64,000 nt of DNA from an uncultured Nitrososphaerota archaeon (GCA_963701075.1 OY969559.1:256001-320000); one strand, 5' to 3'; positions 1 to 64,000 are shown, numbered from the stretch's first letter. Notes: a model not told the origin generated them from the letters alone. Made by a program: numbers and translations.

Positions 1-818
1 AATTCAATTCCTGAAATACCGGCAAGTTTTCTGTGATTGCCAATATAATCACCCACTAGAATGCTGAGATCGTCGACACCAAACTGCGAGGCACTGGAGC
101 AAAGAGCATCATGATATGCCTTTTCAAAATCTACATGTCTTATTTGCGCCTTGTCCCCAACCAAGTCTCTTACAAAGCGATCATACGTTACTGCCTGTGG
201 ACCAACAAGGTCAATTGTCTTTTTTGAGAACTGTTTTCCATGTATGGCTTTCATTATAACTTGTGCCACATCTGATACCAAGATAGGCTGAAGTCTATAT
301 TTCCCAGAGCCTGCAATGATAACGAAACCTTTGCGTATCTGTCTTGAAAGTATCTGCGACAGTGGATCATTTTTTCCCATGATATACGAGGGTCGAAATA
401 TTGTATAATCAAGTCCAGACTGCACAATCTCTTGCTCTGCTTTGAATTTTGATACAAAATATCCCAGTGTAGATTTTTTGTCAACACCAAGACCGCTTAG
501 GTAAATTATTTTCTTGATTCCAGCTTTCTTGCAAAGTGTAACCGCATTTCTTGTAAGATTGACATTTACGGTATCATAGTCAGAGTCTGCTGTCTGTCTT
601 CCCTTTCCAATAAAATGCAGAAATGCGGCAGACCCTTTCACCAAATCTACAAGGGCATCTTCCGTAAGATCGTGCGATATGATAGCCTGTCCAAAATCAA
701 CTGCCTTTTTTCTGCCCTTTCTCACTAGAGGTATAATCTCAAACCCATTTTTTGCAAGAAACTTGCCCACATTTTTTCCCACAAATCCATTGGCTCCAGA
801 TATGGCTATCTTATCCAT
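1..818 (-). CDS. NAD-dependent epimerase/dehydratase (atypical SDR), 3' end runs off the window
   Basis: Manual translation from ATG 818: MDKIAISGANGFVGKNVG (Rossmann GxxGxxG), YLSGLG, YFVSKFKAE (YxxxK), IFRPSYIMG; open to position 1, hence absent from the ORF track. Confidence 0.85.
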   Translation of the reverse strand, partial: MDKIAISGANGFVGKNVGKFLAKNGFEIIPLVRKGRKKAVDFGQAIISHDLTEDALVDLVKGSAAFLHFIGKGRQTADSDYDTVNVNLTRNAVTLCKKAGIKKIIYLSGLGVDKKSTLGYFVSKFKAEQEIVQSGLDYTIFRPSYIMGKNDPLSQILSRQIRKGFVIIAGSGKYRLQPILVSDVAQVIMKAIHGKQFSKKTIDLVGPQAVTYDRFVRDLVGDKAQIRHVDFEKAYHDALCSSASQFGVDDLSILVGDYIGNHRKLAGISGIE

Positions 819-875
819 ATACACCCACAATATATCCGACAAATTAATTTTGGTGCTTGTTCAATCTCTAGATAC

Positions 876-1323
876 TTGAAGAACCTGTCTGACTGCTATC
901 AGATTCTAGGCGTCCAAAAGGGAGCATCGCAGAAGGAGATCAAGAATGCATACAGACAGGCTCTCACTCAAGTATCACCCAGACAGAAACAAGGATGACA
1001 CGGGTGGAGAGAAATTCAAGCAGATTACAGAGGCATATCAGTTGCTTCGACGTGAGGAAAAGTCAAAGACAAGGGTTTCTGAGACAGATGTTGCAACAAA
1101 ATACACCGAGTTTTGGAAAAAATACGACGGCAGCAAGATGAATGATGATTTTAATTTTGGGCCCAACTTTGCAGGATTTAAGAATCCATTTGGGGCAAGC
1201 GTTCAAGAAGAGTACAGCCATTTTCGTGAAAAGGAATCTTCCTTTAAGGTTACACACATCATACTATATGGCGGACTTGGTCTGTTTGCATTGTGGATAA
1301 TACTGACTAGCATATTCAAGTGA
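876..1323 (+). CDS. DnaJ-domain protein with C-terminal TM helix (apparent frameshift ~959)
   Basis: TTG 876 gives KNLSDCYQILGVQKGASQKEIKNAYR, which joins LSLKYHPDRNK (HPD motif) of ORF 946..1323 after removing one base. Confidence 0.85.
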
Positions 1324-1361
1324 TATCAAAGGATTAATACAGAAAAAAAATAATTACCCAC

Positions 1362-2456
1362 ATGGAATCTGACTCTACGCCAAAAGGAAAAATGAGAACA
1401 GGTTATACCACGGGAACTTCGGCAACGGCTGGAGCAAAGGCTGGAATACTTGCAATTTTGAATCAGGAAAAGATAGGCTTTATCGATGTTACATTACCAA
1501 AAAAATCCAAGATCCAAATAAAGATTGAAAAATGTGAATTTGACAAGCAATCTGCACACTGTTACGTAATAAAAGATGGTGGCGACGATCCAGATGTTAC
1601 CCACGGTGCAGAGATACACACTGATGTCTCACTAACAAGTAATGTTGGAAAAATCGAGATAGACGGGGGTGAAGGAGTAGGCAGGGTGACAAAGCCAGGC
1701 CTTGGCCTAGAGGTGGGTTCTGCTGCAATAAATCCAACACCAAAAAAGATGATCACAGAAAACATTACCGAAGTTGCACAAGACCTTCTCAAAAAAAATG
1801 GAGTCAGGGTCATCATATCTGTTCCAAAGGGAAAAGAGCTTGCGCCAAAGACTGACAACCCACGGCTTGGCATCCTAGATGGCATCTCAATTCTTGGCAC
1901 AAGTGGAATTGTTATCCCGTATTCGACTGCCTCGTTTGCAGCATCAATTAGGCAGAGCATAGATGTTACAATTGCAATGGGAAATGATACCGTAGTCCTG
2001 ACAACAGGTGGCAGAAGTGAAGATTTTTCAAGAAACATAATCACTTTGCCTGACCATTGCTTTGTCCAGATGGGAGACTTTTCAGGTTATACAGTACAGC
2101 AGTGCGCAAAAAAGGGAATAAGAAAGGCATACGTTGCAGGCTTTATTGGAAAATTGACCAAGATGGGCATGGGTGTAAAGCAGACCCATGTAAAGGGCTC
2201 CAAGGTAGACATGGAATTTCTTGCAGAGCTTGCACAGAGATGCAATGCATCAAGTGATACTATACAGGAAATAAAAAAAGCAAACACTGCAAGACATGTC
2301 TTTGAGATAGTGTCAGCCAAGAACCTCAAGGGATACTTTGATCTTGTCTGCTCTGAAGTATACAATCAACTACGAAAACATTCTGAGGAAAAATTTGAGA
2401 TTGATGTTATCATGTTCGATTTCGATGGTAACACAATAGGTAAGTATCCAAGATAG
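1362..2456 (+). CDS. cbiD: cobalt-precorrin-5B C1-methyltransferase
   Basis: RTGYTTGTSATA, KDGGDDPDVTHG, NPRLGILDGISILGTSGIV motifs; cob cluster. Confidence 0.95.
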   Translation: MESDSTPKGKMRTGYTTGTSATAGAKAGILAILNQEKIGFIDVTLPKKSKIQIKIEKCEFDKQSAHCYVIKDGGDDPDVTHGAEIHTDVSLTSNVGKIEIDGGEGVGRVTKPGLGLEVGSAAINPTPKKMITENITEVAQDLLKKNGVRVIISVPKGKELAPKTDNPRLGILDGISILGTSGIVIPYSTASFAASIRQSIDVTIAMGNDTVVLTTGGRSEDFSRNIITLPDHCFVQMGDFSGYTVQQCAKKGIRKAYVAGFIGKLTKMGMGVKQTHVKGSKVDMEFLAELAQRCNASSDTIQEIKKANTARHVFEIVSAKNLKGYFDLVCSEVYNQLRKHSEEKFEIDVIMFDFDGNTIGKYPR

Positions 2457-2472
2457 CAAGAGATATGTTCAC

Positions 2473-3556
2473 TTGGAAAAGAGACAATTTGTGGATACCG
2501 TAGCAATTCTAGCTATTACAAAAAATGGAATCAAGATGGCTAAAAACTTGAAGGGCAAGTTTCCAAATTGGCAGGTCTTTGCACCCTCCAAGTTTTCAAA
2601 CAATGATTCCAAGATTAACTGGTTTGAGGATTCTACCACAGAAAAAATAGGTGAGTTGTTCAAAAAACATGATGCCCTCGTCTGCATCTTCTCGCTTGGT
2701 GCCGTAATACGTCTAGTCAGCTCCCCACATGAAGGACAAAAAGACAGATCCTGCAGTAGTTGTGATTGATGATACAGGCAAGTTTGTGATAAGTACACTA
2801 TCAGGACATCTTGGCGGGGCAAACAAGCTTGCAGAAGATATTGCAGAAGTTCTTGGCGCAACTCCTGTGATTACAACGGCTGCAGATGTTAACAAGACCA
2901 TTGCAGTAGACTTGGTAGGAAAGGAGTTTGGGTGGCAGATTGATGATGATTCAACTGTAACAAAAATTAGTGCATTTATGGTAAACGAAGAAAAGATAGG
3001 TCTCTTTCAGGATGCTGGCGAGAAAGATTGGTGGACACCAAAAAGAGAGCTTCCAAAAAATGTCCACCCATATGCAAGTTTGGAAGAGCTGATAGGGTCA
3101 GACTGCAAGGGATTTTTGATAATCTCAGATAAAATGATACATGACAGGCAGATACTGGAGCGCTCAGTTGTGTATAGGCCAAAGACTCTGGTGGTCGGTG
3201 TTGGGCTACACTGGGATACAAGCAAGGATATAATCAAGGAGGGCCTAGAGTTTTGTCTCTCAAAGTTCAATCTCAGTTCCAAGTCAGTTGCTAGGTTTGC
3301 ATCAATCAAAAAGGAAGCTCAGGTGACAGGACTGCGCGAGATTGCAGAAAACATGAAGGTTCCAATAGATTATTTTGAAAAGCAAGAGCTTGCAGGAATT
3401 GCAATCCCGAATCCTTCAGAAGTTGTCAAGACATTTGAGGGAACCCCAAGTGTCTCAGAGGCGTCGGCAATCAAGAGCTCAGGCGGTACGCTAGTAGTTG
3501 AAAAACAGAAATTTCCCCCAAATCTTACCATTGCAATTGCGAGGATATCAAAATGA
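2473..3556 (+). CDS. cbiG: cobalt-precorrin-5A hydrolase (apparent frameshift ~2718)
   Basis: ORFs 2473..2769 and 2729..3556 join: GAVIRLV/APHMKDKKTDPAVVVID, LSGHLGGAN, PVITTAAD, SVSEASA. Confidence 0.9.
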
Positions 3557-4299
3557 AACGAGGGTTATTGCTAATCGATAGGGGTAGCCATGAAGATGAC
3601 GTAAAGCAGGAGCTTCAATACATATGCGACAAAGTAAAGCAAAAGGGAGACTATCATGTGTCTGATTACTGTTTTCTCGAGGTAGTCCCCCCATATATCG
3701 AAGAGGGTATCAATGCTTGCCTATCTGAACAGATTGATTCACTTACCATAGTGCCATATTTTCTGTACCCCGGAAGAAAGGTCAAGGCTGCTGTCAACAC
3801 TGCAATAAAATTCCAGTCAAAGACCAAAGTGAAACTGACCATATCAAAACCCATGAACTTGCACAAGTCTTTGATAAGACTTGTAGACGAAAAGATACAG
3901 AGCATACTTGGGAAGAACAAGGTTACCGCCGCAAGAAATGGCGTAGATGTATTGCTAATTGGACATGGAAGCAAGGACCCAAATGCAAGATCATCTCTAA
4001 AGTATGTTGCAGATGGGCTTGAGCCATTGTATAGAAACGTCAACTATTGTTTTTTAGAGATTGAAGAGCCCAACATACAACATGGCATAGATGTATGTAC
4101 AAAAAACAATCCAGACTTTCTTGTTGTGGTACCATACTTTTTGCACAAGGGAGCTCATGTAAAGCGTGACATTTATGAAGACCTCAATCCCGCAATTACA
4201 AATTCCGGAATAAAGAAAGTATTTCTTTCCGAGCATCTAGGAATAGATGACAAGATGGTTGACTTGGTGCTTGAGAGGGCAAAGGAAGTAGAGAGATGA
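3553..4299 (+). CDS. cbiX: sirohydrochlorin cobaltochelatase (long, two-domain)
   Basis: Duplicated CFLE..P / VPYFL motifs, GHGS, GAHVKRDI. Confidence 0.9.
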   Translation: MKRGLLLIDRGSHEDDVKQELQYICDKVKQKGDYHVSDYCFLEVVPPYIEEGINACLSEQIDSLTIVPYFLYPGRKVKAAVNTAIKFQSKTKVKLTISKPMNLHKSLIRLVDEKIQSILGKNKVTAARNGVDVLLIGHGSKDPNARSSLKYVADGLEPLYRNVNYCFLEIEEPNIQHGIDVCTKNNPDFLVVVPYFLHKGAHVKRDIYEDLNPAITNSGIKKVFLSEHLGIDDKMVDLVLERAKEVER

Positions 4300-4934
4300 T
4301 CACGCAGAAGGGTCAGTCAATAGAGGACAAGAGCATGGAAATAATAGAGAGTGAGATAGGCGCTCATCCTTACAGCCAAGACGAATGGACAATAGTGAAG
4401 CGAGTGATACATTCTACAGCCGATTTTGACTTTGCAAGAGATAACAAAATAATTTTTCACAAGCAGGCAATAGAGAGTGGAACAGCTGCCCTCAAGCGAG
4501 GATGCAACATAATTGTAGATGTTAATGGAGTAGTGGGACTGTTAAACAAAGACAACCTGAGCAAGTTTTCAAACAATGTGATTTGTGGCATATCAGATCC
4601 TGCAGTGGTAGAGGAAGCAAAAAAACTCAACAAGACTCGGGCCCAGACTGCAATGCGAATGGCTGCAAAAGAGATGGATGGAGGAATTGTGGCAATAGGA
4701 AATGCCCCTACTGCACTTCAGGAAGTAATACAGATGGTGCAGCAAGGATTGACGAAACCTGCCCTTGTCGTTGGCATACCTGTTGGATTTGTCTGCGCCG
4801 CAGAGTCAAAAGAAGAGCTCCGCCATTCCGATATTGTACACATAACAAATCTTGGCCGTAAAGGAGGTAGCCCATGCGCGTCTGCCATCTTAAATGCACT
4901 CTACATCATTTTAAAACAAAGATCATCTTCTTGA
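4296..4934 (+). CDS. cbiC: precorrin-8X methylmutase
   Basis: RVIHSTADF, IGNAPTAL, GIPVGFVCAAESK, GRKGGS. Confidence 0.95.
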   Translation: MITQKGQSIEDKSMEIIESEIGAHPYSQDEWTIVKRVIHSTADFDFARDNKIIFHKQAIESGTAALKRGCNIIVDVNGVVGLLNKDNLSKFSNNVICGISDPAVVEEAKKLNKTRAQTAMRMAAKEMDGGIVAIGNAPTALQEVIQMVQQGLTKPALVVGIPVGFVCAAESKEELRHSDIVHITNLGRKGGSPCASAILNALYIILKQRSSS

Positions 4935-6284
4935 GAGTGCGACACAGTTCTCAACAAATGTATTTGCAACTTTTGGCATAGCAAAATGCATGTGCATGTA
5001 GGATGCAAGTGCATTGTATTGCACCATACCGTCCCTGTTTTTTCCTATGCCTATTCCAATATCCATTGTGTAGGCAAACTTGGAGTCCTTTGATACCGAC
5101 TCTAGTTCAGAGAAATGAAACTCGTGCCCCCGCAGTATGGAATTTTTCCCAGATACAACACACGGTCTTGATACACTTGCCTTGGTATAGTTTAGCGTTA
5201 GTTTTTTCTGCATGGCAGTATCTGCCTCGCATAGCCCAATCATCTTGAATTTTTTCTCCTTGTACCTAATTGACCGGGTCAGATACATCAATCCCCCACA
5301 TTCTGCATATATTGGTAAGCCATCTTCTGCTTTTTCCTTTATCTCTTTTTTCATGGAATCATTTCTTTCTAAAAGTTCTCCCTTGACTTCTGGAAATCCC
5401 CCTCCAATATAGAGACCGTCACATGATGGAATTTTTTTGTCATGAATTGGGCTGAAAAATTCAATAGATGCCCCCGCCCTGCGCAGTGAATCCAGGTTCT
5501 CCTGATAGTAAAAGTTGAATGACTCGTCTAGTGCTACTGCAATCTTTGCTCTTTGTTTTGTCTTGGTGTCTTGTGGTATAGATGGCAGGTTTGGTACCTT
5601 GCAGCTTGTCTCAATAATTTTTTCAATATCGATATAATCAGAATATGATTTGGCAATAGCCCTTATTTTTTGCTCGAGTGTTTTCATCTCATTTACTGGA
5701 ATCAATCCAAGGTGTCTTGATTCAAGATTTAGGTGGACATCTCGTGGAATCATGCCAACAATTGGAATTTCCAGTTTTGACAATGCTTGCCTGCAAAGAT
5801 CCTCATGCTTGCGGCTTCCAATCTTGTTTAGTATGAAACCTACAATTCTAGAATTTTTGTGAAACTTTACAAATCCCAGTGCAGTTGCCGCAATAGAGCG
5901 AGCAGCCTTGCTTGCATCAAGTACCAGAACAACTGGAGCTTTTACGATATTTGATATGTGGTGCGTGCTTGCAAAATTGGAGCCTCCGCCAAACCCATCA
6001 TAGTACCCCATGACACCTTCTATCACCGATATATCATCATGCGAGTTTTGAACAAAGTCTTTTAGCACTCCATGCTCGCCCATGAGCCACGCATCAAGAT
6101 TTCGTGCAGGCCTCTTTGCTACTGCCGAGAGATATGTAGGGTCAATAAAGTCAGGCCCCACCTTGAACGGTTGTACCGAGTATCCATGTTTTTTCATGCC
6201 ATAAATTATTGCTGCAGCAATTGATGTTTTGCCAACTCCGCTGCTGGTACCAGAAAGAACTATTCTAGGTATCTTCAATTTCAA
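4923..6284 (-). CDS. cbiA: cobyrinate a,c-diamide synthase
   Basis: SGVGKT, FKVGPDFIDP, EGVMGYYDG, YAECGGLMYL, GHEFH; start placed at TTG 6284 behind AGGAG. Confidence 0.95.
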   Translation of the reverse strand: MKLKIPRIVLSGTSSGVGKTSIAAAIIYGMKKHGYSVQPFKVGPDFIDPTYLSAVAKRPARNLDAWLMGEHGVLKDFVQNSHDDISVIEGVMGYYDGFGGGSNFASTHHISNIVKAPVVLVLDASKAARSIAATALGFVKFHKNSRIVGFILNKIGSRKHEDLCRQALSKLEIPIVGMIPRDVHLNLESRHLGLIPVNEMKTLEQKIRAIAKSYSDYIDIEKIIETSCKVPNLPSIPQDTKTKQRAKIAVALDESFNFYYQENLDSLRRAGASIEFFSPIHDKKIPSCDGLYIGGGFPEVKGELLERNDSMKKEIKEKAEDGLPIYAECGGLMYLTRSIRYKEKKFKMIGLCEADTAMQKKLTLNYTKASVSRPCVVSGKNSILRGHEFHFSELESVSKDSKFAYTMDIGIGIGKNRDGMVQYNALASYMHMHFAMPKVANTFVENCVALSRR

Positions 6285-6316
6285 TCTCCTGACTGAGCCT
6301 TGATTGAAGCCAGTAT

Positions 6317-7555
6317 TCAATTTTCTTGTGATTGGAGAGCGTTTCCAGCATTGTCTTTTATCAAACCAAAGAGCTGGCGTATTGCTAGCTTTGGATGATT
6401 TGCTGCAAGCTTTATCATGTTTGCCAACCCAAATTCAGCTTTTACAAAATCCAGGAATTCTTCTGCGGAGAGGTCATCAATTATTCCAATCTCACGATCC
6501 CATTCCTCGTCACTGAGGCCAAGCCACCTGTACTGCACCTTTATTGCAGAGGCAATCTTGGAGCCAATTGCTTTTTTCATGGAATCTTCATATGGTTTCA
6601 AAGATTTTTTGGACGTGTCCCCAGATGAGATGGCATTTGTAGCCACCTCTCCTGCCTTTCTTCCATATTCTATTGCATACCTTATTCCCTCCAGAACAAG
6701 TGGATTTGCTTGACCTGCAGAATCTCCTACAAGTATAAGGTTGTCATCAATGGTAGAAGATCGCAGTCCCTCGTTTGGGATCAAGCCATAATGAAATTCA
6801 ATAGGGACTATTCTGCCAAGCGAATCTAGCGGCTTGGGTCTTTTCTCAAGCAATTCCAAAAGTCGTTGTGTTGCATCTACTTGGGACTCTGGCTTGCCAA
6901 CACCAACACCTATCCGAACCTTATTTTTTCCCAGCGGAAAGATCCAGGCATATCCAGCAGGAGAATAATTCTGTCCAACCATAAGATACCACGTCTGAGG
7001 GTCTATCTTTTCCACATAGGCCTCATATTCTGCTCCAGCACCAAACCTCTTCCACTGGGATACCAATCCAGTAGATTTTGCCACCACAGAATAAAATCCA
7101 CTTGCATCTATGGTTACCTTTGAGCGAAACACCAGATCTTCTTTTAGCGATGTTGCCTTGACTCCACATAATTTTTTCTCTTCAAGTATAACATCAGTGA
7201 CACCAGTTCGCAAAAATATGTCTGCACCAGCACCTGCTGCCTGATATGCAAGAAACTGGTATGTCTTTCTAACATCTAGTACGGCTACTTCGGGCTCCTT
7301 GCTTTTTTTTAGTATCATATTATTTGGTGAATAAAACGCATAATTTTGTATTGGGTTGTAATATTCTGCAGGAATGCCAAATGACCTTGCTTCCTTTATC
7401 CAGGTGACTCCACTTGTTCTGACGCTCTGCCCTATTGCCTCATCTCTTTCAAGTATTGCTACTTTTGCCCCCTTTTTTGCGGCACTCCATCCAGCGGACA
7501 GGCCTGCAGGCCCTCCGCCTACCACAACGATATCGTATTCGTAGTTTCTGGTCAT
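6317..7555 (-). CDS. geranylgeranyl reductase family FAD oxidoreductase
   Basis: YDIVVVGGGPAGL, PAGYAWIFP, LVGDSAGQANPLVLEGI. Confidence 0.85.
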   Translation of the reverse strand: MTRNYEYDIVVVGGGPAGLSAGWSAAKKGAKVAILERDEAIGQSVRTSGVTWIKEARSFGIPAEYYNPIQNYAFYSPNNMILKKSKEPEVAVLDVRKTYQFLAYQAAGAGADIFLRTGVTDVILEEKKLCGVKATSLKEDLVFRSKVTIDASGFYSVVAKSTGLVSQWKRFGAGAEYEAYVEKIDPQTWYLMVGQNYSPAGYAWIFPLGKNKVRIGVGVGKPESQVDATQRLLELLEKRPKPLDSLGRIVPIEFHYGLIPNEGLRSSTIDDNLILVGDSAGQANPLVLEGIRYAIEYGRKAGEVATNAISSGDTSKKSLKPYEDSMKKAIGSKIASAIKVQYRWLGLSDEEWDREIGIIDDLSAEEFLDFVKAEFGLANMIKLAANHPKLAIRQLFGLIKDNAGNALQSQEN

Positions 7556-7662
7556 AGATTGTCTATGGGTCTTTGATTTAACATAATAATCCTTTTTGCG
7601 ATTAGTGCAAGTCAAATCCCTAAAGCGTCAGATTTTTACTAGTCACAGTAAAACTACATTTT

Positions 7663-8196
7663 ATGGAAAAGGACGGGCTGGTAATTGTTTATACAGGCAA
7701 GGGAAAGGGAAAGACAACAGCTGCACTTGGGATGGCACTTCGCGCAATAGGTTATGATTACAAAGTTTGCATGATTCAATTCATCAAGGGCTCCTGGCAC
7801 TATGGCGAGATGACCTCATCGAAGAGACTAGAACCAGAGTTTGAGCTCACTGCAGTAGGCAAGGGATTTGTTGGCATCATGGATGACAAGAGCCCCATTG
7901 AAGACCACAAAAAGGTTGCAGATGAGGCGCTTGCCATAGCAAAAGAAAAAATAACTTCGGAAAAATACAACATCGTAATTCTAGACGAGATAAACTATGC
8001 TGTCAACCTAGGATTAGTAAAGATTGATGATGTGTTAAAACTAATACAGACAAAACCTACAAACGTCAACCTAGTACTGACAGGAAATCATGTCAGAGAT
8101 GAGATAATAGAATTGGCTGACTTGGTGACAGAAATGAGAGAGATAAAACATCCATTCAAGTCTGGCATACGAGCAAAAAAAGGAATTGATTTCTAA
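7663..8196 (+). CDS. cobO: cob(I)yrinic acid a,c-diamide adenosyltransferase (CobO/BtuR)
   Basis: YTGKGKGKTTAALG, QFIKG, ILDEI, ADLVTEM..IKHPF..GI.AKKGIDF. Confidence 0.95.
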   Translation: MEKDGLVIVYTGKGKGKTTAALGMALRAIGYDYKVCMIQFIKGSWHYGEMTSSKRLEPEFELTAVGKGFVGIMDDKSPIEDHKKVADEALAIAKEKITSEKYNIVILDEINYAVNLGLVKIDDVLKLIQTKPTNVNLVLTGNHVRDEIIELADLVTEMREIKHPFKSGIRAKKGIDF

Positions 8197-8225
8197 GCAG
8201 CAACATTAAATTACGTACGTAAAAC

Positions 8226-9035
8226 TTGAAAATTATGACAACTGCCATACAAGAATTTCCCGAAGTTGGAGAAATTGTGATTGCTACAATAACTAGAATT
8301 ATGGCTCAAGGTGCCTATGTTACTCTTGATGAATACAATAACATCCAGGGGTTCTTGCATGTTTCCGAGATTGCTACCGGTTGGATTAGAAATGTAGAAA
8401 AGTTTCTCAAGGTAGGAGAAAAGAAAGTTCTGCTGGTAAAGCGTGTCGATCCAAGAAGATCTGAGATTGACTTGTCGCTCAAGCAAATTTCCTCAGATCA
8501 AAAGAAGAAAAAACTTTTGGAAATAAAACGTGGAGAAAAAGAGATGGCTCTTATTGACAATCTCAAGACAAAAGCTAACCTATCAGCAGCAGAGGCTGAA
8601 AAAATTGAAAATATTCTAGTAGATAAATTTGATTCAGTGTATAATGCTTTCAGCGAGGTAACTGCAAAGGGCCCGTCCATTTTGAGCGGCCTTGACATAC
8701 CCGAAAAAACAGTTGCGGTAATTAATGAATTGAGTTCAAAGATGCAAATTCCTCATGTCGAGATAAGGGGAGTATTGGATCTTACATGTACCAAGCCTGA
8801 TGGTATCGATGTTATCAAGCGAGCTTTGCTTGCAGCTTTAGACAACAAGAAGGTAACGGTATCTGTGACCTACATAGGTGCACCCAAGTATCGCCTCAAC
8901 ATTACTGCACAAAATTTCAAGGATGCAGAAAAAGAGCTAAAGCCTACTCTTGAAGCAATTGAGCGTGCCATTGAAAAAAGCGGTGGTACCTTCAAGTTTA
9001 CAAGAGAAGAGTCAAAGAAGACCCGAGAGGGCTAA
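8226..9035 (+). CDS. eif2a: translation initiation factor aIF2 alpha
   Basis: S1 domain PEVGEIVIATI, HVSEIATGWIRNV, IDLSLK, YIGAPKYR; adjacent to nop10. Confidence 0.95.
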   Translation: MKIMTTAIQEFPEVGEIVIATITRIMAQGAYVTLDEYNNIQGFLHVSEIATGWIRNVEKFLKVGEKKVLLVKRVDPRRSEIDLSLKQISSDQKKKKLLEIKRGEKEMALIDNLKTKANLSAAEAEKIENILVDKFDSVYNAFSEVTAKGPSILSGLDIPEKTVAVINELSSKMQIPHVEIRGVLDLTCTKPDGIDVIKRALLAALDNKKVTVSVTYIGAPKYRLNITAQNFKDAEKELKPTLEAIERAIEKSGGTFKFTREESKKTREG

Positions 9036-9036
9036 C

Positions 9037-9192
9037 ATGAAATTTCAGATGCGCAAGTGCACCAACTGCAAAAGATATACGCTAAAAGACGAGTGCCCCA
9101 AGTGCGGAAATAACACAACAAGTGTTCATCCGGGAAAATATTCTCCTGATGACAAGTATGCAAGATACCGAGTATCTGACAGATACAAGTGA
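9037..9192 (+). CDS. nop10: H/ACA RNP protein Nop10
   Basis: MRKCTNCKRYTLKDECPKCG...HPGKYSPDDKYARYR. Confidence 0.95.
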   Translation: MKFQMRKCTNCKRYTLKDECPKCGNNTTSVHPGKYSPDDKYARYRVSDRYK

Positions 9193-9193
9193 C

Positions 9194-12007
9194 TTAGCTT
9201 GTGCCGTTAGAAGCCCTTATCGTTATTACACGAGCATCATCTGGATTAACTGGTCTGCTGTTCGAATCTGTCGGTAATGCGGCTATCTTGTCTACTACAT
9301 CCTGGCCTGAAATTACCTGCCCAAAGAGAGTATACTTGCCATTTAGGAAACTGGCATCTCCTACTGTTATGAAGAATTGTGAGCTTCCGCTGTTGACGTC
9401 TTGTCCGCGTGCCATTCCAACTGTATATGACGTAAAGTTCAGGTCACTGAACTCTGGCGGGATGTTATATCCAGCATCTCCTGTTCCCCAAGTATCTTCT
9501 GAACCGTTTATGGAATTGGGATCTCCTCCTTGTATGACAAATCCAGGAACTATTCTGTGGAATACAGTTTTGTCATAGAACCCAGAATTTGCCAATTTCT
9601 CAAAGTTGGCAACTGTCTTGGGAGCTACGCTGTTGAATAATTTTAGCGTGATGTCTCCATATTTTGTAGTAATTACTGCAGTATCACCAGTTGTTGTAGA
9701 CGAACTATTTGTTGTCGTAATCTTTGGCAGCGAAGGTTGTTGTGGCAGTGTGCTGTTTGCCTGTTGCTGTGTGCTGTTTGTCTGTTGTTGACTGTAGCTT
9801 CCTAGCACATAATTTGCATTGACTTGGTAAATTAATACCCCAGAGATGACACCCGAGTCAGTTCTGTTCATGCTGGATGACTGGTATACAAGTTTTAGTG
9901 GACCATTTCCATTTTCAGGATACTTGATATTTTTGGCATAAATTGCAGTAAATCCAGATTGGTATGTCTGAGACTCGGAATGACTAGTTGGATCATAATA
10001 CGTTACAGTTGTAAATGGGAACATGTGTCCAAGCAATGTATTTTGCCAGAAATAATCAGTAGGTGTAAACTCGTCGGATTGTAGGAATTGCGTCTCGTCT
10101 TCACCTGCAATTCTCATAAACCACTGTTTCTTACTTTCATCTCCACCACCGCCTAGAACATACAGTTCTTGGCCGTTTGAGACAAATTTTTGTCCAACTA
10201 CATACACAACAACATAGTCTGCGTGCATGTCTCGCAACATCTTCCAAGCATCATCAGGAGAAGCCAGAAACATCTTTGCTATACCTGCTATTTTGTTTGT
10301 ATCTAGTGTAGCATTATCAACAAAAGTGGTTCTGTTTCCTAAAGTCTGTATCCAGTAACCATAATCCCACCATGAAGCTATGACCGAATTTGGCGGAGTA
10401 TTGTTTTTTAGCCAACTCATTGCATCTGGCCAATCAGTTGTCGCAATTGCAAAATTAGAACCGCCATTGAGTATTGTAGGAGGCGCTTTTACTATTGATA
10501 TCCAATTTGCGTCAACAGGAAAAATTAGAGGTACCAATAACAAGGCCACAATTATAACTACAAATGATATCTTTGGAATCGGGCCAAGAAAGACAAGGCT
10601 TTTTTTTGTCAGAGTTTTCTTTTTTGATGACTCTTTTGATGGTTCTGTCACTGCCGGTTTGTTTTCCTTTTTCAGTATCTCAGATGTCATGGCCGCAAGC
10701 CCAATAGATGCCAGCACAATGACAGAGCTTGCTGTCAATAATTCTAATCTAGAAAATGTTGAACCGGCATATGCACCTACTATTCCAAGAATGAGGGCAA
10801 AAATAGTCATCTCATTTTTGATGCTAAATGGCAGAGAGTTATTGCCATCACTTTTCTTCCTAAAGATCAACCATATTCCAAAGCCCGCAAATAACATTAG
10901 AATTGAAAAATAGGTAAAGTTTTGCGCAAGTGTTGGAGTGGCATGTTCTGCAACTGAATCTACCAAGGGATCCTCTGATGTTAAGAAGGGATCCATCGCA
11001 TTCATGTAACGGAAACTAGCTGAGTGAAGAGCCCCCGATGCAAAGATTGCACCTCCAATGACTATACACGCGGCAAGAACCAACAAGCTGTTACGCAACT
11101 TGACCTGATCCTTGCTAAATTTCTGAACAAAAATTATTATGACCATCAGTATGGTTGGGCCGATGAGAACAAGACCTCTTTCGCCAAATACAAAAGTGGG
11201 TCCGGGTCTTGCAAATACGCCTCCCGATATAGCCATTGTTACGGCTACAAAAAATGGAATTGCCCACAATAAGAACTTGTGATCTTTTCGCACAAAGGGC
11301 AGTATAAGGACAAAAATTCCTAGGGGTATTAGGAAGAATTCTATTCCTCCCCAAGAAGCAAAACCGATGCTTAGAAATCCTGCCCCGCCAAAGAGTTTGG
11401 CAATTGCAACTTTTCGGTTTTCAGATTTTATCCCGCTAAGGAACAGGTATACGCCTAATAGTCCATAAAAGAGTCCAAGCGGTTCTGACTTGAACCACCC
11501 TATTGTTCCCCTCACTATTATGGGCGGAGAAATTGCGAAGAAAAGCGATGCAAAAAGACCAGATGTCGTGCCTCCTATAACTCGGACAAGTGCAAATACT
11601 ATGACAGTTGTTAGAGAACCAAAGACTACTGGAAATATTATTGTAAAATCATAAAGACTCATTCCACCGCCAAAGATTTTGTACAAGATGGCATCGGTGA
11701 AGTGAAGCGGCACTTGGGCATTGGTAAAGACATCCCTGCCTTCCGGATACCAGCTCATTGTGTCATGCCAGTGAACATACGCATCGACACCGTTATTTAG
11801 CAAGTATTCTGTTGCCCTGTAGTTAAAGAACGGGTCAAACTCGTTTAGTTGAAAACCATAGTCAGCAGCTTGTGATCTTACCATGGCCGAGATGGAAAAG
11901 GAAGCTGCAAGTATTCCAATCACAAGCAAATGTCGTAAATTAAAATCACGGCTTCCTACCGTGAACAGTTTTCTATCCTGAATCAACCTAAGCTTGATGA
12001 AATTCAC
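9194..12007 (-). CDS. aglB: oligosaccharyltransferase AglB/STT3 fused to a C-terminal cyclophilin-type PPIase
   Basis: EFDPFFNYR, SVAEH, WWDYG, DNAT, multiple TM helices; C-terminal APKTVANF, FHRIVPGFVIQGGDP, GMAR, SQFFI, YTLFGQV. Confidence 0.92.
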   Translation of the reverse strand: MNFIKLRLIQDRKLFTVGSRDFNLRHLLVIGILAASFSISAMVRSQAADYGFQLNEFDPFFNYRATEYLLNNGVDAYVHWHDTMSWYPEGRDVFTNAQVPLHFTDAILYKIFGGGMSLYDFTIIFPVVFGSLTTVIVFALVRVIGGTTSGLFASLFFAISPPIIVRGTIGWFKSEPLGLFYGLLGVYLFLSGIKSENRKVAIAKLFGGAGFLSIGFASWGGIEFFLIPLGIFVLILPFVRKDHKFLLWAIPFFVAVTMAISGGVFARPGPTFVFGERGLVLIGPTILMVIIIFVQKFSKDQVKLRNSLLVLAACIVIGGAIFASGALHSASFRYMNAMDPFLTSEDPLVDSVAEHATPTLAQNFTYFSILMLFAGFGIWLIFRKKSDGNNSLPFSIKNEMTIFALILGIVGAYAGSTFSRLELLTASSVIVLASIGLAAMTSEILKKENKPAVTEPSKESSKKKTLTKKSLVFLGPIPKISFVVIIVALLLVPLIFPVDANWISIVKAPPTILNGGSNFAIATTDWPDAMSWLKNNTPPNSVIASWWDYGYWIQTLGNRTTFVDNATLDTNKIAGIAKMFLASPDDAWKMLRDMHADYVVVYVVGQKFVSNGQELYVLGGGGDESKKQWFMRIAGEDETQFLQSDEFTPTDYFWQNTLLGHMFPFTTVTYYDPTSHSESQTYQSGFTAIYAKNIKYPENGNGPLKLVYQSSSMNRTDSGVISGVLIYQVNANYVLGSYSQQQTNSTQQQANSTLPQQPSLPKITTTNSSSTTTGDTAVITTKYGDITLKLFNSVAPKTVANFEKLANSGFYDKTVFHRIVPGFVIQGGDPNSINGSEDTWGTGDAGYNIPPEFSDLNFTSYTVGMARGQDVNSGSSQFFITVGDASFLNGKYTLFGQVISGQDVVDKIAALPTDSNSRPVNPDDARVITIRASNGTS

Positions 12008-12042
12008 TCTGTTTATTACTCTTTTGGGCTCTCTATTGTCCC

Positions 12043-12702
12043 CTAAGGTTCTTTTGTTAATATGTGGACTTCACAGGATGTCACCGCATTTTTAAATTCC
12101 TGAGCATCCTGCGGACTTCCTACAATTGAACCATAATGCATAGGTATTGCAATCTTTGGCTTTATCACATCTACAGATCTTGCAGCATCCCTTGGAGTCA
12201 TAACATATGTTCCGCTTACTGGAACCAGCAACACATCTGGTTGCAAATTATTCATTTCTGGAACCAGATCAGAATCGCCAGTGTGATATATTGTGGTACC
12301 ATTGATATTAATCAGAAATCCAATTTTGCCATCTTCTTTTGGATGGAATGGTTTTTTTGTATCAGGATTTATTTTGTCTATGTTATAAGCTGCAACTCCC
12401 CTCAATTTTATTCCATTTACGGTTTTTTCTTCGCCAGGAGAGAGGCTTATCTTTTCCTTAAATGGAATACCCACCAACTTGCTGATGCATTCTTTTGCTG
12501 CCACAATCGTTGTCCTGTTAGATGAGACTTTACCCAAGTCTTCTATACTCATATGATCAAAGTGCTCATGAGAGACAAGTATCAAGTCTGCCTCAAATGG
12601 CTTTGAAATTCTGTAGGGGTCTGTTATTATCTTGAAATCTTTTTCCAGCAAAAAGGTATCATGGCCTAGCCATTTTATTTTGATGCCTTTGTACTCTAAC
12701 AT
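12043..12702 (-). CDS. MBL-fold metallo-hydrolase
   Basis: WLGH, SHEHFDH, YHTGDS, IPMHYG. Confidence 0.9.
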   Translation of the reverse strand: MLEYKGIKIKWLGHDTFLLEKDFKIITDPYRISKPFEADLILVSHEHFDHMSIEDLGKVSSNRTTIVAAKECISKLVGIPFKEKISLSPGEEKTVNGIKLRGVAAYNIDKINPDTKKPFHPKEDGKIGFLININGTTIYHTGDSDLVPEMNNLQPDVLLVPVSGTYVMTPRDAARSVDVIKPKIAIPMHYGSIVGSPQDAQEFKNAVTSCEVHILTKEP

Positions 12703-12726
12703 ATTTTAATATTATTTTTGATAAAA

Positions 12727-13106
12727 TTAAGTCTTGCTTGGCTCTAAAATTATTCTGTCATTTGCCAAAGACAGGATTGTTCCTCCATTTTCCTTTATCT
12801 TCCTCTTGAGTTCAATATCTATGGTAGCCACTATACCGCCATTGTTCTTCACGTGGTATACCAGGGCATCATCTACTTTCTTTCCAGAAATTTTTATCCT
12901 GCCAAAGCCTTCTGAGATCCTCAATGCATCAAGTGCGGAACTTTTTTTTTATCATTTGCTTTTGAAATTCTTGTAAGCTCATCAATTACAAGGTCTGGCA
13001 CAACAAACTCCAAATTTCCAATTTCAGTATCCATACTTGAGATATTTTTTATCTTTTTTGAGCCAAGAACCATTAGAAAACTGGTATCACAGATTACTTT
13101 AACCAA
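12727..13106 (-). CDS. PIN-domain protein, Fcf1/Utp24-like (frameshift in homopolymer run ~12942-12950)
   Basis: VICDTSFL, VPDLVIDEL, VDDAL, VATIDIELKRK; conserved position after aIF2 gamma. Confidence 0.85.
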
Positions 13107-14364
13107 CTGATACACCTGCACCTATCAATCTCCATCTTTCCCCTATTCTTCTACTTATTGCAACCTTACTGTTCTCAAAGAGACACACAGGTCGCTTGAA
13201 CTGTATCTCTACTGTCTTACCTCTTGCACTTGTTACTTTGGATAACAAAGGAGCTGTTCCTATGCTTAATCTAAGAGATTCTCCGGTTTGGACCGATGAT
13301 ACTTTAATCTCATCGCCAGAACCAACTGCAGTATCAAAAAGGCTGACTTCAATCTTGGCATTGTAGGAATTTTCAGGCAGGGTCCCGGGCTTTCCTATGA
13401 TGGAGCCTATCAACGAGTCGCTGCGTGTCATGGATGGATCAAGTTTTGTCCCTATTGCAACAAGGCCCCCAGGTTTTACTTGATCAACAATTCCAGCTCC
13501 GGTTCCAAGAGAAGATATCTGAGTTACAATGGATTCATATTTTCCTGACTTTTCATTTTGTAGGCCGGGCTTTATCTCAATCTCGTCTCCCACATTAAAC
13601 GTGCCCTGAGTGAGACTTCCTCCTATCACCCCTCCCTTCATGTCTTTTATCTTTGTACCTGGTTTGTTTACATCAAATGATCTTAACACATGCATGACAG
13701 TACTTCCAGATTCTTTGCGTTCTGGAGTTGGAATTGTAGATTCTATTGCACCTATTAGTGCGTCAATATTTAGTTTTGATTGAGCAGAGATAGGAATGAT
13801 TGGGGATTTGGCAGCATTGGTTCCTTTAACAAATTTTACTATATCAGAATAATTTTCCATGGCTTCCTCATATGATACGAGATCTACCTTGTTTTGCACC
13901 AAAACTATTTGTTTTATGCCAAGTGTTTGCAAGGCAAGCAAGTGTTCTTTTGTCTGTGGCTGGGGCACCTTTTCATTTGCTGCAATTACAAGCATGGCGC
14001 CATCTATCAGGGCAGATCCAGAAAGCATGTTTGCCATAAGGCTTTCATGGCCCGGACTGTCAACAAAACTTACAACACGAGAAAGCTCGCTTTCCTTGCC
14101 ACAGTTATTACATTTTGGCGTAACTGAATATCCTAGTGGAACTTCACAGCTTTTGCATTTATAAAATGCGGCATCTGCATATCCAACTCTAATGGTAATT
14201 CCCCGTTTGAGTTCCTCACTGTGAGCACTGGTCCAAACACCTGTTAGTGCCTGTATCAGAGTTGTCTTTCCGTGATCAACATGTCCAGATGTACCAATAT
14301 TGACACATGGTTGATGTCCATATTTTTTTATGTACCAATCAGGAAGAGTTTCTCTCCAGTGCAC
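13099..14364 (-). CDS. eif2g: translation initiation factor aIF2 gamma
   Basis: GHVDHGKTT, EELKRGITIRVGY, Zn knuckle, DSPGHE, NKVD, WRLIGAG. Confidence 0.97.
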   Translation of the reverse strand: MHWRETLPDWYIKKYGHQPCVNIGTSGHVDHGKTTLIQALTGVWTSAHSEELKRGITIRVGYADAAFYKCKSCEVPLGYSVTPKCNNCGKESELSRVVSFVDSPGHESLMANMLSGSALIDGAMLVIAANEKVPQPQTKEHLLALQTLGIKQIVLVQNKVDLVSYEEAMENYSDIVKFVKGTNAAKSPIIPISAQSKLNIDALIGAIESTIPTPERKESGSTVMHVLRSFDVNKPGTKIKDMKGGVIGGSLTQGTFNVGDEIEIKPGLQNEKSGKYESIVTQISSLGTGAGIVDQVKPGGLVAIGTKLDPSMTRSDSLIGSIIGKPGTLPENSYNAKIEVSLFDTAVGSGDEIKVSSVQTGESLRLSIGTAPLLSKVTSARGKTVEIQFKRPVCLFENSKVAISRRIGERWRLIGAGVSVG

Positions 14365-14396
14365 AAAGAAGCTGAAAAACATTACCTATCTTAATC

Positions 14397-14807
14397 TTAT
14401 GCCTTTTTTGATTTTTCAGCGCTTTCTTTTTTCTCTGCTTCTTCTTGTGGTTTTTCTTCTATCTTGAGCTCGCCATCAAGAAAACAATTTACCTGATATA
14501 CCTCTTCAGTTATCGTACTTCCCCGTATTAGCTTGCGTACTCGCTGGCCAATCTCTGCATTTCTCAGGCCAACTCCCTGCGACAAAAGTATGTACTTGCG
14601 CGCTCCACCATGGATATCAGGGCGCAAAGGAACTCCCGACTTGTCACTGCCTCCTGTGACCTTTAGTTTACCTGCTTCGCCTACCAATGCAGCATCAAGC
14701 TCAGAGCCTACTTGCAGTCCTAGAAATGGATTTGCATCCTTTTCTTTAACCTCTTTTGAGATTGTTTTTCCTTTCTTGTCTGAGATGTTTAGCTTGAATG
14801 TAGCCAA
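14397..14807 (-). CDS. rps6e: 30S ribosomal protein S6e
   Basis: FKLNISD, LKVTGGSDKSGVP, GQRVRKLIRG. Confidence 0.95.
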   Translation of the reverse strand: MATFKLNISDKKGKTISKEVKEKDANPFLGLQVGSELDAALVGEAGKLKVTGGSDKSGVPLRPDIHGGARKYILLSQGVGLRNAEIGQRVRKLIRGSTITEEVYQVNCFLDGELKIEEKPQEEAEKKESAEKSKKA

Positions 14808-14820
14808 GTAGTGAAAAAAG

Positions 14821-14965
14821 TTTTCACACTATTAATTAAGGTTCTGTTATGAGTGTTTGTCAAATTTGCAAGACATACCCCCATCACTTGACTGCATCGA
14901 CTCGATAGATTACCGGTTCCTTGCTACCAGGTTCTACCATCACCGCTTCACCTGCAGTCCCGTCT
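14821..14965 (-). ncRNA. putative omega-RNA (scaffold plus guide) of TnpB-1
   Basis: Nucleotide blocks CTGCAGrTGAAGCGrTGAT, GAACCTGG, GTAATC, GAGTCGATGCAG, ACAGAA shared with the 3' end of TnpB-2; boundaries approximate. Confidence 0.6.
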
Positions 14966-16020
14966 GGCACGACCTGTGTGCCTCGAAGCAAGATGTTGTG
15001 AGCAGCGTTGATATCTCTATCAATACTGCTCTTACAAGTAGGACAGAACATCTTTCGGTGCTCTTCGGGTACTAGTTTTGACCCACATGCCGCACACTTT
15101 GTGCTTGTCCCACCTGCCTTGATATATTCTACCGGCAGACCAAGCCATCTTGCCTTGTACTCGATCTGTCGTTGAAGTTCATAAAATGACCAAGAGTTCA
15201 TCTTTTGTCTGTGCTTTCTTCCTTGACCGTTTCCCTTTCGATACAACTTGCGAATTCCCTTGAGGTTTTCCATTATGATTCCAGAATTTTGAGATACAAT
15301 CTTCTTTGATGTATAGTGCAAGATACCATGTACTCTGTTCTTCTGCAGTTTACCATATTTTTGAAATATCTTTCTTCGTATCCTGGAATCATTGCGTTTG
15401 AATTTACTTTTTACTGTACTGTATGATGCAATGATCTTCTGAGCCTGGAATAGGTCGTGTACAATACAGTTTCCATGTGTATCATATGTTGTTACATTAT
15501 TTAGATTTCTGTCAATTCCAATAAAACTAGATGGTCTTTGTTCTGGAATGTCTTTAGAGTATGAGATTATCAACTTGTCATCTGTGATGGTAACATTTCC
15601 AAGCTTTGTACCCTTAATTTTTTCACAAACATAGCTAGTCAGCCTGATGAGGATATATTTTGTAGATTCTGTAGGAACTCTGATGATATCATATTCAATC
15701 TTATATGACTGATTTTCAATTATCAAGTGATTCCTTGAAATATACGGTTTTTTAGCATTAGGTTTCTTCTTTAGCACCTTTTTATACAGTTTCAATTTAG
15801 AAGCAGCACATTCTAGTGCACCATAGACATATTTGCAATGGAACTGTGAGTCTAGACGTAATTTGTGGTACAATTGGTAATGAATTTTGTACTTTGATGT
15901 GAGGTTCTTCTCTATACCGATCCTGATTGCCTCGTTTGCGCAGTATCTGAAATAATCAAAGACTGGACCAAGCTCGTCTTTTCTGTTATGGTACTGCCAG
16001 ACACACTTTGTTACTTTCAT
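14884..16020 (-). CDS. tnpB: TnpB RNA-guided endonuclease (TnpB-1), no TnpA
   Basis: RuvC GIDRN / IMENL / DRDINAAHNI; CAAC..CPTC zinc finger. Confidence 0.92.
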   Translation of the reverse strand: MKVTKCVWQYHNRKDELGPVFDYFRYCANEAIRIGIEKNLTSKYKIHYQLYHKLRLDSQFHCKYVYGALECAASKLKLYKKVLKKKPNAKKPYISRNHLIIENQSYKIEYDIIRVPTESTKYILIRLTSYVCEKIKGTKLGNVTITDDKLIISYSKDIPEQRPSSFIGIDRNLNNVTTYDTHGNCIVHDLFQAQKIIASYSTVKSKFKRNDSRIRRKIFQKYGKLQKNRVHGILHYTSKKIVSQNSGIIMENLKGIRKLYRKGNGQGRKHRQKMNSWSFYELQRQIEYKARWLGLPVEYIKAGGTSTKCAACGSKLVPEEHRKMFCPTCKSSIDRDINAAHNILLRGTQVVPDGTAGEAVMVEPGSKEPVIYRVDAVK

Positions 16021-16133
16021 GATGTGTCAAAAACGAACGATTCACCTAAAAGGTATTGGTAATTATCACATATCCATATAATTCAACAACACTAACCTAA
16101 ATCTTTTAAAATTTGCAATTCCGCTCTAGTCTA

Positions 16134-16256
16134 TTGAAAGAGCAGATCAAGTGCCCACGATGTGAAAGGATGATGACCTCAATGCAAGCGTGTCACATGA
16201 TATGCACAAATTGCGGTGCACACCTTGATTGCTCTGACAAGGGCTCGTTCTGGTAA
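16134..16256 (+). CDS. 40-aa zinc-finger microprotein
   Basis: TTG start: MKEQIKCPRCERMMTSMQACHMICTNCGAHLDCSDKGSFW; below ORF-track cutoff. Confidence 0.75.
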   Translation: MKEQIKCPRCERMMTSMQACHMICTNCGAHLDCSDKGSFW

Positions 16257-16257
16257 A

Positions 16258-16434
16258 TTACAATCCACCAGGCTTGTCGAATTGAAAGTTGTCCACCATT
16301 GCTCCTACTCTTTGTTTCATGAGATTTAGGTAGTCTTCATATTTTGCTTCAAAACCACAGTGAGGGCATTTGACACTAGTTACATCGTCATCAAGAATTG
16401 CAACTTTGTCACATTCTGGGCACTTTGCATCCAT
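16258..16434 (-). CDS. 58-aa zinc-ribbon protein
   Basis: MDAKCPECDK...VKCPHCGF; start at ATG 16434 avoids overlap with the tRNA. Confidence 0.8.
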   Translation of the reverse strand: MDAKCPECDKVAILDDDVTSVKCPHCGFEAKYEDYLNLMKQRVGAMVDNFQFDKPGGL

Positions 16435-16457
16435 TGGATCTAGTTGCGCGGTCAAAC

Positions 16458-16464
16458 TATATAA
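16458..16464. promoter_or_regulatory. TATA box, possibly shared by the divergent tRNA-Gly and zinc-ribbon genes
   Basis: TATATAA about 25 nt from both the tRNA 5' end (16490) and the ATG at 16434. Confidence 0.5.
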
Positions 16465-16489
16465 TGTTAGATACCAGAATCTCAACCAA

Positions 16490-16563
16490 GCGGAGTTAGT
16501 CCAGCCCGGCAGGACGTCAGCTTCCCAAGCTGAAGGTCGCGGGTTCAAATCCCGCACTCCGCA
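16490..16563 (+). tRNA. tRNA-Gly (CCC), no intron, no encoded CCA
   Basis: Acceptor GCGGAGT/ACTCCGC-A, anticodon arm TCAGC-TTCCCAA-GCTGA, T arm GCGGG-TTCAAAT-CCCGC. Confidence 0.97.
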
Positions 16564-16584
16564 TTTAACAAATACAAAATTTGT

Positions 16585-16992
16585 TTATTTTTTTAAAATA
16601 TTTTCAATCTCAGCAAGCTCGCTATCACTCAGTTTGGGTCTCTTTGTAAACATGCTGTGCACCGGACCTGCACCGTCTTCTTGTCTCCTTGGAATTAGGT
16701 GTACATGAACATGCGGTATTTCCTGGCCACTTTCTTTTCCGTTATGGACTGCTACTAGTGAAGATGGAGCCAAACGCTCAATCTTGCCTGTCAATATTCT
16801 TACAGTCTCAAACAGATCAGCGTTGTCTGATTCGGTCATTTCTTGTATCTTGGTATAGTGAGTCTTGGGGATTACAAGTGTGTGACCTTTAGTCAATGGA
16901 AACGCATCAAGGAATGCAATTGATTTTAAAGTCTCATGTATCTTTCTTGCAGGAATCTTTCCAGATACAATGTTGCAAAATATGCAATCCAT
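16585..16992 (-). CDS. HIT family nucleotide hydrolase
   Basis: CIFC, GHTLVIPK, GQEIPHVHVHLIPR. Confidence 0.95.
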   Translation of the reverse strand: MDCIFCNIVSGKIPARKIHETLKSIAFLDAFPLTKGHTLVIPKTHYTKIQEMTESDNADLFETVRILTGKIERLAPSSLVAVHNGKESGQEIPHVHVHLIPRRQEDGAGPVHSMFTKRPKLSDSELAEIENILKK

Positions 16993-17039
16993 TTACATTT
17001 TTTGGTTGTTAGAAGACTGTTAAATCCTTTTGGAGGTCG

Positions 17040-17986
17040 TTAGTTCAATTCTGTTATTGCTTGCGCAATAGATGCATGGTCTGGAGCATCTGGCATCTGT
17101 TCCAGATATTTTTTGAGATCTTCTTTGGCCTCGACTGTTTTATTCTGCTCTAGTCTTGCAATGCCTCGATTCTTGTAGATTGGCACAAATCTGTGTGGAT
17201 TTATCTTTATTGCAGCAGTGTAATGAATTTCTGCATTTTGATAATCTTTTGTCTTTAGATAATAGTTGCCAAGTCCCCTATATGCAAGATAGCACCTGTC
17301 ATTTACTCGATGCTTTTCTTGTAGTACTGGACTGCTTCTTGCAAGCTTAGGTCATTTAGTATTCCAGCATACAGGCATGAAGCAGTGGAATTTGATGGAT
17401 TGATCTCAAGTGCTTTTTTTAACAATTGGACAGCTTCGTCAGTTTTTCCCTGCAACCGTAACTTTTCTGCATCAAAGCACAGCCTGTTTGACTTTGTCTT
17501 GCTGTCATGTGCTATCTTTGCCTCTGGTATGATATCAGGAGGAACTAGCAAAAGCATCAACCTGTCATCTTCTTCCCACTGTTTGTCAAATTTTTCGTCA
17601 GGAATTGCGCCAATCTTGTCAGGCTCTGGAATGTAGTGAAAAATGGTCTTTTCCATTTCATCATACCCAATAACCAAAGATGCATGTTGCACGACATCTT
17701 TTATTCCAGGTAAGATAACAATGGGAGGTATTCCCATGTCAATGAATCTCTTGAGTTCTTTTAGCGAAGAATTCAAAATTATGCTTGCAAGCCCGTGTCT
17801 TTCTGCTAGCTCGACGCCCTCAATCAATATGGTTCCCTTTACTCCAGGATATCTTTTTGCAATCTCTTTGGCTTCTGCCAGGGGAAGGTCTACTCCCCAG
17901 TATTTTGACACGGCGCTAATAACAAGGGGCAGACAGATGTTCTCCTCTTGGACTATAGGTACATCAAGTGAGTGACTCGATTCCAT
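17040..17986 (-). CDS. C39-like cysteine peptidase domain plus TPR repeats (apparent frameshift ~17306)
   Basis: QEENICLP and HASLVIGYD; TPRs continue in another frame (NDRCYLAYRGLGNYYL...IYKNRGIARLEQ) to TAA 17040. Confidence 0.75.
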
Positions 17987-18017
17987 GAGATGAGACCTTG
18001 CACGTGTGTTATTAACT

Positions 18018-18563
18018 CTATTTCACAGATGCGAAACTTTTCAACAAATTCTTTCCGTCGTTGCTCATCTCCGGATGAAATTGAGTTCCAAAAATATTTT
18101 GATTTTCATACTGGAAAATTTCAAACTTGCAAGCACCTGAGCTGGCTATCACGTTAAAGGATGAGTCAAGTGTGGCAACCTTGTACGAATGGCTTTCAAA
18201 TGCCTTGATCTTTCCGCTGCATAAGGGATTATCTTGTGTTACATTGACTTCATGAATGCCATGTCGTGGCTCTGCCATCTTTTTTATTGTGCCCCCTAGC
18301 GTGATTGCAAGAATTTCTGCACCGTAACATATTCCAAGAAGAGGCTTTTTCTTTGCAAGAGCATATCTAATCAATTTAGAGTTGATAGCATTCATCATGG
18401 AATCATTTTGTCTTCTTCCAGATAGAATGATTGAAAGCGAGTCCTCAATGTCTGATTCTGTTACCTTATCAAATAATACATGCCTGTAGTTTATTTTTAT
18501 TTCTTTGAGGCAGTCTATAATGGAGTTTGTGTAGACAGAGCCATTGTCTACAACCAGTAACAA
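18018..18563 (-). CDS. class I glutamine amidotransferase (GMP synthase subunit A-like)
   Basis: VVDNGSVYT, PLLGICYG, GTQFHPE. Confidence 0.9.
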   Translation of the reverse strand: MLLVVDNGSVYTNSIIDCLKEIKINYRHVLFDKVTESDIEDSLSIILSGRRQNDSMMNAINSKLIRYALAKKKPLLGICYGAEILAITLGGTIKKMAEPRHGIHEVNVTQDNPLCSGKIKAFESHSYKVATLDSSFNVIASSGACKFEIFQYENQNIFGTQFHPEMSNDGKNLLKSFASVK

Positions 18564-21402
18564 CTATCCTACCCCTATCGATATGTAGTGCAGTTCTGGT
18601 ACGTTATTGACAACTATGATAGTGCCTAGGTTTATCGTGTTGTTCTCTTGCCAGAAGATTATTCTGTTGTCTCCAGACTGCACAAAGTTCTTGACAAAGC
18701 CTGCGATCAGTGTTTTTGCGTTATCAAGATCAGTTGGTTGTTCAAATGAAACTTGGCCCTCCTCAAAAGTAAGCGGCAGCTGTATTGTGGTAGGAGTTAC
18801 TACTGTAAGCTTGTCTTGATCAAGTATTGACCTGATAGCAGATATTCTTGATGATTCGTCCAGTGTTAATGTGGCGGTAACATTAGACGAGGTAACACCA
18901 CTAAGCTTTTCAAGATATGCCGCAAACGCCTCTTGCGGAGTGTTTCCCAGTCCTACAAAGTATTCGCCATCAAATGCAGCCCCAACAGCTGCAATTGTTG
19001 CAATTTGAGATACAACTCCGCCAGTGCCTGCGGTATATACAGGAATAAAGTAGACATCGTGATCTCCCACCCTGTACAAAATATTATCTCCTAACGTAGG
19101 GTTTTGAAGCAATGTTCTAAGCTGTCTAAAGTCCGAGTCCTTGTCAAGCGCCTCACTTACAGAGGATGGTCCAAGAAGTTTTGTTGTGGAATTGAGGGGA
19201 ACTTGGTAAAATTGCATCCGTCCAAGATTTGGTACATCGTTCTGAACTGTCATAAATCCTGCCAAGTTTCTGCCTGCAGACCCTTGAAGTTCTAGCGATA
19301 GTATGCCAAGATAAGTCGGCTTGTCAAATCCCTCTGGTTTTGCCTCTACGTAATAAGTGTCAACACCATTAGGTACCTCATAAAAGTTGTTTGCCTGAAT
19401 AAATGTAGAAGTGTCTGTAACGTGATAAATGTTGAACATGTCCACTTTCCAATCAAAGAGTTCCTCTGGATACCTAAGTTGCTTGTTGAGCCATGTCGGT
19501 GTATCTATGAATTTATCTTGGTATTGGCTGTAGAACATATTTGTAAAGAAATCGTCTCCTGTCTTTATCAGAGTAATATTTCCATTATAGGTATCAATCA
19601 GTGCGTAACCGACTAGCCTTATGTACGGATTGCTAACAGACCATGGTACATTTTTTGTGTCAAATCCTATTATCAATGGCATGAGCCAGTAGGTTTTGTT
19701 CCCGTTAGCAACAGGAAGCGTACCCACTTGGTTTCCAAATAGATCGTACTGGAAATATGGGTACAGTAATTGCATTCTGTCATGTATGTCTCTGTATCGC
19801 ATAATGTGAATTGGCTGCGTTGGATATGACAGGAAGAAATTTGGCTCGAAGAGCTGGCTTACTGGTGGGCTTACATCAAGTCCTCCTGTTCCATCATAAG
19901 ATGCATTGTTTAGTTCAGCCGTTACGGTTCTTCCTACAGGATATGCAGACCAAGTATCGGTAAACAGTCCTCCTTCTCCATAATAGATTACCCTTTGCTT
20001 GAAAAATTGGCTGCTGTCAACTATGGTTCCATTATTGGCATCAAGTGTGAGAAATCCATTGTCTACATGGGTGTAGACAAAGTGTTGATTATACCACACG
20101 TTTTCTGCACTAACCGATGACGGTAGGATTGGTTTCATTGATGCAGTCCAGTATAACGTATCATTGAATCTCAGTATATCGTTGCCTTCAAAGTCAACAT
20201 ATGGTATCAGCCCTATTTCCGGCTTTAATTTTGCAAATGCCGCATCCCAGTTCCATACCCTAACCTTGCTTAACACATCATTATTGGCAGCAACATAGTC
20301 TGCGATCTGATCTGGAGGAACGGGCGAAATTTTTACAGTGTGAGGCACGATAGATATTTGATCTAGTTGAGCCAGGTACCTGTTCACTCCAATCTGTTGT
20401 GCCTTGTATGGCCCAAGATACTCTATCTTTCTTGCGTCAGCTATGCTGTTGTTAATAACCATTATCGAGCCTACGATTATTGCTATTATGACCAAGGTTA
20501 GTACGCGGATGTAGATGTCACGTTTTGACGGGTGCATAATTACCTTGGACTTGAACTTGTCAATGAAATAAAATGCAACAAGCGCAAAGCCTGCTGCAAA
20601 GGTTCCGGCAATCTGATATTTTGTGTTATAGTCTATAGAGTCTGTGAAGAACATGTTGAATGCAGACCATATTACTCCTATTCCAATTATTCCCTCAACG
20701 GTTGATGTATAATCAAGAAACTTTGGCTTGCCTTTTGCTGCATCTTGAAGGTAGCTTGTGATTATTCTCACAACATTATGAAGCCCGACGTATAGCACAA
20801 GTCGCATGCCAATAACAGCTAACAGCGAGGGCACGAATACTGTTAGTGCAGGAATCATCGGTACTACTTGGGTTGTTGCATAAGTAGGATCTAGTGCCGG
20901 AGTGTTAAAGGGAAGAGAAAAGATATTCCAAACGCTTTGTATGCCCAGATCATTTCCTTGCAAAAGATAAACCAAGGCAAAGCCAAAAATAAGATTTGTA
21001 AAGAATGCCCCAAAGAGCAGGACCTTTGTTATCTGCCAAATTATAAAGTTTGGAATGCTCAGCTTGTATTCCTTAAAACCAGGAATATTTTCTGCCCCAA
21101 CATAATTTCCCCTTTTGAGAAATGTGAGGGCAACACTAAGAGAGTACCAAGAGATTGAAGATCGATTCTTGATATTTACTCTAATCAGTGCTATTGATGA
21201 TAATACAAGTGCAGATACGAGTGAGAAATACAGAGGTTTTGTAAAAAGCGTGCCAAACTCCTGAAAGTTCATGTACAAAACGACAGCTTGGTTGCTGCCC
21301 ATCACAAAAATTACAATTGCAATTATGGCTACAATTCCAAGCCTGATGTACTTGCTGGCATCACGCGGAGGTGGGTTGGATTGAGTAGATGAGCTGATAC
21401 AA
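18564..21402 (-). CDS. UPF0182 family membrane protein (apparent frameshift ~21396 near start)
   Basis: N-terminal TM helices, HFVYTH, IYYGE, YRDIHDR, QLRYPEELF; N-terminus MYSSSTQSNPPPRDASKYIRLGIVAII restored from TTG 21402. Confidence 0.8.
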
Positions 21403-21488
21403 AATTATGCTACCTTCCCAAATGTCAAATTAATGTCTACCTACTTCCAGTTCTTTGGCAACTATTAATAAGTCAAGTCGCAGTTTTC

Positions 21489-22614
21489 TCAGACCGCACT
21501 AGCTAATCCCTTGCATATCATGTATACGGCCGCGTATTTTGGCACAGAGATTCTCTCATTTGCATATGGACCATATTTCTTGTTCTTCAACCTAACCAAG
21601 ACAGGACAGTTGGCAATAATGTCCACCTCTTCTTCTCCAAGCAAGCATGCATCCAAAAAGGGATCAAAGTCATCGAGATTTTTGCACTGGATTTTTGACA
21701 GGCCGCTCTTGCTGTTTACCGAACCTTCAAGCCTGAAAATCCTGTGTATGTCCATAGTTACTTTGGGATCCACTTTTACGCCCATTGTTTGGCGTATCTC
21801 GTCGAGTTTTGCTTGGAAGGCAAGATACCCATCTGAAATTATTTGTCTTGTTATTTTGGGTACCTTTGTTTTTGATCCAAATAAGCTAGTTGCTACTCTT
21901 CCTTTCCATCCTGCATCACCTATCTCAGGAAGCGTTGACTTGGAGTTGTATTGTTTTTTCATTCCAAAGGTTTCAGGCATGGCACCGTTGAACATGATAT
22001 AATCCACAAGATCAGACTCTTTCTTGCGAGCCCAACATTTCATAATTATTGTTTATGACTCTGATGTGAAATCCCTCGTTTCCTGAAAAATATACATCAG
22101 TCTCTTCATTTTTTATGCCAAGATCTTGGCCAAGTACTTGCACCAGTTTTTTAACTTCTTTTTTGGACTCGCTGATACAGTTCTTGCAAGCAACTGATAC
22201 AATGTCAAACTTGGTAGACCCGCACTGAGGACAGGCTGGCGGCTTTCCAGGTACAGCGCCATGACATGAACCACACTTGAAAACAGAGTGATCATTTCTG
22301 CAAGACAGCGCCAAGTCCTTTGCGTCAATATCAAAGATTAGATCAGCACCCTTCCAGTCCTTTTCTGACATTGGCAAGTTTGGAAAAGAATAGTATGCAT
22401 TTGAGCAATAAACATCTGATGGAGCCTCTTTCATCAGGAGAAGATGCAGCTCCTTGTTGTCCTTTATTGCAATATGTCGTATCATGCCGCCGTTTATTTT
22501 TTGATAACCAAATTCTCTTTGAGTGGGGTTTGGCGGAACACTGACCAGATCAAAGTGATTGAAATAATATTCTTTGATTGCATTCTCTACAAGTGTAACA
22601 TCTTTTTCAAGCAT
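21489..22614 (-). CDS. priS: DNA primase small subunit (apparent frameshift ~22016)
   Basis: REFG, DLIFDIDAKD, YFSGNEGFH, DPKVTMDIHRIFRLEGSVNSKSG. Confidence 0.93.
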
Positions 22615-23634
22615 TAGTTCTTCCTCTTTTTGCCAAATTGAATTGGATTTATTATTCCATCACAATCAGGAATTGCAAAACACAGGTTCTCGCTTCGCAG
22701 TTTATCACAAGAGGGGCACTGATATTTCGTACCTTTGCCTGAAGCACCAGATATGTGTTCAAGTTGGTATCGAGTTACGCGTTCATTATAGTCTGGCGCA
22801 TTTTTAAAAAGCGGAGCTGATCTGATCAGTTGTCTGACCCCTTGCAAGAAGATATGTAGCAAGCAAGAATCTTCCCGAGTGTGGTAGGTTTTCCCCTTTT
22901 TCCAGCACCTCAATTGCGTGTTTCACACACGGAGGATAGCCAGATGATACCACCACAGCATCAGAGAATTTAGTTGCCAGCTGAACCAGGTCTTGTACGC
23001 GAGCCTTGAAGGTGTCTGGAATTGGTGGTAGTGTTATTGATTGGATTCTAGAGGTGATGTATTGACCAAGTTCTGTACGTATAAGCCTCACAGTTTCATG
23101 CGCTGTCAAATGTACAAACCCAGTTGCCACTCTCCGGTTGACAAGTTTCCATTCTTTTTCATGAAAATGTACTGCCCTTCGCAAGTAATTTGGTACACTT
23201 AACATAAATTCGTCATTTTCTACTACAACTTTTACTGAAAATAGTTCCTGGATGATTTTTAATGGAAAGTCGCTATCGTATTTTTGTTTAAGGTCATGCT
23301 CCAGATATTTTTCAGCTCTTCGTGCTTCAGAAAGTGAAAATCTTCTTGTCAGAGTACTAATTCCAGTCGCTTTTAACAAAATGACTGCCACAATGAAAGA
23401 AAGTATTTCCATGTCCATGTCCAAGTTTTTCAGCTGTTCCATATCAGAACTGTAGACCTGTCCTGATGAAGCCACAACAATTCTGCCATATGCCTTTTCT
23501 ATCAATGGTGCCCAGTCCTGGTGGCCCAGCTGTTCAAGATTGAACCCCTTATCTCGCAGATATTCTCCTGCTTCTGCAAGAAAGGGATACTTGGCAAGAT
23601 CCATTATTCCTGGCTGTAGCACATCTCTCTTCAT
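22614..23634 (-). CDS. priL: DNA primase large subunit (apparent frameshift ~22819)
   Basis: KYPFL, PPCV, GENLPHSGRFLLATYL, APDYNERVTRYQLEHI, CPSCDKL. Confidence 0.93.
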
Positions 23635-23739
23635 TTTGCACGACTTAAAAATTTGATTGTGTTTTGGTATAATTGCAGAAGACTTGCATCATGATAAAAT
23701 ACACAGCGAACTTAAATTATGCTCAAATGAACCACTGAC

Positions 23740-24582
23740 ATGCAGGTTGGGATGCATGTGTCCATCTCGGGTTCCATTGACCGTGCTGTAGATAATGCAG
23801 TGGCAATAGATTGTACTGCATTTCAGATATTTACTCGCAATCCACGCGGCTGGGCAGCAAAGCCCTTGGCATCTAATGATATCACTAATTTTAGGGAAAA
23901 ACTTGCTGCAAGCAAGATAGACAGGTTTGCAACCGTTGCTCATATGCCATATTTACCAAACCTTTCATCGCCTGAGGACGATCCATTTGCAAGATCGCTT
24001 GGCTCGCTAATAGATGAGATAAAAAGATGCAGCAAACTTGGCATTCCCTATATTGTAGCACATCTTGGAAGCCACAAAGGTGCAGGAGATAAGAAAGGAA
24101 TTGAAAAATTGATCAAGGCATTTACAAAAGCAGCCGATGACACTGCAGACGATGTTATGATTTTACTTGAAAATACGGCTGGACAAAAAAATAGCGTAGG
24201 TTCTGATTTTGAACAGCTTGGAGCCATACTGCAACAACTAAAGCCTGCCAAGCGTTTTGGGGTATGCATTGATACATGTCACGCATTTGCAGCAGGGCAT
24301 GATTTGAGAACAGAAAAAAGTGCTTCAAATACACTTTCAAAGTTCCACAAAACGATAGGATTTGAGCACCTAAAGATACTGCATCTAAACGATTCAAAGG
24401 GCGAACTTGGGTCCAACCTAGACAGACATGAACACATTGGTCTGGGTCACATTGGTGAGAAAGGGCTTGCATATGTTATACATACCATAAATTCAAAAAA
24501 GATTCCGATGATTTTAGAGACTCCCATAGATGAGAGGCGTGACGATGTTGGTAACCTTAAAAAAGTTAAGGAACTGGCTTAA
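23740..24582 (+). CDS. nfo: endonuclease IV (AP endonuclease)
   Basis: GMHVS, HMPYLPNL, LENTAG, CIDTCH, HLNDSK, DRHEHIG, ILETP. Confidence 0.95.
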   Translation: MQVGMHVSISGSIDRAVDNAVAIDCTAFQIFTRNPRGWAAKPLASNDITNFREKLAASKIDRFATVAHMPYLPNLSSPEDDPFARSLGSLIDEIKRCSKLGIPYIVAHLGSHKGAGDKKGIEKLIKAFTKAADDTADDVMILLENTAGQKNSVGSDFEQLGAILQQLKPAKRFGVCIDTCHAFAAGHDLRTEKSASNTLSKFHKTIGFEHLKILHLNDSKGELGSNLDRHEHIGLGHIGEKGLAYVIHTINSKKIPMILETPIDERRDDVGNLKKVKELA

Positions 24583-24609
24583 GAGATCTGGTGCCTTGGG
24601 TGATATATC

Positions 24610-26070
24610 ATGAATTATGAACAGATAATACAACTTGCGCTTGAAAGGGGATTTTACTTTCCAAGTTGTGAGATTTATTCAGATGCTCCTGCAGGATTCT
24701 GGGAGTATGGGCCATCAGGTGTTAGCTTAAAGAACAAGTTCATAGATTTGTGGAGACGTGAGCTTGTCAGACGTGATAGGATGTGGGAGATTGATGGTTC
24801 CCAGATAATGTCACAGTCTGTTTTTGTTGCATCAGGCCATCTGTCAAGTTTTGCTGATCCAATAATAACTTGTCAAAAATGCAAATCCATTTTCAGGGCC
24901 GACAAGCTAATTGCAGAGGTTACTTCACTAGTGGTCCCAGAGAGTGCAGAGCTTGAACAGTTTGACCAAGTCATATCAGAAAAAGATGTGAGGTGTCCCA
25001 AATGCAAGGGAAGTTTTGATAACACAAAAAAATTCAACATGATGTTCAAGGTGGGGATAGGCCCACAGAGTGAGGCGGCGTATCTTAGACCAGAGACATG
25101 TCAATCTATCTTTGTTGACTTTCCAAGACTTTACAAGACAATGCGAGGAAGACTGCCGATTGGAGTTGCACAGATTGGAAAAAGTTTTAGAAACGAGATC
25201 TCGCCGCGACAGAGCCTTCTTAGATTAAGAGAGTTTTATCAGGCAGAAATAGAGGTCTTTTGCAATCCCAATAAACTAAACGAGATGGATGGATTCTCCG
25301 AGGTAGAAAATACTGAGATCAGGATAATGGCTGATGATGACACCATCAAACAAGTAACATGCAAGGAGGCATTAGAGTCTGGAATGCTGCCCAACAAGCT
25401 TGTGGCATACTACTTGGCGCTATTAGTGGAATTTTATCGCAAGACAGGAATTGATGTGAGCAAAAGCAGGTTCAGAAAACTAAATGACAAGGAAAAGGCA
25501 TTTTACGCATCAGTTGCATTTGACTTTGAAGTAGAGACTACCATTGGCTGGCTTGAGCTTGTTGCATGTAACTATAGGTCTGATTATGATCTTAAGAGCC
25601 ATGGAAACGTAAGCAAGGAAAAGTTTGAGGTGCTAGACAATGACGTCAAGGTTTTGCCTCATGTCTTTGAGCTCTCAATGGGAATAGACCGCAGTCTGTA
25701 TACTATTTTGGAGCATAGTTTTCGGGAAGACAAGGAAAATGACAGAGTTGTGCTTTCTCTAAAACCATACCTTGCTCCAATACATGTAGGAATACTTTCT
25801 CTTATGAAAAAAGATGGTCTTGCAGAAAAAACAGACGAGATCTTTTCAAAGATAAAGACAAGATTTGATGCCTTCTTGGATCACTCTGGCGCCATAGGGC
25901 GAAGATATAGAAGACTTGACGAGGTAGGTGCGCCCTTTGCAGTAACAGTTGACCATCAGACATTACAGGATGACACGGTAACAATTAGGATGCGAGACTC
26001 GATGAGCCAAGAAAGGATAAAGATATCAGATCTTGATTTACATCTTACCAAAGAAACTAGGTTTCCGTGA
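24610..26070 (+). CDS. glyS: glycine--tRNA ligase (alpha2 type)
   Basis: LRPETCQSIF, SFRNEISPRQSLLRLREFYQAEIE, IGRRYRRLDEVG. Confidence 0.96.
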   Translation: MNYEQIIQLALERGFYFPSCEIYSDAPAGFWEYGPSGVSLKNKFIDLWRRELVRRDRMWEIDGSQIMSQSVFVASGHLSSFADPIITCQKCKSIFRADKLIAEVTSLVVPESAELEQFDQVISEKDVRCPKCKGSFDNTKKFNMMFKVGIGPQSEAAYLRPETCQSIFVDFPRLYKTMRGRLPIGVAQIGKSFRNEISPRQSLLRLREFYQAEIEVFCNPNKLNEMDGFSEVENTEIRIMADDDTIKQVTCKEALESGMLPNKLVAYYLALLVEFYRKTGIDVSKSRFRKLNDKEKAFYASVAFDFEVETTIGWLELVACNYRSDYDLKSHGNVSKEKFEVLDNDVKVLPHVFELSMGIDRSLYTILEHSFREDKENDRVVLSLKPYLAPIHVGILSLMKKDGLAEKTDEIFSKIKTRFDAFLDHSGAIGRRYRRLDEVGAPFAVTVDHQTLQDDTVTIRMRDSMSQERIKISDLDLHLTKETRFP

Positions 26071-26139
26071 TTTTACAATAAACGTAAAGGATTCAAAAAG
26101 CGTCGTTCAACAAAATACTTTTGATGAATATGCTAGTCC

Positions 26140-26724
26140 TTACTTGATTAGCAGAACAGGACATGAGGCTTTATGTGAAACACCAATTGACACACTACCC
26201 AACAGCAATCTATTATAATCTCCTCTTCCATGAGTGCCCATTACAATAAGGTCTGCCTTATTTGAACTAGCAAAAGAAACTAAAGAATCAGTTACTGACG
26301 ATGAAGTTAATATTTCTGTCTTCAAAGGTATTGCAAATTTTTCTGCAGCAAGATGTATTTTCTTGAATAGTTTTTCCATTGAAGCAAGTTTTTCTTTGCT
26401 TATTATCTGCTTACCAACTTCTTGAATATCAAGAGATGAATCCTCAAAAGATGAGTCAGTCATGACTGTTGTAACTATAATGGAGGAACCGTATTTTTTT
26501 GCTAAATCCAGGGCAAATTCAAATGCTCGATTAGAAAATATCGATCCGTCATAAGGAACAAAGATGTGTTTAATCAGAGATGTATCAATTTCTTTACATG
26601 ATAAATCTACACAAACTATTTGTTCCTGTTTTATAGTAAAGGGAATTTCATGAGGATGACCACATGTACCATCCTTGCAGTCATTACGTGTTCTTTGTAT
26701 TTTTATAGTATACTTCTTTGACAA
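26140..26724 (-). CDS. universal stress protein with Cys/His-rich N-terminal extension
   Basis: IFVPYDGS, ADLIVMGTHG, LLGSVS..V..KASCPVLLIK. Confidence 0.9.
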   Translation of the reverse strand: MSKKYTIKIQRTRNDCKDGTCGHPHEIPFTIKQEQIVCVDLSCKEIDTSLIKHIFVPYDGSIFSNRAFEFALDLAKKYGSSIIVTTVMTDSSFEDSSLDIQEVGKQIISKEKLASMEKLFKKIHLAAEKFAIPLKTEILTSSSVTDSLVSFASSNKADLIVMGTHGRGDYNRLLLGSVSIGVSHKASCPVLLIK

Positions 26725-27006
26725 GTTACCATCACTTACAGTTCTATTTGATAATCAATGTGAATAAACATCAGTCTGTTTAAAAAATAAAACAAAGTTT
26801 GGTTTTTAGCACATGCCATCTTTGAGTTTGTTATGCAAGATTCTGCTCTTGATATGAATGATTCTAGTCTTGACATAGAAAATTATTCTTGCAGAACCAG
26901 TATGGTACGGTTAGACTTTTGTCAGCATCTTGATCAAGTCTAGAGGCAAGAATAATTCTAATGTATTCCAAGTTCATTATATAGCATAAATTTTTTCTGC
27001 AACAGA

Positions 27007-30000
27007 TTATTGCGACAATAATGTCACAGGTAAACTATCGATAGCCCTATACTTTATCTTCAGATATACGTCGTCCATGGCATGTGCTTGCGGTAAGAGG
27101 CCTTGCTGCGAATCAATTCCTACTTTCCAATTACCAAGTATTGGATCTACTGATGTTATAGAGAATCTCTCAAGCGGGCTATCTGGTCCAGAGTATCTGA
27201 CTCGGTATATCTGGTCTCCTATGGTTACTGACTTGAAGTTGCCTGCAAGCCCAAGGGTAGAGTTTGTTACAAGACAGTCACTTGAGCCACCAATGACACA
27301 TACTCCGTCAGGTGCAATGACATTATATTGCATAGTTCCTTCGTTATTAAATGAAGAATACAGCACTAATGGTTGTGCTATAGTGTTGTTGCTTTCATTT
27401 AGCATATCTATGCTTGATAATTGTGAAAGGGCAATTGTCTGGACTGATGGGAATATGATTATTGAGGATGCCGATGTCTCAAATGACTTGTCGTAAAAGT
27501 TGGCAATTGCCTGTACATTATAGTCATCTAATTTTCCAGTTGAGGGAGCCTTCCATTCCAAGTTTACAGCTGTCTGTCCTGTTCCAAATACCTGTGGGGG
27601 AGACGTATAGGTGACATTTCCATCAACAATTAGAGATACTGAACCGTAGATATGCCCTGTGCTGTTATTAGTAAAGTATGCGGTTTGGATTCCCATCGTT
27701 CCCTCTGCTCTTGTAGGACTGATATCCATCTCAAGATTGCCTGAAATGTCATATTGTGGCTTGACACCAATTGTATACTGGCCAGAATCAGTTGTCTTGC
27801 CTGCATTGTTTTGAGCATCTATCCAGTATGTTATAGCTGGGGCCTGCATCATACTTTCTGGAATTATTCCCGAAACAGCATATGTAGTGTTTGAGATCTG
27901 CAATGGTGTTACACCCATGTTTATTACAGAATATCCAGTGGTAGAGTTTCCTATTGGGACAAACCTGAGCTCCACTTGACTGAGTGGTGTCGGACTGTTA
28001 ATTATGGCAGATACTGTTACTGGTTGGGAGTTTGTAAACTGGTTTTCTTCAGATGGAGTAATTATACCGTTTCCTATCTGGGATTTGACATTAAATATTT
28101 CAGGTGCACCTGGTGGGATTTGTTCTGCAGATGTTGCACCTGTGTTTTCATAATTGATGTTTCCTTCACATCCTGAGACATTTACTGTCTCTCCTACTGA
28201 GAAGACATTGTTATCTGCTGCCTGTAATGCCACTACCTCAAATGATGTTTCTTTTGGATCAACTTGTGCAACATAGACTAGCTTCTGGATAGTAGAGTTT
28301 TGGTTCTCTTGTGCAAATGGTTGCACCTGAGCTAGTGTTGCTTGAACTGTTCCTGTTAGAGATGTGCGCAATATGACTGTGGGGGTGCTGACAGAATATT
28401 CTACAAGCATACTTACGGTATCATTCTGGCATAGGTTATAGGAGACTGAATCGATCTTAAGTTCTGGTGCAAGTACACCTCCAAATGTGCTACTGGATTC
28501 ACCTGAAGATGATACACCAGCTCCTACACCACCAACTCCTACACCACCAACTCCTACAGCTCCTGCACCACCTCCACCGGTGGATACACTAGGTGATGGA
28601 CTTGGCGATACACTACCTGAGCTCCATGTTGCAAATCCAGTAAAGTGCTTTGTCCAGATGTGCAAGTCCGAGCCTACGTTAATCTTACAGTCTCCTCCTG
28701 CTGGCAAGTTGTTGTTTGTTGCCTGTGTATCATCAGTACATGTTGTTGTAATCTCTGTGACTGAGGATGGAGAGTAATAGTAACCAATGTGCTCTCCTGC
28801 CTGACCGAACAATACCAACTGTACCGCATTGTTAAATGTCATCGGAATGCTTGATCCCATCTCTAGCACAGTTTTTACCGTACTGGTTTGTCCTGATGGC
28901 GTAGGTATTACCAGATTCTGTCCGGTTTGTACTGTTGGCAGATCAAGTACGCCATTCCATGATGTTCCTGACATGGCTGTATTTGCTGGAATTGTTACTT
29001 GAACAATGGGATTTTCAGTATCAATAGAATATTTTGTTATGTCAAGAGGATTTGAGATCTGGACGGTATTGGTATTGTCAATTGTTGTATATATTGAAGA
29101 ATAGTTAATCGACGGTGTAGTTACATTGGCTGGAATTGTGACAGTAGAGAGGGCTGCAGTGGGGCTAATCACCACCAGTTGTGGTCGTGATGGATTGACT
29201 GTAATTTGTGTTTGAGTATTGCCAACTAATTGTTGGGTCGGAGTAAGACCCGTGGCAAAAGTATCTGAAAGGCTCATCGATTCTGTGGCAAGTGTAACTG
29301 ACTGGTGGTGGAATGCTGTTACTGTATCGGTGGTGCCCACTGATTCTGTAAGCGGGACTGTGTGTATCTGTGATACTGTAACTGGGTTGTCGGTGGTGCC
29401 TACTGACTCTATGGTAAGTGGAACTGACTGACCATGGGATGTTGTTACTTGGTTGTCGGTAGTACCTACTGACTCGGCGCTAAGTGTAACTGACTGGGGG
29501 TGGAATGCTGTTACTGTATCGGTGGTGCCCACTGATTCTGTAAGCGGGACTGTGTGTTGAGCAACTGCAGATACGGTGTTGTCGGTGGTGCCTACTGACT
29601 CGGTGCTAAGTGTAACTGACTGGGATACTACGACTGTATCAGAAGTGCCCACTGACTCGGTGCTAAGTGTAACTGACTGGTGGTGGGATGTTGTTACTGT
29701 ATCGGTGGTGCCCACTGACTCGGTGCTAAGTGTAACTGTGTGTTGAGCAACTGCAGATACGGTGTTGTCGGTAGTACCCACTGACTCGGTGCTAAGTGTA
29801 ACTGATCTAGATACTGCGACTGTATCAGAAGTGCCCACTGACTCGGTGCTAAGTGTAACTGACTGGTGGTGGGATGTTGTTACTGTATCGGTGGTGCCCA
29901 CTGACTCGGTGCTAAGTGTAGTTGTGTGTTGAGCGACTGCAGAGACGGTGTTGTCGGTAGTACCTACTGACTCGGTGCTAAGTGTAACTGACTGGGATAC

Positions 30001-33000
30001 TACGACTGTATCAGAAGTGCCCACTGACTCGGTGCTAAGTGTAACTGACTGACCATGGGATGTTGTTACTGTATCGGTGGTGCCCACTGACTCGGTGCTA
30101 AGTGTAGTTGTGTGTTGAGCGACTGCAGAGACGGTGTTGTCGGTAGTACCTACTGACTCGGTGCTAAGTGTAACTGACTGGCTGTAGGATGTTGTTACTT
30201 GGTTGTCGGTAGTACCCACTGACTCGGTGCTAAGTGTAACTGACTGGCTGTGGGATGTTGTTACTTGGTTGTCGGTAGTACCCACTGACTCGGTGCTAAG
30301 TGTAACTGACTGGTGGTGGAATGCTGTTACTGTATCGGTGGTGCCCACTGACTCGGTGCTAAGTGTAACTGTGTGATGAGCAACTGCAGATACGGTGTTG
30401 TCTGTAAGACTAACGTTTTCTGTAAATCCCACATCATCCGGATAGAATTTTGAGACTCTGTTGTTGCCAGCATCTGCCACATAGATGCCATTGTTGCTAT
30501 CTATTCCTATACCCATTGGTCCGTCAAACTCGCTACCAGCAGTTCCAGTAGATCCAAATGTTTCAAGGAATGTTCCTGATGGACTGAACTTTTCTATTCT
30601 ATCGTTTTGTGTGTCTGCAACATAGGGGTTGTTAAAGCCGTCAATTGCAATTCCAATAGGACTATTGAATTGACCATTGCCATTTCCTGCTGTACCAAAC
30701 GATGAGGAATAGGTACCAGATGGGTTGAATATCTCTACCCTATTGTTTCCAGTATCGGTGACATAGACCCAACCAGTACTGTTAACTGCCACACCCATAG
30801 GACCTGTAAATTGCCCATTGCCAGTTCCAGTTCCGCTACCAAATGTTGTCTCTAGCGTTCCTGAAGAACTAAACTCTTTTACAAGGTCATCTCCGGTGTC
30901 TGCTACGTAGATATTGCCAGAACTATCCACTGTAACTCCTGTAGGACTGTCAAGTGTACTGGAACCAAATGAGCCTTGAGAACTTCCTGAAGATGAGTAT
31001 TCGTTAATTACGTTATCGTTAGTGTCTGCAACATATACCACGCCGGTATTACTATTGGCTGCCACTCCGAATGCAGCAGTAGATGTAACGTTGAAGGTTG
31101 GTGTGCCACCGCTTGACGGTATTTTAGAAGCATAGTCCAGTGCAGAACCAATGTTAAAGTTACCACTACTATCAATGAACACGCTAAGTGGGGTGTCTAC
31201 TGCGATCTGTCCTATGAATGCGTTGTTGTTTGCATATGCGGTAGAGTTTCCAAACTGGAACATCAGATGATGATGCGCGAAAGTCATGACATGCGAGATC
31301 TCAAAGCCAGTCTCATTGCTTGAGTAATTGTGGTAAATTATCGAGTTACCCTCTATCGTCGGGCTAAGCACAGTGGTTCCATTGTTTAGTTGTAGGAATT
31401 TAAGGTCTGCAGGAGGAGCAGTACCAAAGTTTGTTCCATTAATTGACGTAATGTTCAGGTCTGCAGTGCCTGTGGTGTTAAAGTATACTGTCCAGTTGCC
31501 TCCCACTGCAGGATATGACTGGACATTGATCACCTCTATTTGTGCAGTTATTTGGAATTGCTGTTGTGAGAGATGCGGCACAGTCCACTGTATCTGATCG
31601 GGAATTCCATCGCCGTTTGTATCAACTAGTTTCACTGCAAATCTAGCATCATTGGTAACATCAACACTTGAACCATTAACTAGCCAGTTTAGTTTGAAAT
31701 GGGCACCCTCCTTGACTAGATCTTCAGGTATATTGGAAAATGCTGTTACATTTGTGTAGTGTAAGGTAGAGTTGTGTGCAACCCAGACTAGCTTGTCATA
31801 TTTTGATGCGATAGACAAATCCTTCTCTATAGTAAATGGAGCAGGTGTTACGTAGGCAATATCGTACTTGCTTGCAGATTCGTTGATAAATAGTAACTTG
31901 GTTGGCTTGTTAGTCTGTAATATCTTCGGAATCTGGCCTAGTGATACTAATGGCGCAGATAGATTGCCGCCAAAAGACAGGGTACGCAGACCATGCGGGT
32001 ATTGCAAGTTTTGGCTGGTAAGCTGGTTCAGGAGACTTAACCCATTCAAGTGTTTTTGTTGAATATCAGTATTATTTGAAATTCCTATGCCATTGATGGT
32101 CTGATTTTGGACAGCCGTGAAGCCTGTAGGCATCTGGTTCAAGTTAAAAAGGGTCTGCAACCTGTTGTTGTGTATCACATCAAGGTGGACGATATGGGCA
32201 TCCGCAGGTATCTCCATAGCCAAGTCTTGTGTCTGGTTTGTCAGAGTGACGTTTTGAACCCACATCACCGGCTGGTTGATTAGGATTTTGTTGTGTCTTA
32301 GGAAGAGTCCTCCCATCGTACCATTTCCTACGGCAAATACGGTCGAGTTTGCAGGAATAGTGGAATTGTTGAGAGTAGAATTCGGATAGTCAGAGGTTAG
32401 TGGGTTCGTAGAATTTGTGTTTTGAATAGAGGTAGAGTTGGTAGACGTGAAGTTTGATATTCCTGTTGCAAGTGTGGGATAAAATGTAGAGATGTTTTGA
32501 CCATATACTTCTGAAATTTGAGTAGGCGTCAGTAATGAGTCATAAAGATTGACGTTGCTCAAAAGACCCGAGAACTGGCTTTCTGCTTCATTTCTTATGT
32601 TGTTGTAATATGCACCGATGACGACATCTGCATTAGACGAGATATCCGTATAGTTCTTTGTAGCAAGGTTGCCGTTAACAGCTATTGTTGGGATGCCCGT
32701 TATTGGCATCGAGGACTGGAATGTGCCGTTTACGTATAGTGCAATCGATGATCCATTGAAGGTTGCAGCAAGATTGTTCCAGCTCTGTCCAATGGGCACG
32801 GTTGAGCTTACTGTATCCCATTTTATTCCGTCAAAGACTGAGAACTGTGCTGTCTGATACGGTGGGATCTCGTTGTTAATTGATAGGGTAAATTCATTTT
32901 CTTTGCTAATAACCGTGAAGACTGGAGCCCCCTGTGTATAGTCTGGTTTTACCCATGCAGATAGTGTGAGATCCTTAAGATCCTTTGTGGCAGAGCCGTT

Positions 33001-34344
33001 TGCCGTTAGAAATCCATTTCCTTGCAGTTGCAGTACTGTCTTGTTAGTCTGGTTTGTAAGGCCAATCTGGCCAACTGTCGTGGTATCGTTGTTCTGAGCT
33101 CCAAAATTCCAAGACTGGATTGAACTTGGAAGTGTTGGCAATTGTATGGAGTTGGAATGGTTGTTAAACTGTAATTGTGTGGAGTTGGAATAGTTGTTAA
33201 ACTGTAATTGTGTGGAGTTGGAATAGTTGTTAAACTGTAAATGTGTGGAGTTGGAATGGTTGTTAAACTGTAATTGTTTGTAGTTGGAATAGTTGTTAAA
33301 CTGTAATTGTTTGAAGTTGGAATAGTTGTTAAACTGTAATTGTGTGGAGTTGGAATAGTTGTTAAACTGTAATTGTTTGAAGTTGGAATAGTTGTTAAAC
33401 TGTAAATCACTACCACTGTTATTGCCAGATGGTTGGATATCTGTGCCGGACCCATTATTTTGTGAATAGGCGTATACCAAAAAGCTTGGAGATATAGAGA
33501 CCGGTTCAATAACAGCAGATGAGATTAAAATTGCAATAAAACAAAAAGAGAGAGCTTGTCTCGAATTAGAAACTCTTAATCTTGCACCCTCAGCTCGAAC
33601 GAGGATGTATCCCGAAAGGGGAACTAGCAACAAAAATATTGTTGGGTTTTTTCCATTTACAGAATCGTGCGCTGTAGCTGATACAAAATTTTTCACAATA
33701 ACCAGGTCATCAGAAAGTCTGTAGACCAGCCCTTGTACAGAAGAGCCATGTGTAGACTCTGACAGGTAGTTTAACAGATTTTCATTTATTTTTCCAAAAT
33801 TGTTTACTACATTCTGATTCAATAATCTGGATGGGGATAATTCTAGATTTTTCAAAAATGTAATTGGTTCCATGTTTATATTTTTAGACGGTATACCGTT
33901 ATTGATAACAATTGATCTTCCATTAAATCTAATTCTGTCAGAATTTGATATTCTTTCCATTGTTGTTACAGTATCAGAGTTTTGTTTCAAAACAAGAAAT
34001 GCATTCTGTCCAGGGATATTGTCATAGATTGAAAGATTTTCGAACAGATTAATTTGAGTGTTAATTGATGATCGGGTGTTAGCAGAATTTGAAATTTCAT
34101 TTTGTGGTTGGTTGTTGTTTGAATTATCATTGGTGCTGGTTCCCATACTTTCTGAAAGGTCTACCTCGATTTTTTTAGCTTGATGATTTGATACACTGGT
34201 AGTAATTATTTTTTGATCTGGTGTCATTGTCTCAGTTTTTTGAAGATCAGGTAACCCAAGCGTTCCAAACTCTGCATTTGCCATTCCAAGTGACGAAGCG
34301 ATTATCAATCCAATTAGTATCAATGAGGAAATTTTTATCATCAA
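27007..34344 (-). CDS. giant (2445 aa) cell-surface protein: signal peptide, internal TM pair, N/Q repeats, LamG domain, NHL propeller, ESVGTTD repeat stalk, Gly linker, beta-rich C-terminus
   Basis: LTLSAWVKP / ATFNGSSIALYVNG / FSGLLSNVNLYDSLLT (LamG); P.GV.VD.SG.IYVADTGN.RV (NHL); many N-x-S/T sequons. Confidence 0.85.
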   Translation of the reverse strand: MMIKISSLILIGLIIASSLGMANAEFGTLGLPDLQKTETMTPDQKIITTSVSNHQAKKIEVDLSESMGTSTNDNSNNNQPQNEISNSANTRSSINTQINLFENLSIYDNIPGQNAFLVLKQNSDTVTTMERISNSDRIRFNGRSIVINNGIPSKNINMEPITFLKNLELSPSRLLNQNVVNNFGKINENLLNYLSESTHGSSVQGLVYRLSDDLVIVKNFVSATAHDSVNGKNPTIFLLLVPLSGYILVRAEGARLRVSNSRQALSFCFIAILISSAVIEPVSISPSFLVYAYSQNNGSGTDIQPSGNNSGSDLQFNNYSNFKQLQFNNYSNSTQLQFNNYSNFKQLQFNNYSNYKQLQFNNHSNSTHLQFNNYSNSTQLQFNNYSNSTQLQFNNHSNSIQLPTLPSSIQSWNFGAQNNDTTTVGQIGLTNQTNKTVLQLQGNGFLTANGSATKDLKDLTLSAWVKPDYTQGAPVFTVISKENEFTLSINNEIPPYQTAQFSVFDGIKWDTVSSTVPIGQSWNNLAATFNGSSIALYVNGTFQSSMPITGIPTIAVNGNLATKNYTDISSNADVVIGAYYNNIRNEAESQFSGLLSNVNLYDSLLTPTQISEVYGQNISTFYPTLATGISNFTSTNSTSIQNTNSTNPLTSDYPNSTLNNSTIPANSTVFAVGNGTMGGLFLRHNKILINQPVMWVQNVTLTNQTQDLAMEIPADAHIVHLDVIHNNRLQTLFNLNQMPTGFTAVQNQTINGIGISNNTDIQQKHLNGLSLLNQLTSQNLQYPHGLRTLSFGGNLSAPLVSLGQIPKILQTNKPTKLLFINESASKYDIAYVTPAPFTIEKDLSIASKYDKLVWVAHNSTLHYTNVTAFSNIPEDLVKEGAHFKLNWLVNGSSVDVTNDARFAVKLVDTNGDGIPDQIQWTVPHLSQQQFQITAQIEVINVQSYPAVGGNWTVYFNTTGTADLNITSINGTNFGTAPPADLKFLQLNNGTTVLSPTIEGNSIIYHNYSSNETGFEISHVMTFAHHHLMFQFGNSTAYANNNAFIGQIAVDTPLSVFIDSSGNFNIGSALDYASKIPSSGGTPTFNVTSTAAFGVAANSNTGVVYVADTNDNVINEYSSSGSSQGSFGSSTLDSPTGVTVDSSGNIYVADTGDDLVKEFSSSGTLETTFGSGTGTGNGQFTGPMGVAVNSTGWVYVTDTGNNRVEIFNPSGTYSSSFGTAGNGNGQFNSPIGIAIDGFNNPYVADTQNDRIEKFSPSGTFLETFGSTGTAGSEFDGPMGIGIDSNNGIYVADAGNNRVSKFYPDDVGFTENVSLTDNTVSAVAHHTVTLSTESVGTTDTVTAFHHQSVTLSTESVGTTDNQVTTSHSQSVTLSTESVGTTDNQVTTSYSQSVTLSTESVGTTDNTVSAVAQHTTTLSTESVGTTDTVTTSHGQSVTLSTESVGTSDTVVVSQSVTLSTESVGTTDNTVSAVAQHTTTLSTESVGTTDTVTTSHHQSVTLSTESVGTSDTVAVSRSVTLSTESVGTTDNTVSAVAQHTVTLSTESVGTTDTVTTSHHQSVTLSTESVGTSDTVVVSQSVTLSTESVGTTDNTVSAVAQHTVPLTESVGTTDTVTAFHPQSVTLSAESVGTTDNQVTTSHGQSVPLTIESVGTTDNPVTVSQIHTVPLTESVGTTDTVTAFHHQSVTLATESMSLSDTFATGLTPTQQLVGNTQTQITVNPSRPQLVVISPTAALSTVTIPANVTTPSINYSSIYTTIDNTNTVQISNPLDITKYSIDTENPIVQVTIPANTAMSGTSWNGVLDLPTVQTGQNLVIPTPSGQTSTVKTVLEMGSSIPMTFNNAVQLVLFGQAGEHIGYYYSPSSVTEITTTCTDDTQATNNNLPAGGDCKINVGSDLHIWTKHFTGFATWSSGSVSPSPSPSVSTGGGGAGAVGVGGVGVGGVGAGVSSSGESSSTFGGVLAPELKIDSVSYNLCQNDTVSMLVEYSVSTPTVILRTSLTGTVQATLAQVQPFAQENQNSTIQKLVYVAQVDPKETSFEVVALQAADNNVFSVGETVNVSGCEGNINYENTGATSAEQIPPGAPEIFNVKSQIGNGIITPSEENQFTNSQPVTVSAIINSPTPLSQVELRFVPIGNSTTGYSVINMGVTPLQISNTTYAVSGIIPESMMQAPAITYWIDAQNNAGKTTDSGQYTIGVKPQYDISGNLEMDISPTRAEGTMGIQTAYFTNNSTGHIYGSVSLIVDGNVTYTSPPQVFGTGQTAVNLEWKAPSTGKLDDYNVQAIANFYDKSFETSASSIIIFPSVQTIALSQLSSIDMLNESNNTIAQPLVLYSSFNNEGTMQYNVIAPDGVCVIGGSSDCLVTNSTLGLAGNFKSVTIGDQIYRVRYSGPDSPLERFSITSVDPILGNWKVGIDSQQGLLPQAHAMDDVYLKIKYRAIDSLPVTLLSQ
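29260..30425 (-). repeat. coding tandem repeat: 17 units of 19-22 aa (core L(S)TESVGT[TS]D) plus 2 degenerate flanking units; 186-bp higher-order period
   Basis: GGTGTTGTCGGT recurs at 29575, 29761, 29947, 30133. Confidence 0.95.
33142..33405 (-). repeat. 8 x 33-bp coding tandem repeat (LQFNN[YH]SNxx[QH])
   Basis: GTTGTTAAACTGTAA recurring every 33 bp. Confidence 0.95.
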
Positions 34345-34820
34345 ATTTTCATCTCCGTTGGTATCATTGGAAGATTAGTCAGTGGAATCTCAGAACCACA
34401 AAAGAAAATTTTAGAATCTATGATTAGAATTAGAGATTCTATTCTAGCGGTTGAGATTATCCCCTGTGTCATGATTAATAATTCTAGATTGGGATGACCA
34501 TTAAGCGGGCTGGAAATGGTGGTTCCAAAAGAGGTCCAGACTGGAAATTGAGGCTTTCCCGGCTGCCGTTTTGGAATACGCCCTTTTTGGCATAAAATTG
34601 CCCGTTTTTTGGTTTTGCCAAGAAATCGAAGAATTGCTGATTGTTGTTTCTAATTAATCTGAGGATTGATCACAATTTCAATCCAATTTAATACGGTTGG
34701 TAACAATTTCACTTAATAATAATTTTCAAGAGATGATCTTTCACTGCTTCTATTAATTCAACTTGTCAGGGTTGATTTTTTTTAATAAGAATCAGGCAGA
34801 TGTTTTATTGCAAGTAGTCT

Positions 34821-35124
34821 TGTAGAAACTATAGATTTTTGAAAGATTGTAGGTACTATTCTGTGGACAGATCTATAGCTTGCAAAGTGAATTCAGCATA
34901 CCGTGACGCATTTTGGTGCATGTGAATGTCTCGGGCCATATTGCAGAAAGTAAATAAGGCAAGAAAACTAAGCGAGGCAATATTTGAGTAAAGAGAAAGT
35001 TGCGCAAACACATCATGTTAAGGTGTATTATGATACAGAAAGTAGAAGCGCTATTTCGAGTTATTACATACAACTGCTACAGGATTACTAGGGATTATTT
35101 TGTAATTTATGGAAGGTTTCTACA
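34821..35124 (+). mobile_element. internally deleted IS5-like relic (MITE-like)
   Basis: 9-bp inverted repeats TGTAGAAAC (34821) / GTTTCTACA (35116); decayed transposase C-terminus VKRKLRKHIMLR...KVEALFRVITYNCYR. Confidence 0.55.
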
Positions 35125-35358
35125 CCGTTGTACAAATCTTATTTGTTGAAAATATTTGCACCAAAAATGATTCCAATCTTACTATTGTAAAGTCTGCAAT
35201 TAATATTACATGATACAATTCAAAGCAAATTATGTTGTTGATTTGTCATTAGATTTAGAATTAGTGACACTGAAAAATTCCTTTTGACAGTCTTTATTTT
35301 GATTCGTACATAAATTAATGAGGCAAATCTTTTATGACTACAAAATCAGGCAAATAAC

Positions 35359-35475
35359 TTATTCGGAAGAGCTGATCTTGGACAGAACTTCTTTATACTT
35401 TTCATTAAATTCATCAAACCTAGAATCAGTGCATATAGACATCATTGAAACAAATCTAGGATCTGTACAGTCATC
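35359..35475 (-). pseudogene. orphan 3' fragment of a paralogue of the Cys-rich protein 35691..36239
   Basis: DDCTDPRFVSMMSICTDSRFDEFNEKY...* versus NDCSDPRFYEMMSVCKNSNF. Confidence 0.75.
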
Positions 35476-35690
35476 ATGTTCATTGTAAATGCAGAGGGTG
35501 TTAGCAATACCAACGATGATGGTGGTGCCGTGAAGTTGGTTGATGGAACAGGTACTGCTCCAACAAGATTGGCAAAAAGGCTAGTAAATGGCAGGTCCAA
35601 TTCTTGACAAGGCTATTATACTAAAAGGAAAATTTTGTATAACTGTACCGGCTCACAAACACGTTAATTTATTGGTACCCGAATGACTTT

Positions 35691-36239
35691 TTGTTGAACT
35701 CTAGGATAATTCTAGCATCTGCAGGAGGTGTGATTGCAATAGTTGTCTTGATAGTAATCATGACATCCATGATAAATCCTGCACCGCAAAATAACGACCA
35801 GCTTTATACTAAAGCAGGGGTTAGCCCTTCAACACAGAGTTTTCCCTTGCCCGTAAATTATACCTCGAACCAACTCTTAGATTATTGCTCACAAAATGAA
35901 ACACTAGTTTACAACGATGTATGTATACGTGGGTTGTGGGACGTTAGTGACGAATGCAAGAACGCTAACTTTTCATCTGCCAATTCTGTTTGCACAGACC
36001 CACGATTTGGGCAGTTTGAGGACAAGGTAACAAAAGAGATGCAGGATCTTGACAATTCATTAACAAGATTTGTAAATTCGTGCATGAACGCGACATCAAA
36101 TGACGATATTCAGAATTGCTCTGTCAATATCGAGAGAATAAAAAATGATTGTAGCGACCCAAGATTTTATGAAATGATGTCAGTGTGTAAAAATTCTAAC
36201 TTTGAAATGCTTTCACAAAAAAATTACAATGGCACATAG
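35691..36239 (+). CDS. N-terminally membrane-anchored Cys-rich extracellular protein, unknown function
   Basis: TM helix near N-terminus, 8 Cys, internal repeat C[TS]DPRF, several sequons. Confidence 0.75.
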   Translation: MLNSRIILASAGGVIAIVVLIVIMTSMINPAPQNNDQLYTKAGVSPSTQSFPLPVNYTSNQLLDYCSQNETLVYNDVCIRGLWDVSDECKNANFSSANSVCTDPRFGQFEDKVTKEMQDLDNSLTRFVNSCMNATSNDDIQNCSVNIERIKNDCSDPRFYEMMSVCKNSNFEMLSQKNYNGT

Positions 36240-36360
36240 GAAGTCAGATATTTGAGCAACAGTTCATTGAATACCTTATTGAATTTTACTTTTTTCAGTA
36301 AGTGATGATAATAAAATCATTTGCTCAGATCTTTTTCTTCTTTACAAAAGATGAATAAAT

Positions 36361-36535
36361 TTAATATTCCTGTAAAAACCACTGAAGGTTTCTTATAGTA
36401 CAAGTTCCAGCAGCATTCAATCTTGCAAGGGCAATATCAAAGAAATATTTTGTACCCACAGTAAAATGTTGGCCTGCAACTGTAATTGAGAATGTTTGGT
36501 TTACTGTATCCCAATTAGAGCCCCAATAGCCCAAG
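36361..36535 (-). pseudogene. orphan alternative C-terminal tip of the upstream fibre-like protein
   Basis: 16/43 identical residues, ungapped, with the last 43 aa of 36536..37864; has a stop codon but no start. Confidence 0.8.
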
Positions 36536-37864
36536 TTATTTCTCCTGCAATAACCACTCGGTATTATAAAGAACGCATGTACTGCCAGATGTAGTTCTTG
36601 CGGCGGCCAAATCAACATATTCCGTGGTTCCCGGAGTAAGTCCTGTTATCTCGCCAGTCCTTGCAAATGGAATTGGATCACCGGATGTCGGTATCTTGAC
36701 ACTGAGATCACTTCCTAATTCCGTTCCTGCCAATGTTGCACCGTTTATGCCCATATTTGAAGTCGAATATCTAATTTCAATAACACACCCACCTCCATTC
36801 GATCCAGTGTCGACATAGCCTGAAATTGTCACCTCTACATTTCCTGTAACCTCTGGAGTTAGAGTTGCATAATCTCCCATCATTACAACAGTTGCAGCCG
36901 TTGGTCCTGTTGCGTTTCCTAATGCTGCATGTCCTACAGTATAATTAATCTGCGGCCTTACTGCGAATGTTTCAGTCTCTTTGGTAAGAGGTAAGTTTAG
37001 GGTTTCGTTTGCAGCCACTGCGGCATTACTAATTTTAGTGGTAAACGTACTTGCTGGATTTCTTATTATTATTCCACCCGAACCAAACTTCATTGTATTA
37101 TTTCCAGTCCAAGTTTGTATCATGTTTAATGCACCAAGAGTATCAGATCCAGTGATCAATGGTAAGTTGAGAGTTTCATTTGCTGTAACTGCTCCCCCTG
37201 CAAGAGTTGTGGCATGTGTATTAGCTGCATTAGAAACGACCAGACCTGTATTTGCTGCTGTAAATGTATTTGTGTCATGACTAAATGTATTTGCACCAGT
37301 CCAAGTTTGAGTAAGACCTAGAGTTCCAAGAGTATCACCCGCCGCAATATTTGGAATTGCAAGAGCCTGAGTTGTTGTCTGGGCTGATGAAAGTGTAAGA
37401 GTTTTTCCTGCAGTCATTCCAGATAATGAGAACGTTAGTTGTTTACTGGTTGTTGTTGGGTCGGTTATCGTTGTACCTCCTGAAAATGTATTGGCGCCAG
37501 TCCAAGTTTGAGAAAGACCTAGCGCACCAACCGTTTGAGTACCCGATGATGCTTGGTATTTCAAAGTGTTTGCTGTTGTAGTACTTAGCCACAGATCTCC
37601 ACTAGCAAGTGAGGAGGGATCAGCCGAGGAAGCAAGATTAAGGCCTGCAGTAGTACCAGAGTTTTGAAATGTTTGTTTGTCTCCAGCTGTATACGTATTT
37701 ACAGTATCAGTAAAAACAGTCGTGCTAGGAAGGTCACTCTCCAGAAATTGCCCGACCGTTGATATTGCCTTTTTTGGAATACCTGCTGCATCAGCAGCAC
37801 TGACAGCAACTGCTGTGACTATTACCAATATTACAATTAAGGTATAATCCCTGTTTTCCAACAA
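36536..37864 (-). CDS. secreted phage tail-fibre-like protein
   Basis: Signal peptide (TLIVILVIVTAVAVSAADA), 3 x QTWTG.NT and 2 x ANETLNLPL shaft repeats, T/G/S rich, C-terminal beta domain; start moved to TTG 37864. Confidence 0.65.
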   Translation of the reverse strand: MLENRDYTLIVILVIVTAVAVSAADAAGIPKKAISTVGQFLESDLPSTTVFTDTVNTYTAGDKQTFQNSGTTAGLNLASSADPSSLASGDLWLSTTTANTLKYQASSGTQTVGALGLSQTWTGANTFSGGTTITDPTTTSKQLTFSLSGMTAGKTLTLSSAQTTTQALAIPNIAAGDTLGTLGLTQTWTGANTFSHDTNTFTAANTGLVVSNAANTHATTLAGGAVTANETLNLPLITGSDTLGALNMIQTWTGNNTMKFGSGGIIIRNPASTFTTKISNAAVAANETLNLPLTKETETFAVRPQINYTVGHAALGNATGPTAATVVMMGDYATLTPEVTGNVEVTISGYVDTGSNGGGCVIEIRYSTSNMGINGATLAGTELGSDLSVKIPTSGDPIPFARTGEITGLTPGTTEYVDLAAARTTSGSTCVLYNTEWLLQEK

Positions 37865-38113
37865 TATTATTTTGTATTTTAAGAGATAAGCTTTTGGGTA
37901 AAATGGATGAAAAATGAATTCCTTTTTGGCAATAAATTCAACGTGGTAGGCAGGTGAAGAGAAATGTCCTGACCCGAATAGTGAAAGCACAGGAAGCCTA
38001 CCCTTTTGGTGTAATTATTTTATATTCCCAAAAGCACACAAGGTCTACAAAAAAATTCCTAACAACTCCTAGAGTCTATAAGAAAAATAATGAACTCGTT
38101 TTTAATGACGAGT

Positions 38114-38755
38114 TTAGGTTGTGGTTATAGTCCAGGTAACTGTTAGCGAGTCGCCGCTATTTAGGCTGACAGCACTGGCAAATTTTTGGTGAGCCAGCAT
38201 GTCTCCTGCCCCCTCAGTTGTGGAATCAAACACTCCTGCCTCTGCAATGCCGGCTACGGATGTGGTTGAAGTGTATGTATTGGCTATTGTAACTGTGGTA
38301 GTACCTGAAGCTGCTGCCGAGTCTGTAGCAGTAGCTTTTGCTCTCGAATCTGAAGCACCCAGACCAAAGTCATTTGCATTTATCTCAGTTCCTAGTGCAG
38401 TATCAGTGGCTGCTGGAGCTCCAGTCCCGGTTCCAAGTGCAATTACATCAAAGACAGCGGTTCCATTCACACCACAGGAATGCGATGTGTGTCCACTAAA
38501 CAAATCTCCTGCAGTACAGTCCACCCCGGTATTTGTTATCAAGTTGTCAGTCTGTTGATAAGACTTGATGTTTCCATGAGAGTCTCTCTCTACCAGTGTT
38601 ATGTGCCCCAACATATTGGTCGTTGCAGGCAGGGTTTTATCTGTGGTATCTTGAGAAGGAGAGTAGCTCGTTGCAAATATGCCGTCAAGCCCCATTGAAC
38701 TTACCACGGCAACAATAGCTATTCCCATCAAGGCCACAGTTGTGCTTTGTTTCAT
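38114..38755 (-). CDS. secreted protein resembling phage tail-collar fibre proteins
   Basis: Signal peptide; NLITNTG...IALGTGTGAPAATDTALGTEI...IAEAGVF...GDMLA..F..V.LNSGDSLTVTWTI pattern. Confidence 0.6.
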   Translation of the reverse strand: MKQSTTVALMGIAIVAVVSSMGLDGIFATSYSPSQDTTDKTLPATTNMLGHITLVERDSHGNIKSYQQTDNLITNTGVDCTAGDLFSGHTSHSCGVNGTAVFDVIALGTGTGAPAATDTALGTEINANDFGLGASDSRAKATATDSAAASGTTTVTIANTYTSTTSVAGIAEAGVFDSTTEGAGDMLAHQKFASAVSLNSGDSLTVTWTITTT

Positions 38756-38833
38756 TGCACTATGTTTAATAGCATAATTAATAGAGCTTACGGCATTTGT
38801 CTGAATTTTCCAGTTCCAAAGTGGATCCTATTG

Positions 38834-39082
38834 TCAATGTTGGGTAGGTGTTGTGCCTAGCGTCTCATTTAGGCCTATTGTAAAGTGCTTATGGGTAGAG
38901 TTAGTGTTCGTGTTTTCTTGACTGCTGTTACCATTATTGCTATTGATGGTACCATTACTGCTGCTATAATCTATTTTATGACCTTGATATGACGCCAGTG
39001 CTATTCCAATGATAACAATAATGACTGCAACAATTGCTATTGCAAATTTTTTGTCCAAAGATATATCGTGAGATTTTATCAT
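38834..39082 (-). CDS. small membrane-anchored protein ending in one LxETLGTT motif
   Basis: TM helix FAIAIVAVIIVIIGIALA, N/S/T linker, C-terminal HFTIGLNETLGTT. Confidence 0.7.
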   Translation of the reverse strand: MIKSHDISLDKKFAIAIVAVIIVIIGIALASYQGHKIDYSSSNGTINSNNGNSSQENTNTNSTHKHFTIGLNETLGTTPTQH

Positions 39083-39153
39083 ATTTGCAATATAAACATG
39101 GTGCAAAATGTAATAGTCAATATTTTTATCAACTGTAAGGCTAGGACGATCAC

Positions 39154-39935
39154 ATGAAAAAATATTATTTTGCCGTGGCAGTTTTTTTTCTTATTTTGTT
39201 TCATATTCCAAATGTATTTGCAATAGAGCCCATAATGATAACAATTTCAAACGATATGAATAAGGTAATTTTTGATGGAAAGTGGTCATTTATGACAGAA
39301 TGGAAGCACTCAAGTCTTAATACACTGTCCTATGACGATGGAACCACAATTGAATTAAGGACGGCTTGGCAAGGTGATTTCATTTATGTCTTCATGGATG
39401 ATATCAGTACCAACAGATGGGCAAGCGGAGCAGACAGAGCAGTCGTTTGTTTTGACAAAAATAATGACAAAAACTTGACAGCTAATGCAGATGACTATTG
39501 TTTTGTAAACATACTTTCTGGCAAAGAGCCATTTACTCTGCAAGGGGGATCTGCCCTAGGTTTTACAAGCAATTTCAAGAAAATTCCAAATCCAGAAGGG
39601 TTTGTTGCAGTAGCTGGCATCTCTGATCAAAATGATCGTTACACCCCGGTTCCACATCCTGGATATGAGTTTAGAATTCCAACGGATCTGGTTGGAAGAT
39701 CTGCGGACTATGGATTCTATGTTGAAGTTTATCATTCCTTATCAAATAAGGTCTATTCGTGGCCCCAAGACATAGATCTGACAACGCCACTTGAAATTCC
39801 AAGTCCAAGCCAGTGGGGTGATTTAGTATCCCCGGATAATTCTCTTCCAGAGTTTCAATGGCCTATGATACCATTGCTTTTAGTATAGCATATGTAATCT
39901 GGTTTACTCAAAGAAAACAAATCTCTTTAAACTAA
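39154..39935 (+). CDS. secreted protein with PEF-CTERM-like sorting signal (frameshift in T run ~39880)
   Basis: Signal peptide; FDGKW...YEFRIP; SLPEF followed by TM and basic tail (LLFSIAYVIWFTQRK) if one T is restored. Confidence 0.7.
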
Positions 39936-39954
39936 TTATCAAGAAAATCTCTCA

Positions 39955-40632
39955 ATGAGAGGTATTAAAGAAGATATTCGTATTCTAAATCAGAAGATAG
40001 TCAGATGTAAAAAATGTCCAAGGCTTGTCTCATACATACATGACATATCCGAAAAAAAGGTAAAGAGGTTTGAGGATGAGAAATACTGGGGTAGACCATT
40101 GACAGGCTTTGGAGATTTTCATGCACGATTATTTATCATAGGTCTTGCTCCCGCTGCACATGGTGGAAACAGGACAGGAAGGATGTTTACGGGAGACAGT
40201 TCTGGTGATTGGGTTGCCAAGACCCTTTATGAGAATGGTTTTGCTTCTCAGCCAACAAGTATTAGGGCTAATGATGGGCTCAGACTAGTTGATGCCTATA
40301 TCACGGCATCAGTCAGATGCGCCCCGCCAAAAAACAAACCAACAAGAGAAGAGTTTGAAAATTGCTTTCCCTATTTGATAGAAGAGTTTTCTTTGCTAAA
40401 AGAAGTCAAAGTAATAGTATGTCTTGGCAGAATAGCCTTTGATACATGTTGCAAGATGTTGCACATAAAGGGCGTTGATTTTGCTCATGGTAAATCATTT
40501 ACACACCAACATTTGACAATAATATGTTCATACCATCCAAGCAGACAAAATACCCAGACAGGCCGGCTAACATGGAAGCAGTGGTCAATGATATTTGCAA
40601 AGGCTAGAAAATTTCTTTATGACATCAAATGA
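39955..40632 (+). CDS. uracil-DNA glycosylase family 5
   Basis: CKKCPRL, GLAPAAHGGNRTGRMFTGD, RCAPPKNKP, YHPSRQN. Confidence 0.93.
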   Translation: MRGIKEDIRILNQKIVRCKKCPRLVSYIHDISEKKVKRFEDEKYWGRPLTGFGDFHARLFIIGLAPAAHGGNRTGRMFTGDSSGDWVAKTLYENGFASQPTSIRANDGLRLVDAYITASVRCAPPKNKPTREEFENCFPYLIEEFSLLKEVKVIVCLGRIAFDTCCKMLHIKGVDFAHGKSFTHQHLTIICSYHPSRQNTQTGRLTWKQWSMIFAKARKFLYDIK

Positions 40633-40729
40633 GATCTATGATGGTACTACATCAAGATAACAAAAAAATCAGAATTTCTTTATAATATAAAAAGAAGACG
40701 TTCTCGCCCATCTCCCCATCCGAGCTTCC

Positions 40730-41371
40730 CTACTCGTATGTTGATTGTGACGATACGCCGGAGGGTGATGGAACTGATGGGAATCTGTCGCCGATCTGTT
40801 GTTCTGCAACTGCGGATGCTTCTTGTAGTATCTTGTCTGTCTCTTCGCTTGATACGTCGGAGTCCACATTGAAGTCTCCTCCTGCTAGCGAGTCCATCAT
40901 TAGTCCATTGAGTGTCTGGGTCATAGAGTTCAGTTCGGAATCTGCCTCTGGCATAAATCTTCCAAGGGATGATTTGAGTCCCTTCATTGTAGACATTGCA
41001 GGAGCTATTGCTACCATTGCGTCTCCTAAGTCGTGTATTGTTGTTAGACGTAATTGTACTTGCTCTAGTGCCATTCGGGCATTTCCTAGCATCTTTGTGA
41101 CCTTTCTTATCTCGGCAAGCTCATTGGACAGAACTCTGCTTGTGCTCGCATCGTGCTGTTGCATGGCGGTTACGATTCGCTTGAAAAGCTGTTCATCTCT
41201 TTGTCTCAGCTTTGTCAGCATAGAATCCATCTTCGATATTTGACCCTGTAATTTGTTCACAGCGCCCTCAATTCTAGGTTTGAGTGCTCCCTGTGGTTTT
41301 ACAGTTTCACGTAATTTTTCGGTTAAACCTGCAGACTCGGGACGAGTCCAGGTCTTATCGAAGCCGGTCAT
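40730..41371 (-). CDS. cdvB: CdvB/ESCRT-III (Snf7) paralogue
   Basis: Coiled coil with LSNELAEIRK, ALEQVQLRLTTIHDLGD, KILQEASAVAE. Confidence 0.88.
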   Translation of the reverse strand: MTGFDKTWTRPESAGLTEKLRETVKPQGALKPRIEGAVNKLQGQISKMDSMLTKLRQRDEQLFKRIVTAMQQHDASTSRVLSNELAEIRKVTKMLGNARMALEQVQLRLTTIHDLGDAMVAIAPAMSTMKGLKSSLGRFMPEADSELNSMTQTLNGLMMDSLAGGDFNVDSDVSSEETDKILQEASAVAEQQIGDRFPSVPSPSGVSSQSTYE

Positions 41372-41446
41372 GGTGGCTAGTTTGAAAGTTAGTTCTTAAT
41401 TGCCGGTGTATATTATCGTCAACTTCAGGCTAAATTAAGCTCACAA

Positions 41447-42764
41447 TCTTCTGTCAAATCTCTGTTGCAGGTATTACGATATGTATGGTAATGATAACAT
41501 AACCAGACTCTTTTGTTTGTTGTTCTGCCCAACACATACATACAGAAATGACTTCCATTGCAATCCAATCTGTTAAACAGCGTCACGGTATTAATGATCG
41601 TAAAGTTATCAACTTTTTGGAGATATTCAGATACATGGTAAATCACAGTATCAGGATTGGATTGCAAAATAATTGCTCTACAATGAAAAAGCTTTGCATG
41701 TTATCTTATCATGAACTTAAACAATATGATATCCCAAGCTACTACAAACTATGTGCCATATCAAAGGCAGCTGGGATCCTAGCATCAAGGAATAAATCAA
41801 TTAAACGTGGTTATCCGGTCAAGAATCCATATATGAAAAAACCAGTACTTGTTTCATGTTACGGATTCAAGTACCAAGATGGAACCCTAAAGATTCCTCT
41901 TGGAGACAGAACGTATCTTGATGTATCATTAAATCATTATTGTAAGGAAATTTTATCAGAAGATCCTCAAATCAAAATCAGATCCTTTACACTTACTGCC
42001 AGTCATATCAGCATATCATATTCAAAAGAGATCACTCAAATCAAATGTGATAGTACTGTAGGAATTGATAGGAATCTTGGAAATCTTACCCTTGGTAACT
42101 GTACCAAGGTAATTCAGTTTGACCTTTCAAAGACTATACAAATTGCTGAAAACACAAAATCAATCTATTCCAGTTTCAAACGTAATGATTGCAGAATCAG
42201 AAAGAAAATTTATTCCAAGCATGGAAAGAGGAGAAAGAATAGAGTAGATCAGATCTTGCATAAAGTTTCAAAGACTGTTGTTGAGTATGTGATAACGAAC
42301 AAAACAGCTCTGGTGTTTGAAGATATCAGGCATATTAGAAAATTATATCAGAAAGGCAATGGACAAGGAAGAGAATATCGTGGAAGGATGAATGGTTGGT
42401 CATTTTCAGAAATAAAAAGACAGATAGAATACAAGTCAAGATGGAAAGGTGTTCCAATCATTCAGTTATCAAAAAAGGAAACAATGGGTACAAGTTCACG
42501 CTGTCCTATATGTGGGGAGAGACTCCGAAAGGACATGCAAACGAGGAACTTGTCATGTGATGTTTGTAAGAAGAGATGGGATCGTGATGTTGTCGCAGTC
42601 ATGAACCAGTCTCTTCGAGGGTGGGTTAGGTTCGCTCATTCAAAAGGTCCTGCAGATGAAGCGATGATACAGGAACCTGGGTCTGTTGTCATAACAATAA
42701 CATCCCCAGTAATCCTGAGAGTCGATGCAGGAAAGTCGTGTCTTCAACAGGAGACGACAGAATC
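41447..42764 (+). mobile_element. TnpB-only element with ~30-bp imperfect terminal inverted repeats and flanking 9-bp direct repeat
   Basis: AGCTCACAA at 41438-41446 and 42765-42773; TTCTGTC..CTGTTG (left) versus CAACAG..GACAGAA (right). Confidence 0.55.
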
Positions 42765-42825
42765 AGCTCACAAAATAAATCCAACAAGGTCGGTTCGAAA
42801 TCGTGTCAAGGATAGCGGTATTTGA
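41548..42825 (+). CDS. tnpB: TnpB RNA-guided endonuclease (TnpB-2); true stop may be near 42766
   Basis: GIDRN / VFEDI / DRDVVA; CPIC..CDVC; same subfamily as TnpB-1 (RKLYxKGNGQGR). Confidence 0.92.
   Translation: MTSIAIQSVKQRHGINDRKVINFLEIFRYMVNHSIRIGLQNNCSTMKKLCMLSYHELKQYDIPSYYKLCAISKAAGILASRNKSIKRGYPVKNPYMKKPVLVSCYGFKYQDGTLKIPLGDRTYLDVSLNHYCKEILSEDPQIKIRSFTLTASHISISYSKEITQIKCDSTVGIDRNLGNLTLGNCTKVIQFDLSKTIQIAENTKSIYSSFKRNDCRIRKKIYSKHGKRRKNRVDQILHKVSKTVVEYVITNKTALVFEDIRHIRKLYQKGNGQGREYRGRMNGWSFSEIKRQIEYKSRWKGVPIIQLSKKETMGTSSRCPICGERLRKDMQTRNLSCDVCKKRWDRDVVAVMNQSLRGWVRFAHSKGPADEAMIQEPGSVVITITSPVILRVDAGKSCLQQETTESAHKINPTRSVRNRVKDSGI
42645..42785 (+). ncRNA. putative omega-RNA of TnpB-2
   Basis: Nucleotide conservation with the TnpB-1 3' end; CTGCA/TGCAG and CTGGG/CCCAG stems; boundaries approximate. 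Confidence 0.6.
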
Positions 42826-43558
42826 TTCTGGTCTGGGTTCCCTTTCCATAATAAAACCAATTCAAAAAAAGATCAAGACTGAGATTATCTATTTTGCTGA
42901 TCAGGACAATTTTCCATATGGCACAAAATCTACTAGCAAGTTAAGAAAGATTATCAAGTCAACCATTAGAAAATTGGAAGAAAAATTTGAACCAGATTTG
43001 ATAGTGATTGCTTCAAATACACCTTCACTTTTGCTAAATCCCAAAAAACAATCAAAAATTTTAGGGGTTTATCCACCATTAGAAGATGCGGTAGAGAAGA
43101 CAATTACAAATTCAATAGCAGTTCTTGCCACCAAATCAGTTGTTGAAAGTAAAGAACTAGAAAATTACATCAAAAAACAAGTTCCCAAAAGAATTAGAGT
43201 GATTAAAATTAACGCGTCGTCACTTGTAGATCTCGTAGAATCTGGAAAGTTTATTTCTAAAAAAGAATTGTGTAAAAAAAAGATTAGAGCAATCCTACAA
43301 CTAATACAAAAGGAGAGAGTTGATGTGGTAACCTTGTCTAGTACACACCTTCCATTTCTTCTGCCAATGTTAAAGGAGATTTTTCCTAATGTAACATTCC
43401 TTGATCCAGCAGATGCTGTAGCCGATAAGATTGCAACATTACTACATGGTAAGAAGGAAAGTAGGTACAAACTAAAGATCTTTGCCTCTGGCAATACCAC
43501 TACTTTTCAAAAAAAGTTACAAAAATTGGGAATTAAAAACAAAGTATTTCCGCTATGA
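42803..43558 (+). CDS. glutamate racemase (MurI) homologue with Cys-to-Ser at both catalytic positions
   Basis: FDSGLG, FPYGTKS, IASNT (usually ACNT), LSSTH (usually GCTH). Confidence 0.85.
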   Translation: MSRIAVFDSGLGSLSIIKPIQKKIKTEIIYFADQDNFPYGTKSTSKLRKIIKSTIRKLEEKFEPDLIVIASNTPSLLLNPKKQSKILGVYPPLEDAVEKTITNSIAVLATKSVVESKELENYIKKQVPKRIRVIKINASSLVDLVESGKFISKKELCKKKIRAILQLIQKERVDVVTLSSTHLPFLLPMLKEIFPNVTFLDPADAVADKIATLLHGKKESRYKLKIFASGNTTTFQKKLQKLGIKNKVFPL

Positions 43559-44320
43559 AATTACTTTGGCCTTTCGATATCCATGGCTGAAAGTTTTGTC
43601 ATAAAGTTTAGAATATTCATAATGTTTCGGATTTACAATTTCTCCAATGATTATGATTGCAGTTTTTGTAATTTTTTCGTCTCTGATTTTTTTTGTAATG
43701 TTTTCTAATGTTCCAGTTATTACCTTTTCATCTTTCCAGCTTGCTCTATAGACAGCTGCTACAGGAGTTGATTTAGAATATCCGCCTTTGATTGCTTCCT
43801 TAACAATATCGGATATGAGATGAACGCTCAGATAGAATATCATAGTGGCTTTATGCTTTGCAAGCTCTGAAATTTTTTCTCTTGTTGGTACTTTTGTTCG
43901 CGATTCTGCCCTTGTCACAATAATGGTTTGGGTGACGCCGGGCAGGGTAAGCTCACACCCTAGTGCTGCAGCAGATGCCAGAAAAGAAGTGATTCCTGGC
44001 ACTATCTCAAATCCAATTCCATCTTTTTTGAGGTTGTCAGTCTGCTCTCTTATTGCGCCATAGATTGAAGGATCGCCGTCATGTAATCTCACAACTAGTT
44101 TTCCTTTCAATGCGTTATCCCGTAGAATCTTGAAAATATCTTCTCGAACTAGTTTTGCAGCATCATGCAATTCTGCTCTTTTACAGAGTTTGACTATTTC
44201 AGGCGGGATTAATGAACCCGAATATACAACTACATCAGCTTTCTGGATTAATTTTTTGGCCTTTACCGTGATAAGTTCCGGGTCACCCGGACCGCAACCA
44301 ACAAAGTAGACTTTACGCAC
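43553..44320 (-). CDS. cbiF: cobalt-precorrin-4 C11-methyltransferase
   Basis: GPGDPELITVK, YSGSL, VRLHDGDPSIYGAIREQ, ELTLPGVTQT, SKLYDKTFSHGYR. Confidence 0.95.
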   Translation of the reverse strand: MRKVYFVGCGPGDPELITVKAKKLIQKADVVVYSGSLIPPEIVKLCKRAELHDAAKLVREDIFKILRDNALKGKLVVRLHDGDPSIYGAIREQTDNLKKDGIGFEIVPGITSFLASAAALGCELTLPGVTQTIIVTRAESRTKVPTREKISELAKHKATMIFYLSVHLISDIVKEAIKGGYSKSTPVAAVYRASWKDEKVITGTLENITKKIRDEKITKTAIIIIGEIVNPKHYEYSKLYDKTFSHGYRKAKVIS

Positions 44321-45035
44321 GTTTTACCACCATGATTGAAAAATATTTGCTAGTCAATGTGTCTTTTGTGACTTCGCCAAGTGTTAATTTCTTTACAATC
44401 TCTTCGTTTGTTCCTACGTCTTGGGCTATAGCAAAAAGTGAACTGTCAGGAAAGCCAGCCTCTCTGAGTAGTACGATAACCTGATCAAAATATCTACCAT
44501 CTTTTAGAAATATCATGGTATCGCAGTTTTTTGCAGTCTCTTTTACTCTAGAAAGGTCATAGCATGCAGGTATCACGGCAACTGTTTCATCTCCTTCTGC
44601 TATGCTGATTCCCACTTTGGAGGCAAAAGCAAACATGGATACTATTCCAGGAACTACTGTTATTTTGATTTCAGGATATTTTGACTTGAGCTCGCGTTGC
44701 AGGTAAATCCATGTACTGTATAATGATGGATCTCCTACTGTAAGATATACAACATTTTTCCCATCTTTTACTTTATTCACTATTATGCGTGCATTAGTTT
44801 CCCAAGTGTTCTCTAAGGTTTCCCTGTCCTTTACCATAGGAAATACAAGATTCAAAATGTCAGGTTTTTTGGAATTATCAACCAGTGACGATATTATGGA
44901 ATATGCAATGCTTTCTTTGCCTTCCCTTGAAGTGGGACACATGATTACGTCTGCACTTTGAATGGCCTTTACTGCCTTTACGGTAAGAAGATCTGGATCT
45001 CCAGGACCACAGCCAACGCATGTCAATTCAGCCAT
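44313..45035 (-). CDS. cbiL: cobalt-precorrin-2 C20-methyltransferase
   Basis: GPGDPDLLTVKA, LVFPM, LTVGDPSLYST, YFSIMVV. Confidence 0.93.
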   Translation of the reverse strand: MAELTCVGCGPGDPDLLTVKAVKAIQSADVIMCPTSREGKESIAYSIISSLVDNSKKPDILNLVFPMVKDRETLENTWETNARIIVNKVKDGKNVVYLTVGDPSLYSTWIYLQRELKSKYPEIKITVVPGIVSMFAFASKVGISIAEGDETVAVIPACYDLSRVKETAKNCDTMIFLKDGRYFDQVIVLLREAGFPDSSLFAIAQDVGTNEEIVKKLTLGEVTKDTLTSKYFSIMVVKRA

Positions 45036-45185
45036 TTATAAAAAAATCGCCATTAGCACCTAATTAAAATCTAGATTTCATGGAAACGTTCCATAATAGG
45101 CACGAAATGGGATCCTCATGAATATTTTCGAATACAATTTTTTAGCATAACCTTAGGATTCAGAATTAATCCGGATAATTTGGAC

Positions 45186-45213
45186 TTGACTAATGAGAAT
45201 CCTTTTTAGTCAA
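45186..45213. promoter_or_regulatory. inverted repeat, candidate operator of the TA pair
   Basis: TTGACTAA-N12-TTAGTCAA ending 23 nt before ATG 45236. Confidence 0.45.
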
Positions 45214-45235
45214 TTAGTGGTAGAACAATTATTAG

Positions 45236-45484
45236 ATGGAAACTAAAACAGTATCGCATCAAGAAATTAAAAAAATTATGAAGGAAATTCACATTTACAA
45301 GCGAACCACGGAAAAAGAAATAAGACTTTTGAACATGAAGATTGCCAAATTACAGAAAATGATAGAGAAAAGCTTCATACCAGAAGATAATCCCGACGCA
45401 TATGAAATTAAGGCAATAAAGGATTTCGAATCCAAGAAGAAGAAAGAAGATATCAAGTTCGTACCATTGGATCCGTTAAACTAA
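45236..45484 (+). CDS. putative antitoxin
   Basis: 82 aa directly upstream of a RelE-like gene; C-terminal PEDNPDAYEIKAI. Confidence 0.6.
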   Translation: METKTVSHQEIKKIMKEIHIYKRTTEKEIRLLNMKIAKLQKMIEKSFIPEDNPDAYEIKAIKDFESKKKKEDIKFVPLDPLN

Positions 45485-45493
45485 CTACTAGAC

Positions 45494-45781
45494 TTGCCAA
45501 TCAAGGTTTTAATCAAAAAAGAAATCTATGATGAGATTAATAGATTTCCTTCTGATCTTAATAATAGGATTAGGGGAGTGCTGAAGGAGCTTGAGACTAC
45601 ATGGCCTATGTCTAGACTTGACATAAAAAAATTAAAGGGATTTGACAATCATTACAGAATTCGTGTTGGAGATTATAGAATTCTCTTCTTACGTGAGTCA
45701 GGTACTGCAAAAATTTACGATGTATCGCATAGACGTGATGTGTATAAAAGAAAAGACAACTTTTATGCAAAAAATGAGTGA
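45494..45781 (+). CDS. relE: RelE/ParE family toxin
   Basis: DIKKLKG...YRIRVGDYRILF...VSHRRDVY. Confidence 0.9.
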   Translation: MPIKVLIKKEIYDEINRFPSDLNNRIRGVLKELETTWPMSRLDIKKLKGFDNHYRIRVGDYRILFLRESGTAKIYDVSHRRDVYKRKDNFYAKNE

Positions 45782-45827
45782 ATTTAGGAAATGTCATCAG
45801 CAGATAGAAAATGACAAAAAGTGTGTG

Positions 45828-46418
45828 CTAGATTTTCGTTGCAGAGATTATGGTGACTGGATTTCTAGCAAGCATCATTGTACCAGTAGATGTCTTGCGG
45901 CTCTTGGATATTGTAACTTGTGTAATGTCAACAGATGAAAACTTGAGTTTTTCTATAGCTGAGAGCACAGAATAAAGGGTTTCAATCAAAATGGTTCCTA
46001 TTACTATTCTTCCTCCTTGCTTGAGTCTGCCTTCACAGAGTTTTAGTATCTCAGATGTCTCGCCTCCTGTTCCCCCGATAAATATTGCATCAGCTACAGG
46101 AAGCTCTGAAATCTTTTCTAACGCATTTCCTAAAATGACTGTAACATTTAAGATCCCAAACTTGGACAGATTTTTCTTGGTAAGTTCTACTGCTTTTGGA
46201 TCAAAATCAATTGCAAAAACTTTTCCGGATATACCTATTTGATGTGCTGCCTCTATTGATACAGACCCGCTTCCACATCCAATGTCATATACAGTTTGGC
46301 CCTCATCTAGTCTGCCTTTACTAATTTGTACTGTACGTACTTCTTCTTTTGTAATTGGTACCTCTTCTACTCTCTCAAATAGTTCATCTGGAATGCCAGG
46401 TGTTCTATATTTCCACAT
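45828..46418 (-). CDS. cbiT: cobalt-precorrin-6B C15-methyltransferase (decarboxylating)
   Basis: PGIPDELF, PITKEEVR, DIGCGSGSVSIE, AIFIGG, ARNPV. Confidence 0.95.
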   Translation of the reverse strand: MWKYRTPGIPDELFERVEEVPITKEEVRTVQISKGRLDEGQTVYDIGCGSGSVSIEAAHQIGISGKVFAIDFDPKAVELTKKNLSKFGILNVTVILGNALEKISELPVADAIFIGGTGGETSEILKLCEGRLKQGGRIVIGTILIETLYSVLSAIEKLKFSSVDITQVTISKSRKTSTGTMMLARNPVTIISATKI

Positions 46419-46456
46419 CTAGTCTGAATGAGATTTTATTTTATATTTAGAACTAC

Positions 46457-46897
46457 CTAATGCACTGTTGCAATGCTGCTAATATGTGGATTGATTATCG
46501 TATATACCAGAATCCAGCTAACCAAGAACATCAAAAAATAGCTTCCAATACCAGTCATGACAAGTTTTCTCTTATCAGACAACGGCAGCGGAACTCTTAG
46601 TGCTTTTGCTATTCCATATGATATAATGAATAACACAATTACAATCCCCAATCCTGTATACGCTCTTTCATGAGCATGCAACATAGTACTTCCAATTATG
46701 GCAGAAATAGATCCAGCTAGTATACCCAGACCAACGCGCAGCCAGAACACCTTGTCAAGGCCACTTTTTATCCTAGATTCGTCAGTCTCCATAGCACGTG
46801 GTTCTTCAGGAGGCATATCCTTTGCAGTGTTGTCATTTGGCTCTGGTTTCTTATCGTTATCTTTGCCTTTTGGATGTCTTACCAAGTAAATTTTCAA
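46457..46897 (-). CDS. three-TM membrane protein, EMC6/Rab5IP-like
   Basis: WLRVGLGILAG...GIGSYFLMFLVSWILVYT topology. Confidence 0.55.
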   Translation of the reverse strand: MKIYLVRHPKGKDNDKKPEPNDNTAKDMPPEEPRAMETDESRIKSGLDKVFWLRVGLGILAGSISAIIGSTMLHAHERAYTGLGIVIVLFIISYGIAKALRVPLPLSDKRKLVMTGIGSYFLMFLVSWILVYTIINPHISSIATVH

Positions 46898-47050
46898 ACT
46901 TACTCAGGGAAGCCTGTGTAAATATTTACCGTTATGAGATTAAGGCATGAATTACTGGAATTTAATACCAAAAATATCATGTCCAAGTGTAGAAATGTCC
47001 TTTTACTTCAAAACTCTAAACTCTTGCAATCCTAGATGTCAGACTACTGG

Positions 47051-47267
47051 TACTGGAGTGATAGTATAATCTATGAGAAGTGGTGGATTGTCAAGTCCGT
47101 ATTCTCAGTATTGAAGAGTTTTCGGTGATCACGTGATGGCACACGAGTGACAGAACAGGAAAAGGAACTAGAATTGAAGATCTCCTTGTCAACAGATTCA
47201 TGAACATGTAATAGGGAGGATAGGATGATGCGATCTGCTTAAACTATGTGGAGTTGGTCGACAAAGC
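47051..47267 (+). mobile_element. decayed IS5-family transposase 3' remnant
   Basis: YWSDSIIYEKWWIVKSVFSVLK / FGDHVMA / KELELKISL / NRFMNM with frameshifts and a stop. Confidence 0.6.
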
Positions 47268-47442
47268 ATGTTATAATTACCAGCCTTTCATATTCTTGCA
47301 AGTATCATAATCTTTGTTGAAGGTATTCAAGTCAATGAAACAATTGATTTGGTTGGAAATTTCTTGAATACATCATATTTCTGGGATATAGCAGATCGGG
47401 TTACATTAGATGTATTGAAGTGGCATATGGAGGCTTGAGGTA

Positions 47443-48585
47443 GTGCGTAATTACAAATTCAGACTGTATCCTAACAGCGTCATCAAAGCAAGGCTCGGTG
47501 CCACATTAGAAGCCTCTCGCTGGCTGTACAACTACCTTTTGAGTAAGAACTTACGGTCCAAGCAGGACATGCAGTTTGCACTCACAGAGCTCAAGGAGAC
47601 CGAGACGTGGTTGAAACTATACCACAGCAAGATGCTCCAGATGATACCACACAGGATAGACAGTGCAAGGAGATCATTGATAGAAAAGAAAAAGAGGGGA
47701 TATGTTGTGGGTCAGCTACAATATGCAACAAGGGATGAATGGAACACGTTTGTCTACAACCAATCCGGATTCAGCATCGAGAAGCATGGTAACGCTGATC
47801 TACTCTGGCTCTCAAAGATAGGATGGGTGGAGATAAGATTACACAGACCAGTAGATGGTAATATCAAACAGATAACCATGACAAAGAAGGTTGGTAAATG
47901 GTATGCCATAATTGCTGTAGAGATACAACCCGTCTTGCCTAAACTCATCGATATAAAGAAAAGTGTTGGTATCGATGTTGGTATTAAGAACTATACATAC
48001 GACTCGGATGGAAATGTAACACCAAATCCACAAAACTTGGAGAGGATGTTAAAGTCACTGGCAAGGGCACAGAGAAAGATGTCGAGAAGGGTCAAGGGTT
48101 CAAACAACTACAAGAAGGCAAAACGATGGTATCAAATTGTTCATGAACGCATTACCAACAGGAGAAGGGATTTCCAGCACAAACTTTCTACGCACTATGC
48201 CAGAAAGTATGATGTTGTCTTCATGGAAAAACTGCACCTGCAGAACATGGTAAAAAATCATAATCTTGCTCGAAGAATTATGGATGCAGGATGGGGTTCA
48301 TTCAAAAATATGATTGAGTACAAATGTATGGAAATCGATGTCGAATCACGAAATTCAACAATCGATTGTTCCAGATGCGGGCACAAAGTCCCAAAGACGC
48401 TTGCCATAAGAATTCACCATTGCGACCAATGTGGTTTATCCATTGATCGCGACCACAACGCAAGCCTCAATATACTCAAGCGAGGACTGGCGTTGTGGAA
48501 CTTACCGATGGAACATCGGGAAGTCACGCCTGTGGAGATCTCACAGAGATCACAGAAGCAGGAAGAATCTCTATCTGTAGGGTAG
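47443..48585 (+). CDS. tnpB: TnpB of IS200/IS605 type (TnpB-3), no TnpA
   Basis: N-terminal YKFRLYP HTH, GIDVG / FMEKL / DRDHNASLNI, CSRC..CDQC. Confidence 0.93.
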   Translation: MRNYKFRLYPNSVIKARLGATLEASRWLYNYLLSKNLRSKQDMQFALTELKETETWLKLYHSKMLQMIPHRIDSARRSLIEKKKRGYVVGQLQYATRDEWNTFVYNQSGFSIEKHGNADLLWLSKIGWVEIRLHRPVDGNIKQITMTKKVGKWYAIIAVEIQPVLPKLIDIKKSVGIDVGIKNYTYDSDGNVTPNPQNLERMLKSLARAQRKMSRRVKGSNNYKKAKRWYQIVHERITNRRRDFQHKLSTHYARKYDVVFMEKLHLQNMVKNHNLARRIMDAGWGSFKNMIEYKCMEIDVESRNSTIDCSRCGHKVPKTLAIRIHHCDQCGLSIDRDHNASLNILKRGLALWNLPMEHREVTPVEISQRSQKQEESLSVG

Positions 48586-48615
48586 AATAGTTCACAATGT
48601 TTGGTTGACCCTCAA
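48500..48615 (+). ncRNA. putative omega-RNA/right end of TnpB-3
   Basis: CCGATG..CATCGG and GATCTC..GAGATC stems, GAAGCAGGAAG, end motif TAGTTCAC at ~48595; boundaries approximate. Confidence 0.6.
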
Positions 48616-48653
48616 TAGCAAAGAGTATAATTTTGGACTGTTAACGACTCATT

Positions 48654-50584
48654 ATGACACTTGCAGGAATTGAACTATCTTATCTGGTAAACGAAATATC
48701 CAGCAAGACAAAGGACTATTATGTCAGCAACATTTACGGTATAACTCGCAATAGCCTTCTCTTCAAATTGCATCATCCCGAAAAACCAGATCTTTTGCTC
48801 ATGTTTTCCACATTTGGATTTTGGATTACCAATGTAAAGATAAGCCAGATGGAGGAGAACAGACTGGTAAAGAGACTCAGAAATGATCTTCTTCGCGCCA
48901 GAATTATTAATGTTGAGCAAATTGGTAGTGAGAGAATAGTCCAAGTTACATTTAGCGGTTTCAACCAAGAATTTGTTCTGATTGGGGAATTTTTTGGTGA
49001 CGGTAACATACTTTTGTGCAATAAAGAGATGAAGATCTTATCGCTTCTTCATTCAATTGATGTAAGACATAGAAAGTTAGGGGTTGGCCTAACATATGTT
49101 CCTCCACCATCAAGTGGCTCAGATATTTTCAAAGTGACACAAAAAGATCTAGAGGAGATAAAATCCGCATCTACTGTAACAGTTAGGTGGATTGGCAGAA
49201 CCCTAGGATTACCCTCCAAATATGCTGAGGAGATAATGAAGAGATCCAATGTAGATGGTCAGAGATTGGGAAATACATTGTCTAGCGAAGAAGTTGCCAG
49301 GATATATCAAGCAACAAGAGAGATGATTGAAAAAGTTGTCAGTGGAAAACATGATCCATGCATTGTCCGTGATGATAAGGGAGCAGACGTGTATCCCATA
49401 CCGCTTGGAGACGTTTCACAAAAAAATGTCAGTCAAGTATCTAGTTTTATGGAAGGGTTAGATTCACTATTTTCTGAAAATCTTCTAGAACAGGGAAAGA
49501 CATCACAAACTGATACCGTAAGCCAAAAGATAATAGAGATGGAGCATAAACTTGAGGAGCAAAACAAGGCAATCTCACTGGTTAAGCTGAAGAGCTGAAT
49601 CAATATCCAAGGTTGCCAAAGCTCTCTTTGGTTTGGCATCAATTGGAGTTACATCTATCGAGGATTCAAGAGTTCCACCACTATTGCAAGAACACAATTC
49701 CTCTCTGATGAGAGAAAGTGGCATACTAATGATAAATATCGAGGAAGATAAAGTAAAGATCAACCCACAGTCATCAATTCAAGCCATAGCTTCTATCTTG
49801 TTTAACGAATCAAAACGACAATTAAAAGCAATTGAAACAATAGGGTCAGAAAAAATCAAGACTGAAAAGAATTTGGAGGCATTCAGAAAACAGGCTACCA
49901 TCACACAAAATTCTATTGTTTTTGCAATACAGAAAAAGAAAGAATGGTATGAAAGGTACAGATGGTTTTTCACTTCAGATGGACTTTTGGCAATTGGAGG
50001 ACGAGACGCATCATCCAATTCTTCGGTAATAAGAAAACACCTAGGTAAGGATGACAGAGTCTTCCACGCAGAGATAGTAGGATCACCGTTTTTTATCCTA
50101 AAAGATAGTGAAGATGAGATGACATCAAGTATAACAGAAGTAGCACAGGCTACAGTCTGTTTTAGTAGAGCTTGGAGAGAAGGATTGTACGGATTAAATG
50201 CCTATTGGGTAAAACCAGATCAGATCAAGATGGGAGCACCTACGGGTCAATTTCTTGCAAAGGGCGCATTCCCAATAGAGGGGACTAGAAGTCTTTGTTC
50301 AAGTTTCAAACTTGCAACTAGCCATAGGATTATATCAAAAAAATGACAGTTATGCAATCATGTCTGGTCCACTGTCAGCAGTAAAGATGAGATGCTTGTT
50401 TTATGTAATTATAGAGCCAGCAGGAACTGATATGACGGATCTTGCAAAAAAGATAAGATTAGAATTTTTAAAACTTGCAGAAAATCAAGATGTTGTTAAA
50501 GCATTTAATATTGATGATTTCATACGTGCACTTCCTGCAGGCGATAGCCACATAGTAGAATCAGGTATTGGTCAAGGATATTGA
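48654..50584 (+). CDS. rqcH: Rqc2/RqcH (NFACT) ribosome quality control protein (two apparent frameshifts ~49592, ~50292)
   Basis: EQIGSERIV, EFFGDGNILL, WYERYRWFFTSDG, GGRDASSN, FHAEIVGSP over three consecutive ORFs. Confidence 0.9.
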
Positions 50585-51072
50585 GTACACATAAGCCTAG
50601 TTTTATTGTAGATGCAATGCTTGGGAACTTGGCAAGAAAATTGCGTATTCTTGGCTATGACTCCAAATACGAATCTTCAATTGAGGATTCAGAATTGATT
50701 AAATTTGCAGAGAATCAGAGGCGCGTCATAGTTACAAAAGACGAAAATCTTTCCAAAAGTGCTGAAAAGATAGGCGGCATTACGACAGTACTCATTAGAG
50801 GAAATGATGAAATTGAACAGATTGTACAGATTGCAAAAAAGATCGGTCTTTCAAATTTTGTACTTGATACCAACTCTTCAAGATGTGGAGATTGCAATGA
50901 GAAAATTGAAGCGATTGATAAAATAAGGATCATGGAGAAGGTTCCCCCCAGAATTTATGAAAGACAAGAAAAATTTTGGCGCTGTAAGGGTTGCAAGAAA
51001 ATTTATTGGGAAGGAACTCATTTGGTGAAGATTAAAGAGTTTGTAGAAAAACTAAACCAGCGATTGAGATGA
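50581..51072 (+). CDS. Mut7-C RNase (PIN-like) domain protein
   Basis: FIVDAMLGNLARKLRILGYD, RCGDCN, CKGCKKIYWEGTH. Confidence 0.92.
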   Translation: MSTHKPSFIVDAMLGNLARKLRILGYDSKYESSIEDSELIKFAENQRRVIVTKDENLSKSAEKIGGITTVLIRGNDEIEQIVQIAKKIGLSNFVLDTNSSRCGDCNEKIEAIDKIRIMEKVPPRIYERQEKFWRCKGCKKIYWEGTHLVKIKEFVEKLNQRLR

Positions 51073-51671
51073 GTGTAATATCTGATCACGATGGAGAGTT
51101 ACTTGTTAGGACAGCAAGATCAGTTGCCAGGGAATATATCGAAACCGGAAAGAGGGCAACGCTTTCTAGTGAAATCAAATCTAGATTTTCCTTCAATTCT
51201 GGAGTATTTGTTACTCTAAACAAAGAAGAAAATCTCAGAGGATGTATAGGATTTCCAACACCAGATAGAAAACTATACCAATCTCTTGTGGATGCATCTA
51301 TAGCATCAGCAACAGAAGATCCTCGGTTTTTACCTGTAGAATATGATGAATTGGACAAGATTACTTTTGAAGTAACAGTTTTGACTCTTCCAGAAGTGGT
51401 AAAGGTAGAAGATCCATCAAAGTATCCATCTAAGATAAGGGTTGGTAGGGATGGATTAATTGTAAAATGGGAATTTGGTTCTGGTCTTCTACTTCCTCAG
51501 GTTCCTGTAGAATATGGATGGAATGAAGAAGAGTTTCTAAACCATACATGTGAGAAGGCAGGTGCCCCCTTTGATCATTGGAAACAAAAGAGTACGATGA
51601 TTTTACGATTTGAGGGGATTGTATTCAAAGAAACAAAACCAAATGGCTCAGCAGTACGAATAGAATTATAG
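51069..51671 (+). CDS. AMMECR1-domain protein
   Basis: GVFVTL, LRGCIG, DPRF, GLLLPQV, CEKAG. Confidence 0.93.
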   Translation: MSVISDHDGELLVRTARSVAREYIETGKRATLSSEIKSRFSFNSGVFVTLNKEENLRGCIGFPTPDRKLYQSLVDASIASATEDPRFLPVEYDELDKITFEVTVLTLPEVVKVEDPSKYPSKIRVGRDGLIVKWEFGSGLLLPQVPVEYGWNEEEFLNHTCEKAGAPFDHWKQKSTMILRFEGIVFKETKPNGSAVRIEL

Positions 51672-52049
51672 TATTTTGCCTTCTATTGCATCAACTGTGA
51701 TCTCTTGACCATCTTTCAAGGATTCATAGTCTTTCTTTTCTGCCACAACCAATGGAATATTTGAAATTGCACACCCCGATGCTGTTGTAATATCTGCCTT
51801 GAGACATATTATTGCAAGTGGTGCACATTTGTTGTATTTTAATGAGTAAATTGTGTATGCACCGACACTACTGCCTATACCTTTTGGAAAGACAAGAATC
51901 TTGTCTCCTACAAATTTGTCAAAGAGATCATGATTCTCATCCCGTATCCTTCCTGTCATCTTGTCTACACCCCCAAGGAAATTCACGGGATTTTTTGCGC
52001 AAAGTACAGTGCCTTTTGCTTTTCCCTTGACGATTATCCTAACATTCAT
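51666..52049 (-). CDS. aconitase X swivel subunit (phosphomevalonate dehydratase small subunit)
   Basis: NFLGGVD..TG, FPKGIGSSVGAY; paired with the large subunit. Confidence 0.88.
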   Translation of the reverse strand: MNVRIIVKGKAKGTVLCAKNPVNFLGGVDKMTGRIRDENHDLFDKFVGDKILVFPKGIGSSVGAYTIYSLKYNKCAPLAIICLKADITTASGCAISNIPLVVAEKKDYESLKDGQEITVDAIEGKIL

Positions 52050-53203
52050 TTTGTTTCCTCTTGAATAATTTGATCAAGATTTTTTAGATTGACATCTACA
52101 CCGTTTGATGTTCTCAGATAATATGCTCCCTTGACGCTGTTTGTAATAACAGAATCAACATCTTCTTTGTCTACAAGTGGCGTCAAACATATACAGCAAT
52201 CATAGAGTACTTCTGCACCGGCTCGGCTTAGCTCTTTGTCATAATTTAGATTTCTAATCTGTCCCTGTATAGCACGTGGACAGAAAATCATACAACGTTT
52301 TCTAAATGATCGTCCTTTTAGTTTAGTTGTCAGATCTGATATTTCCTCTAGTCCGAGTTGTGGACTTCCTAGTGTAATAACATCGCCTGATTCTGCCGTA
52401 TTGAGTTCGTCTTTGACGTTTTTCATTTCTTTATCATCAAAGTCTATCTTTTCTCCCTTCTCCTCTTCTCCAAAAGTAAACATACCACAGCTCCCAGACG
52501 TTCCCATTCCTGCGCATAATGATTTGCAGTGACGTCTGTCTAGTTCTTTTACGCCAGATATAGCAACTGAGCTTCCTGCTTCCTTTCCCGCAAAATATCC
52601 CAGCAATCCGTACGTCAGTTCATCTTTCTGTTTTGTCTTCATTCTTATGGTAAGATTTGGTTTTCTGCCTTCATCGTCTCGCAAATCAGAGTAGATATTC
52701 TTTCCAGTGAGCGCACTTGCCAGTGCACTAAACGCACTTTCCTTGTTAGTTTTTAGAGCAGAAATTGAATTTGCATAAATGGCAGCATTGCTTTCTCCAA
52801 AAGATACTTGGGTTCCTTTTTTTGGGAGCTCAAAGATTTCATATGGAATGCAAGAAAAAGACGGGATGGCACCCATCTTCTCGTATGATTGTTTGATACT
52901 ATGTTGTTTTTTGATAAATTCCTCATCAAGTTCAAACTTTGAAACACTATCAGAATCAAATCCCATTGGATTTACAGTAGTTTTTATCTTAAATTTTGCA
53001 TCTTTGCTAAGATGTGAAAGAAATTCCTCCCCTGCATCACCTATTGTATTGTAATTTACTCCAGATAGATGAGCCCATTCTACTGGAATTAGTTTGTCTG
53101 CCCCTGTAGCCTCCCCTATTGCCACGAGAACTCTGTATGCAAGCGCAAGAGTTTCTCCGTGTTTTCCAGCAAGTGCAGATTCTTCTTCTTTTGTTAGCTC
53201 CAA
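52046..53203 (-). CDS. aconitase X catalytic subunit (phosphomevalonate dehydratase large subunit)
   Basis: AHLSGVNY, FSCIPY, GESNA, LGSPQL, DCCICLTP, TNSVKGAYY. Confidence 0.88.
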   Translation of the reverse strand: MELTKEEESALAGKHGETLALAYRVLVAIGEATGADKLIPVEWAHLSGVNYNTIGDAGEEFLSHLSKDAKFKIKTTVNPMGFDSDSVSKFELDEEFIKKQHSIKQSYEKMGAIPSFSCIPYEIFELPKKGTQVSFGESNAAIYANSISALKTNKESAFSALASALTGKNIYSDLRDDEGRKPNLTIRMKTKQKDELTYGLLGYFAGKEAGSSVAISGVKELDRRHCKSLCAGMGTSGSCGMFTFGEEEKGEKIDFDDKEMKNVKDELNTAESGDVITLGSPQLGLEEISDLTTKLKGRSFRKRCMIFCPRAIQGQIRNLNYDKELSRAGAEVLYDCCICLTPLVDKEDVDSVITNSVKGAYYLRTSNGVDVNLKNLDQIIQEETK

Positions 53204-53237
53204 TATGATGATCTTGTTATAACAGATATAATAGTTT

Positions 53238-53915
53238 ATGATAAAATATAGTCAGTTGGATAAGATAGGAAAAATTCTAGACGGAATGATAAAGACAATG
53301 GATGCAGTCAAGCCACCTAGAATGACTGCGTTGCGGCAATTACGCGAAGCCGAAAATGGAAGCCCCTTGAGCATTCTTATTGGAACAATACTTTCAGCAC
53401 GAACAAGAGATGAAAATACATCTGCAGTGGTCAGAAAATTATTCTCACAATACAAGACAGCCCGTGCTCTTGCTAGCGCAAAGATTTCAGATATTGAAAA
53501 GATTATCAAATCAACAGGATTTTATCATGTAAAGGCAAAGCGCATAATAGAAGTAGCGGCCATAATAGATTCAAAATATTCTGGTAAAGTACCACAAACA
53601 TTAGATGAACTAGTTGAGCTGCCAGGCGTGGGTCGAAAAACTGCAAATTGTGTTCTGGTTTATGCATTTGACAAGCCTGCTATACCTGTAGATACACATG
53701 TGCATAGAATCTCAAATAGGATTGGACTTGTTCAGACAAAGACTCCTGAAGATACAGAGATTGAGATGATGAAAAAAATTCCAAAAAAGCATTGGATTCG
53801 GATAAATGATACATTTGTCATGTATGGTCAAAATATCTGTAAACCAATATCTCCAATGTGCACAGTCTGTCAGATAAAAAGAGAGTGTAATTATTACAAG
53901 ACTATCTCTTCTTAG
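53238..53915 (+). CDS. nth: endonuclease III
   Basis: ILSARTRD, LPGVGRKTAN, VDTHVHRI, C-x6-C-x2-C-x5-C. Confidence 0.95.
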   Translation: MIKYSQLDKIGKILDGMIKTMDAVKPPRMTALRQLREAENGSPLSILIGTILSARTRDENTSAVVRKLFSQYKTARALASAKISDIEKIIKSTGFYHVKAKRIIEVAAIIDSKYSGKVPQTLDELVELPGVGRKTANCVLVYAFDKPAIPVDTHVHRISNRIGLVQTKTPEDTEIEMMKKIPKKHWIRINDTFVMYGQNICKPISPMCTVCQIKRECNYYKTISS

Positions 53916-54588
53916 TCTTTATTAAAACGCCAATCAAGACTCCAGTTACTCCAACTACAATAAATGGCAGGTAAAAGATCGGGTTTTGTGCAGGATCTCC
54001 TGAAACTATATTTATGGACACGCTTCCTGAGGATGCGGCTGGAGGGTCAGAAGCTGAATCCAGCCCAGATGCGGCAATATCCCTTACTGTAAATCCTGCT
54101 ACATCCAAATTATCAACAAGCACCTGTTGACCTATTGACGCAGATAGTCCGCCATTACTTGTATGTTGCACTGTTACAATCTGTCCAGGGGTCCATCCAC
54201 CCGTCCTTTCATCTATAATCACAAAGTATCCATCGCTTGGAGTATTGACAGCTACCCATAATCTATAATCTGGAGGACTGCCCATTCCAACCTCGATGAA
54301 TTTCTGTACCGTGGGATCTTCATAGAGTCTGATTATGGCAGTACCATTTGGGTTTGCATATGTGAGCTTATTTTCTATGGTGAGTTGCCAATTAGTAACA
54401 TGTTCATGAGGTAGCTTGAAAATAGTACCATTATCTCTTGGAACATTAAATGCAGCAGCAGGTATCTCAACTGAATCATAATGGACAGATGGGTTCATAG
54501 TAGCTTCTTGGGCATATACCGGTAAAAGTGGCGTTACCAGTAAAAGTACAGCAAGTATCACGCTACGCATAAGATGAGCTGGGTTCAT
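53902..54588 (-). CDS. secreted protein with C-terminal TM anchor, unknown function
   Basis: Signal peptide ending VYA, C-terminal hydrophobic helix plus KTKKR. Confidence 0.75.
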   Translation of the reverse strand: MNPAHLMRSVILAVLLLVTPLLPVYAQEATMNPSVHYDSVEIPAAAFNVPRDNGTIFKLPHEHVTNWQLTIENKLTYANPNGTAIIRLYEDPTVQKFIEVGMGSPPDYRLWVAVNTPSDGYFVIIDERTGGWTPGQIVTVQHTSNGGLSASIGQQVLVDNLDVAGFTVRDIAASGLDSASDPPAASSGSVSINIVSGDPAQNPIFYLPFIVVGVTGVLIGVLIKTKKR

Positions 54589-54600
54589 TTCAATAAAAAT

Positions 54601-55732
54601 CTAGTCTACAAACGGATTATTCCAGTTCATAAGGATCTTTGATACCTCTGGTCGGATCATGTATTCTGATGGACTTTGTTTTTCAAGGATCATTGTCCTA
54701 AGCTTGGTGCCACTAAGTTGTTCCTGAAATTCCTGTCCGTGTGGACAATTTCTTTCACTTGCAAAGGACAAGCATTTTTTGCAATAGAAAAAGGCAGGAT
54801 AGAAGATAGGTTCAATTCCAATGTCAGGATAATCGTCAAATATTTTCTGTGAAGCAAAGGGATCATAGTAATTGCCCACACCAGCGTGATCTCTGCCTAT
54901 TATGATGTTAGTACATCCAAAATTCTTTCTCATTATGGCATGATGAATAGCTTCCTTTGGACCTGCGTACCTCATCTCGGTGTGTAGTGTAGCAAGGTGA
55001 CATCTATTCTGCGGATAGTAGTACTTGATCAGCGTCTCATAGGCTGCAACTATTACTTCATCTTTATAATCGCCTGACTTTTTCTTCCCTATCAGAGGGT
55101 TAACAAAAAGTCCATCGTGTGTGTTCAGTGATGCCTTTTGAAGCATCTCATGTGCAACATGAGGCACATTCCTAGTTTGAAATCCAACTATTGTCTTCCA
55201 CCCTGCCTTCTCAAATAGTTCTCTTGTTTCTCTTGGAGTCTTTCTGTATCTACGAATTGGCGTTTCTGCTGGTCTTGTAATATAATCAATTTTGCCTCCA
55301 ACCAGAGATTCCTTCATTGACATGGTTTTTGCTACTCCGGGATGTTTTTCATCAATTGTGCCATAAACTCCCTTTGCTGTTGCATTTTTATCAAAGGTGT
55401 ATACTTCTTCTACATGCAAGACCGCAAAATTTGTACCGTTAACACTTAGAGCAACATCTTTTGCATCTTTCATCTTTGTTGCAGTTTCTTTATCAACATC
55501 AAGTACTATTGGAATTGTCCAAGGAAGGTCATTTGCTAATCTTCCCTTTGTGATCACTTTCTCAAAATCTTCTCGTAGAAGAAATCCCTCAAGCGGACTG
55601 AAAATACCGTCAGATATATTTTCAATATCGCTTGCCAGATCAGCATTGACTTGTATCGAAAACAGGTTATCTTGGTTTTTGCTTGTAGATCTGTCTACTC
55701 AGCTTACCGCCATGTGGTTGTGCAGTACCCAT
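54601..55732 (-). CDS. sat: sulfate adenylyltransferase (apparent frameshift ~55700)
   Basis: QPHGGKL N-terminus, [38 protein letters not shown]. Confidence 0.93.
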
Positions 55733-55750
55733 ATCATATTACCTATAATG

Positions 55751-56470
55751 TTACTTTCCGTGTTCCGCATGCAATCCACATTCTTTTTGAGGATCTGTTT
55801 CCCACCACCAGCGTCCTGCCCGCAATGGTTCCCCCGGTTTGATTGCACGTGTACAAGGCTCACATCCTATGCTAGGATATCCCTTGTCGTGAAGTTTGTT
55901 GTAAGGTATGTTATTATTCTTAATGTAGTCCCAAGTTTGCTCCCATGTCCATTCAATTATCGGATTTATTTTTATGATGCCGTTGTGTTGCGGATCAGTC
56001 TCAATTCTGTGGACGTTAGACCTCACTTCGGTTTGGTCAGCTCTTAGTCCAGTAATCCATCCATCTACAGTTGAGAGCATCTTCTTGAGTGGATGGACTT
56101 TTCTGATGCCACAGCACAGTTTACGATTTCCCATACTTTGATAAAATAAGTTCATGCCATTGACACGAACCATTTCTTCAACTTCATTAGAATCTGGAAA
56201 CATTACTTCGATGTTCATGTTGTACTTGTTTCTTATCTCATCCATAACATCGTATGTCTCTTGATTTAATCTACCAGTATCAAGCGTAAAGATTCTAGCT
56301 TTTGGATTTATTTTCATCATCATATCAATTACTACAACATCTTCTGCTCCAAAACTTGATGCCATGGCTATTTTGGGATGAAGATTGTCTAATGCCCATT
56401 TGAGAACATCTTGCGGCGTCTTCAGTTTTTCGTTTAACTGCTGTATCTGCTCAGCAGTAAAGTTATGCAT
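55751..56470 (-). CDS. cysH: APS/PAPS reductase ([4Fe-4S] APS type)
   Basis: SSFG, LDTG, CCGIRK, SIGCEPCT, RAGRWWWE, ECGLH. Confidence 0.93.
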   Translation of the reverse strand: MHNFTAEQIQQLNEKLKTPQDVLKWALDNLHPKIAMASSFGAEDVVVIDMMMKINPKARIFTLDTGRLNQETYDVMDEIRNKYNMNIEVMFPDSNEVEEMVRVNGMNLFYQSMGNRKLCCGIRKVHPLKKMLSTVDGWITGLRADQTEVRSNVHRIETDPQHNGIIKINPIIEWTWEQTWDYIKNNNIPYNKLHDKGYPSIGCEPCTRAIKPGEPLRAGRWWWETDPQKECGLHAEHGK

Positions 56471-56556
56471 AAGAAAACGCATTCATTTTGGTCATATAAT
56501 TATTTAGGTTGATTTTCTATCCTAGAATTATAAATAGTCAAAACACTGGAAATAGA

Positions 56557-57681
56557 ATGAATGAGAAGACTGTACTGGTTGTTTTTCCATCCATTTTCTC
56601 ATTAAATAAGATGGATGGTTTAGAAACAAGTATCTCAACGATTCTCAAGATCAAGAAACAGAGTTTCACTTGTGTGCGAAAGAATAATTCTGTGATAATA
56701 ATAGAAGCAAATGATCCTGTTTTTGCTTCCTCTACGATTGGATCACTTTTTGGTATTGATCGAATAGCTATTGCAAAAGAAGTTAAGAATCAGTTTGATA
56801 CGGTACTTTCTACAATTACAAGTACAAGTATGAATTTGTTGTTGAAAGGTGAGAAATTCTACATCAAGGTTGAAGGAAAATCTGCAGACTACTTGACAAA
56901 AGATTTGGAAGTTGCAGCAACTTCATCTTTAATCGAGAAATCCATCGATCTACAAGTAAAGCCTGGTTTGGAATTAGATCATAGCAGATTGCTTTACACA
57001 TATCTTACAGAATCACATGCTTATGTTTGCATTTTTGTAGATAAGGGACTGGGAGGAATTCCATATAATTCTCAAAAGGAAACTATACTTTGTTGCATAT
57101 ATGACGAGTTATCTGCAATAGCATGTCTGCAAAGCATCAAAATGGGTTTTGATGTAAAGATGATCGTAAGTTACTCAAGTGATTCAGATCTTCTTAAGAT
57201 ATCTAAAATGATAAACAGGATGTTACCATCAATTGTTCAAGAAAAAATTATACTTCAATTCTGTAAAATGCCCAAGACTCAAGATCCATTAATGAAAATT
57301 TTAGTAATGATTTATCTCATGGTGTCAATTGCCTCGTCCAGAAAAATCAAGCGTGTAGCATTACCAATCTTACCCTTTGTATTACCTGTATGGTTTGTAG
57401 AAGAAGGTACGAAAACTGTTTTTCAGAAGAACTTGGTACCATGGCTTCCACTTGCTGGCATGGACTCTAGCATTCTTGAAAATGCTAGGCAAATAGGATT
57501 AGAGAAGTATCTTACAAATCTAGAGAACTTGTGTAAATCAAAATTTACCAAAAGAAACATTCCAAAAAAGAAAATTCAAAAAAACGTTAGCGATGCGTTG
57601 AAAAGCCTTGAATCAATATCGCTAACTGCGGGACCAAAAAATGTATATGATATAATTGATTCTCTGAGAATGAATCATTGA
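56557..57681 (+). CDS. THUMP-domain ThiI-like protein, degenerate
   Basis: ThiI-like layout (FGI, THUMP region, GLGGIP) but no SGGxDS PP-loop. Confidence 0.6.
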   Translation: MNEKTVLVVFPSIFSLNKMDGLETSISTILKIKKQSFTCVRKNNSVIIIEANDPVFASSTIGSLFGIDRIAIAKEVKNQFDTVLSTITSTSMNLLLKGEKFYIKVEGKSADYLTKDLEVAATSSLIEKSIDLQVKPGLELDHSRLLYTYLTESHAYVCIFVDKGLGGIPYNSQKETILCCIYDELSAIACLQSIKMGFDVKMIVSYSSDSDLLKISKMINRMLPSIVQEKIILQFCKMPKTQDPLMKILVMIYLMVSIASSRKIKRVALPILPFVLPVWFVEEGTKTVFQKNLVPWLPLAGMDSSILENARQIGLEKYLTNLENLCKSKFTKRNIPKKKIQKNVSDALKSLESISLTAGPKNVYDIIDSLRMNH

Positions 57682-57712
57682 GAATTTAAGTAGGACTAAT
57701 TTAGTTGCATGC

Positions 57713-58945
57713 ATGAAAAAGATAGGCGGGTTCATTAATCCATGGGGAAATGGCCATTTCACCAGAATGATGGCCCTTGATGATGTAATTCGTAAAAACG
57801 TAGAGGATGATCTGGATATTCATTATTCAAGTAGTGGAGAGATTTACCAAAAACTCCTCAAGAGATTCCCTGCAAAAAAGGAGAATCTTCACAATATAGT
57901 AATTCCTACGCCCATCGATGGCAAATGTGGTCCAAGCATTACTTTATCTCTATTTAACATTCTTCTTCCTGTTGCAGGAAGGCAACCTCTTGTTTCAGTG
58001 ATGGCAAAATACCTACTCGCTGAAGGAAAATTGTATGATAAGCAAAAATTTGATCTTGTTATTAATGATGGTGATGTAGGTTCAAACATCATAGCGGAGA
58101 AGAGAAATGTCAAGTCCATCTTTATTACAAATCAATTCAGACCTAAGCTTTGGGTATCACGATCCTTTTTTTATCCTGCAGTAATGTACATATCAAAGAA
58201 GATTGCAAAGGCTACAAAGATAGTTGTTGCAGATTCTCCTCCTCCTTATACTATATGTGAGTACAACCTCAACTTTCCTGAAAGATTAAAGAAAAAAGTA
58301 GTATATGCTGGCCATTTTTCAAGCGGCACTACAATTAATCATGGTCCAAAGTCAGATTTGGAGAAATTGATTGAAAATGTAGATGGTTTTGGATACTGGA
58401 TGATAACTGGTAACAAGTCAACAAATAAGGCAACGTCCACCAAATATGAAAAGGTCTTTCATGCAACTAGAATGAATAATGAGAGAAGGATTGTCTCACA
58501 TGCAAAAAATGACCCTTCCTTGGATAAGGTACTTGGCAAGGACGGTAAGACATACTCAATTTCTGAAGCTTTTGAGAAAAATATTGATTGGATCCAGATA
58601 GATGTGGGATTTCTCTCTGAACAAGAAAAAGACACTGTCTTGAGTTTGTGTAAATATGCTGTGATAAATGGTTCTCATACTGCAATGGGAGAGATACTAG
58701 GAACAAAGGCAAAGCCAATCATAGGAATTCCTGTCTATGACGAACATACAAATCAGATAAAATGGGCTGAAGAGAGAAATCTTGGCATTCTTGCTACCAA
58801 CGTCAAGCAAACAGTGAGTGCAGTTTTTGAAATACACAACAACTACAACAAGTATCAAGAAAATCTGGTAGAATTTGCCAAAAATTATGACAGAGGTGGA
58901 ACCAAGAAAACTGCAAAGATCATTTCAGAAATGCTCGAAGATTAG
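57713..58945 (+). CDS. GT-B glycosyltransferase (MurG/MJ1255-like)
   Basis: GNGHFTR, DLVIND, ITNQ, GSHTAMGE, KPIIGIP..DEH. Confidence 0.8.
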   Translation: MKKIGGFINPWGNGHFTRMMALDDVIRKNVEDDLDIHYSSSGEIYQKLLKRFPAKKENLHNIVIPTPIDGKCGPSITLSLFNILLPVAGRQPLVSVMAKYLLAEGKLYDKQKFDLVINDGDVGSNIIAEKRNVKSIFITNQFRPKLWVSRSFFYPAVMYISKKIAKATKIVVADSPPPYTICEYNLNFPERLKKKVVYAGHFSSGTTINHGPKSDLEKLIENVDGFGYWMITGNKSTNKATSTKYEKVFHATRMNNERRIVSHAKNDPSLDKVLGKDGKTYSISEAFEKNIDWIQIDVGFLSEQEKDTVLSLCKYAVINGSHTAMGEILGTKAKPIIGIPVYDEHTNQIKWAEERNLGILATNVKQTVSAVFEIHNNYNKYQENLVEFAKNYDRGGTKKTAKIISEMLED

Positions 58946-58978
58946 AAAGGATTATAATTTTTAAAATAGAATTTCAAA

Positions 58979-59049
58979 TTCTGGTACGCGGCATTTATCG
59001 ATGGGCGAACTGACCAGTTAGGGATGAAGACATAGACCGCGTACCAGAA
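58979..59049. ncRNA. candidate structured small RNA
   Basis: Perfect 13-bp closing stem TTCTGGTACGCGG/CCGCGTACCAGAA with inner stems; TATA-like sequence upstream on the + strand. Confidence 0.45.
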
Positions 59050-59078
59050 ACTAGCAAAAGCTTTTATGGATAACTCTA

Positions 59079-59312
59079 GTGATCGCGTCATTGACCGAGT
59101 GTCCTGAGTGTGCAGCCAAGGAGGTTCAGATAGAAATGAAATTTGATCCTAACACAAAGCATTTCATTTGTAAAAAATGCGGATTGTTTGCAACCAGAGA
59201 ACAGATAAGCGATATCAAATACAAATTAAATAAACGTGAGAAGACACGAGAAGACAAACATGATGAATATCGTGACTGGTGGCAATCAAGTAAGAAAGAA
59301 AAACAGGGTTAA
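59079..59312 (+). CDS. small zinc-ribbon protein
   Basis: CPEC..CKKCG, C-terminal YRDWW. Confidence 0.75.
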   Translation: MIASLTECPECAAKEVQIEMKFDPNTKHFICKKCGLFATREQISDIKYKLNKREKTREDKHDEYRDWWQSSKKEKQG

Positions 59313-59330
59313 TTACAAAGGTGAGCAGAG

Positions 59331-59726
59331 ATGACTAAAGAAATTCCAAAGTGGGTACAAGATGAGATAAAGAATGCTAAATTTGGAAAACCAGAGTCCA
59401 TTACAAGAACAGGTTACATACTTGAGATATACGACAAGGATATGAAAATAGACGCGCAGGTTTACGAAGCTGTAGAAGATGGCAGAAAAATCATAGAAGG
59501 TATGAGTTTGCCAAAAAAGATCAAGCCGTCAGACCTTATGAAAGGTGTCGTCTACGAGTTCACAATCAATGCTTGCAAGGCTCCTTTAGGCAAAAAGCTC
59601 ATAGAATTCCTCAAAAAGGAGATGGAAATCGATATGGATGCAATATATCAATTTGATCTTGCAAGCCTTGAGATGATGGACGTTGATTCTGATTCTGCAA
59701 GTTCTGATGAATCTGAAGAGGAATAA
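59331..59726 (+). CDS. conserved hypothetical protein
   Basis: GGTGA RBS, 131-aa ORF with acidic tail. Confidence 0.7.
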   Translation: MTKEIPKWVQDEIKNAKFGKPESITRTGYILEIYDKDMKIDAQVYEAVEDGRKIIEGMSLPKKIKPSDLMKGVVYEFTINACKAPLGKKLIEFLKKEMEIDMDAIYQFDLASLEMMDVDSDSASSDESEEE

Positions 59727-59730
59727 AGCA

Positions 59731-60525
59731 TTAAAATTTCTGGTTGGCTCTTGATCTTCTAAAAATTCCACCAACTATTGGATTTATCAGGTATGGAAAT
59801 GTCTGCTTGAACCATATTGCTATCCTTACAAATTGAGGAACCACAATCTCAAGTCTAGGCGAAGATGCAGCTCTTACAACAGCTTTTGCTACAGTATTTG
59901 CGCTAAGAGCGACGGTATATCGTGGCATTTTATTAAATGAATTATGATTGAAGAAGTTAGTTCGTACCATTATTGGGCTTACGACTGTTATTCCTACACC
60001 ACTTCCTTTCAGTTCATGATATAGCGATTCTGAAAAACCCAACATTGCAAACTTGGATGCACAATAACCCACCATTCCAGGAATGCCAAAACTTGCAGCG
60101 ACTGAAGCCACGTTCACTATATGACCAGATTTCTGTTCTAGCATTTTTGGCAAAAAAGTCTTGGTGCAATATACCATACCTAGATAATTTGTTCCCATCT
60201 GCGATTCTATTTCTTCTACTTTTAGATCATTGAAATTACCATAAATTCCAAAGCCTGCATTATTTACAAGTACATCAATGGTGCCAAATTTTTCCAAAAC
60301 TTTCTTGTTCATTTGATTTACTTGGTCCTTTTGAGATACATCGCAAGAGCACACAAGAATTTGAGTTTGATACTTGGAGAGTTCTTTTGCAACTTCCTCA
60401 AGCTTGTTCGTGTCCCTTGAAACAAGCACAACAGAAGCGCGTAATTTAGCAAATTCTAGAGCAGATTCTTTTCCAATACCACTTGATGCACCAGTGATTA
60501 CGACTATTTTTCCTGAGTAATCCAT
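59731..60525 (-). CDS. short-chain dehydrogenase/reductase
   Basis: TGASSGIG, NNAG, YCASK. Confidence 0.95.
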   Translation of the reverse strand: MDYSGKIVVITGASSGIGKESALEFAKLRASVVLVSRDTNKLEEVAKELSKYQTQILVCSCDVSQKDQVNQMNKKVLEKFGTIDVLVNNAGFGIYGNFNDLKVEEIESQMGTNYLGMVYCTKTFLPKMLEQKSGHIVNVASVAASFGIPGMVGYCASKFAMLGFSESLYHELKGSGVGITVVSPIMVRTNFFNHNSFNKMPRYTVALSANTVAKAVVRAASSPRLEIVVPQFVRIAIWFKQTFPYLINPIVGGIFRRSRANQKF

Positions 60526-60561
60526 AATAAAAAAGTAAAGATGGTGAAGATAAAGTGCTTT

Positions 60562-61578
60562 CTATACAGCCTTTTGATTTTTGATACTTGGATAGACTAC
60601 CTTCATGAGAAATAGCCAACTTATGACTAGACCTACATGATAAGTTGCGATCCTCCAAGCTATGATGATATTCCACTGAAGGCTGTTCTTTGCAGCTTCA
60701 TACGTTAATGTATTCAGATGCCCAAGGTAGGCCCATATAGCAAACTCGGTCAGACCAGAACCACCAATAGTTATGGGGAGATTTCCTATCGCATTTGCGG
60801 CCATTGTAGCCATTAGAGAATGGAAAAAGTCTGTGACATAACCTGCCCCATTTGCAATTATCATAAATGAAAGTCCATAAAATGACCAAGTAAATACCGA
60901 GATTATCATTGATACTACAAAGGCTTTTTTCATTTGTTGATTGTGTCGTGTTTCCCTACTCATATCACAAATTTCTTTCATCCAAAGGTTTGTCTTTTCA
61001 ATATATTGCAAAGAACGGCCTTTTCCCACTCTTGCAGCAACTTTTGAAATCCATCTTGGTACCTGAAATGTTCTTTTAGACGATAAGAAAAATAGCGAGG
61101 CCCAAACCCCGGTTATGGGCAAACTAACTGCAAGTATAGCTATACCTACTACATATGCTCCATAGGCAAAGGAAAAGGCCGCAGCAGTAATAGCAAATAT
61201 TCCGGATACCAAAACCTCTGTTACGATCTCTACAATTGTAACATAGGATGCTTTTCCAACTGGTACTCCTTTCTTACTTAACCACATAATTCTTACCAAC
61301 TCGCCCCCGACAAAAGATGGGGTTGTTGATGTAACAAACTCACTTCCAATCCTTACCGAAATTGTTCTCCAGCTTACATCGATGGGTCCTAAAAATTTCC
61401 TAACTAAATAATTGAATTTCAAACCTTGAGTGAATAGCTTGCAGGCCATAGCAAATGCGGCTCCAATAAATGGTACCATGCCTACCGCAAGCAGATTTGC
61501 AAGACTAACATTAAACGTAGCAGCAATAATCAGAAAGGGTATTACACTTACAGGCAGTGCCAATAGCTTCCAATTCAT
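60562..61578 (-). CDS. LPG-synthase TM/flippase-like (UPF0104) membrane protein
   Basis: TPSFVGGE, PITIGGSGLTE, WRIATY. Confidence 0.85.
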   Translation of the reverse strand: MNWKLLALPVSVIPFLIIAATFNVSLANLLAVGMVPFIGAAFAMACKLFTQGLKFNYLVRKFLGPIDVSWRTISVRIGSEFVTSTTPSFVGGELVRIMWLSKKGVPVGKASYVTIVEIVTEVLVSGIFAITAAAFSFAYGAYVVGIAILAVSLPITGVWASLFFLSSKRTFQVPRWISKVAARVGKGRSLQYIEKTNLWMKEICDMSRETRHNQQMKKAFVVSMIISVFTWSFYGLSFMIIANGAGYVTDFFHSLMATMAANAIGNLPITIGGSGLTEFAIWAYLGHLNTLTYEAAKNSLQWNIIIAWRIATYHVGLVISWLFLMKVVYPSIKNQKAV

Positions 61579-61634
61579 CGCATGCTCTACTCATGGATGG
61601 AAATATAAGCTCAACATAAAATAGTTGATCAAAA

Positions 61635-62399
61635 ATGAAAGTGATTTTTCTTGTAGGAACTGCAGGATCTGGTAAATCTCTACTGGCTTCAAAAATTCTT
61701 GATTATTATACTAGAAATAACCACTTTGTTGGAATGTTAAATTTGGATCCCGGAGTAGAAAATCTTCCATACACATGCGATGTAGATGTGAGAGATTATG
61801 TGGACATGGTATCAATAATGAGACAGTATGACCTAGGTCCAAACGGAGCCATGATCATGGCAAATGATCTAGTTGCTTCCAAGATTGATGAATTACAACG
61901 TGATCTTGATAACGTAAATCCAGATTATTTAATAGTGGATACCCCGGGTCAGATTGAATTATTTGCATACAGAGCTAGCGGGCTCTTTTTTGTGCAAAAC
62001 CTAAATGCGGAGCAAAAGACCTCGGTGTTTCTTCATGACGGCTCTCTCATTACAACAGCAGTTAATTTTGTATCAATAGCATTACTTGCAACATCTGTTA
62101 AACTGAGATTAGGTTTACCCCAAGTAAATGTGATAACAAAAGTAGATCTTATAGAAGACAAAATTAAAGACATACTAAAATGGTCTTCAAACATGGCAAG
62201 TCTTGAAGAAGCCATTGCAAAAGAATCAGATGGCGAGAGTTATACCCTTGCTTCAAGTCTTTTGAGGAGTATGAATTTAGGAGGATTTGCCCAAGGGTTG
62301 ATTCCAATTTCAAACGCTACAGGAGATGGCATGATTAACCTTCATGCAGCGTTGAGCAGAATTCTTAACATGGGAGAAGAGATGGAAGATTATGGTTGA
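61635..62399 (+). CDS. GPN-loop GTPase
   Basis: GTAGSGKS, NLDPG, LGPNG, DTPGQIELF. Confidence 0.95.
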   Translation: MKVIFLVGTAGSGKSLLASKILDYYTRNNHFVGMLNLDPGVENLPYTCDVDVRDYVDMVSIMRQYDLGPNGAMIMANDLVASKIDELQRDLDNVNPDYLIVDTPGQIELFAYRASGLFFVQNLNAEQKTSVFLHDGSLITTAVNFVSIALLATSVKLRLGLPQVNVITKVDLIEDKIKDILKWSSNMASLEEAIAKESDGESYTLASSLLRSMNLGGFAQGLIPISNATGDGMINLHAALSRILNMGEEMEDYG

Positions 62400-63309
62400 A
62401 AGCGTAACTGTAAAAGCTCCATGTTCTACTGCGAATCTTGGTCCAGGGTTTGATGTTTTTGGACTAGCATTGGATGCATATTATGATCAAGTCCAGTTAA
62501 AAAAGGAAGGCAAGGGAATCAAAATTCAAAGTCTTGATCCTGTTCCCATTGAACCAGAAAAAAATTCTGCAGGCATTGTAGTAAAAGAGATGGCTAGAAA
62601 ATTTAAAATAAAAACTGGCCTAGTTTTGAGAATTAAGAAGGGTGTGCCAACAGGCTTTGGAATGGGTAGCAGTGCAGCCTCAGCAGCTGCTGCAGCGGTT
62701 GCCTTTGATGCTTTGTTCAGATTGAAACTTGATGGAAATAACTTGGTCAAATATGCAGGGCTAGGCGAGATGGCTAGTGCAGGGTCAGTTCATTATGATA
62801 ATGTTGCTGCATCAGTTCTAGGGGGATTTGTCATAGTAAGAACAGATCCGTTTAATGTAATAAAGATCGATCCTCCCAAAGACTTGGTTCTTTGTGTGGC
62901 AATTCCAAAAATTCACGTACCCAAAAAAAAGACAGAAGTATCAAGAAAAGTTCTTCCAAAACAAGTAAAACTCTCAGATCATGTCAAGAATCTCTCAAAC
63001 GCATCGGCATTAACTGCCGGATTTATGAGAAAAGATGTTAAATTGATAGGTAGTTCCATAAATGACATAATAGTGGAACCGGCAAGAAAGCATCTGATTC
63101 CAGGTTTTGATAAAGTAAAGAATAATGCCCTAGATGCAGGTGCTATTGGAGTAACAATTAGTGGGGCTGGACCGTCAGTAATTGCTTTTACATCAATATC
63201 CAGCAATCCTAGAAAGATATTGAACTCCATGAAAAAGGGATTTGCTTCAGCCAAGACAGATTGTACAGTGGTAATATGCAAACCAAGCAGAGGAGCTACT
63301 GTTATCTAG
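62392..63309 (+). CDS. thrB: homoserine kinase
   Basis: STANLGPGFD, GMGSSAAS, HYDNV, ISGAGPS. Confidence 0.96.
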   Translation: MVESVTVKAPCSTANLGPGFDVFGLALDAYYDQVQLKKEGKGIKIQSLDPVPIEPEKNSAGIVVKEMARKFKIKTGLVLRIKKGVPTGFGMGSSAASAAAAAVAFDALFRLKLDGNNLVKYAGLGEMASAGSVHYDNVAASVLGGFVIVRTDPFNVIKIDPPKDLVLCVAIPKIHVPKKKTEVSRKVLPKQVKLSDHVKNLSNASALTAGFMRKDVKLIGSSINDIIVEPARKHLIPGFDKVKNNALDAGAIGVTISGAGPSVIAFTSISSNPRKILNSMKKGFASAKTDCTVVICKPSRGATVI

Positions 63310-64000
63310 TTATTTTTTATGTAGAAAAGAATTCATCCTATCTTCTCTTTCCTTGGTTGAAAAACAAAGAGACCATGAATAAATTTCGAGCTTGAGCCCA
63401 GTATCTAAACTTGCATCCATTCCCTTATTAACAAGCATTTTAGATATACCAACTGCAAAGTTACTGTTTTTTGCAACACTTTCAGCGTAAGATTTAGTTT
63501 CGGAAAGTAGAGTTTCAGATGGAAAAACTTTGTTAACTAGACCCATTGACAGTGCTTCCTCTGCACTGATTCGTCTACCTGAGAAAATCAAGTCTTTTGC
63601 TCTTGCAGGACCAACAATTCGCAATAACCTTTGCGTACCACCCCATCCCGGGCAGATACCTAATGTTACTTCTGGTTGGCCTAGTTGTGCATTTGGTGAT
63701 GCAAACCTAAGATCACAAGAGAGTGCCAGCTCACAGCCACCTCCAAGTGCATAACCGTTTATTGCAGCTATTACTGGTTTTTCCAATTTTTCTATCTTGT
63801 TTAGAACCTCATGTCCCCTGAGTGCATATTTTTCTGCTTCTGTAGGCCCAATCTTGCTCATGTATTCAATATCTGCACCTGCAGAGAATGCTTTTTGTCC
63901 GGCTCCTGTAATTATGATCACTTTTGAGGAGTCTTTCTCCAATTCATCTAAAACCGAAATAAACTCATTCATGACTTCAAGACTCATCGCGTTTAGCTTA
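63310..64000 (-). CDS. enoyl-CoA hydratase family, likely crotonyl-CoA hydratase/3-hydroxypropionyl-CoA dehydratase of the 3HP/4HB cycle; 5' end off window
   Basis: AFSAGADI, NGYALGGGCE, GQPEV, PGWGGTQRL; specific function inferred from taxon. Confidence 0.85.
   Translation of the reverse strand, partial: KLNAMSLEVMNEFISVLDELEKDSSKVIIITGAGQKAFSAGADIEYMSKIGPTEAEKYALRGHEVLNKIEKLEKPVIAAINGYALGGGCELALSCDLRFASPNAQLGQPEVTLGICPGWGGTQRLLRIVGPARAKDLIFSGRRISAEEALSMGLVNKVFPSETLLSETKSYAESVAKNSNFAVGISKMLVNKGMDASLDTGLKLEIYSWSLCFSTKEREDRMNSFLHKK

Follow-up and report, generated by a model that had tools for sequence, protein, structure and literature searches.

Organization of the Locus

The window analyzed here is a stretch of 64,000 nucleotides from an uncultured Nitrososphaerota archaeon (GCA_963701075.1, OY969559.1:256001-320000), and is part of a single-contig genome of 1.92 Mb with a GC content of 38.6%. 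The relatives used for comparison bear the names Nitrosotalea or Nitrosopumilaceae in their sources, and "the genus" refers throughout to Nitrosotalea according to those names. The features considered are listed below, with positions counted from the first letter of the window.

27007..34344, minus strand: giant surface protein of 2445 aa (translation, Pfam, N-terminal alignment)
29257..30390, minus strand: stalk of the giant, 18 tandem units of 19-22 aa (consensus QSVTLSTESVGTTD..., core of the motif only)
34021..34053, minus strand: motif site 2 of the giant, degenerate, residues 98-108 (column consensus IxLSExxxI in relatives)
34132..34179, minus strand: N-terminal motif site 1 of the giant, residues 56-71 (PSSM 16.2 bits, hhalign)
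36536..37990, minus strand: 484-aa protein, anchored, bearing three repeats of the QTWTG(A/N)NTF type; follows the 213-aa gene
38114..38755, minus strand: gene of the 213-aa protein (ORF), downstream of the small gene
38834..39082, minus strand: gene of the small membrane protein (ORF and translation), 82 aa from the ATG at 39082
38846..38893, minus strand: conserved C-terminal strand-like motif of the small protein, residues 64-79 (profile built without this genome)
38894..38989, minus strand: variable N/S/T-rich linker of the small protein, residues 32-63 (low column conservation, variable length)
38990..39046, minus strand: single hydrophobic helix of the small protein, residues 13-31, preceded by Lys (sequence)
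39154..39888, plus strand: 244-aa secreted protein with a PEF-CTERM-like end, divergent from the small gene and syntenic

The original prediction described the product of 38834..39082 as a small anchored protein in which a transmembrane (TM) helix, a flexible N/S/T linker, and a C-terminal motif follow one another, and all three are indeed contained in the 82-aa reading frame. The in-frame TTG at 39058, which gives a protein of 74 aa, is the more likely start, because the alignment of 25 orthologues begins at M[NDK]KK; a database protein that is 84% identical (P0003) is also 74 aa long. The N-terminus is rich in lysine, and the N-terminal helix is the only hydrophobic one in the chain. On the positive-inside rule, the protein is predicted to have its N-terminus inside and its C-terminus outside the cell. 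An N-terminal hydrophobic run is found in 39 of the 41 family members in a large database. The distance between helix and motif ranges from 18 to 39 residues among the 25 orthologues, and the tether is probably flexible and glycosylated. The motif itself comprises 16 residues ([KR][KH]x[YFIL]x[VIL]xLxE[STNQ][VLMI]G[IVMT]) and is followed by three residues before the protein ends. Searches against Pfam and NCBIfam return sub-threshold matches only for the small protein (YxzE, 14.7 bits for a cut-off of 40; sulfocyanin, 19.4 for a cut-off of 168), and all 41 family members in the database are either unnamed or labeled by their sources as 'hypothetical' or of 'unknown function'.

The small gene ends 78 nt upstream of the 213-aa gene and has a divergent promoter region of 71 nt in common with the 244-aa gene. 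A 182-aa gene lies on the opposite strand between the 484-aa gene and the giant. The 484-, 244-, and 182-aa proteins have no Pfam or NCBIfam match. No RNA entry was listed for positions 37900-39900.

Conservation of the Gene Neighborhood

Ten 20-kb regions fetched from the genus have the gene order CdvB-UDG-p244 <-> small-p213-(p484-p182)-giant-GlyRS, in which the 244-aa, 213-aa, 484-aa, and 182-aa genes are abbreviated by their lengths. The small motif protein is present in eight of these regions, a giant whose motif scores at least 10 bits is likewise present in eight, and homologues of the 484-aa protein occur in three. Among 61 genomes of the genus, the 213-aa gene is found in 45, and in 29 of the 32 genomes of high quality. 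Together with the N-terminus of the giant it is counted in 34 genomes, by itself in 11, the giant by itself in 5, and neither in 11, these counts being confounded by genome incompleteness and kinship. A profile search recovers a p213-like gene in four of the five genomes scored as having the giant only; three of these genes are located on the contig of the giant, and one of the four is cut by a contig end.

Across the order, the 213-aa family extends to 50 of 151 genomes and 25 of 64 genera. Outside the genus, 14 of 28 loci (stretches of 3.5 kb) encode a small TM protein with the motif no more than 1.5 kb from a p213 homologue; these 14 loci span three families, with a different orientation to p213 in two. 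The p244 gene adjoins p213 at all 13 loci of the own family and at two loci of a second family. In the third family, three of five loci have a small motif protein near p213 with no p244 within 3.5 kb, p244 being absent from these 3.5-kb stretches. Other genera possess p213 and p244 with no detectable small ORF, as exemplified by three loci of one genus in which the two genes are separated by only 185-350 nt. Where the small gene is found, it remains beside p213 and not beside the giant. The 213-aa protein is one of several syntenic candidate partners, and in two families the linkage of the 244-aa protein is equally tight.

The C-Terminal Motif Among Relatives of the Small Protein

A search of 41 genomes with the small protein alone yielded only two convincing orthologues (E 1.3e-5 and 4.1e-5), both located between the same neighbors, with the motif kept at the C-terminus and a different linker. 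The family is visible only through its synteny with the 213-aa gene. When the 213-aa loci of 39 genomes of the genus were scanned, 30 proved to encode a small TM protein with the motif at its very end, 3 of these 30 being flagged as unpublished. In the resulting alignment of 25 small proteins, the glutamate is the sole invariant residue and the consensus reads KHxTxxLxESVGI; the mean fraction of the commonest residue is 0.55 in the motif versus 0.28 in the linker.

The HMM and the PSSM of the motif were derived from 18 orthologue C-termini, with this genome and its 92% relative left out (two of the 18 sequences, G019 and G050, stem from genomes flagged as unpublished). With the query itself thus excluded, the HMM places the small ORF at rank 1 of 7528 ORFs (E 3e-6). 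The motif occupies the extreme C-terminus in 40 of the 41 database relatives, a set in which its presence is built in by a search profile that contains it, while its position is not imposed. On the strength of these alignments, the motif is under selection in the small protein. Lack of conservation in orthologues was one of the two refuting outcomes named in the original prediction, and the alignments do not refute it. The glutamate is invariant in all 25.

An N-glycosylation sequon was considered as the conserved element and ruled out: N-x-[ST] is found in the last 14 residues of 13 of the 25 small proteins and is absent from the other 12 and from most giant sites, and the glutamate alone is invariant.

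Resemblance to the Giant Surface Protein

The giant consists of a signal peptide, the motif sites, a conserved N-domain, two hydrophobic segments, a LamG domain, an NHL propeller, the stalk, and C-terminal domains, with Pfam matches to Laminin_G_3 (1.7e-14) and NHL (8.5e-22); it also contains an internal AxA site at which it might be cut. Its first 330 residues have homologues in 38 of 60 other genomes of the genus. All the stretches of the giant that had been likened to the tail of the small protein exist, namely site 1 (residues 56-71), site 2 (residues 98-108), and the stalk units (residues about 1319-1698). In all, the small protein carries one copy of the motif, the N-terminus of the giant two, and the stalk 18 units limited to the core.

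Within this genome alone, the resemblance between the small protein and the giant is indistinguishable from chance. The Smith-Waterman score of the small-protein tail against the giant (52) is reached by 270 of 2000 shuffles. An HMM of the 18 stalk units places the small ORF of this genome at rank 1255 of 4243 reported (7528 ORFs in total) with E 730. The bare core pattern recurs in five other ORFs of the genome. By the PSSM, site 1 of the giant is the second-best window of the whole genome (16.2 bits, the next being 11.9). Shuffling the whole genome reproduces 16.2 bits in 9 of 40 runs, whereas shuffling the giant by itself does so in 4 of 3000.

The relatives provide the decisive comparison. 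Site 1 is located at one fixed place in the giants, about 30 residues behind the signal peptide. When the small-protein PSSM is applied to 20 giant N-termini, 11 score at least 10 bits (up to 33.7) and 14 at least 6 bits; the remaining ones have a degenerate version of the motif or a masked stretch. Alignment of the small family with the giant N-terminal family by hhalign gives a probability of 94.3 and E 1e-7 over 24 columns centered on the motif. For site 2 the score is -2.0 bits in this genome, whereas some relatives have 10.9-15.0 bits at that column. Both sites lie directly before the conserved N-domain (residues about 110-235). An AF2 model of the first 300 residues of the giant, computed from a 24-row alignment, has a mean pLDDT of 43.4 and is too poor for an assessment of packing.

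The stalk is a more distant matter. With the motif PSSM, none of its units exceeds 4.6 bits, and only the core L-x(1-2)-E-S-V-G-T-T-D is common to the units and the motif. The stalk profile matches the motif of the two families weakly (E 5.6e-4, probability 29.8, and E 4.2e-3, probability 8.1). An independently amplified stalk with this core (TLKETLSSSD), in units of 18 residues, is present in one other giant, and nine further giants examined have either no stalk or two or three isolated copies of the core.

Since the profile-profile match, the fixed position in relatives, the co-variation described below, and the synteny coincide, the sequences indicate that the motif is common to the small protein and to site 1 of the giant beyond chance. 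For the stalk units alone, the likeness may be due to chance. The claim that the small protein bears the repeat motif of the giant is therefore upheld for site 1 (E 1e-7 with the help of relatives), while site 2 is degenerate in this genome and the likeness of the stalk is weak and confined to the core.

Co-Variation of the Two Motif Copies

The two copies resemble each other more closely within a genome than across genomes. The identity of the small-protein and giant 16-mers is 6.27 of 16 positions within genomes versus 4.95 across them (n = 15), a level reached by 46 of 100000 re-pairings, or by 561 of 100000 once the most similar pair is removed. Position 13 of the motif is Gly in both copies in 12 genomes, non-Gly in both in 3, and discordant in 1; this agreement in 15 of 16 genomes corresponds to a Fisher value of 0.007, which is uncorrected for kinship. 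In one genome, 15 of 19 motif residues are identical and the motif begins at the same residue number in the small protein and in the giant; outside the motif, the two proteins of that genome do not align.

The co-variation says that, at the level of sequence, both copies are subject to the same constraint, the most economical form of which would be one receptor groove. Gene conversion between paralogous modules could, however, produce this pattern without a shared receptor.

The 213-aa Protein and Its Structural Relatives

The 213-aa protein has an N-terminal hydrophobic segment and a linker, followed by a predicted β-sandwich at residues 45-213. Its AF2 model has a pLDDT of 84.7, with low confidence for the N-terminal helix, and contains a helix at residues 75-86 that precedes a series of strands. 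In a VIA-align comparison, the best match is 9h4p_BD with Z 11.3 (134 residues, rmsd 2.1, 22% identity). Residues 72-211 superimpose on 8jou_a with Z 8.8 (122 residues, rmsd 3.5), a chain of 136 residues in the GP4 entry 8JOU, 'Fiber I and fiber-tail-adaptor'. The next matches are phiKZ gp139 and a phiKZ baseplate chain (both Z 6.7), the Bas63 connector chain 9mt4_K (Z 6.1), and the Sf14 neck chain 9c39_K (Z 5.9). The best six solved matches are all parts of viral tail or neck fibers, while unrelated folds reach Z values of at most 5.2. Among the predicted viral structures of BFVD there are 51 matches at E<=1e-3, several of them named tail fiber or tail-collar fiber.

Chain 8jou_a is taken as the GP4 fiber monomer gp80, because the 136 residues modeled compare with the 140 aa stated for gp80 in the relevant passage of PMC13730344. 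By their chain lengths, 9mt4_K and 9c39_K would also be bead proteins. If a bead is understood as a unit of about 110-170 aa with an N-terminal helix and a sandwich of the GP4 gp80 or Bas63 gp5 type, the 213-aa model contains such a unit. By its model, the protein belongs to the fold class of phage tail-fiber and whisker beads, its similarity to the beads proper being moderate.

At the sequence level, the protein matches PHROG 5417 (E 5.9e-20, function unknown) and PHROG 4176 ('tail fiber protein', E 1.4e-6), and its family counts 971 cluster representatives at E<=1e-3. Because of these structural and PHROG matches to viral fiber proteins, 'collar-like', as the original prediction termed the neighboring gene 78 nt downstream, is a fair description. 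The protein has no match in Pfam or NCBIfam, and a PDB sequence search with profile A1 gave no hits. Likewise, tblastn against 50,697 phage records found no match, and viral contigs scanned with the single protein and with a 14-row alignment (A4) contained no confirmed relative. A search of genome contigs with the single protein retrieved one relative only, at 92%. The motif PSSM finds no window above 2 bits in the 213-aa protein. A type IV pilin-like signal on this protein was considered and dropped, as its sequence contains no such motif.

Comparison With Known Systems

According to the passages of PMC12609058 and PMC13730344 that concern them, the sandwiches of phage fiber and whisker monomers are completed by a strand of another protein. 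PMC12609058 ascribes 'an incomplete sandwich' to the Bas63 whisker monomers and presents the GP4 rope as a separate protein with five dimer sites. The named systems of rope and bead are the GP4 rope with gp80, A1002 gp39 with gp40/gp41, the rope domain of the Bas63 collar with whisker gp5, and Sf14 gp30/gp31.

The locus resembles these systems in three respects: the model of the small β-sandwich protein falls into their fold class; the ligand proposed is a short stretch of extended chain that belongs to another protein and occurs once, twice, or many times in tandem; and the genes are neighbors. Unlike phage fibers, it lies in a cellular context without virion genes, between CdvB/UDG and GlyRS in all 10 regions fetched from the genus, and all partners here have signal or TM segments. 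Unlike the phage ropes, the small protein stands by itself as a membrane protein and has one site, and unlike the phage beads, the 213-aa protein has an additional conserved N-terminal hairpin (residues 48-73). By analogy, and as far as sequences and a predicted fold can tell, the locus would work like a phage rope-and-bead fiber. It is not a member of the viral system, since the chromosomal locus is conserved, virion genes are absent, and the searches of phage records and viral contigs gave no sequence relatives. A prophage origin of the locus was dropped in view of the conserved chromosomal context.

The best structural match of the 213-aa model, residues 374-508 of chain BD in PDB 9H4P, belongs to the tail of Haloferax tailed virus 1 (HFTV1) and is thus also archaeal; we know of no strand ligand for this domain. 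In contrast to the 213-aa protein, it is one domain of a large virion protein, a chain of 953 residues for which the relevant passages of bioRxiv 10.1101/2024.12.09.627619 give no role.

The original prediction spoke of a shared docking or donor β-strand. Of these, docking agrees with the conservation, co-variation, synteny, and fold described above. Sandwiches are likewise completed by a strand of another chain in chaperone-usher pili, TasA/TapA, archaeal threads, and bundling pili, and TapA is a small accessory protein that supplies the nucleating strand. Donor-strand subunits carry their own donor strand and polymerize head to tail. Unlike these pilins, the 213-aa protein has no motif copy of its own, and for this reason a donor strand of the pilus type is not supported. 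Donor-strand folds of the pilin or TasA type are absent among the structural matches listed for the 213-aa model, although families beyond that list may include them.

A different class of short conserved C-terminal peptides is represented by the PEF-/PGF-CTERM signals of archaeosortases, and the neighboring 244-aa protein is PEF-CTERM-like. Unlike those signals, the motif of the small protein has no TM helix with a basic tail behind it, and the one TM helix of the protein is N-terminal. A CTERM sorting signal is ruled out, as the protein ends three residues past the motif. Isopeptide 'tag/catcher' chemistry around the invariant glutamate was also considered and dropped, with nothing pointing to it.

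Proposed Mechanism and Alternative Explanations

The reading that we favor, and to which we assign an even chance, makes the motif a strand that docks on the 213-aa protein. The arguments for it are a motif that is apparently under selection, its sharing with the giant, the co-variation of the copies, the synteny, the predicted fold of the 213-aa protein, and the mechanism of the phage analogues. In this scheme, the small protein would cross the membrane once, with its N-terminus inside, and hold out a peptide of about 16 residues, able to form a β-strand, on its tether. Both motif copies may dock on a single receptor, for which the 213-aa protein is the likeliest candidate. The motif would then correspond, in the cell, to a rope site: as an amphipathic strand, it would complete the 213-aa sandwich or augment it. 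The small protein itself might act as a membrane-tethered rope with a single site that anchors the 213-aa protein to the membrane. Another conceivable role recalls pilus assembly, in which chaperone strands act as placeholders: the small protein could fill the groove of the 213-aa protein until the N-terminal strand of the giant takes over. The two sites at the N-terminus of the giant would make it a rope as well, perhaps with one site for each half of a dimer. Where a stalk exists, in two species, it may be a rope with many further but weaker sites. The giant has hydrophobic segments of its own and may need no anchor.

Among the alternatives, a docking strand for some other receptor, such as the 244-aa PEF-CTERM-like protein, the N-domain of the giant (residues about 110-235), or the S-layer, with the 213-aa protein as a bystander, is unlikely, although several observations agree with it. 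The small and 244-aa genes have their short promoter region in common, p244 stands beside p213 at all 13 loci of the own family and at two loci of a second, and the motif sites of the giant directly precede a conserved domain. These points are to be set against the third family, in which the small motif protein stays near p213 at three of five loci in the absence of p244 from the 3.5-kb stretches, and against the fact that p213 alone has a fold for which strand capture is documented. We regard it as improbable that the motif is instead the recognition site of an enzyme, be it a processing protease, a glycosyltransferase, or a sorting enzyme. Its location at chain ends (at the very end of the small protein and shortly after the signal peptide in the giant), the sequon near the end of about half of the small proteins, and the presence of a PEF-CTERM-like protein in the locus would suit such a site. 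The sequon is lacking in the other orthologues and in most giant sites, though, and the TM helix and basic tail of a CTERM sorting signal do not follow the motif. Moreover, the alternating hydrophobic pattern with its invariant glutamate extends over about 12 residues, longer than typical cleavage sites, and co-variation within genomes would not be expected for two substrates of one conserved enzyme.

It also appears improbable that the small gene duplicates the 5' module of the giant gene, has no role of its own, and owes its continued similarity to gene conversion. Both proteins have the same order of modules (hydrophobic segment, linker, motif), the genome with 15 of 19 identical residues also has the same starting residue for the motif, and co-variation is compatible with conversion. 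On the other hand, only the motif is similar, and neither the linker nor the hydrophobic part can be aligned; the frame is intact and the motif C-terminal in 30 of 39 scanned genomes and in three families; and the small gene adjoins p213 rather than the giant. A chance resemblance between low-complexity sequences rich in S, T, and N is highly improbable overall and, judging from the alignments, already refuted for the N-terminal site of the giant. The shuffles that reach the Smith-Waterman score, the E of 730 for the stalk HMM, and the genome-wide shuffles that attain 16.2 bits would all speak for it, but the profile-profile match at E 1e-7, the positional conservation of the motif in two families, the co-variation of the two copies, and the synteny of the genes speak against it.

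A broader interpretation goes beyond docking on the 213-aa protein. Ammonia-oxidizing archaea might have domesticated the rope-and-bead principle of phage fibers for their own cell surface, or share it with viruses; we consider this rather unlikely. Beads of the 213-aa protein would be threaded on strand motifs, and their link to the membrane would be the small protein, a rope that is free-standing and has a single site. The giant, an adhesin-like protein, would dock via its two N-terminal sites, and the stalk of 15-18 units found in some species could be coated with beads like a chain-like phage fiber. The invariant glutamate together with the co-variation within genomes might then constitute a specificity code that matches the set of each cell.

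Significance

The cell envelope of ammonia-oxidizing archaea is known mainly through its S-layer, and to our knowledge, the attachment of very large surface proteins to these archaeal cells is not understood. A literature search on ammonia-oxidizing archaea combined with surface, tail-fiber, or giant LamG-NHL proteins found nothing relevant to the system. The present analysis defines an unannotated family of small proteins, a precise peptide motif, and a candidate receptor of apparent viral fiber ancestry, in a locus that is conserved in most genomes of the genus and partly across the order. If the strand docks on the 213-aa protein, the locus would provide the first cellular counterpart of the phage rope-and-bead fiber. 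It would then rest on a simple pair of peptide and domain, with the motif probably serving as a docking tag that holds a surface assembly together. At least one cultured species seems to have the locus, as one member of the small family is assigned by its source to Nitrosotalea devaniterrae.

Hydrophobic pair and repeats of the giant surface protein

33460-33636 (-), giant residues ~237-295: hydrophobic pair behind the N-terminal motif sites
~33150-33400 (-), giant residues ~315-395: 12-residue tandem units, ~9 copies
29257-30390 (-): stalk units with a higher-order period in mid-array

All giants in the alignment (24 of 24) share the same arrangement, in which KNPT-LLLLVPLSGYIL is followed by a short basic loop and a second hydrophobic segment, the latter ending in AYA-E, which resembles a signal peptidase site. 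Judged from the sequence, this pair would be either a transmembrane hairpin or an internal signal peptide. In the latter case, the giant could be cut into an anchored N-terminal piece, which would bear the motif sites, and a released piece of 2150 aa.

The ~9 units of the QLQFNNYSNSTQ type lie shortly past the second hydrophobic segment. In the middle of the stalk array, the units are grouped into a higher-order repeat of three (22+21+19 residues).

The small gene and the p213 family in related genomes

In three loci from one other genus of the same family (L074, L075, and L079), the genes for the 244-aa protein (p244) and the 213-aa beta-sandwich protein (p213) are separated by just 185-350 nt, and a motif-bearing small ORF was not found. 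Therefore, the small gene, which encodes the membrane-anchored protein with the C-terminal motif, is either dispensable in this genus or too short or divergent for detection. In two relatives, at L110 (G005:C22) and L111 (G073:C360), an ORF matches the p213 family in its C-terminal half only and is the immediate upstream neighbor of a giant paralogue with a degenerate N-terminal motif.

Neighboring genes

39860-39945 (+): 3' end of p244, with an interrupted PEF-CTERM-like anchor (from sequence and orthologue comparison)
36536-37990 (-): 484-aa anchored protein, three repeats and a C-terminal beta-rich domain
36361-36618 (-): 85-aa ORF overlapping the 3' end of the 484-aa gene
41548-42825 (+): 425-aa ORF whose C-terminal region resembles a zinc finger (CxxC...CxxC)

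The p244 stop codon falls immediately behind ...PEFQWPMIPLLLV, and the remainder of the anchor, a hydrophobic stretch and then ...WFTQRKQ..., continues in a different frame; the orthologues carry the whole anchor within a single frame. The break is a 1-nt indel, reflecting either a genuine frameshift or an assembly error.

The 484-aa protein has no family match in Pfam or NCBIfam. Its three G(A/T)LGL(S/T)QTWTG(A/N)NTF-type repeats and its C-terminal beta-rich domain give it a fibre-like look. Homologues of 380-628 aa occupy the equivalent position in three of ten related regions. The overlapping 85-aa ORF may be a second copy of the C-terminal head domain, either spare or decayed; the two C-termini are similar, each with ...W.LQE. 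at its end.

Judged by its sequence, the 425-aa ORF may encode a transposon protein of the TnpB/IS605-OrfB type.
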